Source: Octopus vulgaris
Taxonomy: Eukaryota
Reading direction: 5' to 3'
DNA: 64,000 bases
Assembly: GCA_951406725.2 (NCBI GenBank)
Contig: OX597836.1
Span: 8,556,001 to 8,620,000, forward strand
Shown: positions 1 to 64,000 of the stretch, in pieces
Layout of the letters: each line of letters opens with the position of its first letter
Position numbering within the stretch: position 1 is the stretch's first letter
The notes under the pieces: generated by a model
The model's database searches: none
What the model was told of the DNA's origin: nothing
What the model saw: the letters and a program-made list of their open reading frames with translations, nothing else
Translations under genes and position numbers: made by a program

Positions 1-716
1 TATATATATATACACATCTATATTAGTATATATGCATACATATATATATATATATTAGTGTACATATATACCTGTATGTATATTTATTAGTATTTATTGT
101 GCGTGTGTACATATGTGCACGAGTACATAAATATGTATATGTACGTATACGTGCACGTATTATTGCTTACAAATATGTGTGTGCGCGTGTATGTGTGTAC
201 ACGCACGCACATCGACGCAAGCCCACATACACACACAACACACACACACACACATACACACATACACACACGCACATTACATCTCGCCTCCCCGCCTTCC
301 CGCCCCGCCCATCTTCTCCCTCCTATGAATGGAAGCGAAATTACGCCAACCAGTTACAAGAGTTTTAACCCATTCCGTATACAATTTCTTAACATGATAC
401 GCCACATACAATATATATACATATATATAAATACATATACATATATATACATATATATACATATATATATGTATATATGTCTGGGTTGCACTTGCTTGAC
501 AAGTGATTTGATCCGAGTGGTGTCTTGGGACGGAGCACAATTACCTCATGGCAGAGTCATTAAAACGCTTTCGTAACATTCATAAGCAGTGTTTTATGGG
601 TTTCTGTTTTCCTTTACGACACCGAGGTCGACTCTGCCATTTCATCCATTTCGGGGGTCGATGGAACGTAGTATGAGTACTAGCCGCGCTTTTGGGGTCG
701 GTGTAATCGATTTAAA

Positions 717-1135
717 GGCGGCGAGCTGGCAGAAGCGTTAGCACGCCGGGCGAAATACTTTGCGGTATTTCGTCTGTCTTTATGTTCTGAGTTCAAATTC
801 CGCCGAGGTCGACTTTGCCTTTCATCCTTTCGGGGTCGATAAATTAAGCACCAGTTACGTACTGGGGTCGATGTAATCGACTAAATACCTATGTCTGTCC
901 TTGTTTGTCCCCTCTATGTTTATCCCCTTGTGGGTAATAAAGAAATAGGTATTTCGTCTGCTGCTACGTTCTGAGTTCAAATTCCACCGAGGTCGACTTT
1001 GCCTTTCATCCTTTCGGGGTCGGTAAATTAAGCACCAGTTACGTACTGGGGTCGATGTAATCGACTAAATACCTATGTCTGTCCTTGTTTGTCCCCTCTA
1101 TGTGTTTAGCCCCTTGTGGGTAATAAAGAAATAGG
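717..1135 (+). mobile_element. tRNA-derived SINE family A, full copy plus tandem body repeat
   Basis: Head GGCGGCGAGCTGGCAGAAGCGTTAG with B-box-like GAGTTCAAATTCC; central GCCTTTCATCCTTTCGGGGTCGATAAATTAAGCACCAG (resembles the Meta/Sauria-type SINE central domain); tail ...GTAATAAAGAAATA. More than 25 copies or fragments in the window. Confidence 0.9.
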
Positions 1136-1231
1136 TATAATCGATTTATGCCCTTCCCGGAAATTGGTAGCTTTGAAACCGCCAACGCCACCACCACCAC
1201 CACCACCACCACCACCACCACCACCACCACC

Positions 1232-1293
<62 letters not shown>

Positions 1294-1480
1294 TATTATT
1301 ATTATTATTATTATATAAAGGTGGGAAGCTGGCAGAATCGTTAGCAAGCCGGGCGAAATGCTCAGCGGCATTTCGTCCGTCTTTATGTTCTGAGTTCAAA
1401 TTCTGCCGACGTCTATTTTGCAGGTCAACATACTAACCACTACACCACCAAGGTACGCTTATATATATGTACATATACAT

Positions 1481-1772
1481 CACCGTGACCGACCAGGCTA
1501 TCAGATGTTGCGACACATCGCTGGTCACAATGCGTCTTAGCATTGTTTTAGCCTTCAAATGACGCCAAAGCGAGCAGGCCAACAGAAGAAAGAGTGAGAG
1601 AAAGTTGTGGCAAAAGAGTACAGCAGGGATGGCCACCACCCCCTGCCTGAGCCTCGTGGAGCTTTAGGCGTTTTCGCTCAATAAACACACACAACGCCCG
1701 GTCTGGGAATTGAAACCGCGATCCTACGATCGCGAGTTCGCTGCCCTAACCACTGGGCCATTGCGCCTCCAC
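1481..1772 (-). mobile_element. tRNA-derived SINE family C (tail type 1) with 14-bp TSD
   Basis: Minus-strand head GTGGAGGCGCAATGGCCCAGTGG...GGTTTCAATTCC (A and B boxes). Flanking duplication ATGTACATATACAT at 1467-1480 and 1773-1786. Confidence 0.88.
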
Positions 1773-2059
1773 ATGTACATATACATACATATGCATATAT
1801 GCACACAAATGCCCACGCACACATGCTTCTGTGTGACCTAACGATCCATCCCGCCGCTCCCTCCATCGCGCCTACAATTTGACATCGATAAGCAGGAACG
1901 ATCTGTTCAATATCTTAATCGCCGCCAACGCACGAATGTCTTAAAAGGGCTTCGGCAGGTATTTCCTCTTTTTGCCCACTCCTTTCGCACATATATACAT
2001 CAAACACCACTTGTTGTTTCCTCTTCAACTCTGAACCATATATCTTATATTATGCTCTG

Positions 2060-2112
<53 letters not shown>

Positions 2113-2144
2113 CATAAACACATATATTTACCTATATGTATATG

Positions 2145-2230
<86 letters not shown>

Positions 2231-2399
2231 TATATGTGTGCATATATATATGTCTATATATAATATACATGCAATATAATATATATATATATATTTATAT
2301 ATATGTGCATACATATATATATATTCATACACACATACACACGTACATACACAGACAGACATATATACACACACATATGTATGTATGTATGTATGTATG

Positions 2400-2434
<35 letters not shown>

Positions 2435-2475
2435 GCACACATGCATTTATATAGACAGACATACACACACGTATG

Positions 2476-2523
<48 letters not shown>

Positions 2524-3008
2524 CATAAATATATATATATAGAATATAATGTGTGGGAGTGAGTGCGCGCGTGTGTGTGTGCGTGTCAGGTTCAGAACTC
2601 AGATTAGTAAAAGCCTGTTAGTAGTAACCATGTAAGGGCAAAACACTCCGAGCTTAGCGAGCCGGGCCGTTGCCGCCGAAGCCCACAATCCCCTAACAAG
2701 CATGTTTGGTGAGGAATGTGAATGGTGAGCATTAAGCAGGATGAAACACAAAACCTGTCAAAAGGGCAACGAACTTAGGGCAAGTCAACAACCACCCAAC
2801 CCGTATGTAAAAGGTTTTATGCAAAATCTTTAGGACGTCCGCACTACGATCATAAGATCGTCGGTTCGATTATTGGGCAGGGTGCCCCATTGTGTCTTTG
2901 GGCAAAACATTTCAATATAAGGACGAAAACAAACCAATATCGGTTCTCGAGTAGTGGTGGTAAACAAGCATAAACAGAAACACACACAAACACGCGCACA
3001 AACACACA

Positions 3009-3110
<102 letters not shown>

Positions 3111-3117
3111 TCTTGTG

Positions 3118-3332
3118 TTCTTTTACTTGTTTATGCGGTCATGCTGGAGCACCTCCTTGAAGGGTTTTTTTTTGTCGAAGAATACCATTCCGATACTTAT
3201 TCTTTGTAAGCGTAATAGTTATTCTGTTGGTTTCTTTTGCCGAACCGCTAATGTTACGGAGACGTAAACACACCAGCATCGGTTGTGAAACGAAGCTGGA
3301 GGGACAAACAGACACAAAACACACTCACATAA

Positions 3333-3378
<46 letters not shown>

Positions 3379-3710
3379 GTATATATATAGTCTGATATTC
3401 TGATACTTGTTTCAGTCATTTCACTGTGACCATGCTGGAGCACCGCCTTTTAGTCGAGCAAATCGACCCCATGACTTATTCTTTGTAAGCGTAGTACTTA
3501 TTCTATCGGTCTTTTTTTGCCGAACCGCTAAGTTACGGTGACGTTAACACATCTACGTCCGTTGTCAAGCGATAGTGGGGAGACAAACGTAGACACAAAA
3601 CACACACACACACACACACACGGCAGGCTTCTTTCAGTCTCCATCTACCAAAATCCACTCACAAGGCTTTGGTCAGGCCGAGGGGGATAGGAGAGGCACT
3701 TGCCCAAGGA
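3118..3710 (-). mobile_element. SINE family B, two partial copies
   Basis: Reverse complement of the family B 3' part (GGCGGTGCTCCAGCATGG...TGACTGAAACAAGT; CTTAGCGGTTCGGCAAAA), matching full copies at 23566 and 38223. Confidence 0.85.
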
Positions 3711-4045
3711 ATTTGCACCACGTCGTTTCGAGATCGACCAGAATCTCAAGATTCCACCAAAACATTCATTGAATTAAAAATAAATGTTTTGTTAAGGAAA
3801 AAAGAAAAAAACCTTCTCACAATCAGATATTCTACAGAAAACAAAAATCAAACATGGAATGGTAAGGTTCTCACTCACTCCCACTTCCCCCCACTCTCAC
3901 ACACACTCTCTCCCTCCCCATATATATATATACATGTGTATATATGTGTGTGTGTGTGTACATATATATATATATATAGGTAAATATATAGGTAAATAGA
4001 TAGATAGATAAATATGTGTGTATATATATATATATATGTGTGTGT

Positions 4046-4085
<40 letters not shown>

Positions 4086-4352
4086 TTGAGAAGGAGAAAC
4101 AGAAAGTGAGAGAAAGAGAGACAGAGAGAGAGATTAAGGGAGTTACCTTATCAGGCATCCTATTTTGGCATTATATATCTATACATACATACGCGAATGT
4201 GTATTTATACACACACACACACATACACACACACACACACACACACATATAATAAACACACACGCACATATATATATATATATATATAATATACACAAAC
4301 ACACACACACTCATATATATATATATATGTATGTATATGTATGTATATATAA

Positions 4353-4538
<186 letters not shown>

Positions 4539-4925
4539 AATATATATATATATAGTACCCACCACCACCACACACACGCACATATATGCTCCTATGCATG
4601 TAGAGTTATATAATTTATCATTATATTCTGGTTAGCGTTTCTCGTTTTCGTTTTTCATTCAATTTTTCATCGTCGAAACTCTAAACGATATTTTTAGACC
4701 TTTCACTGCCGCCTCACTTTCTCTGGCCACCTGCCTGCCTGTCTGCCTGCCTGCCTGCCCGTCTGTCTCTCTTCCCCTCTGTCATTCTCTCTCTCTCTCT
4801 CTCTCTGGCAACCTGGTTAAATCCTGTCTTTCTTTCTCCTTGTCTCTCTCTGTCTCTTTCTTTCTCCCTCTTCAATTATTCTGGTTTCTTCAAACTTCCA
4901 CTCGTATGTATGCATGTGTATGTAT

Positions 4926-4985
<60 letters not shown>

Positions 4986-5035
4986 TACATACACATGCAT
5001 ATATATATATATATATATATGCATATACATACACA

Positions 5036-5097
<62 letters not shown>

Positions 5098-5246
5098 CAT
5101 ACATGCATATATTACATACATACGCACACACGCATAGATACACATTTCTATCTATCCATCTATCTATATTTATATATGTATGTATTGAAGTATGTGTGTA
5201 TGTGTTTGTATATATATATATATATATATGTATGCCTGCATGCATG

Positions 5247-5357
<111 letters not shown>

Positions 5358-5489
5358 ATCTATCTATTTATATACACATATGTATGTACGCATGTGTATA
5401 TGTATGTATGCGTATGTAAATATATATGTTTGTATAAGCACGGTCATTGCTGGAAATAACTCGGTATGGCAAATATTCCGAAACCAAGG

Positions 5490-5524
<35 letters not shown>

Positions 5525-5904
5525 ACACACAGACACACACACACACACATGCACACACACACACATGCGCACATGCACAATATTAAAATCACGCACGCTT
5601 ACTTGTTAACCTACCCACCTGCCCACCCACCCTCGAATCCTTTTTAGTCCATTGCAACAACCCACCCACGACCCTCACTACCAACATCCTCTACAGCCAT
5701 CTAAGGGCCGAACAATCTCCCACTTTGTCTGTCTGTCTGTCTCTGTCTGTCTCTCTCTCTCTCCCTGACACACCCTCTCTCACCCCATTACTCTCATCCC
5801 CCCTCTCCCACCCCCTCTCACTCTCTCGCTTGTTTTTCTTTCTTTCTTTCTTTCTTTCTTTCTTTCGTTCTTTCTTTCCTTCTTTCTTTCCTTAGATTGC
5901 GTAG

Positions 5905-6000
5905 TAGTTTCGTTACGTAACCGAGAGAAGGTCAGAGCCTCCCATCACAACGAAGCTGGACGCAGTCGTATAAAACAGTATACAGTTGTCATGGCAACAC
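5905..6000. promoter_or_regulatory. Candidate cis-regulatory island (bZIP palindrome, TATA-like, RFX X-box)
   Basis: GTTACGTAAC 5912-5921, TATAAAA 5969-5975 and GTTGTCATGGCAAC 5985-5998 in a non-repetitive, CpG-containing stretch. Motif match only. Confidence 0.3.
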
Positions 6001-6440
6001 GCCGCCGTTACATGACTACAGCATTCATAAGATGCTGGTTGGCCATTGAGGGCGGATTCTTGCAATTAAGGGTGACGCCGGGTGTAAGGGGTGGGTGGAC
6101 GCCGGGTGTTAAGTGACGAGCTGGGAATTCGAAATTGGTGCGAGAATTCTGATATATATTAGGTCAATGCAGAAATAATTCCAATTTATTTCGCCTTTTT
6201 TGTTATTTTAAACTTTGGTGCTTATTTTTGAATAAGCGTTTTGGTTTCGGTTTGCTGGTTTTTTTTGTTTTTACTTGTCTCGGTCATTAGAAGAATTTTT
6301 ATTTTGTCGAACGAATTGACTTCAGTACTTTTTTTGTTAAAGCCCGGTACCTATTTTATCGATTTCTTTTGCTAAACGGCTAAGTTACGGGGACGTAGAC
6401 ACACCAACATCGGTTAGTCGAGAAGGACCAATTCATCACC

Positions 6441-6674
6441 AAAGTCAGAAAACAACACAGCTCCCATGACATTCGGAAACATTTTTTCACGCTCAGAGTT
6501 GCTGAAGCATGGAATAAACTGCCTGCGTCAGTTGTTGACTGCCATGACACTGCATCCTTTAAGGCCCTCATGCTTTCCGAAATCCGCCGAAACTACACCT
6601 GATTATATATACACTTTAGATGAGTTGTAGTGCACCTGAGCACTGTACACAATGTTTTATTATTATTATTATTA
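6441..6674 (+). mobile_element. 5'-truncated CR1-clade LINE 3' end (ORF2 C-terminus, 3'UTR, (TTA)n tail)
   Basis: Frame from 6441 reads KVRKQHSSHDIRKHFFTLRVAEAWNKLPASVVDCHDTASFKALMLSEIRRNYT* (stop 6600-6602), matching the CR1/L2 ORF2 C-terminal pattern R..FF..RV...WN.LP..VV......FK. Short UTR and (TTA)n tail follow. Confidence 0.85.
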
Positions 6675-7260
6675 TCTCCACGACAACGTTAAACCCTGTA
6701 TCTTCCAAATTGCTCTTGCAGAAATCGAAAGAACTAAGAAATATAAAACTGTTATACTTCACGCCGCCAATTCTCCATACTTATCTTTGACCAAGTATGG
6801 CTTTTTTAAACATTTCAATATATTCCTGCAAAAAAAAAGTTCTTTAACAATAAAAAAAAAACCGTCGCATAAAATACATCCAAAAAATTCATCAGTACAA
6901 GAATTAAGAATTCTACCTGAATAGATAGACTTGTTTCATGCTGGCAAAAATATGTAAATTCTAATGGTTAATCAAAATTATTCTGAGTCTGAGATGTTTT
7001 GTTTCAAAGAAGTTGATCGAGTTTAGGTGCTGCCATGGCTGTGCGGTTACGAGGCTCGTTTTGCAACCACGTGGTGGAAACTGCGTGGAATCCTGATGTA
7101 TATATATATTATGTACACTTTTTTATGTACATTCCTTTATGTACACTGATTTGTTCTGCTTTTTTATGTTTAACCCTACAGTCTCTTATGTGGTGGTTTA
7201 ATAAAGTATGTGATTGAGTATTATCTGGTAATTGATATTTGATTTAGATGTATTTCTCCA

Positions 7261-7271
7261 TTTTCTTATCT

Positions 7272-7333
<62 letters not shown>

Positions 7334-7344
7334 AGATAAGAAAA
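7261..7344. repeat. Perfect 84-bp palindrome centred on (TA)n
   Basis: TTTTCTTATCTTGT (7261-7274) and ACAAGATAAGAAAA (7331-7344) flank a pure (AT)n tract. Confidence 0.95.
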
Positions 7345-7967
7345 AAAAATATATATATATATATGCGACGGGAATTCTTTCAGTTTCTGTCTAGAAAAAA
7401 AAATTCATTCACAAGGCACTGGTCAATCCGGAGCTATAGCAAAAAAAAAAAAAAATAATTACTTGCCCAAGGAGCCGCGCAGTGGAACTGAACCCGGAGC
7501 TATACAGTTGCAAAACGAACTTCTTAACCACACGGCCACGCCTGCGGGTATGTGAGAAATTATCGTTAGTTTGTCGAGGTTGTGTAGTGGAAAAAACAAA
7601 CAATAACTTTAGAAGAAACAGGATGAAATGTCTTCAAGTATTTAGTTTCGTTCGTCTCAGGTTCAATTCCCAGTGGAGCGATGAAATAAAATAGCTGTAA
7701 TTTGTTTGATTAGGTGGACTTGTGTATTGACTCTCTACGTATATATATACACACATTATACACTCTCATTGAAAGCTGAAACATTTGTACCGAAGTAACT
7801 CAGTGCTGTCATTGCTGTTGTTTAACCCTAGGTCAAGCATGAACCAGTAGACCAATGATCAATCGATTAAGACAGTCTAGCTGTGACCACCACTCTAAAT
7901 TTGAGAAATATATAGGATAACTGTATCTAACAAATCTTTTAACGCCTATCATCCTTTTTTGAGTGAA

Positions 7968-8490
7968 GGAGCGTGACCTAGTTAGGAATGTTGTTTCATT
8001 CAAGATCGCAAGACCGCGGTTTCGATTCCTGAACCGGGCGGTGCGTTGTGTTTTCTGCAAAATACTTCATTTCACGTTGCTCCAGTCTGCTCAGCTGTAA
8101 ATGGGTCCACCCTGCGACAGACTGGTGTCCCTTTCAGAGAGGTGGGGGTGGAAGTTGGGATCTCAGTTACCTATGCAGCATGGGAATCGGGTAAACAGCC
8201 CCATGAGTCTTAGGGTTGTTACTTTTACTTTTAGCCTTTCGAGGCCACGTAATGGGGATGCATGTAATCGACTAGCCCCTCCCCTTAAAATTGCTGGCCC
8301 CCGAGCCAAAACTTTGAAACTATTATCTAAGGTGGCTGCTGGGGAGCATGGCCTAATGGTTAGAGTGTTGCCCTCACGGTCAGTAGATCGTGGGTTCGAT
8401 TTCTGGTCCGAGCGGCCGTGGGTTGTATTTTTGAGTAAAAGCATTTCATTTCACGCTGCTCAAGTCCACTCAGCTGTAAACGTGTAAATG
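7968..8490 (+). mobile_element. Two degenerate CORE-like tRNA SINEs (family D)
   Basis: tRNA-like heads (GGTTTCGATTCC; TGGCCTAATGG...GGTTCGATT) followed by CATTTCACGTTGCTCCAGTC..CTCAGCTGTAAA, shared with 19268-19590 and 52430-52480. Confidence 0.7.
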
Positions 8491-9000
8491 GCACGTGTGC
8501 CACACGCTTCAAACTCAGGTTCCAATAATCGGCAGTGACTTGGTCAGAGAATCCTCGAAAACTGTCGACAATCGACGGCAAGATGGGCTGCTACGGATCA
8601 CAACTATCTCGAAGCGTGTATGCATGTGACATGGCACTACATGTGAATTTTGTATTCCTACTGACACTCCGAACATGACCTATACACCTCAACAACGGAG
8701 GACGACTACGTCTACAGCACCGCCGTTATCCGACGTAGTGGGGCATTTGTTAAAATCGCAAGCTGGAATTTTTGGGGTCGCTGGCAGAAGCATTACTTTG
8801 TCTACAGACTGGCACATTAAGGCCGACTGTTGGGTTTTGTCGGCATTCGTGAGGGTCATGGTGGACTTGTTGGACGAAAGCATCTCAACCCACCCCGAGT
8901 GATTGCCGCCGCATGTACAAATAAGTATGATCAAAGGCGTTCCAGCCAGTACTAACACTTCTGGTTTCTTAGACCACATTACACATTGCCCTTCTTTTCT

Positions 9001-9411
9001 TATTTCTCTATTGCCCACAAGGGGCTAAACACAGAGGGGACAAACAAAGACAGACCAAGGAATTAAGTCGATTACATCGACCCCAATGTGTAACTGGTAC
9101 TTAATTTATCGACCCCGAAAGGATGAAAGGCAAAGTCAACCTCGGCGGAATTTGAACTCAGAACGTAGCGGGAAACGAAATATTTATTTCTTTACTACCC
9201 ACAAGGGGCTAAACACAGAGAGAACAAACAAGGACAGACAAACAGATTAAGTCGATTATATCGACCCCAGCGCGTGACTGGTACTTATTTCATCGGCCTC
9301 AAAAGGATGAAAGGCAAAGTCGACCTCGGCGGAATTTGAACTCAGAACGTAGCGACAGACGAAATACCGCTAAGCATTTCGCCCGGCGTGCTAACGGTTC
9401 TTCCAGCTCGC
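9001..9411 (-). mobile_element. SINE family A, full copy plus tandem body repeat
   Basis: Reverse complement of family A, two body units. Confidence 0.9.
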
Positions 9412-10442
9412 AGCCCTTCTTTTCTAATACAGTAGGTTGTAATTTGAGGAGAATTTGCTTGCTATTTATAGCAAACAGAATGATCACACGGAGGCTCCCG
9501 AGTTGACACGGTTTATTGTTGCTGCAGTTGTCGCTGTCACTGTAAGTTAGAAAGTTCACGACACGATAAATTTGCAACCTGGTTTCAAATTCAAGTTGGA
9601 ATTGTCACGCTTGGAATCGATGGAATGCTATCGTTGTTGTTGTTGTTGATATTCTGGTTGGTGTCTCTGTCGTCGTCGTCGTCGCCATGAATGTCGTTGT
9701 TCAGTTAAAATTGCTAATTGAAAAGCTTAATTGAAAGAAATATTGCTCTCAGTGAACCGAGTCTGCAGCGTTGGTTTCGTTTCCCAGTGGGAACCGCTGC
9801 ATGACGTCATCAAGGACCCTCGGGGAAAAGAGGCAAAATTGTATTTTATCATTACCCGTATTCCACCCGACACGTGGAAAAGAAAATATCGGTTTTATGG
9901 CTGATGGAACAACACAAATAACAACAATCCATGTTGACAACAACAACAAAACCAACAACGACATTATTAAGTGTTTCATCAGGCCAGCAATATTAGCAGG
10001 TCAATCGATTACATCGACCCCAATATGCAACTGGTACTTATTTTATCGATCCCGAAAAGATGAAGGGCAAAATCGACCTTGGGAGGATTTGAAATCAGGG
10101 TGTAAAAACCGGAGGAAATACCGGTTTTAATGCTGAAACCGAGGTAACACTCTCGCATGGTACCTCTCCTGGCACTGAGTGCTCCAGAATGGTACCAACC
10201 ACCGTGATTTCTCATATGTCCGACACCATTACTGAGATGTCGTTAGCCTATCCAAACATGGTTGTCTACCGTGTTCCAGTTGAGGCGGGAATCCCTCATC
10301 AATTCCAACCTCCATGGAAAAGGCTCCAGCACCAAGACATACGAAAAGATTCAAATTAGAATCCTGAGCGGATAAAGTACCCATTGCGAAACAGATCTGG
10401 TTGATGGCAATTTATTTTGGCCACTGAACAGATATCAATATA

Positions 10443-11410
10443 CAGTGAAGCTCTCCTAAGACGAGGCCGAAACTGGCTGCTCTTAGGACAACTGCGAAAT
10501 GTTGATGGTTTTGCGATCAAAATCTATCGAAATCTGATTTATATTGGTCAGAGTCCCATTATGCATTATTACTGATGTATGCTGAAGCGAATGTCTCAAT
10601 GAAGTTCAGTGAAATAAGTAATTTTTAATCGGATTACTACGGTAATCCGGTTAAAAATGACTTTTGTTGCTGTTTTGCTAATGAATAGCTTTCGGATTGT
10701 CTGAGAGTCTACCGCCATTACCTGGAAGACGAACAAAATTCGCTTTAAGACATTTTATAATTGTTTGGATGCATTTGACAAATATCCATTTATAACACGT
10801 ATCCATATTCCAAGATGGCCGTCTCAGGAGTAGCGAAAAGAAATGATAACACAAATCTGAATAATGCGATGTTTTTCAAACGAGAGTGGAAAATAGAAAA
10901 CGAAACCGGACAGTGATAATAACAAACGCACAAGCAGAGTTTCAAGCTTAAACGCTTATAGAAGAGGTACAATGGAAGATCAAAAGAAGAAATTGTAATG
11001 AAAATATTTAATTTAATGATAGAAAAATGGTATTAACTATTTCGGTAACATCATTACCATCAACAACAACAACATAGCGTTATTTAAAAATGTTGCAGGT
11101 CAAAGAAAAGTACAAGGGATCAAGGTTTGTTACAAACGTCAGTGCCTCCTTGCTCGACGAATTCGTCGAGGAAAGTTTAAATTAGAAGGTGATTTAGTAC
11201 TGTTCAAAAATAAATGGATTGCGTGTGTTTCTATACGCCTTCATGTTAGAGAATGCCATTATGCGGGTTTGCAGGATGTGTATTCTGTCGACCAAGACAT
11301 ATAGAAATGTATAATTAGTTTTGAAAGACGAGGGCGAATCAATGAAACAGGCAGAACTATCGCACTAAACATCTGCTAAGAGCAGCCTGATGGCCTCGTG
11401 TTTGAGCATA
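10443..11410. mobile_element. Degenerate DNA transposon remnant (pogo/Tc1-like, tentative)
   Basis: Starts TA|CAGTGAAGCTCTC. ACGAGGCC..GGCTGCTCTTAG (~10461-10486) is inverted at ~11378-11399 (CTAAGAGCAGCC..GGCCTCGT). Internal hairpin at 10621-10658. No intact ORF. Confidence 0.4.
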
Positions 11411-11809
11411 AGAAATATAAGCGTTACAACCAGAGAAATCGCTAGTGAACTTGACTTTTAGAATATCATTACATTGCGGTAGAGTACAGGTACATAGTAA
11501 CCACTTAGGTGACATGCAAGGCAATCACATAAGGTATCTATAGACACCCAGGTTCTAATAATCTTCGAAGAATACCAGCGTATGCCGGAGTTTTATGAAG
11601 CGAAGAATATGGCCAAAAGACCATAGCACACAGAACATGCAACCTAGTTTAGATTTCAACATGTAGCTATTTCATTAAAAATGACTGCTAAACCAGCTTT
11701 CAGGATTTACTTCCTTCTGGATTCTTTTAGGGTCTCAAGGTACGTAAGCTTTGTGAGTTCATCTCACTTCTCAGAACAGGTCACAAAATGTACCTCCATC
11801 ATTTCATAA

Positions 11810-12040
11810 GGCGGCGAGCTGGCAGAAACGTTAGCACGCCGGGTGAAATGCTTAGCGGTGTTTCGTCTGCCGCTACGTTCTGAGTTCAAATTCCGCCGTG
11901 GTCGACTTTGCCTTTCATGCTTTTGGGGTCGATAAATTAAATACCAGTTACGCACAGGGGTCGATATAATCGGCTTAATCCCTTTGTCTGTCCTTGTTTG
12001 TCCCCTCTATGTTTAGCCCCTTGTGGGTAGTAAAGAAATA
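11810..12040 (+). mobile_element. SINE family A, full-length monomer
   Basis: Complete head-body-tail from GGCGGCGAGCTGGCAG to GTAGTAAAGAAATA. Confidence 0.92.
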
Positions 12041-12250
12041 AGAACAAGTCGCAGGACCATCGCCAGTTCTCACGACGTTGGATTCTACGGACACGTTGTG
12101 AGAATGTCTCAGAAAAGAATCACCGACTACAGGCCCAAGAGTAGACTAAGAGCAAGATGGTTGGGTAACTTGCACGAGCTCGGGTAGTATGGCTTGAGGA
12201 TCCAGTCGGATCAATTGGAGACGGTTGCTTCTGGCAGGACCTGATGGACC
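12041..12250 (+). mobile_element. RTE-clade LINE 3' fragment (degenerate)
   Basis: From 12083 reads FYGHVVRMSQKRITDYRPKSRLRARWLGNLHELG*YGLRIQSDQLETVASGRT*W, matching the RTE ORF C-terminal pattern GHV.RM...RP.GRP...W...A.DR..W. Confidence 0.75.
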
Positions 12251-13031
12251 GTAATCACCAGCACCATAATTCCCACAATCACCACCATCACCACCACCAC
12301 CACTGCCATCATCATCATCACCATTATCGTCATCACCACCAAAACCACCACTACCATCCCCACCATTACTATCATCATCACCACTACAAGCACCACTACC
12401 ACCACCACCACCAACAACAACAACGACAACACCACCATCGCAACCACTACCAACACCACCATCACCATCACCACCACCACCAACACCACCACCACCACTA
12501 CTCTGTCCTCCACACCACCCTCCACCCCTCTCTCTCTCTGTTTTTATCTCTCTCCATATAGTCATATATACATGTATACACACACACACACATATATATA
12601 TACATACACACATACACACACACACATACATACACACACATATATATATATATAACAGGCCCCACCCACTTCCCTCCTCACAGCAGGGGACCTCCCACCC
12701 CTTTTCAGTTATCTTGGCGACATTCTTGGATTGGATTACAAACTTCTTACTTTTTATTTCAAGAGGTGGGGGTGTGACGGGTTGGTGGAACGGCGATTAG
12801 AGATTGTGTAAGTGATGTATGTATGTCCGTGAGTGTGTGTGTGCGTGCGTGTGTATGAATGGGTGTTAGTATGTGCTAGTGTATGCGTGCTTGTGTGTGA
12901 GTGCGCGTGTGGTATAGTATGTGTGTGTGTGTGTGTGTGTTTCTTATAAACACAGGCAGTAACACTCTTACGCACTCTTTGAGAAAGTTTTTGGATATCT
13001 TTGGAAGGCTAAAGTTTGTGGCCAGACACAC

Positions 13032-13072
<41 letters not shown>

Positions 13073-13200
13073 CAAATACACACATACACACATCCGTGCA
13101 AGCGCACATGCGAATAGACAGAAGTGTGAGTGTATGTATACATAGATATGTGTGTGCAGGTGTATGTATGTAAATATGTATGTATACACACACATATATA

Positions 13201-13254
<54 letters not shown>

Positions 13255-13286
13255 TGTATTTATGTATATATATATATGCATTTATT

Positions 13287-13326
<40 letters not shown>

Positions 13327-13585
13327 TATATTTATGTGTATATATATATATGTGTGTGTGTATATATATATATATATGCATGCATTTATGTATGTATATA
13401 TATATATGTGTGTGTGTGTATTTATGTATATATAGACAGTCATATAGAAGTGCTCGTACAAGTGCATATATGCATATGCACTTAGGCACACGTGTGTGTG
13501 TGTGTGTGAGTCTGGCTTTATGGAGGCATTAGAAATTTGAAGTGAGATAAGCTTCGAACTATAATCCTTACACACACATACACAC

Positions 13586-13634
<49 letters not shown>

Positions 13635-14046
13635 CATGTATATATATAGAAACATACATGCATATATATATGCATATAAATACATATACACGAGTGTGAA
13701 TGTATGCATGTATATGCATACATATACACACACATACACATGTACATGTTTATATAGATGCATATATACATGCATGTGTTTATGCAGGTATATATATATA
13801 TGTGTGTGTGTGTGCATATATATATGGGTATATATATGTGAATGTGTGTACGTGCGTGTGTGTATGTAATTATGTATGTATATAGATATGTATATATATG
13901 TACACGCACACATATATACACACACACACACATATATATACATATATAAACTCAAAGCAGTAACAGAATGAATTATCTTATTCAAACGAATAAATATACT
14001 TTACTGCATGTATTGATTGCTCTTGCCATTTGGTGTAAAGTCAAAG

Positions 14047-14089
<43 letters not shown>

Positions 14090-14539
14090 TCTCTCTCTCA
14101 CACACCCTCACACACACACACACTATCGAAGATTCCGATGTGTTGCGAAAACAAGGTTCATTTTGTACCACACCACATATATATTACTGAATTCACGCTA
14201 TTTATAGCATAATTTATAAACCAATTTGAATATATTCCGTAATTTAGCACTAGTTATGCAAATCGGATTAATCGGCAGTGCACAATCACCAAATATAGAA
14301 CTATTCGCTGTAATTCCCTTCGTGAGGTGACTACACGATATTCTGTCTTATGTGAAAGTTGAGCGATATTTGAATCAGCGCAGTTACAACTGTTTTCTCC
14401 GTCCACAGGGACAATAGAAGGCATGTATTTACACTTATCGGAAAACAATTACGCCCCCGAGGCATCGTAATTTACCATGAGAGGTTCATTTTGTAACATA
14501 TTAGAGATATAGCAGATATATGTATTACTTTATAATTTA

Positions 14540-14763
14540 GGCCCCACAGGGGGCCAAACATAGAGAGGAAAAACAAGGGCAGACAAAGGGAGTAAGTTGA
14601 TTACATCGAACCCCAGTGCGTAACTGGTACTTATTTAATCGACCCCGAAAGAATAAAAGGCAAGGTCGAACTCGGCGGAATTTGAACTCAGAACGTAACG
14701 ACAGATGAAATACCGCAAAGCATTTCGCCCTGCGTGCTAACGTTTCTGCCAGCTCGCTGCCTT
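14540..14763 (-). mobile_element. SINE family A
   Basis: Reverse complement of the family A consensus seen in this window. Confidence 0.88.
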
Positions 14764-14954
14764 ATAAAGCAGATATATGGTTGGTGTGACATAGACATAG
14801 CGGTGTTGATATAAAAAAAGTCGTTTCGCGGTCACGTGGTTTTGTGCGAAATTCCAACTGCGAGGCATCATGGGTATGTGTCTTCTATCGTGACATCCAG
14901 TCGACTAATACCTTGTGAATGAATTTGCTAGGTGGAAACTGCGTGGAATCCTGG

Positions 14955-14999
<45 letters not shown>

Positions 15000-15367
15000 T
15001 TGTGTGTGTGTGTATATGTATATATGAGTTTGTTTCTCTTTCTGTCTGCGTATGCCTCTCACCACTGCTTGACAAGAGTGGTTTATTTACCTAGCGGTTC
15101 AACCAAAGATATCGATAGCATAAGTACTGAAACAAGTGATTGGAAATATCTTTCTTCGGTTTCGTATTTGTTGTCGGTGAGCCGTCATCCGTTTTCTAAG
15201 GGATGCAGCTGTTTCGGGTTCGATTAAATAAATACCAGTTACGCACTGGGGTCGATGTAATCGACTTAATCCGTTTTTCTGTCCTTGTTTGTCCTCTCTG
15301 TGTTCAGCCCCTTGTGGGTAGTAAAGAAATAGGTATTCCGTCTATCTTTACGCTCTGAGTTCAAATT

Positions 15368-16082
15368 CCGCCGAGGTCGACTTTGCCTTTCATCCTTTCG
15401 GGATCGATAAATTAAGTACCAGTTGCATACTGGTGTCGATCTAATCGACTGGTTCGCTCTCCTACAAAATTTTGAGCCTTGTGCCTAGAGTAGAAAAGAA
15501 TATTGAACGATGTAAAATGGCCGTTTATTAGCTCAAATCTTAAAGAGGGCTTACCACATCACATTCTGTTATGACGTGCTGATTAATGAGGGTAGCCATA
15601 TTGAATAAGGGGTGGAGCAAGAGAAAAGTAATAATAAAGACTCGAGAGATAGTGAGGTAGGATGAGAGGGCGGGAATGGGGGTGGATGTGGAAGGCCGAG
15701 GTGAGATGAAGAAGAGTGGAATGTCCGCCGAGGTCGACTTTGCCTTTCATCCTTTCGGGATCGATAAATTAAGTACCAGTTGCATACTGGTGTCGATCTA
15801 ATCGACTGGTTCGCTCTCCTACAAAATTTTGAGCCTTGTGCCTAGAGTAGAAAAGAATATTGAACGATGTAAAATGGCCGTTTAATTAGCTCAAATCTTA
15901 AAGAGGGCTTACCACATCACATTCTGTTATGACGTGCTGATTAATGAGGGTAGCCATATTGAATAAGGGGTGGAGCAAGAGAAAAGTAATAATAAAGACT
16001 CGAGAGATAGTGAGGTAGGATGAGAGGGCGGGAATGGGGGTGGATGTGGAAGGCCGAGGTGAGATGAAGAAGAGTGGAATGT
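15368..16082. repeat. Near-perfect 357-bp tandem duplication (SINE A 3' half plus unique flank)
   Basis: 15368-15724 and 15725-16082 look identical by eye except a 1-nt indel (GTTTATTA vs GTTTAATTA). Confidence 0.95.
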
Positions 16083-16347
16083 GTTAAGAGAACTACATTT
16101 TAATTGGCATTCAAGGATTATGGGATTTAGAAATGAATAAGTGTCGTCTAATTAATTAATTGGCACTCAACATGTGTATATAATTTATATACACTCTACA
16201 TATTTTTATGTAAACTTCCTATATTTCGTTCCCTTCCTCGCTTTCGTTCTCTTTCTCTCTCCCTAGTGTGTGTGTGTGTGTGTGTCTGTCTGTGTCGATT
16301 TCCCACTCCCTCCGTATGTATACAAGCTTTTGAGTATGCGTGTATAT

Positions 16348-16404
<57 letters not shown>

Positions 16405-16658
16405 CCTATATCCATACATAAATACTTACACACACACACACATATATATTTATACATAAGTGTGTATGTATTATATATATTATATATATCTTATATATAT
16501 GCATATATCCATGTATATGTGTATATACATACGTACATACATTCATATATGCACACACATATATATACATACACACACATCCATATATAAACATACATTT
16601 ATGCATAGATACGTACATACATACATTCACAAATGCACACATACATACAGACAAATAC

Positions 16659-16699
<41 letters not shown>

Positions 16700-16920
16700 T
16701 GCATATGTAGACTTTGACAAGAAGTTCTTCTCTATAAATGTCCTTTATATTCAGTTCTGAATTTTGTAGACCAAAACCAAACAATAACAAGAAGAAGAAG
16801 AACAACAACAACAACAGCAACAACAACCACAAACAAGAAACCCCAAACAAGCATAACGGCGCAAAACAACCACACATACACACACACACACATATGCGTA
16901 CAACAACCATAACAACAGCA

Positions 16921-17007
<87 letters not shown>

Positions 17008-18103
17008 TTAGCTAATTTAAGATTCGTTTGAGGTATCAAGTAAGACCGAGCAATTTTCCTCTGAATGTCAAATCTGTGACTTTCTCAAGTGATTTTATTA
17101 TAATATAATTGGACGGGTCGTATGACTGGTATATAATGTTCCATCTTTAACCGACACACAATTCCCAAACGTCCCTTCATCGTCTTCGTCGACGTCGTCG
17201 CCATCATTATCATTGGCTGCTGTCCTCCTCATCACAAGCGATTCTTATGTGTGTGTGTGTTTGAGTGTTTGTGTGTGTGTATTTGTGTATGCGTGTGTGT
17301 GTTAGTGTGTATGTATATGCGAACAAGTGTGTGCTAGTGCATGTGTTTGTGCATATGCGCGCGCCTTTTCGTTCAAACTCCATTTTAAAGGTTGCGTTCA
17401 TATTTCCTCATTGGACCTTTATATTTAGCCTGAAAGAAAAACGCTCTTTAATCAATGAATCGCTTCAAGACTTTCCGGGGCTCATCATCAGGTTGAAAAG
17501 ATAGTAATGACGTTATGTTGCCCGTACGCTTTGCCTTATGATCATACAGCATCATGGGAATTCCAACATGTCTGATAAAATCATCATCGTTAAAAATCAA
17601 TTTTAGAATGACTTTTTTTCTGTCAAAACATTAAAATAACTGACCAACAACAAAAAAAAAAACCATCCAAGATTCAACCAAATCAAAAAATAAACCCAAA
17701 TACTAAGCGAACAAAGATGAACCATCCCACTTCCATTGCGTGCGCACACGCACACAGACACAAACACACACACATTCACATACTCCCTTTTACATACACA
17801 CACATATATTCACACAGAGTTGAAACGCTGTTTGATTCATTTCTTCAGCGTACAATTTTTACCATCCCACTACTAAGTATGACACCACCCCTTCCTTTTT
17901 TATTCATCTAGCACCCCTTCCTTTCTCATTCATAAACACAAGAGTATTATTATACTAGGTTATCTCGGTAACCATGGGAGCTATGAAAAAATACAAAACC
18001 CAGCAACATCACCGGATCATTGTACACATCTGTGTAATTTCCACCCAGTCGTTTGACTGTGAATCCCAAGACAAGAAAGAATCGCTTAAGTCAAATTTAT
18101 ATG

Positions 18104-18171
<68 letters not shown>

Positions 18172-18507
18172 TGTGTACGTGTACGTGTGTGTATGTATGC
18201 GCGCGTGTGTGTGTATCATGCATTATGCTTGTAAATTCAGTCGGTGGTGCTTTAAGAGAAAACTGATTCAAAAACGATGAAAAAACCCCCCAAAAAACGA
18301 AAAGAAGAAAGAAGAGGAAAGAAATCGAAACCTGTAGAGACAGAAGAAAGCCTGAACGATAATTTGAAACCCTGACCTCCTGCAGTGAATAGTTAAAACA
18401 GAATTGAACCTACCATGTTAAGTAACTATATACTTGTTAGTGTAACGAAATACGGTTGAAACATACATACATATGTTTGTGTGTATATATATATATATAT
18501 ATATATA

Positions 18508-19150
18508 CTAGCATTATGACCAGTCTTTGCCGGGTCATAGTGCTAGTGCATGTATATATGCGTATATATGTGTACATATTACATGTACATCTATATATAT
18601 ATATATACATCTACACATAAAATACAAAATACAAAGTTATCGCTAGTGATAACAATACTGAAAAAAAAATAAAACAGACTGGAATTGTAGGATTATTCCA
18701 TTTCTGCACGCTAATTTTATTTTAATTTATTCCCATTCATGTGAAACCATTTATTCATGTTCAAATCCTTGATGCAATTTTATACCAATTGCTATTTTTA
18801 CTTTTGTTATGTTACGGTTATATTATACTTTAGTTTGATTTTAATTATTACTTACTACACATAATTCAATTGTTATTATTATTTTTATTGTTAAAGTGAA
18901 AATATCTGACATAAAATAAGGAAATGTTTTTGTTTCACTTTTAACACGTAATACTGAAATAGTGGAGAAGATATGATATTGCTATGGGCTCGCTCTAGGC
19001 AAGAAGTTGAACATTTCTTTTGCCCATGAAACTACATGGACCCTAAGTAAGGCATGTGTAAAATTTGAATGAAATTGGTTGTGTAGTTCTCAAGTTTTAG
19101 GAAAACACACAGACAGGCAGACAGACAAACACACATTCTCAGTTTTATAT
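18508..19150 (-). mobile_element. Non-autonomous Helitron-like element
   Basis: Minus strand ends in hairpin GACCCGGCAAAGACTGGTC followed by ...GCTAG|T. The other end has (GACA)n and AAAATTTGAATGAAATTGG..TAGTT..TTTTATATAT, the layout typical of non-autonomous Helitrons. Sits in TA-rich sequence with no TSD. Confidence 0.65.
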
Positions 19151-19214
19151 ATATATGTATGTGTGTGTGTGTGTGTATATATATACACACATATATATGC
19201 ATATATGTATATAT

Positions 19215-19267
<53 letters not shown>

Positions 19268-19270
<3 letters not shown>

Positions 19271-19585
19271 CTCCGCCGGTTACGACGACGAGGGTCCCAG
19301 CTGATACGATCAACGGAACAGCTTGCTCGTGAAATTAACGTGCAAATGGCTGAGCATTCCACAGACACGTGTACCCTTAACGTAGTTCTCGGGGATAATC
19401 AGCGTGACACAGAGAGTGACAAGGCTGACCCTTTGAAATACAAGTACAACTCATTTTTGCCAGCTGAGTGGACTGGAGCAACGTGAAATAAAGTGTCTTG
19501 CTCAAGGACACAACGCGTCGCCGGGAATCGAACTCACAACCTTACGATCATGAGCCGAATGCCCTAACCACTAAGCCACGCGCCC

Positions 19586-19590
<5 letters not shown>
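19268..19590 (-). mobile_element. tRNA SINE family D (CORE-like body, tail type 3)
   Basis: Minus head GAGGGCGCGTGGCTTAGTGG...GAGTTCGATTCC; body TTGAGCAAGACACTTTATTTCACGTTGCTCCAGTCCACTCAGCTG; tail shared with 58939-59115. Confidence 0.88.
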
Positions 19591-19635
<45 letters not shown>

Positions 19636-19811
19636 TATGTGCATATATAAATATATAAATGTTTATATATATATATATGCATATACTTACCTAAAAATTC
19701 CGGAAGAAGCTTCGTGAGACCACTGCTGAGGAGACTCTTCCGAAAATTTTTTTAAAAAAGCAGAAAAGCCATGGAAAACCGATTATAGCAGCGATTCCAT
19801 CAATTCCTAGG

Positions 19812-19851
19812 GATATCTGAAGAAGGAATTTTTATTCCGAAATATTATATC
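19812..19851 (+). ncRNA. Minimal type-I hammerhead ribozyme motif
   Basis: GAUAU-CUGAAGA-A-GGAAU(UUUU)AUUCC-GAAA-UA-U-U/AUAUC. Stems I and II are perfect 5-bp helices, the core is intact and stem III is the palindrome AUAU. Lies in a ~260-bp insert (19686-19943) between (TA)n tracts. Confidence 0.8.
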
Positions 19852-20409
19852 AGACTTTGGATGATTAAATTACAACAGTTATTATAGCACATTGTTTGTA
19901 TTAGAGTGCATTGTTGTGTTATTCAAAATATTTTATTCTTTACTATATAAATAATATATATATATATATATATATATATCTATAAATATGCATTTAGGCT
20001 TAGCATCTCTTCCTGTTTGTTTTCACTGTCCAAATTTTGTTACCAATTTTGACCCTCCGCAAAATCCCAAATTTTAAAACAAATTTGCTTTGCGGGAGCA
20101 ACTGTTTTATCGAAAGCGTATCTTGTTGTGAATTGCTCGAAATACGAGAGTAGAAAAACAGCCAGCAACTGATGAAGGGTCGTTTTTTTTGTTGTCTGTC
20201 TTGTTTTCCATGTGTTCGTCCTTCCTATTTTTTGTTGTACACGTCTCGTGACATCCTGTGCCTACATATGCATATATATATATATATACACGTATAGGTG
20301 TAAGTATGTACGTATGTACATATACGTACGTATATATGCATATATATATTATTTATATTATTATATGACTGAACCCCACGCATCCTCTTTCAAGTGTTTA
20401 TCTAAGTTT

Positions 20410-20466
<57 letters not shown>

Positions 20467-20488
20467 ATATACATATACGTATATATAC

Positions 20489-20557
<69 letters not shown>

Positions 20558-21169
20558 CATACATAACATACATATATGTATATATACATACTATACATAT
20601 ATATTATCGACCACACATAACGTACACGCCAATAGCGTTTGCCGGTAGGATATGAAATGGCGTGGTGGAGATGACTCCCTCAGTGTGCCGGGTGTTAAAA
20701 TGCCTGAAGGTAAAGCACATGCAGGACGTGTGCGTGTATGACTGTGCATGTGTGTGTATGTATTTTTGTGTGTGTGACGATGTTGGTTCGTTTACGTCCC
20801 CGTTACCTAACGGTTCGGCGAAAGGGGACCCATAAAATAAGTACTAAACTTTAAAAAAGACCAAATTAGTATTGGAGTTGATTCGTTCGAATGAATCCGC
20901 CAAGGCGGTGCTCCAGCATGATCGCAATCCAATGACTGAAACGAAATAAAGACAAACGATTAACGATAAGGTTGACTTAAGATTAAACAACCACAAGAAC
21001 AGGAACAAACTAACACAAAGGGTTGTAAAGTGGTAGTAAAAGAGTTGAAGGTTCGAGTTGGGATTGGGTCGAAGGACGTTATTGTTGAAGGCGATGGTGG
21101 TGAAGATCCAAAGACGTTCCAGCCTTGGCCATCTAGAATTTTTATACAAACAGGAACATATATTATCCA

Positions 21170-21171
21170 GG

Positions 21172-21203
<32 letters not shown>

Positions 21204-21930
21204 GTTAGTAGCGTTAGAAATGTTCGTAGTGTTGGTTGTGGTGATTGTAACTTTGATGGTGGTGGTAGAGGTGTTTTGTGGTGGTTGTGTTGCCCTTAGA
21301 GGTGATGGTGATGGTGTTAGTGTGGTGGTAGAGCTGCTGATGGTTGTGGTGATGATGTTAATGGTGGCGATGGTGGTGATGGTGGTGTTGGTGTTGGTGG
21401 CGGGGACGGTAGTGGTGCTAGTGGTAGTGGTGAAGTTAATGGTGATGGTAGCGATGGTGGTGGTGTTGCTGGTGGTGATGGTAGTGGTGATGTTGGTGGT
21501 AGTGATGGTGGTGATGGTGGTGTTGGTGTTGGTGTTGGTGGCGGGGACGGTAATGGTGCTGGTGGTAGTGGTGAAGTTAATGGTGATGGTAGCGATGGTG
21601 GTGGTGCTGCTGCTGGTGGTGATGGTAGAGGTGATAGTGGTGGTAGTGATGGTAGCGGTGGAGGCGGCGGTAAGTGGTGATGGCAGTAATGATGGTGATA
21701 ATGGTTGTTGCTGTGGCGGTTTTGGTAGTGATAGTGATGGTGGTGGTGGTGGTGGTGGTGGTAGTGGTTGCAGCGGCGGCGTTGCCGGTGGTGGCAGTGG
21801 TTGTAGTGTTGGTAGAAGTGACGGTGATAATGGTTGCTGTGGTGCTGGAGGTACTGGTAGTGGCGGTGGTGGTAGTGGTAGTGGTGGTGGTGGTGGTAGC
21901 GGCTGTGGCTGTGATGGTGGCACAGGCGGT
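21170..21930. repeat. (GGT)-rich low-complexity tract with internal ~140-bp-period duplication
   Basis: GGCGGGGACGGT..GTGAAGTTAATGGTGATGGTAGCGATGG occurs at ~21400 and ~21540. Confidence 0.9.
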
Positions 21931-22229
21931 TTGTTTGCTGCTGTTGTCTGGCAAAACAAATCTATAATGCAGATTGTGCTAACAGCAGATTCGACAGAAA
22001 ACTCTGTAGAAATGGCGAGATCAAAGCGACGGAATAACGGAAGAGGACCACACAGCTTAAACACTGTTTAACTTAGTTATAACAATGGCCATTGTATAAA
22101 AGTCGATACACACACACACGCACACACACACACACGCACACACACACACACACATATATAAACACATACATACACACACACAACATGAAAATACTCTCAC
22201 AAATACCTTATACATATATACCTACATGA

Positions 22230-22275
<46 letters not shown>

Positions 22276-22324
22276 ATATATATATATTCATAAATGTGTA
22301 TGCACGCGCACGCACACACACACA

Positions 22325-22389
<65 letters not shown>

Positions 22390-23319
22390 ATGTATATATA
22401 CATATACTTGCATGTATATATTTGTGAATACACATACACATATATGTGTACATGTCCATATACAGAAGTGTATTAATTATACATTTCGTCTTCACTCAAT
22501 GCACACACATACGCACACGCAGATACACACACATATATACATAGCGTACTGACATATACATATATATATACACATATATATATACAAATATATATATACA
22601 CATATATGTACATACGCATATATATATACATATATGCACATATACATACATACATGCATACACACACCCCACACCAACCTACACCAACCCACACCTACCC
22701 ACACAATCCCTCCACACATATATACTGATATACATATTCCCATACAGACACATAAATGCGTTTTCACTTACATGCATACATAAAAACATGCATACATAAA
22801 TATATACACACACAAGAACATACATACACACACATATACATACATACATACATACATACACATACATATATACATGCATACATATATACATACATACATA
22901 CATGCATACATACATAGATACATACATACATAAATACATACATACATACATACATACATACATACATACATGCGTGCATACATATACGTATGTGGAGTCG
23001 AAGTCAGCCAGGTTTGCATAAGGGGCCTATTCATGTTTCTCTTTTTCTTTTCGTCTTATGAATTCTGCCCCCTTAAATTTTTGCCATTAATGCAATCCTG
23101 GTAAATAGAAAAAGAAGAAAAAAAAAAAGAAAAAATACAAAAAAAAAAGAAAAGAAAAAAAAGAAGCTTTCTATCTCTCTTCTTTTTGATAAATGCAATG
23201 GAGCGCCGTTTTAGGGGAAAATGGCAATTACAGTAATAATGAAACTTTAGAATTAAACTAGTAAATTATAAGTTAGTTATCCAGCATAAACTAACAGATC
23301 GCAACTACAAGAGGTCGAC

Positions 23320-23722
23320 ATTGGGTTATTCCGAAGGATTTCTAGATTAGGGGATTCTTGAGAGGTGCGTAATTCGGAGATGAGGAGAGAGTCCCTCCTG
23401 ATCGAGCCGATATTTCTCGGCGTTGGGAAGTCACACTCTCTGTCCTATGAATGATGTGATTAGAATGTCATAGGAAAGACTCGCAGGACGGATTCTTCAA
23501 GCGGTGCCGACTCGCGGGAGACCCCAGGGGTAGACCAAAAATGAGTCGGTTGGTTAATATCCACTGGCGTAGGAGTGGCTATGTGGTAAGTAGCTTGCTT
23601 ACAAACCACATGGTTCCGGGTTCAGTCCCACTGCGTGGCACCTTGGGCAAGTGTCTTCTACTATAGCCTCGGGCCAACCAAAGCCTTGTGAATGGATTTG
23701 GTTGACGGAAACTGAAAGAAGC

Positions 23723-23757
<35 letters not shown>

Positions 23758-24020
23758 CACCTGTATGTATATGTTTGTGTGTCTTGAATACCGATGCTGG
23801 TGTGTTTAATGTCCCCGTAACTTAGCGGTTCGGCAAAAGAGACCGATAGAATAAGTACTAGGCTTACAAAAGAATAAGTCCTGGGGTCGATTTGCTCGAC
23901 AAAAGGGCGGTGCTCTAGCATGGCCACAGTCAAATGGCTGAAACAAGTAAAAGAGTAAAAGTGTAAAAGAGTCTCAGATGGTCACGCTTCGGAATCCAGG
24001 CAGAAAGCCTAATGACAAGT
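23320..24020 (+). mobile_element. RTE-clade LINE 3' fragment interrupted by a SINE B
   Basis: With frameshifts reads ...NSEMRRESLLIEPIFL...VIRMS*ERLAGRILQAVPTRGRP/GRPKMS.LVNIH [SINE] LRWSRFGIQAESLMT, the same pattern as 12041-12250. Confidence 0.7.
23566..23972 (+). mobile_element. tRNA-derived SINE family B, full-length
   Basis: Head GGCGTAGGAGTGGCTATGTGGTAAG...GGGTTCAGTCCC, internal (TA)n/(TG)n, tail (GTAAAAGA)n. About 20 copies or fragments in the window. Confidence 0.9.
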
Positions 24021-24258
24021 ACCAGTTGCGTACTGGGGTGATTCCAAGTTGTTTCTGATAGGACCCTGTAGAGGAAAAAAAACATTAATTAGAAACAATG
24101 TTTTTCTAATGTGATGCGCCGAGGTTGGTAATAACGGATCCTTAAACCGAATTTCTGGTCTGTACTTACGTGAATGCTTCTCTTTTCATTAAAACTGACC
24201 CCTGAGTTACGAAGTTACAACGGAGGGAAGCCTTAATCTCGAAAAAAAAAAAATATAT

Positions 24259-24301
<43 letters not shown>

Positions 24302-24592
24302 TGTGTGTATATATACATATGCATGTAAACATACATAAACTTTTTCTCTTATTTCTAAATTCAAATGCGTGTATGTAAGCATTTACGAAGCATGCTCACA
24401 TACACACATACATATGTGTGTATGTGTGTGTTTATGGGTGTGTGTATATATATATATATATGTATTCAATGTATATGCATATGTATGTAGGTATATATAT
24501 ATATAGCTAATCCAAACAAGAAAGCACAAAAAAACACAACGCGAGGACGTGGAACAAATATAGTATTATTGGACGCTCAGGAAAGAAGGAGG

Positions 24593-24627
24593 GTTTAACG
24601 TTTCGAGCGGAGCTCTTCGTCAGAAAC
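24593..24627 (-). ncRNA. Minimal type-I hammerhead ribozyme motif
   Basis: Minus strand: GUUU-CUGACGA-A-GAGC(UCC)GCUC-GAAA-CG-U-U/AAAC. Intact core, palindromic ACGU stem III. Lies in a ~190-bp insert (24506-24698) between microsatellites. Confidence 0.78.
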
Positions 24628-25778
24628 ATAGGAAAAGGAAAGATCCAGAGAAGGGAAGACAGAAGAAAAAAAATCGCCAACGGTACACACGCGGTCACAT
24701 ATATGCGCGTGTGTGTGTGTGTGTCTGTGAGCGTGTGTGTGAGACTATGTATAAATATATATACACACACACACATATATCGTTTTTTTCTACTCTAGGC
24801 ACAAAGCCTGAAATTTTTTTTGGGGGGGGAGACTGTCGATTAGATCGTCCCCAGTACGCAACTGGTACTTAATTTATCGACCCTAAAAGGATGAAAGGCA
24901 AAGTCGACCTTAGTGGAATTTGAACTCAGTACATAGCGGCAGACAAAAAAACCCCCCTAAATATTCCACCCGGCGTGCTAACGTTTCTGCCAGCTCTCCG
25001 CCTCCCCCTCTCCCCATAATATACGTGTGGTGAGTTCGTCCGTGTGTGTGTGCGCGTGTTTGTATTTTCACGTGTAATATGTCTGGGTATAAATAGTTTG
25101 TCATATACGTGTGTAAGCATGATCTAACAAATCTGCCCCGTTTTTTTCTTGAGCTAATCGTTTTTCTTACTTTCTGTCTTTTTTTCATAAAACTTTATAG
25201 TAATTTCTTGTTTTTAGGGGAGGGGTCCTGTTTTCGTATAACATATACATACATATATACATATATATATATGTTTCTTTCTTTTTGGCTTTCATCTTAA
25301 ATTTGAGGAGTTTCGTATATGTAGCTGTTTGTCATTTATACATGTTCAAAGCAGCAGTTGAGATCAGGAAACATTAAGTAAATAGAAATATAGACCAGAT
25401 CCTTAAATAGATTTACTCCCTCTCTCGTACTGTCGAAGCTTTTTTTCCTTTCTGCTTCTCTTCATTCTTTTGCTCCTCCCATCGACACAACTAAAAACAA
25501 AAAAACAAAAAAAGAACACAACACACACAACAGGCTTTAGAACGTAGGAATGTCGAAGAGCCTAAGGCCTCACGAAGCGGGAACTTGACCCGGTTTCCGT
25601 GGAGCATAAAAATCACTGGGATTAAATGCCGGAACGCCGGTCCTTCGTGGGGTCAACTTCCCATCTCTTGCTGGGACTCATTTTACAGCTGAGTGGACTG
25701 GGATAGCAGGGATTGAAAGTGGTTTGATCAAGAACACAGCACATAGCCGTACTTACGTATGTGCGGGTGTATTTGTGC

Positions 25779-25842
<64 letters not shown>

Positions 25843-25868
25843 AAGCTATATATGTGTATATGTATATG

Positions 25869-25904
<36 letters not shown>

Positions 25905-26281
25905 GTATATATGTCATTGCTTGATTAATCTAAGTATTTGTCAAGAATTTAATTTGTTTACTGATTAATTAATTAATTAGCTGATTGACTTATGTTGTCT
26001 CCTGCTATAGCCTCGGGTCAACTGAAGCCTTGTGAGTGGATTTGGTAGACGGAAACTGAAAGATGCTCGTCGTACATATATATACACATACACACACGCA
26101 CACACACGACGGGCTTCATTCAGTTTCCGTCAACCAAATCCATTCACAATGCTTTGGTCGGCCCGCGGTTATAGTAGAAAACACTTTCCCAAGGTGCCAC
26201 GCAATGGGACTGAACCCGGAACCATGTGGTTGCGAAGCAAATTCCTTACCACACGACCAGGCTTGCACCTTTATATGTATG

Positions 26282-26362
<81 letters not shown>

Positions 26363-26595
26363 ATGTATATATGTGTGTGTGTGTGTGTGTATATCCCAGT
26401 ACCGTTTGAAACCGGTGTTTGTGTGTTTATGTCTCTGGCAAAAGAGACTGATAGAATAAGTAGCAGGCTCAATATATAAGTACTGGGTTCGATTCATTCG
26501 ACTAAAATTTCTTCACAGCGGTGCTCCAGCATGGCCGCAATCTAATGACTGAAACTGGTAAAAGAATTAACTGACGACTGTTGCTACTAAAATTA

Positions 26596-28622
26596 ATCCT
26601 TTCTATTATAAGCATAACGCCTGAAACTTTGGGAGAGGGGCCTAGTCAATGGTACCATTGACTCAAGTACTTCGCTGGTAGTTATTTTATCGACCCTGAA
26701 AGGAAAAGAGGTAAAATAGACCTCGGCGGAATTTGGAGCCGAAATGAATGTCGCTATGCATTTTTCTCCTGGATGTTAACGGTTCTGCTAGCTCACCGCC
26801 TTAATAATGGTTTCAGGTTTTCGGCACATGACCAGCAATGTTAGTGGTGAGAGTAAGTCGGTTATATCAACCCCAGTTCTCAATTGGTACTTAGTTTAAT
26901 CAGTCCCGAAAGGATAAAAGGTAAAGTCGGTCTCGGTTGAATTTGAACTCAGAACCTAAAGAGCCAGCAGAAACAGTGCTATGCACTTCTGCCCGGCCTG
27001 CCAACGGTTCTGCCAGCTCGTCGCCTTAATAATAATAACAATCTTTTCTACTATAGGCACAAGGCCTGAAATTTCGGGGCGGGAGGGAATGAATCGATTA
27101 CATCGACTCCAGTGTTTCACAAGTGCTTAATTTATCGATCCCGAAAGGACGAAAGGCAAAGTCGATCTCGGCGGGATTTGAACTCTAACGATTCTGTCAG
27201 CTCGGCCCCTTAATAATGATACTAATCCTTTCTAATATATGCACAAGGCTTGAAATTTTAGGGGACAGGACCAGTCAGCTGCATCAGCTCTAGTGTATAT
27301 ACACACACATATATCTTTTTTTTCTACTCTAGGCACAAGGCCCGAAATTTTCGGAGAGGGAGCCAGACGATTAGATCGACACCAGTACGCAACTGGAACT
27401 TTATTTATCGACCCCAAAAGGATGAAAGATAAAGTCGACCCCAGCGGTATTTGAACTCAGAACATGAAAACAGACGAAATACCTCTAAGCATTTCGGCCG
27501 GCGTGCTAACTATTCGGCCAGCTCACCATCTTAATTATTTCAATTTTTTTTTTGCCACAAGGGCAGCTTGGGGGAGATGGGAATGAATCGAAAACATCGA
27601 TCCCAGTGTTGAAATGGTACTTATTTTATCGACCCCGAAAGAATGAAAAGCCAAGTCGATCTCAGTGGAATTTGAACTCAGAACGTAGCGCTGGGAGAAA
27701 TACCGCTAAACATTTCGTCCAGCGTGCTAACGATTCCTTATTTCTTTATTGCCCTCAAGGGTTTAAACGTAGAGGGGACAAACAAGGACACACAAAGATA
27801 TTAAGTCGATTAGATCGACCCTAGTGCACAACTGGTACTTAATTTATTCGACCCCGAAAGGATGAAAGATAAAGTCGACCCCAGCGGTATTTGAACTCAG
27901 AACATGAAAACAGACGAAATACCTCTAAGCATTTCGGCCGGCGTGCTAACTATTCGGCCAGCTCACCATCTTAATTATTTCAATTTTTTTGCCACAAGGG
28001 CAGCTTGGGGAGATGGGAATGAATCGAAAACATCGATCCCAGTGTTGAAATGGTACTTATTTTATCGACCCCGAAAGAATGAAAAGCCAAGTCGATCTCA
28101 GTGGAATTTGAACTCAGAACGTAGCGCTGGGAGAAATACCGCTAAACATTTCGTCCAGCGTGCTAACGATTCCTTATTTCTTTATTGCCCTCAAGGCTTT
28201 AAACGTAGAGGGGACAAACAAGGACACACAAAGATATTAAGTCGATTAGATCGACCCTAGTGCACAACTGGTACTTAATTTATTCGACCCCGAAAGGATG
28301 AAAGGCAAAGTCGACCTCGGCGGAATTTGAACTCAGAACGTAGCAGCAGACAAAATACTACTACGCATTTCGTCCAGCGTGCTAACGATTCCGCCAGCTC
28401 GGCGCCTTAACAATAATAATTTTGGCACAAAATTTCGGGGAGAGGCGGAGCCGATAATATGAAACCCTTAGGCTCAGCTGGGACAATTTTATAGACTCCG
28501 AGAGGAAGAAATGCAAAGCCTACCTCAGCGTAGTTTGAACTCAGAAAGCAAAAAGCCGAAATAGATGCCGCTAAGTAAATTTTTTGTCCGGCTTGCTAAC
28601 GACTCTGCCAGCATCTCGCCTT
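26596..28622 (-). mobile_element. Cluster of about ten co-oriented SINE A copies, including a ~440-bp tandem duplication
   Basis: Repeated CGACCCCGAAAGGATGAAAGGCAAAGTCGAC..GGAATTTGAACTCAGAAC units separated by short (AAT)n. ~27410-27850 is duplicated at ~27850-28290. Confidence 0.9.
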
Positions 28623-28757
28623 AATAATGGCAGCGATAATAATCTTTGTAGTGCAAAAGAACACAGAAACAATGGCAAAAGAACACAAACAAACGCAAAA
28701 ATATATGAAAACATCTCCGCCCTCAAAACTATGTTGTCAAACATATTTGGTTTATGC

Positions 28758-28789
<32 letters not shown>

Positions 28790-29790
28790 AAAAGGTAGTG
28801 GAGGTACTGGTGGCGATAATGGTAGTGGTGGTTGTGATGGTGGTGGTGGTGGTGATGGTGGTGGTAGCTGCTGTAGCGGTGGTGGTAATGGTGGTGGTGG
28901 TGGTAATGGTGGTGGTGGTGGTAATGGTGGTGGTGGTGGTGGTGGTGGTGGTGGTGATGGTGGTGGTGGTGGTGATGGTGGTGGTAGCTGCTGTAGCGGT
29001 GGTGGTAATGGTGGTGGTGGTGGTAATGGTGGTGGTGGTGGTGATGGTGGTGGTAGCTGCTGTAGCGGTGGTGGTAATGGTGGTGGTGGTGGTAATGGTG
29101 GTGGTGGTGGTGATGGTGGTGGTAGCTGCTGTAGCGTGGTGGTAATGGTGGTGGTGGTGGTAATGGTGGTGGTGGTGGTGATGATGGTGGTAGCTGCTGT
29201 AGTGGTGGTGGTAATGGTGGTGGTGGTGGTAATGGTGGTGGTGGTGGTGATGGTGGTGGTGGTGGTAATGGTGGTGGTGGTGGTGATGATGGTGGTAGCT
29301 GCTGTAGTGGTGGTGGTAATGGTGGTGGTGGTGGTAATGGTGGTGGTGGTGGTGATGGTGGTGGTAGCTGCTGTAGCGGTGGTGGTAATGGTGGTGATGG
29401 TAGAAATGGTGGGGGTGGCGGCCGTGGTAGTGGCGGTGGTGATAGTGGTGGTGGCAATGGTGGTGTCTGTGTTGGTGGTGAGGTGGTAGTGGTGGTGGGG
29501 ATGATGGTGGTAGGAGGTGGTGGTAATGATGGTGGCTGCAACGGTGGTGTTGGAAACAGTGGTGGCGGCGACCGCGGTTGCGGTGGTCGTGGTGGTGTTG
29601 ACTGTGGTGGCGGTGGTGGTAGTGGTGGTGGAAGCAGCGGTGGTGGTGGTGTTGACTGTGGTGGCTGTGGTGGCGGTGGTGGTAGTGGTGGTGGAAGCGG
29701 CGGTGGTGGTGGTAGTAGTGGGGATGGCGGCAATGGTTTTGTTTGTGTTGGTCGTAGTGGTGGTGGTGGTGGTGGTAGTGGTTCGTGCTA
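28790..29790. repeat. (GGT)n-derived higher-order minisatellite
   Basis: Anchor GGTAGCTGCTGTAG recurs seven times between 28863 and 29376, mostly at ~70-115-bp spacing. Confidence 0.9.
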
Positions 29791-30252
29791 GTGTTTTTGC
29801 TGTTATTGTAATTATAACTTGTGTTGTTGTTTACATTAGTGTTATTGGTTTTTTTTTTTGTTCTTTCACCTAGTTTCGTTTTTGGTAAGGCTATCAAGAG
29901 GAATTTCGCATTTCTATGTGTTTTTGAAAGATTCTTGATGTGAATTCGTCTGTTGAAACAGATGTTATATCTCGGGAGGTTCATTTCGCCAATAAGTAGC
30001 TCACGCACTGTTTCTGTTTCGATTCTTTGTTGTTGTTGTTAAGGCGGCGAGCTGGCAGAATCGTTAGCACACCAGGAAAGATGCTTAGCAGCATTTCGCC
30101 CGTCTTTACATTCTGAGTTCAAATTCCGCCGAGGTCAACTTTCCCTTTCATTCTTTCGAGGTCAATGAAATAAGTACCAGTTGAGTGCTGGGGTCGATGT
30201 AATCGACTAACCCTACTTCTCCCAAACTTCAGGCCTTGTTCCTATTGGAGAA

Positions 30253-30311
<59 letters not shown>

Positions 30312-30988
30312 GAAAGCGGTGAGCTGGCAGAATTGTTAGCACTCCGGACGAAATGCTTAGCGGTATTTCGTACGTCTCTATATTCTGAGTGTGCAATGAT
30401 CTGAAAGGGTGCTAATCAGATGGAACATAGTCAGGAGAGTAAGAACTATGAGGCTAAACTTCCATATTTAATGCCATAGTCTCTTCCTGGGTGATTTGGG
30501 CATTATGTAATCTTTACAATTGACCAATCATCGGCACTTTTTTATTCAATGATTACAAATGGCCACGATACTACTCAACCTGGAAGAGTGGGTGAGAATC
30601 CTAAAAAAACTTTGTTGAACCGGGGAACTTTTTGAACTCCAGGAAAGAAGTATTCAGTCAATGCCCTAGTTCATCTAGTTCAGACATGGAATTCCCCATT
30701 CGTTGAACAGACCTTCCAAGCTCTTTCCAATACCATAACGCCCGGAGCAAATATGAGGGGGATAACAATTATGTTTTGTTTACAAATCCAACTGACCATC
30801 ATGTATTTCTTCCTCCAGTTGTAGAGGGGTTATGTCCCTACAACCATTTGAGTCTAACGAGTCACCTATACTGCTATGCGCTTTTTAAGTGCGAAACCAA
30901 TGGTCATTCAGTGACCTGTCATAAATTTTTAACTTCCTAAAAAAGCTTTGCACTGTGTTTCTTTTTCGTATATATGAATAACCGACGA

Positions 30989-31056
<68 letters not shown>

Positions 31057-31146
31057 GGACTCCTTCATAGAGTAACTGCTGCATTTGTTGAGTATATAAA
31101 CAGATTGGCTACTTGTTTCTATGGAGACTGTCAGGATGATGTGGAC

Positions 31147-31185
31147 GTCTCTGATGAGACCCAAGTTTCGAAAATCGATTAAGGT
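31147..31185 (+). ncRNA. Degenerate hammerhead motif in a (TA)n-embedded insert
   Basis: GUCU-CUGAUGA-GAC(CCAA)GUUUC-GAAA-AUCGAU-U-A/AGGU. Stem III is palindromic (AAUCGAUU); stems I and II are weak. A 19-bp tandem duplication spans 31165-31202. Insert 31053-31238 has an upstream TATATAAA. Confidence 0.5.
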
Positions 31186-31237
31186 TTCGAAAATCGATTA
31201 AGGTTGTCTTCATTCTACGGAGAAATGGCTAAAATGG

Positions 31238-31297
<60 letters not shown>

Positions 31298-31640
31298 GTA
31301 TATATATTTATATTTATATAAATGTATTGTATCTATACAAGTATTGTATATGCATGCGTACATATGTGTATGAGTGTATATATGTATATACATTAGTGAC
31401 TTTGAATAGCTGTATGCAGGCACCAGTCCTTGTATGCGTATGTAGCACATTGCTTTCTCAGCAAAAGCAGTTCTCCAAACACGTATATTTTGCAGATTAG
31501 TACGAGTAGCTATACATTGCAAATAGCCTCATAATGTAACAGTACTCCTGTTTAAAATAACACGAACATATACGTGTATATGTGTGTATACATACATACG
31601 TGTAAGTGCATATATATATACGTCTATAATTACATGCATA

Positions 31641-31684
<44 letters not shown>

Positions 31685-31985
31685 CATACATATATATGCA
31701 TAAAGACAATATATATGTCTGTGCGCGGGAGTGTATATATGCTTACATATATACATACCTAATACATACATACATACATATATATATGTGTGTGTGTGAG
31801 TGTGTGCGTGTGTGTGTGTACAGAAATATATATACATTTATACAGATATACGTATATATACACAAAATCTCATACATGCATACATAAACACACACACACA
31901 CACACATATATACGTATATGTATATGCATATACTATATTATGTATAAGTATGTATATGTATGTATATATGTATTTATGAATGCAC

Positions 31986-32040
<55 letters not shown>

Positions 32041-33385
32041 CATATATATGTACATATATGTAGGTGTGTGTGTGTGTAGAATATGGACAAGAGTTCTCGG
32101 TGTAAAGTTGATACTGAATCTTGTGTAAGAAGTAAATAAATACTTGTTGTTGACTGTAAGGGTGTGTCTGGGTGTTGGGGGGTAGTGCCATGTATGTGGG
32201 TAGACCGATTGATTAAATTATGGTGGTGGCGGCGGTGATGGTGGTGATGGTGGCGGCGGCGGTGGTTGTGGTGGTGGTGGTGATGGTGGTGATGGTGGCG
32301 GCGGCGGTGGTTGTGGTGGTGGTGAGGAGGATTATGATGGTGGTGGTTGCCGTTCTGGGCTGGTTGTGATGATGGTGATAGTTGTCATGATGAGAGCCAT
32401 CGTCATCATCGTTACCACTGGCACCATCACCATCACAAGCGCCACCATAACCACCACCACTATGCTCATCATCATCATCATCATCATCATCACTACTTCC
32501 ACCATCATTACTTCTACTACTCCACCATCACCACCACCATCACCATCACCATCACCATCACCATCACCATCGCCTCAGTTAAAACCGCTACTACTCCACC
32601 ATCACCACCACCATCACCATCACCACCACCGTCACCATCCCCGTCACCACCTCCGTCACCACCACCACCACCACCACCACTACAACCACTACCACTGCCT
32701 CCGTCTTGACTACCACCATCGCCCCTGTCACCACCTCCACTGCCACCGCCACCGCCACCACCACCACCACCACTACAACCACCGCCATCACAAGCATCGC
32801 CTCCGTCACCACCATCACCACCACCACCACCACCACGACCACAACCACTACAACTGCCTCGGTTTAGACCACCACCATCATCACCATCGCCCCCCCGTCA
32901 CCATCTCCACCGTTCTATCATCAACGCTTATTCCATCCGTCTGTCAAATGCATGTTAATACTTTACAATTTTACAGACAACTTATCTCAAACGGACAGCA
33001 CAAGTCTATATTAATACTCCAACAATGTCTACTAGCACCACCACCACCACTACCACTACTGCTACCACTGTCCGCCCCCACAACCACCACCAACAAACCA
33101 CCACCATATCTAACATTGACCAAAGCCTGCTCGAACTAACTGCAATAAATAGCTAAACTCCTTTTAAAACTCATCATATCGAACGTGAAAACGAAACGAT
33201 ACACTGGACAATAGAGCAGCCATAGAAATATTGGGTTGTCCAGAAAGTTCGTGCCGATTTATAGTAGCTTACCTTTCGACTTATTTTAGAACGTGGTTGA
33301 GTCCATAAAGCAGGATTTGACTAAACCTCCATTTAGAGCACAGTTTAAGCTATCTTTTCGTGGAAGAAGGTTTATGTTCCTATAA

Positions 33386-33700
33386 ACGATAAACGTCGCC
33401 CTTTTCAAGTCTAGCCAGGCTCATGGGCCCGGTTTCCCGGTTTCTGTAGCATATGTGTTCCCCCAAGCTAGACGGGACATCAGTCCATCGCAGCGTTACT
33501 CAAGAAACAGGAAGAAAGAGTGAGAGAAAATTGTGGCGAAAGAGTACAACAGGGGTCACCACCACCCCCTGTTGGAGCTTCGTGGAGCTTTTTAGGTGTT
33601 TTCGCTCAATAAACACACACAACGCCCGGTCTGGGAATCGAAACCGCGATCCTCCGACCGCGAGTCCGCTGCCCTAACCACTGGGCCATTGCGCCTCCAC
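33386..33700 (-). mobile_element. SINE family C (tail type 2) nested in the mariner, 13-bp TSD
   Basis: TATGTTCCTATAA duplicated at 33373-33385 and 33701-33713; tRNA-like head on the minus strand. Confidence 0.93.
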
Positions 33701-33740
33701 TATGTTCCTATAACCTGTGTTAATTCTGTAACCCTTTAAA

Positions 33741-34063
33741 ATGGAAGATAAGAAAGTTCATTTTCGGCACTTGATGCTTTTCTTTTTCCGTAAAGGGAAA
33801 AACGCCTCACAAGCAACCAAACAAATATATGCAGTTTACGGTGATGTTTCTTTATCCGAAAGAACTGTACGGAAGTGGTTGGCAAGGTTCCGAGCTGAAG
33901 ATTGTAGCCTTATTGATAAAGAGCGATCAGGCAGACCATCCGCTACAGATGATGACCAAATCAAGTCATTAATTGAGAATAACCCACATTGCACAACCCG
34001 AGGATTGGCAGAAAGCCTCAACCTATCAAAATCCGCCGTTCATGAGCACCTGGTAAAGCTTGG
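33741..34063 (+). pseudogene. Mariner transposase N-terminal HTH domain, truncated before the catalytic DD34D domain
   Basis: MEDKKVHFRHLMLFFFRKGKNASQA...YG...LSERTVRKWLARFR...L.D.ERSGRP...IENNPHCTTRGLAESLNLSKSAVHEHLVKLG, then runs into the right TIR. No WVPHEL motif or catalytic domain. Confidence 0.92.
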
Positions 34064-34563
34064 GCAATGCCAAGTATTAATTAACCTTTTCGGCTCGAAA
34101 CTTCAGGACAACCCAATATATAAAAGATGAGATGGTCGTGGTTGGAACGATGATAATAATCTTTTCTACTATAGGTACGAGGCCTGAAATTGGGGGGAAT
34201 TTTGTCCGGCGTACTAACATTTCTGCCTATTGACCGGCCGCCTTAGCATTGGACAAAATATTCCCCCGCAGTATTCGATCCGGCGCTTTGAGGTTAAATC
34301 CTCGCCGATGCCGACGATTATCCTTCATTTTTTTTTCGGGATTGATGAAAGAAGTGATCAACCCAGGGGCTCACGATCATCCGATCCCTAACAACGCCGA
34401 ACTGAATCTCTTACGATATTTCTTCAATTTGATTTACTTTTTTTTTTGCCGGTGGTGGCAGTGGTAGTGGTGGGAGTGGGACTGGAATCGGTGGCGGAAT
34501 GTTGCGACATCGGATTATAACGATAACAGTTGACGCAGCAGACGGAAACATGAATAAACATGG

Positions 34564-34602
<39 letters not shown>

Positions 34603-34701
34603 CACACACATAGATACATATATATGTGCATATATTTAAATATATATATATGTATATATATATACACACACATATATAGATACGCAAATATACATATATA
34701 A

Positions 34702-34760
<59 letters not shown>

Positions 34761-34815
34761 CAAACACACATATATATGTGTGTGTGTGTATATATATATA
34801 CATATATATATATGA

Positions 34816-34928
<113 letters not shown>

Positions 34929-35329
34929 TTATATATGTATATTTGGGTATCTATATATGTGTGTGTATATATATATACATATATATACATATATATGTGT
35001 ATGTATATACATACATACATACATGCGTCTGTATATATATATACATATATATATATACATATACATATATATGTGTATATACATACATACATACATACAT
35101 ACATACATACATACATACATACATGCATGCGAATCCGTCGGCACAAACATGCAAAGACATATTGACGCAATATTTAGAAGTAAATCGAAAACGGTAAACA
35201 GGAAATATTGCACCGATCAACAACAACAACAACAGTAAAAAGGATAAACAACATCAACAATAATGGACAAAGATTACAATAAAAATATTAAACACAACAA
35301 AACTAACAATAAAACAGCAATAATGCTAC

Positions 35330-35339
35330 CACCTCCTTC

Positions 35340-35370
<31 letters not shown>

Positions 35371-35390
35371 TCGTTCGTTCTCTGTTTCTT

Positions 35391-35430
<40 letters not shown>

Positions 35431-35563
35431 TCGTTCTTCTTTCCTTCCTTCCTTTCTTCCTTTCGTTCTCTCTTCCTTTCTTTCTTACTTTCTTTCCTTC
35501 GTTCTCTCTTTCTATCTCTCTTTCTTTCCCCTCTTTCTTTCTTTCCTACCTTCCTTCCTTCCT

Positions 35564-35615
<52 letters not shown>

Positions 35616-35745
35616 ACTTTCTTTCTCCCTTCCCTGCTTTCTTTCTTACTTTCTTTCTTTCGTTCTCTCTTTCTTTCTCTCTCTCTCTTTCTTTCCTCTC
35701 TTTCTTTCTTTCTTTCCTTCCTTCTTTCTTTCTATTCCTATCTCT
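35330..35745. repeat. (CTTT)n polypyrimidine tract
   Basis: Directly visible; explains the SFFL-repeat ORF. Confidence 0.95.
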
Positions 35746-36011
35746 TTCAACAATAACAACAACAACGGCGACAATGACGTTAATAACACTATCAGCCGAA
35801 CAACAACAACACCATCAACAACAACAACAACAGAAGCAAAACCAAAAGCAAACAACAGAAACAGCAACAAGCATTTGTAAACGACATCAAGAAGAAGAAC
35901 AACAACAAACAGTAAACAGTGGAAGCCAAATATTTTGACGAAAATGTCCATGAAACAGCAACAACAACAACAACATCTGAATGATATCATCTGCAACAAT
36001 AATAATGATAA

Positions 36012-36224
36012 TCTTTTCTACTAAACGAACAAGGCCTGAAATTTGGTGAGAGTGATTAGGTCGACTACATCGACCCCAGTACGCAACTGGTACTTAATTA
36101 ATCAACTCCGAAAGGATGAAAGGCAAAGTCGATCTCGGTGGAATTTGAACTCAGAACGTAGCGATGGGCGAAATACCGCTAAGCATTTCACCCGGCGTGC
36201 TAACGATTCTGCCAGCTCGCCGCT
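36012..36224 (-). mobile_element. SINE family A
   Basis: Reverse complement of the family A head and body, with the alternative tail (AGGCCTTGT..TAGTAGAAAAGATT). Confidence 0.87.
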
Positions 36225-36312
36225 TTAATAATGATGATGATGATGATGATGATGATAATAATAATAATTATATAATAATAAATAATAATAATAATAATTA
36301 TATAATAATAAT

Positions 36313-36391
<79 letters not shown>

Positions 36392-36405
36392 GTAATAATA
36401 ATAAA

Positions 36406-36945
36406 TGCCCTGATGCAGTACCAGGCAGTGGCTCTCATGGCTTCTGATCTTAACTGATTGGAAGTGTTATCATGTACATTGTTTTGTCTTGGTATAAAAG
36501 ATGGGCTACAGCAAATATTCTGCTCAATACCACAGATTTGCTTGTCAGTTGTTTGACCGTAACCAGTTGACCATGTACCTTAGTGGCTGACGATATGCGC
36601 ATCTCTGATCACGAGCAGAAGTAGTGGGGGAGCATCATAGCCATGTGTTGAGAGGGATTCTTGGAGGTTTGGATAATTCACCTTTGGAAACATGGGTGGT
36701 TCGTTCAACAGCCTTAAGCAACCCCTATTCAGGGACCTTTTGAGCCGGATGGGCTACTCGACCAGAAGAAAATTCTAACTGGGCCCCACATGCAAGGTCA
36801 TGCGCTGTTTATCTTGATATGAGATCACCATGCCGCGCACATATGGTTGTGATGCATGTGCCTAGTGTACCCTTATTAGACGGGTATACTGGGCTTCGTA
36901 TATTTTACTTGTTTCACTTTGATGGCACGCACTGCTCTCTCACTC
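36406..36945. mobile_element. Unclassified ~540-bp insert embedded in an (AAT)n tract
   Basis: Complex, higher-GC block sharply bounded by (AAT)n on both sides. Single copy in the window, no recognisable ORF. Confidence 0.45.
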
Positions 36946-37790
36946 AATGATAATAATAATAATAATTTCAAATTTTGAGACAAGGCCAGCCACTTCGGGG
37001 GAGGTGTTATGTCGATAACATCGACCCCAGTGTTCACCTGGTACTTATTTTAGCAGTAGAACGCCACCCTTGGAAAAGAAAAACATCACAGCTCACGACA
37101 CGAGTTTTACATTTGTATGCTATTTCTTTGAAACAAAATATAAACAGCTATGTAGTTGATCTGAAAGAAGATAGAGTTGAAATACGCTACTCTCGTATCG
37201 TACATTTTTTATGTTAAAAAATTTTTTTTTTTTTCTTTATTCCTGTATACATCACCATATTGTATTTTCTTGCACAGAATCATACATTTTTCTCCTTACA
37301 AAACCACTTTAAAATATTTTTTGATACGCATATGATGAAACATACCAAGATTTGCCTTTTTTTCCCACAAAATATACTTGTAAAACAGAGGTGGGACTTA
37401 TGCAACAGCGTTTCTCGTTCGCGAATACTGCATCAGCTAATTGTCTTTGAGTCTTTGAAAATAATACCATTATGAAAAATTCTAGGAATAAAATCTCATG
37501 ATTTTGTGAGAAAAGAACTGATTCGTGGCATAAATATATTAACCGTATATGGCTGAAGTAATAATTATTTCTGTCATAGACACAAGGCGTGAAATTTGAG
37601 GGTGGGGGTGTGAGTGGTTTAATCTAATTGATTACATCGACCCCAGTACATTACTGGGTTTTATTATAACCACCCGGAATGGGGTGAAAGGCGGAGTTGA
37701 CTTTGGCAGAATTTGGACTTTGAATGTTATGCGCAAAACATTTTGTCCGGCGTCATTTTAAACATTCTGCCAATCAACTGACCTTATATA

Positions 37791-37860
<70 letters not shown>

Positions 37861-38222
37861 ATATATATATATTGTGTGTGTGTGTGTGTATGTGTGTGTA
37901 TGTGTATACACATATACAGACGAGGGCTGGCTACTACTATGGCTTCTTATCTTGTATCTTTTATTTGTTTCAGTCACAAGACAGCAGACGTTTTTTTACA
38001 GTCGAATAAATCTATCCCAGTTCCTAATTTTAAACCAGGTACTTATTCTATCAGTATCTTTTTGACAAACCGCTAAGTTACGGTGACGTAAACACACCAA
38101 CACCAGTTGTCAAACGGTGGTAGGACACAAAAGCAAACGCAAAGATCTGAGTTTGGTTGACGGAAACTGAAAGAAGCCCGTTATATATATATTTAAAATA
38201 TTTTATAATTATATACATAATA

Positions 38223-38634
38223 GGCGCAGGAGTGGCTGTGTGGTAAGTGGCTTGTTTACCAACCACATGGTTCCGGGATCAGTCCCACTGCGTGGCACCT
38301 TGGGCAAGTGTCTTCTCCTATAGCCTCGGGCCGACCAAAGCCTTGTCAGTGGATTTGGTAGACGGAAACTGAAAGAATCCCGTCGTATATATGTATATGT
38401 ATGCGTGTGTGTGTTTGTGTATCTGTGTTTGTCCCCTTAGCATTGCTTGACAACCGATGCTGGTGTGTTTATGACCCCGTTACTTAGCGGTTCGGCAAGA
38501 GAGACTGATAGAATAAGTACTGGGCTTACAAAAGAATAAGTCCCGGGGTCGAGTTGCTCGATTAAAGGCGGTACTCCAGCATGGCCGCAGTCAAATGACT
38601 GAAACAGGTAAAAGAGTAAAAGAGTAAAAGAGTA
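38223..38634 (+). mobile_element. SINE family B, full-length
   Basis: Complete head, internal microsatellite and (GTAAAAGA)3 tail. The 3' part is nearly identical to the reverse complement of 63888-64000. Confidence 0.92.
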
Positions 38635-38759
38635 TAATTATAACAAGGGATTGACTGTATGCCTCACCACGCATTGTAAATAAGACGCCAAAAAAACACT
38701 ATTACCACCTTAAAATCTCCAAGAATAACACACCATATTTATTATCTCTATATATATTA

Positions 38760-39150
38760 CTAGCAGTATCGCCCGGCGTTGCTCGGGTTTGTAAGGGAAA
38801 TAACTATAAAGCATTTTTAGAGAGTTATAGCCAAAAAATAGCAAAAAATGCATTAAAAATGGAAAAAAATTATGGTAAATTTTTTTTTAAATCGTTGACT
38901 CATCGTAGACATTTTTAATTAGTTACTTCCCTTTATTTAAAAAATATGCGTTAAAATGGAAAAGAATGATGTTAAATTATTTTTAAAATCGTAGACTCAT
39001 CGTAGACGCGCGCTAATACTCAGAAGGGCTTGATATGAATCACGACTATAAGATACCCGGTTTTGGTTAAACAGCATCGCAAAATGTGGGAGTAGTTAGG
39101 AATCTAAATCGAAGGGGACAGACACTCACACAACTACAGTTTTATATATA
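38760..39150 (-). mobile_element. Non-autonomous Helitron-like element with internal repeat
   Basis: Minus strand ends CCCGAGCAACGCCGGG hairpin + CGATACTGCTAG|T. Internal ~100-bp duplication (AAATCGT.GACTCATCGTAGAC at ~38890 and ~38987). The far end ACAGACACTCACAC..CAGTTTTATATAT resembles that of 18508-19150. Confidence 0.65.
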
Positions 39151-39636
39151 TTATAATGAATGAGCATGGGACTGATTCTAGAAAGTTCTCCTCTGAAGCA
39201 CAAGTCCGGACAAGGTCGTTTATGGAAGACCAGCGGTCATCCATGCAAACCAGCCTCTCCTTTCCACGCCACCGATGCTATCCAAGGGAAAGGCAAAGGG
39301 GCCGAAACCGCTTGGCACCAGTGACGTCACAATGCATCTCTACAGCTGAGTGAATCGGAGCAACGGGAAAATAAAGTGTCTTGCTCAAGAACACAGCGCA
39401 CGAATATTACCGACTAATGAATTCCAGACGAGGTTTGAACTGGGAACGTAAAGAGACACAACACGGAGTAATGCCGCTGCTCCACCAGTTTGATCGTCGC
39501 ACAACGCCGATGCTTCAAAGAATCCGCCGATCTGCGTCTTAAAAATAAGGATGATAATGTTTTAGAAAAGTAACCACAACTGTTGCAACTACTACGAATA
39601 AAAGCGCAACAAATTCATATACATACATACACACAC

Positions 39637-39729
<93 letters not shown>

Positions 39730-40406
39730 ATATATTATATATATTTATATATATATATACATACATACATACATACATATATACAATTTATTATATTTAT
39801 ATATATATATATATATACACACACAAATACATGTATGTATACAGATGTGTGTATGCATGCACGAAAAGAAACGGCGTAGAAATCTGGACAAACTTGAAGT
39901 AAAATAAGTTGAAGAATTAACGACGGCGACACCGACAATAATGACGACGACGACGACGACGATGATGCTGATGATGATGATGATGATGATGATGATGGTG
40001 ATGGTGATGGTAGAGGAGAAAAGTGGCGGGGCGATGGTGGCGGCGGCGGTGGTGGTGGCGGTGGCGGCGATGGCTTTAATTAACTTACTTTTTGGCGGTT
40101 CTGTAAGAGTTTTAGTTAAAGGAATGTTTAATAATGGAGCTGATAAAGTGTTGCAATATGGTAATACGGTAATATTATGGTGGAGATAGTTTAGAGAGGA
40201 GCAAGAATATAACTGAAGAACAACACTTCGGGAATAATGGCTTCTTGAAACGAGGAAATGGGGTCCTCGAAAACCAACAACACACAAAAACAACAACAAA
40301 AAACAAAAAAAACAAAAAACAAAAACAAAGACAAACAAAAAAACTACAGTTATGGATGTATATATGCATGCATGTATGTATGTGTGTATGTATGTGTGTA
40401 TGTATG

Positions 40407-40448
<42 letters not shown>

Positions 40449-41385
40449 ACATATATGTATGTATATATACATGTTTGTATGCAAGTGGGTATGTATGTGT
40501 GTATGTATATATGTATGAATATGTATGTGTATATACATATACGTATGTATGTGTGTATGTGTGTATGTATATGTGTATGCATGTATGTATGTATATATAT
40601 ATATATATATATGTACATATATGTATGTATATATGCATGTTTGTATGCAAGTGGGTATGTATGTGTGTATGTATATATATGTATAAATATGTATGTATAT
40701 ATACATATACGTATGTGTGTGTGCATATATATATATGTATATATATGCATGTATATACATGCATGTTTGTATATATGTATGTGTGTATGTATGTATGTGG
40801 GTATGAATGTGAATGTATCTATATATATGTGTGTTACTATATATGTATGCATAGATACATACGTACACATACATACATATATATATACACACACACTCAC
40901 ACACAAATATATATATATATATAGGTATAGACCTATACCATTTCTTGTTATTCTTAAACTTTAAGATAATAACCTTGTTTTAATATACATATATACGTAT
41001 GTGTGTGTGTGTATACATATATGTATAGATATGTAGATATATGCATACATAAATATACTCATATGTGTGTGTCTATACGTGTGTGTATACATATACATAC
41101 AAAGAAATGTGCATGTTTGTGTGAGTGTATACATAATAAAAGATATGGTTTACGCATGGGAAGAGCTATTGAGAGAGAGACAGACAGACAGAAAGAGAGA
41201 GGGAAAGAGAGGGAGAAGAGAAGAGAGTGAGCGTGTGCGCGTTTGCATGCGCACGCAATGTTTTATACGTACAGCAGACATTTTGTTTTGATTGCTATTA
41301 TTTGAGTTTGTCTTAAAGACTGAAGACTTTTATGCATCTAACTACTGTAGCGATGATGTGAGAGTGGAGTGTGATTCTTTATACA

Positions 41386-41441
<56 letters not shown>

Positions 41442-41559
41442 CATGCATATATATATATCTGTGTATGTATGACTGTATTCGTGTGTATTTCGATCTGCAA
41501 ATCTGCACGTGAATGCAGACATACTTAATTATCAGATAATGCATGTGAAAGTTATAATC

Positions 41560-41616
<57 letters not shown>

Positions 41617-41880
41617 CACATATATATATATGTGTATATATGTATTGTAAATATATTATATAAACATGATACAGGTGTGTGTGTGTGTGTGCATATATAT
41701 GTGTGTATGTGCAAGTATGTCTGTACATTCATGCTCACATACGAGTAAGCAATATGTATATATATGTGCGTGTATAAATACAAATATATGTGAATGTATA
41801 TGTATATATATGTACATGTATATATATGCATGTATATATCTGTATACTTATGTATATATATGTGTGTGTATACATATACA

Positions 41881-41916
<36 letters not shown>

Positions 41917-42079
41917 TATATACATATATATGTATATATGCATATATGTATATGTATGAGTGTATGTATATATTTATGCATGTATAACGATTATCTGTCT
42001 CTTTCAAATATTTGTATAAGCTTTCTGTCTCATTTTTTCTCTTTATGTCTCTCGCTTAAACACACCTCAACTTCTGGTG

Positions 42080-42108
42080 TATATGCAAGTGAATATATAT
42101 ATAACCAT

Positions 42109-42166
<58 letters not shown>

Positions 42167-42477
42167 ATACACACACATACACATACATACACATACATGT
42201 ACATGCATACAAATATATATACATGTATATAATTATAATAATATATATGTAACGGTATATATATATGTATATATATATATAAATACATACATACATACAC
42301 ACACAAACACACACACACACACACATATATTCCATTCATAGGAGCACACACGCACACGAATACACACACATACACATACATACACATACATGTACATGCA
42401 TACAAATATATATACATGTATATAATTATATATATATATATATGTAACGGTATATATATATATATATATATATATAA

Positions 42478-42509
<32 letters not shown>

Positions 42510-42586
42510 GTATACACACATACACATACATGTACATGCATACAAATATATATACATGTATATAATTATATATATATATGTAACGG

Positions 42587-42624
<38 letters not shown>

Positions 42625-42642
42625 AATACATACATACATACA

Positions 42643-42681
<39 letters not shown>

Positions 42682-42730
42682 ACACACACATATATTCCAT
42701 TCATAGGAGCACACACGCACACACACACAC
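42080..42730. repeat. Higher-order duplication of compound microsatellite blocks
   Basis: Anchor TGTAACGGTA occurs three times (~42248, 42442, 42579) and TATTCCATTCATAGGAGCACAC twice (~42328, 42693). Confidence 0.9.
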
Positions 42731-43075
42731 AAAAACACACAAACATAGAAAAGCTGGAGAGCTTGCACGTACATTCATACGTGACTTTAAAACCTTTAAA
42801 CGATATTTAAATATTTAACAAGCTAAACGTCTTTGAGATGCTGCACAATTTACGTGCATCTTTAGATGTGCAGCACAATAAGTTGATGGCTGTTTTTTTG
42901 TAGAATGTGGTGCTAAGAAGAGCAACGCTATCAAATATCTAAATAACTCTTAAAGCTTTGAAATTTGATTCTACAGCTTAGAGAGAAAAAGGAAAAGTGC
43001 TTAAAGAGAAATTACTGTTATACGTACAAAGACACAAACACAACAACAACAACAACAACAACAATAATAACAATA

Positions 43076-43106
<31 letters not shown>

Positions 43107-43138
43107 CGATGATAATAATAATAATAATGATGATGATG

Positions 43139-43205
<67 letters not shown>

Positions 43206-43276
43206 GGATGATGATGACGATGATAATAATAATAATAATGATGATGATAATAATAATAATGATAATAATAATAATG

Positions 43277-43331
<55 letters not shown>

Positions 43332-43630
43332 TAATAATAATAATAATAAAAAAAGAAGAAGAAGAATGGTGATGATGCTGATGGTACCGATGCTGTTGGA
43401 GGTGACGGTGACGGTGATGATGATGATGATGACGATGTTGGTGGTGGTGATGGTGGTGGTGGTGGTGACGGTGATGATGATAACGCAAGACTTGGAAAAA
43501 AAAACAAGATGGACGAAAAGAAAACGATATTCCTTAATGTCAGTATTTAAAGATTAATGGATGGTCCTTAATTATAAATAAATGTAAATGCATAGTATCT
43601 TAGTTTGGTGCGTGTTTGTGTTCAGGTATG

Positions 43631-43725
<95 letters not shown>

Positions 43726-43964
43726 ATATATTTATGGATGTATGCATATATATATATATATATATATACGTCTGTGTGTGCGTCTGGTTGTGTGTTGTGT
43801 TGTATATGTTTTTCTACATATATATGGAAGCATTGACGCATAATCGTTTCCTTACTCGAAGAGCAAGGTAAAACGACGCAGAAACCGATATTCGTGTAAG
43901 AAACGTACCTGCCTGTGTACATATTATACATCCATCCATACATACATACATACAACATATATGC

Positions 43965-44075
<111 letters not shown>

Positions 44076-44203
44076 AGTATGTATATACCCTGACAGTTAT
44101 ATTGGTTATTAAAATTGATATTTAAAGATGATATTACTATAGACGTAATATTAACTATACATAAATACTCATATCCATATGTACATATATGTTGTATATA
44201 TAT

Positions 44204-44248
<45 letters not shown>

Positions 44249-44293
44249 TATATGTATATATATATATGCATACACACACACACACACATACAT

Positions 44294-44361
<68 letters not shown>

Positions 44362-44548
44362 GCGTGTGTGTATCATTATAGTTTAGCATGTAAATAAACA
44401 CGAATAATTTCAAAGCATCGCGTCAATGACCGAAAACAACGGCTGCAAATTAATAAGAAACAAAACAACAACAACAACAACAACAATAACAACAATAACA
44501 ATAGCAATAATGATAATAATAATAATGATAATAATAATAATAATAATG

Positions 44549-44595
<47 letters not shown>

Positions 44596-45779
44596 TGATA
44601 AAGTATCCGCGCAGTGAAAGAGTTAATGAAAAACGTTGGAGCTCATTTATGTAAAGTGTATGTAGAGTTCTTTATTAACCGTTCTTGGCTTGATTAAATG
44701 TTCCATAATGTAGCCTTGGTTCGAGATTCTGAAATTCGGCAGTCTTTTAGTTTGTTTTGAAAGTGTTTATTTAAAAACCAAATTGTTTCATGAATGTTCT
44801 CCATTTTTGCTTTAATCTAATACAGTCATTTTTTGGTTTGTTTTTGTTATGTAATTTTTATTGCTGTTGTTGATGTTGTCGCTGTTGATGTTGCTTTATT
44901 ACGGGTCAACTACGATCCAGCAGACGTTATGATCAAAAAACTGTTCCAGTCTTGATCAGTTCATCTTTGTTTTTTCTTCTGTTTTATGTATTAAGGAATA
45001 GCTTATCTTGGAATACATTATCCAATGTGTCTTCAATTTTTTTCTTATGAAGACAGAATATGATTTTAAGAAGATTTGGTGGTTGTTTCGCGTAGGTCGA
45101 GTGACAGTACTGATACTACATACGCACTGGATCGTATACTTAATAACAGCCAGAAATCATGGAGGTTGTTGGCTCTTGAGTGCACTTCAGCATTAAAAAA
45201 AAAACACCGAGTGGTATTCGGGAGTCGTCAGAAGAACAAATCTCTCCAGCATTGTTACTCGGAGCCAAAGCAGTGATTTAAGAACTCCTTCTTCTAAACA
45301 CAAGCACTTGAGACAGTGAAAGTTACTAAAAACAAAAACAACAACAACAGGAAGCTCTTCCAGGCAGCAGTGAGTGTCGCCTCTTCACGTATGAGGATAG
45401 GAATGAAATGGAGGTCGAAGTGAGCTGTGATAAAAGACTCCTCTCACACGAAGTAATATGGAAAAGGTTTCAAAAACTACAAAGGAGAAATGCGTGGCGC
45501 TATCCAGTGAGGAGTTCCTCTTTTATAAAGCGGGGATAGTTGGTAACAAAAATTGTGAAATACTGTATTCGCCGCTCTCGCCTTCACTTCTGGATTGATT
45601 TCGTTTCGCCGTACTCTGAGGTATATTGTGCTTTCTTTTCTTAACATTCTACGTCTCCAAAATATTCTTTCGCAAAAGAAAAACCGCTCCTTCTGGCATT
45701 TAAACAACACACATATGATAAGTTTGTGATATTAATACTGTTTACATTATTTAGTCGCTTCTATTGTATAATTTCAATA

Positions 45780-46129
45780 GGCGTAGGAGTGGCTGTGTGG
45801 TAAGTAGCTTGCTTACCAACGACATGGTTTTGGGTTCAGTTTCACCGTATGGCACCTTGGGCAAGTGTCTTCTACTATAGCCTCGGGCCGACCAAAGCCT
45901 TGTGAGTGGATTTGGTAGACAGAAACTGAAAGAAGCCCGTCGTATATATGTATATATATATATATGTGTGTATGTGTGTGTGCATGTTTGTGTTTGTCCC
46001 CCCTAGCATTGCTTGACAACTGAATAAGTACTAGGCTTACAAAGAATAAGTCCTGGGGTCGATTTGCTCGACTATAGGCGGTGCTCCAGCATGGCCACAG
46101 TCAAATTGACTGAAACAAGTAAATGAGTA
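45780..46129 (+). mobile_element. SINE family B with internal deletion
   Basis: Matches 38223-38634 but lacks the CGATGCTGG..GGTTCGGC segment. Confidence 0.9.
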
Positions 46130-47083
46130 TGTACACACACACACATATGCACGCATCCCCCCGCACGCATCACACACTCATTACACACACACACATATGC
46201 ACGCATCCCCCCGCACGCATCACACACTCATTACACACACACACATACCAATAGATATAAAAATATGTATACAACAGACTTCCAGACATTCCCCACCAAT
46301 CAAATCAATTCACAAGGTATTGCTTTGCGCAAGGTGTTGCACAGCGGGATCGAACCCGAAACCACACATGTTTCTAAAAAAACAAGCATTTTAACCACAC
46401 AGTACTACGGTAGGAATTACGAAGCAAGAACTACTGTCAACAAACGCTGGATTATAGCGGAGAGTGGTTAACGAACAAATATTTAGGGTTTAGAATTTAC
46501 AATGAAAGACGGGGGAGGAGAAAAAGGGCCAACGTCGATTGCTGCTGAGATAATGGGATACAACGGAATAGGGTACTAAGAAAAAGCTCTTGAAAGTAAT
46601 TGTAAGAAATAAGGAATTTACTATTAGAATGCTGTGTCGTCTGGAGACTGTGTTATCTCCGCAGCAGATGAATGACGGTATTTATTTGTATTCTTCTTAT
46701 TGTTTTTTTTTTATTGTATACACGTATTTTTTTTTTTTTGGGGGGGGGGGGCTAAGTCTCATTTCTGACTTGTTTTGTATCGTTCCTTTTTATAGTTTTC
46801 TGATCGGCCCTTCTGGCCAATAAAGTAAAGTTCATCATCGTCATCGTCGTCGTCATCATCATCATCAATGTCGTCGTCGTCGTCATCATCATCATCATCA
46901 TCGTCGTCGTCGTCGTCATCGTCGTCGTCGTCGTCATCATCATCATCATCATCATCGTCGTCGTCATCATCATTACTGAGGCGGCGAGTTTTAAAGGAAA
47001 GTTCATCTTCTTCATCATCATCATCATCATCATCATCGCCATCGTCATCGTAGTCATCATCATCATCATCATCATCATCGTCG

Positions 47084-47137
<54 letters not shown>

Positions 47138-47937
47138 TCATCATCATAGTCATTCTTCTTCTTCTTCTTCTTCTTCTTCTTCTCCTCCTCCTCCTCCTTC
47201 TTCTTCTTCTTCTTTTTCTCCTCCTCCTCCTTCTTCTTCTTCTTCTCCCTTCTTCTTCTTCTTCTTCTTCTTCTTCTTCTTCTTCTTCTTCTTCAATTCT
47301 TCTTCAATTCTTCTTCAATTCTTCTTCTTCTTCTTCTTCTTCTTCTTCTTCTTCTTCTTCTTTTGTCAATATCGTATACCATGTAAACTGGCATTTACTC
47401 TTACCTTTTTTTTTACCATTCCATTCTACGTAAATCCCTGCACTTTGTCAGTTTTTGTATTGTCCTTCTCATCCGTCACCCTGGTGGCAAAGAAAAGAAG
47501 CCACCACCACCACCACCATCATCATTACTATTATTATAGCTGTTATTATTGTTATTGTAGTTGTAGGAGTTTTATCGTTGTTGTTGTCGTTGTTGTTGCT
47601 GTCGCCGCTGTCGCTAATTTGTTAAGTGTTGTATGTGCGTGGGTAAAGTATTGCCTACATGTGTAGTAATTGCTAACACATGTGCGTGCGTGCGTGTGCG
47701 CATGCGCGTGTGTGCGTGTGAGTGTGTGTGGGCCAATGAGGTGCTAAAGTACAGTAACAGGGACAGTGCCTTTTGTACTTTTCCGTTGTGTACTCACACT
47801 TTGTGTCAGGTGGTATTGTAGATAACATCTGTTCTTTGGAAAAACACGTATGTATATGTACACAGGCACATACTTACAAGCATATATACATATATATATG
47901 TATACACGTATATATATATATATATATATATATACAC

Positions 47938-48004
<67 letters not shown>

Positions 48005-48752
48005 TATATTCGTCGATAGAAGGCTGAATATCACCTGACGAAATGGTGCGGCTATGCAATTATGCTTAATTACGTAATATTATATGATGTATTATGGATC
48101 GGACCTTTGGGAATAGTACCAAAAGGCGTTCTTAAACTTTATGACCAAATGTAAGGGAACATAAAAGAGCAAGAACTACAATACATTGTTCTCATGGGTA
48201 TTGTCGAAATTCTAATAAAAATATTGTCAACTTGAAAATACCTGATTCTCTTAAAAGTCGTTCAAAACCGAAATACTACAAGTTTAACAGAGTCTAACTT
48301 CTGAGATTCTGGTTGCCTTCTACAATATATCATTACTAACCCCAAATAATACCTATTGTAAAATGTCTGTCTTACTTTTACTTGAAGTCTCTGGGTAACA
48401 ATTTGGAACAGATCGTATAAACAGAGCAGCAATTATGTAAACAATAATAATACACACACACACACGGACATACACACACACACACATACACACACATATA
48501 TGTATATATATGCATATATATATATATATGTGTTTGTGTGTGTATGTATTTATGTATGAATCACAGTCTGACGACGGCTAGCGAGCTACTGCTTCGAAGT
48601 TACTATTGACCCCTCTTCATGTAAAATTTTAATGAACATGTACCCAACTAAATCTATTGATTAAATCTTTAGTTTAAGGTTACGTTGCTTTAATATACAA
48701 CTTCATATAAAAACAAACAATAATCTATCTGTTTGTCAGTCTGTCTATCTAC

Positions 48753-48840
<88 letters not shown>

Positions 48841-48881
48841 TTGCATACCTAGCTATTCATTTAACTTCCTAGCTACGTGTG

Positions 48882-48919
<38 letters not shown>

Positions 48920-49042
48920 CATACATATATATATGTATGTATATTTATATGTATGGTATGTATATATACATATATACATGTATATGTGTATTATATATAA
49001 AAATATACATACATACATACATGCATATATATATATGTATAC

Positions 49043-49108
<66 letters not shown>

Positions 49109-49110
49109 AC

Positions 49111-49169
<59 letters not shown>

Positions 49170-49634
49170 CATATATATATTGACAAAAGCGGACCTCCCA
49201 AATTACAACTCTGTCTCCTCTGTCTCACTCCCTAAGTATCATACACATGTATATACATACAATCACATATACATATATATAAATATGTGTGTGTGTGTGT
49301 CGGCCAAGCTGGACGCCTTAATTGTCTGCGAACACGCAGAAATTCTGAACAAGTTGCCGTGTACAGCAGCAGTTATCGGCCGTGTTACAGCTGATCTCAC
49401 ACATTAGTAGCTAACTGATGAGCACCGACCTGTCACTTTGTACCCGGGAATCACTATCACGTGCATTCTTTTATTCTGTTACTTGTTTCAGTCATTTGAC
49501 CGCGGCCATGCTGGAGTACCGCGTTTAGTCGATCAAATCGACCCCAGGACTTATTCGTTGTAAGCCAAGTACTTATTCTGTTGTCAACCATGTGGTTGGT
49601 AAGCAAGCTACTTACCACACAGTCACTCCTACGT

Positions 49635-49663
<29 letters not shown>

Positions 49664-49667
<4 letters not shown>

Positions 49668-50312
49668 TGAATTCGCCTTAAATGGTCCCTTTGCATACTG
49701 AACACTTGGTGAAATTGATTAATAATTAATTAATTTTACCCTCAATTGTTGAAATTATAATTAATCTCCCTCTAATTAATGCTTCGGATTTTACCGAAAT
49801 AAGCATAGTGTTTGCTGATTTTAACCCACGCTGGTGGAAAGGGGAGAACAGAAATTCTTCGCTTGCATATTTGAGTTTGTTGGCACTGTTAGTTACGAGC
49901 AGATCTTCGAAAGCGATGAGAAGCCGAAAGGGTATGCTCTCACTTTCAGTGTTTTCAAATCCAAACCAAGGAGTTTCTGAGCTGATGATAGAAGTGTCGT
50001 GTTGACTAATCTTGAAACGTACGTTCTCAAATAACCTTTGCATTTGATTTTTTGATGTCTTTACCCCCAAACTTTCGTGAGTTGAGTTGAGCAAACACTA
50101 TATGAGAGAGGTTTTCTTTAAGTATTAGAAATAGTTTTTAAAAAAGTTTTTTAGCTGCTATTTCTAATGAGTTCAGTATGCGGCAAAGTAATTTATTTTA
50201 CTAAGCCCTTTTATATAATGTAATAATTTGAATTCGCCTTAAATGGTCCCTTTGCATACTGAACACTTGGTGAAATTGATTAATAATTAATTAATTTTAC
50301 CCTCAATTGTTG

Positions 50313-50315
<3 letters not shown>
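49664..50315 (+). mobile_element. 561-bp unit with 91-bp terminal direct repeat, inserted in (TA)n and carrying a hammerhead (pLTR/retrozyme-like)
   Basis: 49664-49754 equals 50225-50315; (TA)n on both sides; hammerhead motif at 49978-50029. Confidence 0.75.
49978..50029 (+). ncRNA. Type-I hammerhead motif with 8-nt palindromic stem III
   Basis: UGAG-CUGAUGA-UAGA..GUC(GUGUU)GAC..UCUU-GAAA-CGUACG-U-U/CUCA. Core intact, stem II imperfect at its base. Confidence 0.68.
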
Positions 50316-50361
<46 letters not shown>

Positions 50362-50424
50362 ACACCATGATAGACCGTTAGCTCCTACACGCATTTTTTT
50401 CTCTCCTTGTTTTTTTTCTGTGTA

Positions 50425-50462
50425 TCTTTCTGTCGAAGAGCGTAGGCTCGAAACGTAAAAGA
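50425..50462 (+). ncRNA. Minimal hammerhead motif with core variant (CUGUCGA)
   Basis: UCUUU-CUGUCGA-A-GAGC(GUAG)GCUC-GAAA-CG-U-A/AAAGA. A6 is replaced by U. Lies in a ~190-bp insert (50358-50550) related to 24506-24698. Confidence 0.6.
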
Positions 50463-52146
50463 CTTGCTCTATTTCTATTCCTGAGCGCCATACATTTGTT
50501 TGTACTCCACCTGCCTTCGTCTTTTGTTTATTTTCGTAAACCTTCCCGTTATATAAATATATATATTGATGTCTTTTCTGAAATTTTGAGGCAGAGGGCT
50601 AGTCGATGACAACCCCCCCCAGTGCTCCACTGTTACGTATTTTATCGATCCTGAATGGATGGAAGGTAAAGTAAACCTCGGCGGAATTTAAACTTGTTAA
50701 AGACGGATTAAAAGTCATTATGTGTTTGATCCGGCCGCTAGCAATTCTGCCAGTTCGCTGGCACAATAATAATAATGATTTCAAATTTTAGCACAAGGCC
50801 AGAAATTTCAGGATATGAGGTAAGTCGATCACTTCGAGCCCCAGAGCTCAACCCGTACCCGTTTTATGAACCCTGAAAGTATGAAAGGCAAAGCCGACCT
50901 CGGAGGGATTTGAGCTCAGCGAATGAAATCAGATGAAATGCCACCAAGTATTTTCGTCCGGCGTGCTAATGGTTCTGCCAGATCTCCGCCTTTAGGCCTC
51001 TGGAAAACTCAAAAGGAAAACTCTTTCTCGGCGCTATTTGAACCCAGGACGTAGAGGAATAAACACCACTAAATTTACCTTTAGATACTCAATAAATTTT
51101 TCCCTCTCACTCTCTCTCTCCGGCCATGCGACACTTTGGGCTGGAGTACATGTTACCAGGAGCGCTGAAGGGCAATCAAGCATACACACACACACACACA
51201 CACAAAGTCATTTTCTACTTTATTTGAACCTAGAACGTAGAGAAATGCAACTAAATACACCACAAGATATTTAATTCCTATTTCTCTCTCCCCCTCCCCC
51301 TCCCGCTCTCCTTCCCTCCCTTCCCCTCTCTCACCCTTTCTCTCTAATTTTCCTTCCATCTGACCGCCATTTTTCTTCTTTCAACATCACTGAGTTTTTT
51401 TTTTCTATCTCCTCTTTACTCTTTTTCTCTTTACTTTTTTTTCTCAAATTTGATACTTCAGGTAAATAACACACGACGTAGATTTGAAAATTACAGACGT
51501 CTTCTTCGAGTAAACACACGTCAAACTAAAAGTAATAAACAAACAAACAAATAACCAACATAAATACGAAAACAAACAAGGACACACACACACACACAAA
51601 ACAAACAACGAAACGAAAGAGAATTACGTTAGACAATCATTTTAATGATATGCTCATCGAAGCCATAGCCTCTTTCTGGATGGTTGGCTTGGTTTGAGCA
51701 GACGACCGACCGACCGAGTGAGAGCATGCGAGCGAGATTAACACCGCTGAGATAATATTTCGCTTCTTATCCTGCACATACTGTTTCTTAAAACATTACT
51801 CCTTCAAAAGTAAATTCTATCTGATATTGATACCCCAGAGATCGGTCATAAAATGCCTTTTCCGCTCTTTGCACGAAACATCGAAGTGAGTAATTTCCGT
51901 CCAAATTTTTCACATTGGTGACATATATTTAAGGCCTACATCATCTTGGTAACTCATGAATTAAACTATCAAATAAAATTTTGTGAATGAAATTTTTGGT
52001 TAAGCAATTAACAGGCTTGGCGCAGGCATCGTCGTGGGATTAAGAAATTCGCTTCATAAGTACGTAGTTTCGGAGTTCGGTCCCACTGTGCGGCACATTG
52101 CCACATTGGACAAGTGTCTTCTAATATAGCCCCAGGCCAACCAATA

Positions 52147-52580
52147 GTGGAGGCACATGGCCTTGTGGTTAGAGCAGCGGACTCGCGGTCGAGGGATCGC
52201 GGGTTCAAATCTCAGATCGGGTGATGTGTGTGTTTATGAGCGAAACACCTAAGCTCCACGCGGCTCCGGCAGAAGGTAATGGCGAAACTTCTGCTGATTC
52301 TTTCGCCACAACTTTCTCTCACTCTTTCCTCCTGCATCTTGCAGCTCATCTGCGACAGACCGGCGTCCCGTCCAGGTGGGGAACCTGTACGCCAAGGAAA
52401 CCGGGAAACCGGCCCTTATGAGCCACGCAAAACACTTCATTTCACGTTGCTCCAGTCCACCCAGCTGGCAAAAATGAGTAACGCTGCGATGGACTGGCGT
52501 CCCGTCCAGCTGGGGAACACACACGCCATAGAAACCGGGAAACTGGGCCCATGAGCCTGGCTAGGTTTTAAAAGGGCGCA
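52147..52580 (+). mobile_element. SINE family C fused to a family D 3' part, nested in a SINE B
   Basis: GTGGAGGCACATGGCCTTGTGG head; the CTGCGA..GAC.GGCGTCCCGTCCAG..GAAACCGGGAAAC module occurs twice. SINE B sequence lies on both sides (52020-52146 and 52600-52670). Confidence 0.82.
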
Positions 52581-53489
52581 TATCTTATTTTATTTTTAAC
52601 TCTTCAAGGCGATGCTCCAGTATAGCCGCAGCCCGAAGCCTGAAACAGTTAAGGTTAAAAGACAAAAGATATCACGTGTCACCAGTCACGTGTCTAATTG
52701 TAAATAGCGCTGTCGGATCTCGAATACACCTATCCCAATTACCCAAACCCCACCTCAAGCAGCACTATTCCCTTCAAACGCTAATGATGTCAACGTTCTC
52801 CCTTACCAAAAGTGCATCTATTATATGGTAGGCTTTTTTTCTCTGTCGGCGTTAAAATACATTTAAGTTGCAATGTGTTTGCTTTCGTGGGCGTCCATGT
52901 GTGTAAATGAGACAGAATACAATATTTTAGATTACATTATTCATCCCGCCTGCTATTTTTTTAAGACTCTTTATGCGTAGATTGTATGAAAATAATCTTC
53001 CACCGACTTTTTTTTTCCAGTTTAAACTCGTTAGAAACTAGACGCAAAGAAAAAAAAACAGAGATATCAAAACACATGCCGACAGAAAATAAATATTAAT
53101 AATAATATTGGTTTCAAATTTTTGACACAAGGCCAGCAATTGTGGGTGAGGCTGCAAGCCGATTACATGGTCTTCCACTGCTCAGATGGTGCTTGTTTTA
53201 TCGTCCTCGAGAGGACGAAAGGCTAAGTCGACCCCGTTGACATGTAAACCCAGAACGTTAAGACGGACGAAATGCCTATTTCTTTACTACCCACAAGGGG
53301 CTAAACATAGAGGGGACAAACACGGATAGACAAACGGATTAAGTCGACTACATCGACCCCAGTACGTAACTGGTACTTATTCAATCGATCCCGAAAGGAC
53401 GAAAGGCAAAGTCGACCTCGGCGGAATTTGAACTTAGAACGTAGCGGCAGACGAAATACTACTAAGCATTTCGTCTGAAATAGATGCGA

Positions 53490-53835
53490 AATTTCTGACA
53501 AATTTAATGAAACAGAATAACTTTAATAAGCAAAACAACAAATTAGATATTTAATGTAAGGTTCTTTAAATGTAACACTAAATCCCCAGCTTAAAACTTT
53601 AGGCAAATGCTTACAACACTGCAAAACGTTTGACAAATTTAGTAGACCACACGACACATTTCTGATAAATGTAATGAGCCGAGCCATACATTTTTGATAA
53701 ATTTAATGAGCCAGACGATAAATTCCTGACAAATTTAACGAAATTTTTCTGGCAATTTTAAGAAAGTGAAAGACAAAAATTATGGGCAATTTAATGAAAT
53801 ACATAAAAAAAAAAACTTCTGATAACTTTAATAAA
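53490..53835. repeat. Degenerate ~31-bp minisatellite
   Basis: Recurrent A.ATTTCTGA(C/T)AAATTTAATGA(G/A)CC.GAC units, e.g. near 53490, 53657, 53689 and 53720. Confidence 0.75.
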
Positions 53836-54427
53836 CAAGAACAAAAAATATTCTTGATTAAAAACCACGAAACAAATAACTGGCATAGTCAAACAAATCA
53901 CATATAAATTTATGGCTACTTATTCAGACGACATAATTCTGATTAGTTTAAACCAAATCACAGATTTAAACCATACAACAAACAAAAGCCAGTTATCAAA
54001 GTATTGATCAATTTTTGCCAGACGACACAACCAGACGATACAACGTTGTCTCATTGAGCCTTCATTTTCAATGATTTCTTTTTAAGGCAAGAGTGTAGAC
54101 TTAAAACTTATGAATGGAGATTTTTATTTGACGAGAGAGCAACAGGAATAAGTTGGATTAAAATGGTGGATATTTTAACAGAGGTTTTAAAGTATATTAG
54201 TTAAGATCAGTGTCAATGTCGCGTAGATAAGCAATGGTATGCCTACAAGGGAGTCGGATTACTGAGCGTCATGTGAGTTAGATCTCCATCCAAGTTAATT
54301 CTCTTTATTTACACTTCATATATTTAATACTCAAGGGACGCCAGAAACCTAGAAAGGGATATACCTAAAAAAAAAAATAAGGAATTTCTTTAAGAGAATA
54401 AGGTACTTGTGCGTGAATGTGTGCGTG

Positions 54428-54479
<52 letters not shown>

Positions 54480-54661
54480 AAATCTTTTATTCATTTTTTT
54501 ATTTCAGTCATTTGATTGCGGCCATGCTGGAGCACCGTCTTTAGTCGGACTTATTCCTCGTAAGCTTTGTACTTATTCTTTTGCCGAACTGGTAAGTTAC
54601 GGGGATGTAAACACACCAGAATCGGTTGTCAAGCGATGGCTGGGAAACAAACACACACACA

Positions 54662-54695
<34 letters not shown>

Positions 54696-54707
54696 TACAT
54701 ACATACA

Positions 54708-54739
<32 letters not shown>

Positions 54740-54745
54740 CATATA

Positions 54746-55243
54746 AAATACAAAATGGGACAAGAACGCAAAACATCCAGACAGTTAGGTGATACAAAAA
54801 AGGGACAACAAAACATCCAGATAGACGATACAAAGAAAACAAGGACGGGTCATTCAGAGTTTTCTTTCCTCAGTCGAGTTCCAGATTATCTTTGCAATTT
54901 CAGCTGGTTATACTCGAGTTTGCTGCAATCTGGCCAGCCCCAAGGAAAAAATTAAGCTAAGAGCATTTAGATTCCTTGGAAGAAAGCTGCGAATGTATAC
55001 GAAAACAAGGACGGGAAAAAACGGAGAATGCTACACAAATACAAATAACAGGACATAACAACAGGTGTCTTTCGACTAAGGACAAATTAAATTAAGCTGG
55101 CGTGAGCAATCTCGAGTACAACAAGCCAAAATTGCAAAGATAATCTGGAACTCTACTGAGGAAAGAAAACTCCGAATGACCCGTCCTTGTTTTCTTTGTA
55201 TCGTCTATCTGGATGTTTTGCGTTCTTGTCTCATTTTGTATTT
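54746..55243. mobile_element. Inverted pair of a microsatellite-anchored repeat family (Penelope-like inverted arrangement)
   Basis: Arms 54746-54924 and 55105-55243 are reverse complements; the right arm lacks one 40-bp subunit. Spacer is 180 bp. A third copy lies at ~61185-61315. Confidence 0.75.
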
Positions 55244-55289
55244 AATATATATATATATATATATATCGGCGTACGTATAATTTGGTCTG

Positions 55290-55412
<123 letters not shown>

Positions 55413-56356
55413 TATAGATATATAGATAGATAGATGGGCAAACAAACAGACAGACAGACAGATAGTAGTATGCATACTGAAGTCAGTAAGTCTCCAGAAT
55501 GTCACGATGGAAACAAACATACCCGGCACCCGGTTTAACTCGTTTTCTTGTCTACTTCGAGGTTTTTTCTTTTCTTTTCTCTTCTTCATTTTGCAAGTAT
55601 TGTTAACACTCTCGATGAGAAAAAAAAAAACGGCTAATCGACCTTAGTAAAATTGCCATAAGCTATTGACCTCAGTTGAAGCGAGATCCTATTTTTTCAA
55701 AATTAACTCAAAGAAAACAAAAATATTTTATAAAGAAGGACACCAACTTGAATATTTATATTTCCTGTTGGCATGGCGTATGAGTGCGATGGCGGGACAT
55801 TGGAGGTGGTATTTCATTGTCATTTAGTAATTATGACATCTTCAAGAGGCGGGGGTAATTTTAAAAAACCATGAATCGATGTTGTACGTTATTCGATAGA
55901 CCTGTATTTGTCTATGTAGTTCCTGTACACCGTTCAATTTTTATTTTTTACTTGCTTTAGTCATTAGACTGCGGCCATACTGGTGTACTGGTTTGAAGAA
56001 TTTTTAATAGAAAGAATCGACCCCAGTGATTATTATTATTATTTTTTAAAGTCTGGCAGTTGTTTTATCGGTCTGCTTTTGCCAAACCGTTAAGTTACAG
56101 TGATCTAAACAAACTAACACCGGTTGTCAAGCGGTGGCGTAGGACAAACACAAGCACAAAGACACACACGCATATAGATATATATGTAAATATACGACGG
56201 GCTTCCTTCAGTTTCCGTCGACCAAATCCATTTACAAGACTTTGGTCAAGCCGAGGCTGTAGTAGAAGACACTTGCCTAAGGTACCACTGGCCACTCTGA
56301 GTTATCTCCCCTGCTTCATTTTTGCTTCAATTATGTGTTTAGTTGGGTACCTTGGA

Positions 56357-56388
<32 letters not shown>

Positions 56389-56504
56389 GTTTCAATGGCT
56401 TGATGTAGAGATGTATGTGGGAAATGCGTGAATGAATGTGTGTGTGTGTGTGGGGGGGTTGGAAGTGATTTGCGTGTGATGCGTCTGAGTATGTGTGTGT
56501 GTGT

Positions 56505-56569
<65 letters not shown>

Positions 56570-56757
56570 TGTGTGTGTGTGTTTGAATAGGGAGAGGAAG
56601 AATGCCACAGTTGCTACAACTGAAACGAAGGCTGAAGTATTTACTCTATGCAGGAGGTAAAAATGGGTTTGGAGTAATGCGTACATCTAATATACATAAT
56701 AATACACACATACTAGCGCCTATATATATATATATATAAATATATATACATGTATGT

Positions 56758-56834
<77 letters not shown>

Positions 56835-56839
56835 TATAC

Positions 56840-56914
<75 letters not shown>

Positions 56915-56992
56915 AACACACACATTTATATATACATATACATTTATATACATGTGTACATATATATATATGCATGCATATATATGTGTACA

Positions 56993-57058
<66 letters not shown>

Positions 57059-57110
57059 CATACGTATATATATATATATGTGTATGTATGTATGTATGTA
57101 TGTATGTATG

Positions 57111-57160
<50 letters not shown>

Positions 57161-57874
57161 GGTATGTTTGTTTCTACATATGTTTATAGGTATAGGTATG
57201 CTTTTACGTCTGTATGTGAATGCCTTTAATCCCATTTCTGAATCACATTGTGCATGTGTGTATAAGTTCACGTAAACACACACACATACACACACATATA
57301 CATTTATATAATATATAATATATACATATATATATGTACATACATATATAATATATATATGTATGTATGTATGTATTACCTGGAAAATACTAAAGTCAAA
57401 AAGCTAGAAATAATCCAACCAATGGACAGTTTAGAAGTGGCTAAGTGTACCTAGGTTCCACTTTACTTATCGATGATTATTCTTGACAAGTCAGATTTAT
57501 GAGTTCTAGGTCACAGTGTCAACAAAATGTCACGTGGTACTCAAGACCCTTTCTGGTCACCTAATTCTAGCCTAAATCATTCGAATAATTAATAAATGAT
57601 AATTAGTAGTTGGTATTTAGAATCTCATCATTAGTAAAATTAAGTAGTAATGTGTTGTTGTTTTTGTTTTTAAGAGGGCACTATGTAGCTTCTAGATTTG
57701 GTTGCTATTTCTAGTAAACCAAATTACTGCTTAGGGCAATGTTTCTTAACCCTTTTTAGCCTGTGGACTCCTTCAGTCCCCTATTTCTCTTTACTGGACC
57801 TTCATAGCCATTCGCTGTATATATAAAATTAAAATCTCAATGTATTTTTATAATTAAAAATTTATGAGGAATTG

Positions 57875-58128
57875 ATCTATATTTAAGAGATGAGGAATTA
57901 TGTACGGGAATATGGCGTAGGGGTTAAGAGCGCGGACTACTAACCCCAATATTCCGAGTTCGTTTCTAGGCAGTGACCTGAATCGAAAAATACCTTAGGA
58001 ATGCGAACTCAGGTTCGAAATTTCCCCAAGACACCTGATGAAGGCTGGAGAGTATATCAGCCGAAACGTTGTGTCAACAACAAACAAGATGAGGACAAAT
58101 GTCCGTTAAATGTAAATAATGTAAATAA
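57875..58128 (+). mobile_element. tRNA-headed SINE-like element carrying a hammerhead ribozyme
   Basis: A-box TGGCGTAGGGG (57913), B-box-like GAGTTCGTTTC (57956), hammerhead 58030-58075, (GTAAATAAT)2 end. Interrupts MITE unit 1 with an imperfect 13-bp TSD TTATGAGGAATTG (57862-57874) / TTATTAGGAATTG (58129-58141). Confidence 0.8.
58030..58075 (+). ncRNA. Minimal type-I hammerhead ribozyme motif
   Basis: GACAC-CUGAUGA-A-GGCUGG(AGAGUAUA)UCAGCC-GAAA-CG-U-U/GUGUC. 5-bp stem I, 6-bp stem II, intact core, ACGU palindromic stem III. Confidence 0.85.
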
Positions 58129-58938
58129 TTATTAGGAATTGTATAAAAAAACCTGTTAAACTATTTTGTGTTTGTAGAAGCATAGCTAAATTATTGGAGA
58201 CAAACTTTCACAACAAAATCTTATATGGACCCCCCCAACAAGGGTCATATGGGCTTCAGTTGGGAACCTCTGATCTAAATGGTCAATCACGCTGCTAGAA
58301 ATAACAGTTATATCTCTCGCCAGTCAGAGTTTACATCAATGGTTCTCAACCATCTTTTTGCTCGTGGACCCCTTCAGTCCCCTATTTTACTCCACAGGAC
58401 CTCCATAACCACTCACTGTATATAAAAAAAAATCTTAGTGTTTTCATAATTAAATATTATTAAGAATTCCATAAAAAGATTAAAATATTTTGTGTATTAA
58501 AGAAGCATAACCAGTTTATTGCAGATAAATTTTAACAAGAAAATCTTGTATGGACCCTAGCTTTAGAACCAATGCTCTGAATGGTCACTCAACTGCTAGA
58601 AATAACGGTCATATTTCTCTCCAATCGCAGTTTACATCAGTATTTCTCAACCATCTTTTTGCCCAGGGACCCCTTCAGTCCCCTATTTTACTTTACTGGA
58701 CCTCCACAGCCATTCACTGTATATAATATAAAAACAAAATCTTACTGTTTTTTTTTAATTAAATATTATTAAGAATTCCATAAAAAGATTAAGACATTTT
58801 ATGTATTGTTGATGCATAACCAATTTATTGCAGATAAATTTTAACAACAAAATCTTATACGAACCCACCAAGTGTCATAAGGGCCCTAGTTGAGAGCCAT
58901 TGCCCTATATGGTCACTCGATCTGCTAGAAATAACAAT

Positions 58939-59313
58939 GGATGGAAGCACTCCGTCGGTTACGACGACGAGGGTTCCGGTTGATCCGATGAACGGAACAG
59001 CCTGCTCGTGAAATTAACGTGTAAGTGGCTGAGCACTCCACAGACACGTGTACCCTTAACGCAGTTCTCGGGGATATTCAGCGTGACACAGAGTGTGACA
59101 AGGCCGGCCCCTTTGAGATACGGGTACAACAGAAACAGGAAGTAAGAGTGAGAGAAAATTGTGGTGAAAGAGTACAGCAGGGATCACCACCATGCCCTGC
59201 CGGAGCCTCGTGGAGCTTTAGGTGTTTTCGCTCAATAAACACTCACAACGCCCGGTCTGGGATTCGAAACCGCGAGTCCGCTGCCCTAACCACTGAGCCA
59301 TTGCGCCTCCACG
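58939..59313 (-). mobile_element. SINE family C (tail type 3) with 11-bp TSD
   Basis: GAAATAACAAT at 58928-58938 and 59314-59324. Family C head with the tail of 19268-19590. Confidence 0.9.
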
Positions 59314-59597
59314 GAAATAACAATCATATCTCTCTCCAATCGAAGTTGAGGACAACCATATTTTTGCCCGTGGACCCCTTCAGTCTCCTACTTTATACAA
59401 CTGTATTTTTATAATTAAATATTATTTGGAACTGCACGAAAAAGTCTAAATATTTTGGGTATTGTAGAAGTATTAGTGAGAAGTATAAGAAAGAAACAAG
59501 GAGACACAGAAAAACACCCCAGAGATACCCGTAAAGCGTTCTGATGAATGCTTCAAGTTGAACTAAAGAACGTACCACGTTTCACTTGCAAAGTTGA

Positions 59598-59990
59598 TAC
59601 CTATTTCTTTACTACCCACAAGGGGCTAAACACATAGAGGGAACAAACAAGGACAGCAGACAAAGGAATTAAGTCGATTACATCGACCGGAGTGCGTAAC
59701 CGGTACTTAATTTATCGACCCCGAAAGGATGAATAGCAAAGTCGACCTCGGCGGAATTTGAACTCAGAACGTAACGGCAGACGAAATACCTATTTCTTTA
59801 CTACCCACAAGGGGCTAAACACACAGAGGACAAACAAGGACAGACAAATGGATTAAGTCGATTATATTGACCCCAAAAGGATGAAAGGCAAAGTCGACCT
59901 CGGCGGAATTTGAACTCAGAACGTAACGGCAGACGAAATACGGCAACGCATTTCGCCCGGCGTGCTAACGATTCTGCCAGCTCGTCGCCT
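59598..59990 (-). mobile_element. SINE family A, head plus tandem body repeat
   Basis: Reverse complement of family A with a tail-to-body junction at ~59790. Confidence 0.9.
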
Positions 59991-60077
59991 TAATATCATT
60001 GCAAAGTTGATATCATTAACGAAATATGAAAAAAACAACTTCTCTCCGCCATTTTCATCTCTACTTAACTTCACATT

Positions 60078-60125
<48 letters not shown>

Positions 60126-61367
60126 CCACATTCTCTCACACTCCCACATTCTCTCACACTCCCACATTCAACCCTTTGTTTTACTGTTTGATTTTTGTTG
60201 TTTATTATTGTTTCGTTTTTTAATCTTGTTCTTGTTGATGTTGTGAATTTGTTGCGGTTATGTTAATGGCTGAGTATTTCGCTGCTAAAATTTGTATTAG
60301 TCTTTTTCTTCTTTTTTTTTATTGTTTACATTTTTTTTTTACTTTAAGATTGTCTCCTTGTTTATCGTCTCCTCCACACCTCCAATACCATCAAATACCA
60401 CCACCACTATCCCCACCAGATCAATTGCAACCACCACCACCACCACCACCATCATCACCACCATCACCACCAACACTAACACCACCACCACCACCACCAC
60501 CACCACCACTACCACCACCACTACCACCACCACCACCACCACCACAATCACCACAGCCGCTGCCGCCGCCGCCGACAGCCAGAGCAACAACAACAACAAC
60601 AACAAATGTGGAAGCCTCTACGTAGTCGTTAAAATCTACTTGAAATAGTTCTCAAACCACCCTCAAATCACCCGCTACCGTCTTAAAAAAAATAAAAATT
60701 CCCAAAATAGCACTCATCGCCGAAATCTATCTTCGTTGCGCTTTTTTTTTTGTTTTCCCTATAAATATTTCCACGGTCATTGCTCCGATGGACTTTCTGC
60801 CCCAGAACCCTCTGTTAAAACCTTTCACTTCACCCCCCACCCGTCGTCTTCCCTGGGACATCGTTTCTCTGTTGGGCTTCCATAAGTTCTTTAATTCTAA
60901 TGGCTTCTTTCGTCCAACTGCTGCTCTCTCGAACACTCAATCGTTCGTTGTTTCCGTCGTTAGACTGTGGTCATGCTGGGGCACTTTCAGGAAAGATTTT
61001 ACAAACGATCCCAGTAATTTTTTCTTTAACGTCTCCTACTTACTCAATCGGATCCTTATACCGAACCGCTGTGTTACGGGGATGTAAACACATCAACACC
61101 GATTGCCAACAATAACAACAGCAACAATGACAGTAACAACAGCAACAATGACAGTAACAACAACAACAATATTTATATTCGTGTAACATCTGAGGATAGA
61201 AAGCTTCGAATAACCTGTCCTTGTTTTTTTGTATCGTCTATCCGGATGTTTTGTTGTCCTTTTTGTATCACCTAGTTGTCCGGACGTTCTGCGTTCTTGT
61301 CTCAATTTGTATTTTACACACACACACACACATATTCATATATATATGTATATATATATGTATATAC

Positions 61368-61456
<89 letters not shown>

Positions 61457-61463
61457 GTATATA

Positions 61464-61506
<43 letters not shown>

Positions 61507-61514
61507 ATATTATT

Positions 61515-61574
<60 letters not shown>

Positions 61575-61637
61575 AATAGTATGAATGAATGAATGAGACC
61601 TCGATATTATGTAAAATAGAGGAATTTATCTATAAAT

Positions 61638-61822
61638 ATAATATGTGAATTAGTTGGTTGTCACAAAACTCAGAGCTTCGGATGCCGGGGCTGAAGTCTG
61701 CTCCGGCATCTCATCAGATTTTAAGACTTTGTCTTAATAACTGATGAGATGCCGGAGCAGACTTCAGCCAAGGCACCCGAAACTCTGAGTTTTATTTTGA
61801 CAACCGACTAATTGTCACATAT

Positions 61823-61825
<3 letters not shown>
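61638..61825. repeat. ~190-bp imperfect palindrome made of two back-to-back hammerhead-bearing arms
   Basis: 61638-61717 is the reverse complement of 61741-61825; the centre TTAAGAC-TTT-GTCTTAA is also self-complementary. Confidence 0.9.
61736..61796 (+). ncRNA. Type-I hammerhead motif (plus arm of the inverted pair)
   Basis: AAUAA-CUGAUGA-GAUGCC..GGCACC-C-GAAA-CUCUGAG-U-U/UUAUU. Perfect 5-bp stem I, near-palindromic stem III. The minus-arm copy has a perfect 8-bp stem II but GAAG instead of GAAA. Confidence 0.72.
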
Positions 61826-61884
<59 letters not shown>

Positions 61885-62133
61885 CATACATAAATAGAAA
61901 TATTTGCATATCTACATATAAATGTATGTATGTGTGTGAGGGAGTTTATGCGCATGTGTAGGTGTATGCAGGTCCTTTTCTCTTTTGTAAGCATTTCAAG
62001 AAGTTAGCTTCTAACAGAGACACAAAGCCCCACCATCGCAATGTGGAGAACAACAAGAATGTCACATGATGAATCTGAGAACGGTCTTAGATTTCTGTCT
62101 GTGTGTGTGTGTAGATGTACGTCTGCATATGCG

Positions 62134-62180
<47 letters not shown>

Positions 62181-62304
62181 ACAAGCGGCACTCAAACACA
62201 TGTAATTAATTAGCTTTCAAAATTCTGTAAATTTTATTTTCTTGTAATCTTCTCGGATAAGACCAATTGCGAACACAGACTTTAAGCGCTAAAAAGTCTC
62301 AATG

Positions 62305-62343
<39 letters not shown>

Positions 62344-62433
62344 CACGCATTTTTGTGCGTGTATGTATAAATATGTCTATGTGTGAGATCAAAAACATTC
62401 CAACCAAGATTCACACATATACTAAAGACACTT

Positions 62434-62528
<95 letters not shown>

Positions 62529-62619
62529 ATATGTATATGTATAAATATATACATATATATATATATATATACGTACATATGCATACATATATACGTATAT
62601 ATACATACATACATACATA

Positions 62620-62677
<58 letters not shown>

Positions 62678-62858
62678 ATATATACATACATATATGTATA
62701 TATATTCATACATATATATATACATACATTCACACATTCATATGTGTGTGTGCATTCATGTTTGTGTGAGTATGTGAATGAATAATTATATCTATGTTTG
62801 AGAGTGTGTGTGATCAAAAACATTCCAACCATGATTCACACATATATTAAAGACACTT

Positions 62859-62940
<82 letters not shown>

Positions 62941-62980
62941 AATATATATATACATGTATGAGTGTGTGTGTGTGTATATG

Positions 62981-63024
<44 letters not shown>

Positions 63025-63253
63025 TACATAAATATATATATATACATTTATGTATATATGTATACATACATATGTATATATGTATACATACATATATTTA
63101 TATATATATAAATATATACATACATATATATATATATATTCATATACATATGCATATATATATATATACATTTGCACACACATATTTATGTGTGTGTGTA
63201 TATATTTGTATGTATATGTATATACGTGTGTGTGTGTATATATGTATAGATGT

Positions 63254-64000
<747 letters not shown>

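What the first reader, a model, noticed from the sequence alone, without database searches (positions are those of the whole stretch)
57862..58141. Hammerhead-SINE: tRNA-like Pol III head fused to an intact ribozyme, with its 3' end apparently inverted to the 5' side
Seen: a 254-bp insertion splits MITE unit 1 (sibling units are uninterrupted) with a 12/13 TSD. It carries A/B boxes, then a fully paired hammerhead, and ends GTAAATAAT-GTAAATAAT with no poly-A or LINE-type tail. The 31 bp before the head (57875-57905) reverse-complement to GTACATAATTCCTCATC..., which continues that terminal repeat and shares TGAGGAATT with the target site. Established: SINEs normally borrow LINE 3' tails; Penelope-like insertions often carry inverted pieces; Schistosoma Sm-alpha is a precedent for a tRNA-promoter repeat with a hammerhead. 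Inference: this is a SINE mobilised by a Penelope-like element rather than a LINE, with ribozyme-defined RNA ends. I cannot check whether the family is already catalogued.
Basis: partly seen in the sequence, partly recalled or inferred. Interest (0 to 1): 0.9.

Follow-up and report, generated by a model that had tools for sequence, protein, structure and literature searches.

The report
Penelope retrotransposon with tRNA-like promoter end
This 254-base insertion is the lone end-repeat of a protein-coding Penelope retrotransposon whose front end is a tRNA-like sequence that likely acts as an RNA polymerase III promoter, which would let one element both encode its enzymes and shed many short SINE-like copies.

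Summary
The insertion is real: 254 bp, 12/13 duplication, tRNA-like head, hammerhead core, inverted 3' piece. It is not a separate SINE borrowing a Penelope element. Head, hammerhead and tail together are the terminal repeat (pLTR) of a coding Penelope/Poseidon-type family. They follow its endonuclease stop codon (28 of 29 loci) and run on into its ORF (23 of 30 loci). The hammerhead lies inside the first codons. It is the minimal, dimer-type form, and no copy end maps to its cut site. The inverted 31 bp is the known Penelope 'tail'; here the two arms abut exactly. Across 51 two-armed insertions the tail is at one end in 43 and at both in none. New: a tRNA-like A/B-box unit heads an autonomous element. 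65 of 70 head-bearing copies start within -12..+8 of it, the 2.66-kb majority unit has no T4 terminator, and 14 of 14 insertions in 1 Mb of arbitrary DNA were ORF-less (about 39,000 copies). Pol III transcription is inferred, not shown. No intact ORF was found. Repbase and Dfam could not be checked.

The parts
57862..57874 (+). Left target-site duplicate (13 bp, one mismatch to the right one)
   Evidence: family mode 12 bp
57875..57905 (-). Inverted arm: the Penelope 'tail', unit positions +239..+269 (+1 = first base of the head); in the ORF frame it reads VHNSSSLKYR
57906..57977 (+). tRNA-like head (+1..+72): A box 57913-57923, B box 57956-57966, each with one mismatch to the family majority in this copy
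57978..58000 (+). 5' leader; the family's (AAT)n run is deleted in this copy
58001..58126 (+). First 42 codons of the Penelope ORF, from the ATG, open in this copy
   Evidence: matches N-terminus of intact relative P0003; continuity with ORF
58030..58075 (+). Minimal type I hammerhead inside the ORF: stem I 58030-34/58071-75, core 58035-41, unpaired A 58042, stem II 58043-47/58058-62, palindromic stem III with no loop, predicted cut 58070/58071
58088..58128 (+). 5' arm and loop of the tail stem-loop; the 9-bp repeat is an in-frame Val-Asn-Asn repeat; forward arm ends at +237/238 (proximal start site of reverse transcription, inferred)
58129..58141 (+). Right target-site duplicate
57737..58902 (.). 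Host: three tandem ~300-bp MITE-like units with short terminal inverted repeats; unit 1 is the one split (boundaries approximate)

Best explanation
The insertion is a solo terminal repeat of a coding Penelope/Poseidon-type retrotransposon whose repeat begins with a tRNA-like A/B-box unit that likely serves as an RNA polymerase III promoter, and it was likely inserted by two-ended priming on an RNA starting just ahead of that unit. SHOWN: unit order is head (+1), (AAT)n, ATG (+110), hammerhead (+139..184), tail (to +273), rest of an ~838-codon RT + GIY-YIG ORF, stop, 29 bp, next head. Most copies are ORF-less, start at about -7..+1, end at one of two 3' sites and often have ~12-bp duplications. 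INFERRED: transcription starts ~13 nt before the A box. The element's protein binds the start of its own ORF RNA and makes a staggered ~12-nt cut in AT-rich DNA. The two DNA ends then prime reverse transcription at two internal sites on either side of the tail stem (about +238 and +273). The proximal cDNA runs to the RNA 5' end, giving head-to-loop; the distal one is fixed in inverted orientation at the other end. In this copy it stopped after 31 nt, exactly where the other began. Because initiation is internal, any transcript from the head yields a SINE-like solo copy. The hammerhead would cleave only as a dimer or with protein help and does not set the ends.
For: Forward pLTR sequence right after the endonuclease stop in 28 of 29 loci picked by the ORF end. 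Tail continuous with the ORF N-terminus in 23 of 30 loci; head-body-ORF in 5, two of them starting at the head's 5' end. RT motifs and C-terminal GIY-YIG without a Cys-rich linker. Intact unnamed relative P0003 (847 aa, 55%) has the same hammerhead-coded peptide at its N-terminus. 5' ends: 65 of 70 at -12..+8, mode -7. Tail at exactly one end in 43 of 51, at both in 0 (Fisher P 1e-7; 15 of 18 and 0, P 0.0065, in the set not picked on its 3' end). Arms abut in this copy. No T4 run in the 2,655-bp majority unit; 2.9-4.8 expected, P 0.025-0.007. Two other PLE families here have 8-9 per ORF. PMC11167929: PLE protein cuts and extends both strands, starts at two internal sites that define the tail, and needs no hammerhead cleavage.
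Against: No direct evidence of Pol III use: the only raw RNA reads (related organism, unstranded) showed both directions equally and no start or end pile-up. The head is not called a tRNA by Rfam or ARAGORN; it is only tRNA-like (best z 8.1 to a genomic tRNA-Arg, with Ala and Thr at 7.5, among 30 loci of 6 isotypes). The T4 result is modest and depends on the majority sequence: a first version had 2 runs, P 0.27, and a third family's 1-kb ORF piece has only 1 run. The -7 mode is partly ambiguous because an inverted arm of +1..+9 mimics -7..-3. The two characterised PLE promoters overlap a 5'-UTR intron (PMC8557442), which implies Pol II (my inference). Many inverted arms are long and overlap the forward arm, which needs two templates or a re-used one. 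No intact ORF among 150 scored of 5,429 candidates; longest open frame 569 aa.
Confidence: 0.6

Rival explanations
1. Passenger head: an old tRNA-derived SINE fragment with an (AAT)n tail landed in the pLTR and was carried along. The element is Pol II-transcribed like other PLEs, and solo copies are ordinary pLTR by-products ending at a Pol II start or at the small palindrome at -6..+4.
For: Head + (AAT)n looks like a short SINE; other repeats in the genome have heads 67-73% alike. Known PLE promoters are internal and overlap an intron. Solo hammerheads from truncated PLEs are common elsewhere (PMC4209133). Boxes decay like the rest: both intact in 8 of 31 heads.
Against: The 5' boundary sits where a Pol III start would be for an A box at +8 (spacing recalled). 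Only 29 bp separate the stop codon from the head, and solos lack even those, so little else is left to be a promoter. The unit lacks T4 runs. No separate head-only family was seen.
Confidence: 0.25
2. One reading: solos became a true self-propagating SINE lineage (Pol III RNA from solo copies mobilised in trans by the Penelope protein), and this produced most of the ~39,000 copies.
For: 14 of 14 insertions in 1 Mb of arbitrary DNA are ORF-less. Long-form solos keep promoter-like boxes, hammerhead and tail. The head G/A allele differs (4 of 29 ORF-linked vs 14 of 34 solo).
Against: Four other sites show the same alleles in solos and ORF-linked repeats, and the G/A difference may come from the query copy carrying A. 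Internal initiation on full-length transcripts already gives solos. This rival is compatible with the best explanation as an added route.
Confidence: 0.12
3. A retrozyme or Sm-alpha-like element whose RNA ends are cut by the hammerhead, or a LINE-mobilised SINE.
For: Pol III promoter followed by a hammerhead is the Schistosoma layout (PMC6765202). Retrozymes derive from pLTRs (bioRxiv 2026.07.22.740005). The core is conserved in the majority: 70 of 196 copies keep it intact, and the main variation is at the free position 7, loop II and CpG sites.
Against: Copies are dispersed or inverted, not head-to-tail arrays; no outer end at +170..190; stem III has no loop; the 3' part is Penelope coding sequence, not a LINE tail.
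Confidence: 0.03

Closest known systems
Penelope/Poseidon-clade PLEs, e.g. Poseidon of Anolis (PAc; PMC11167929) and PLE structure as in PMC8557442
   Same: Single ORF with RT and C-terminal GIY-YIG, pLTR overlapping the ORF start, hammerhead at the ORF start, inverted 5'-truncated arm, 30-40-bp tail at one end, two 3' ends.
   Different: Here the pLTR begins with a tRNA-like A/B-box unit, solos starting there dominate, and the majority unit has no T4. The characterised PLE promoters overlap an intron.
Minimal hammerheads of metazoan PLEs (PMC4209133)
   Same: Type I, 5-bp helix I, unpaired base before helix II, no helix III loop, dimer-dependent.
   Different: Helix II is 5-6 bp rather than 7-8; activity untested here.
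Schistosoma Sm-alpha / Sj-alpha (as reviewed in PMC6765202)
   Same: Pol III-type promoter followed by a hammerhead in a short repeat.
   Different: Those are tandem, non-coding and released by cleavage. This one is the end of a coding element, is dispersed, and its ends do not map to the cut.
Non-LTR retrozymes (PMC7229834; bioRxiv 10.64898/2026.07.22.740005) and non-autonomous Chlamys such as MRC1 (PMC8557442)
   Same: Short non-coding derivatives of pLTRs.
   Different: No head-to-tail arrays here; the retrozyme texts read mention no tRNA-derived head.
Cassandra TRIMs (bioRxiv 10.1101/2023.07.14.548913, abstract)
   Same: A Pol III promoter captured in a terminal repeat.
   Different: 5S-derived, LTR class, non-autonomous. 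Here it is tRNA-like and sits in a protein-coding PLE.
Octopus tRNA SINEs OK/OR1/OR2 (Ohshima and Okada 1994; seen only as cited in PMC4824008 and PMC4758252)
   Same: tRNA-derived heads (Arg for OR1/OR2, recalled); possibly the same animal group (my guess).
   Different: OR1/OR2 are cited as CORE SINEs; this body is Penelope coding sequence.

Membership tests
EN+ Penelope-like element (Penelope/Poseidon) | One ORF with PLE-type RT and C-terminal GIY-YIG endonuclease | tested here: met
   RT motifs and RVT_1 hit, 569-aa real frame, 838-aa majority frame. Pfam GIY-YIG did not hit the two pieces tested; the domain is read from motifs and from relatives.
EN+ Penelope-like element (Penelope/Poseidon) | pLTR on both sides of the ORF from partial tandem arrangement | tested here: met
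   28 of 29 downstream, 23 of 30 upstream, 2 partial tandems
EN+ Penelope-like element (Penelope/Poseidon) | Minimal hammerhead in the pLTR | tested here: met
   (motif only)
EN+ Penelope-like element (Penelope/Poseidon) | Inverted 5' arm and 30-40-bp tail at one end | tested here: met
   60 of 84 with inverted arm; tail at one end 43 of 51
EN+ Penelope-like element (Penelope/Poseidon) | No Cys-rich linker between RT and EN (separates it from Neptune/Nematis) | tested here: met
   absent in L143, present in L061, L068, L070
EN+ Penelope-like element (Penelope/Poseidon) | Placement in the clade on a tree with named references | tested here: inconclusive
   quick tree of 23 proteins without named PLE references; only separates it from two other local families
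tRNA-derived SINE | tRNA-related head with A and B boxes | tested here: met
   box motifs in majority; z 7-8 to genomic tRNAs; Rfam and ARAGORN negative
tRNA-derived SINE | Transcribed by RNA polymerase III | not testable with these tools
   indirect only; RNA lay uninformative
tRNA-derived SINE | Non-autonomous family separate from its partner, with a LINE-derived or A-rich 3' end | tested here: not met
   whole sequence, head included, is part of the coding element
tRNA-derived SINE | Short copies propagate as their own lineage | tested here: inconclusive
   alleles mostly shared with ORF-linked repeats, small biased sets
Non-LTR retrozyme / Sm-alpha type | Head-to-tail tandem units released by hammerhead cleavage | tested here: not met
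   dispersed or inverted copies; ends not at the cut
Hammerhead ribozyme | Self-cleavage | not testable with these tools
   monomer cannot close stem III; dimer or protein-assisted cleavage inferred from PMC4209133 and PMC11167929

The most novel reading that the evidence does not exclude
A protein-coding, once autonomous retrotransposon that replaced its Pol II promoter with a tRNA-type Pol III promoter, shed all T4 terminators so that Pol III reads the whole 2.66-kb unit, translated its RT-endonuclease from that RNA, and so acted as its own SINE factory. Its insertions also show that the two cut DNA strands use different start sites.
Probability: 0.3. Interest if true: 0.85.

Novelty: new variant of a known kind. 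Interest (0 to 1): 0.62.

Why it matters
It collapses the usual SINE/partner split: the 'SINE' is the promoter end of its own mobiliser, which offers a direct route by which SINE-like families arise from Penelope elements and would be mislabelled by repeat pipelines. If Pol III transcribed the whole unit, an autonomous retroelement made protein from a Pol III RNA, which specialists would not expect. The 43-to-0 one-tail rule, with ~12-bp duplications and arms that abut in this copy, turns the open question of how Penelope tails and inversions form into a test for the existing in vitro system.

Tried and rejected
Rfam at gathering and E-value thresholds and ARAGORN: no tRNA or hammerhead call. 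Window ORF list: only repeat-derived frames and a mariner-like piece. Pfam GIY-YIG search found 148 matches, mostly a young 781-aa family; it shares no repeat with the element and was rejected as partner. Search with a distant relative's RT piece for a sister family: the listed places largely repeat those, and the 4 stretches fetched were the same family. Sequencing runs: no RNA holder listed. Raw RNA reads of a related organism were unstranded and gave no ends. Contigs of four runs (organisms B-E) cover the stretch and show loose ends at the head start and both 3' sites, but their depth is no copy number and no listed piece spans head to ORF. First T4 test on a thin majority was not significant; the join failed and was redone. 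The careful tree did not finish; the quick tree was used. A 5'-UTR intron was considered; no GT..AG joint there among the 15 listed RNA joints, 53 not shown. Ten literature searches listed no title describing a PLE with a tRNA-derived pLTR; most listed papers were not opened and subscription journals are missing. PMC4795812 is not held. Earlier findings: three look-ups empty, one unrelated near-match.

Full report
Observation. The window lies at G000:C23:8556001-8620000 in a 2.8-Gb, 227-contig genome. That it is an octopus is my guess from size and repeat content, used only to pick papers. The insert 57875-58128 splits the first of three tandem MITE-like units and is flanked by a 13-bp duplication with one mismatch. 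The 31 bp at its left reverse-complement to the family's next bases. The hammerhead core is present, but stem III is ACGT with no loop, so it cannot close in a monomer. This is the minimal PLE form with an unpaired base before helix II described in PMC4209133 (part 1 of 4 and passages). Rfam and ARAGORN report nothing relevant. The copy differs from the family majority at 12 aligned bases, lacks the (AAT)n run and has one mismatch in each box.

It is a large family. The first search had 3,569 candidates (40 scored, 30 fetched). These share head, (AAT)n, hammerhead and a tail ending at +273. In 100 arbitrary 10-kb stretches I found 14 insertions, none with ORF sequence. That gives about 39,000 copies, Poisson range 21,000-66,000. 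The sample was clumped, 11 in the first 400 kb and 3 in the next 600 kb, so the range is too narrow.

The partner is the element itself. A young 781-aa GIY-YIG family did not match. But locus L100, picked by the hammerhead-tail query, has endonuclease-coding DNA running into the head. Of 29 loci picked by that ORF end, 28 have forward pLTR sequence right after it. RT motifs lie upstream. At the other end, the tail continues into the ORF's N-terminus in 23 of 30 loci picked by the N-terminal region. Five of these also carry the head: two after an ORF 3' end (partial tandem), two starting at the head's own 5' end, one starting inside it. The majority unit is 2,655 bp with an 838-codon frame from an ATG at +110 and 29 bp from stop to the next head. 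In the window that ATG is 58001 and 42 codons are open; the 9-bp repeat is Val-Asn-Asn in frame. An intact unnamed relative, P0003, has the same hammerhead-coded peptide. There is no Cys-rich linker, unlike three other local families, which fits Penelope/Poseidon by the criterion in PMC8557442 (passages). The family is old: no full ORF among 150 scored of 5,429 candidates.

How copies end. Among 70 head-bearing copies from three queries (one locus counted twice), 65 start at -12..+8, 21 at -7, and 4 run beyond -20; L010 also runs on, through a deletion. The -7 calls are partly ambiguous because of a palindrome at the junction. 3' ends are bimodal, about +227..248 and +272..281, in the loop of and beyond an 8-9-bp stem. 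Of 84 insertions, 60 have an inverted arm and 29 have duplications of 10 bp or more, mode 12 (control 0.4%). Of 51 with two body-type outer ends, the tail is at one end in 43, at neither in 8, at both in 0. In the 18 not picked on the 3' end the counts are 15, 3, 0. In the window the forward arm ends at +237/238 and the inverted arm begins at +239. No outer end lies at +170..190, around the cut at +179. PMC11167929 (parts 1-2 of 4) shows a PLE protein cutting and extending both strands, starting at two internal sites that define the tail, predicted to be a dimer, and not needing hammerhead cleavage. The one-tail rule suggests each strand takes a different site; that step is my inference.

The head. 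It has A- and B-box motifs at +8 and +51 and aligns over about 70 bases with genomic tRNAs: best Arg(TCG), z 8.1, then Ala and Thr at 7.5. Only 6 isotypes were among the 30 loci, so the source is not fixed. Three other repeats in the 1-Mb sample have heads 67-73% alike. The hammerhead part follows the head in 26 of 29 head-picked loci. The final majority unit has no T4 run, against 2.9 (synonymous shuffle, P 0.025), 4.2 (P 0.016) or 4.8 (P 0.007) expected. An earlier majority had two runs and P 0.27. Both resolved to three T with more copies: 86 of 104 at +130, and the 30-locus majority at +366. Eight real copies have 10 T4 and no T5 in 13.9 kb; two other families have 9 and 8 per ORF, a third has 1 in 1 kb. 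This is suggestive, not proof. RNA reads were uninformative. How a Pol III RNA would be translated is unexplained.

Comparison. Every PLE trait here is known. Promoter-plus-hammerhead repeats are known in Schistosoma (PMC6765202, passages). pLTR-derived retrozymes are known (bioRxiv 2026.07.22.740005, parts 1-3 of 5; PMC7229834, passages). Pol III promoters in terminal repeats are known in non-autonomous Cassandra (abstract and outline). Cephalopod repeat papers mention no such element in what I saw: PMC13282606 (parts 1-2 of 3 and a supplement search), PMC8967140 and PMC6962438 (passages), PMC4824008 and PMC4758252 (passages). Ten searches listed no title on a tRNA-headed PLE. Repbase, Dfam, SINEBase, deposited libraries, bioRxiv supplements and the 1994 and 2015 octopus papers were not seen and may hold the family under some label.

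Verdict. Real feature; member of the Penelope-like elements, not of the SINEs as defined, though the solo copies look and may work like SINEs. New variant of a known kind; interest 0.62.

Noticed in passing
L061 (G000:C16:20834500-20841500), ORF 2245-4587, repeats 430-885 / 5217-5672: A young PLE family with many 781-aa open frames, an upstream ORF, a Cys-rich linker (Neptune-like) and 456-bp repeats 99% identical; by eye a hammerhead variant with the U3-A8 core near 5560-5610.
   Followed up: partly
L023, downstream flank: By eye, another copy of the element sits in the same MITE-like family as the window copy, at a nearby but different site.
   Followed up: no
L087, L091, L096 upstream of the hammerhead part: A different repeat ending in (AAT)n is joined to head-less copies at the (AAT)n run, perhaps by annealing at the microsatellite.
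   Followed up: no
L106, L113, L117-L119, L128-L130 (contig C31); L353-L355 (contig C17): The same deleted copies recur with shared flanks, i.e. segmental duplicates rather than independent insertions; in C17 they adjoin an inverted LINE-like ORF piece.
   Followed up: partly
L176, junction between inverted and forward arms: A short telomere-like TTAGGG stretch lies between the two arms.
   Followed up: no
window 33732-34130: A 132-aa frame resembling a mariner transposase N-terminus (recalled likeness).
   Followed up: no
window 58937-59200: Another GC-richer interspersed repeat follows the MITE-like array; a related stretch is near 19073-19486 by ORF likeness.
   Followed up: no
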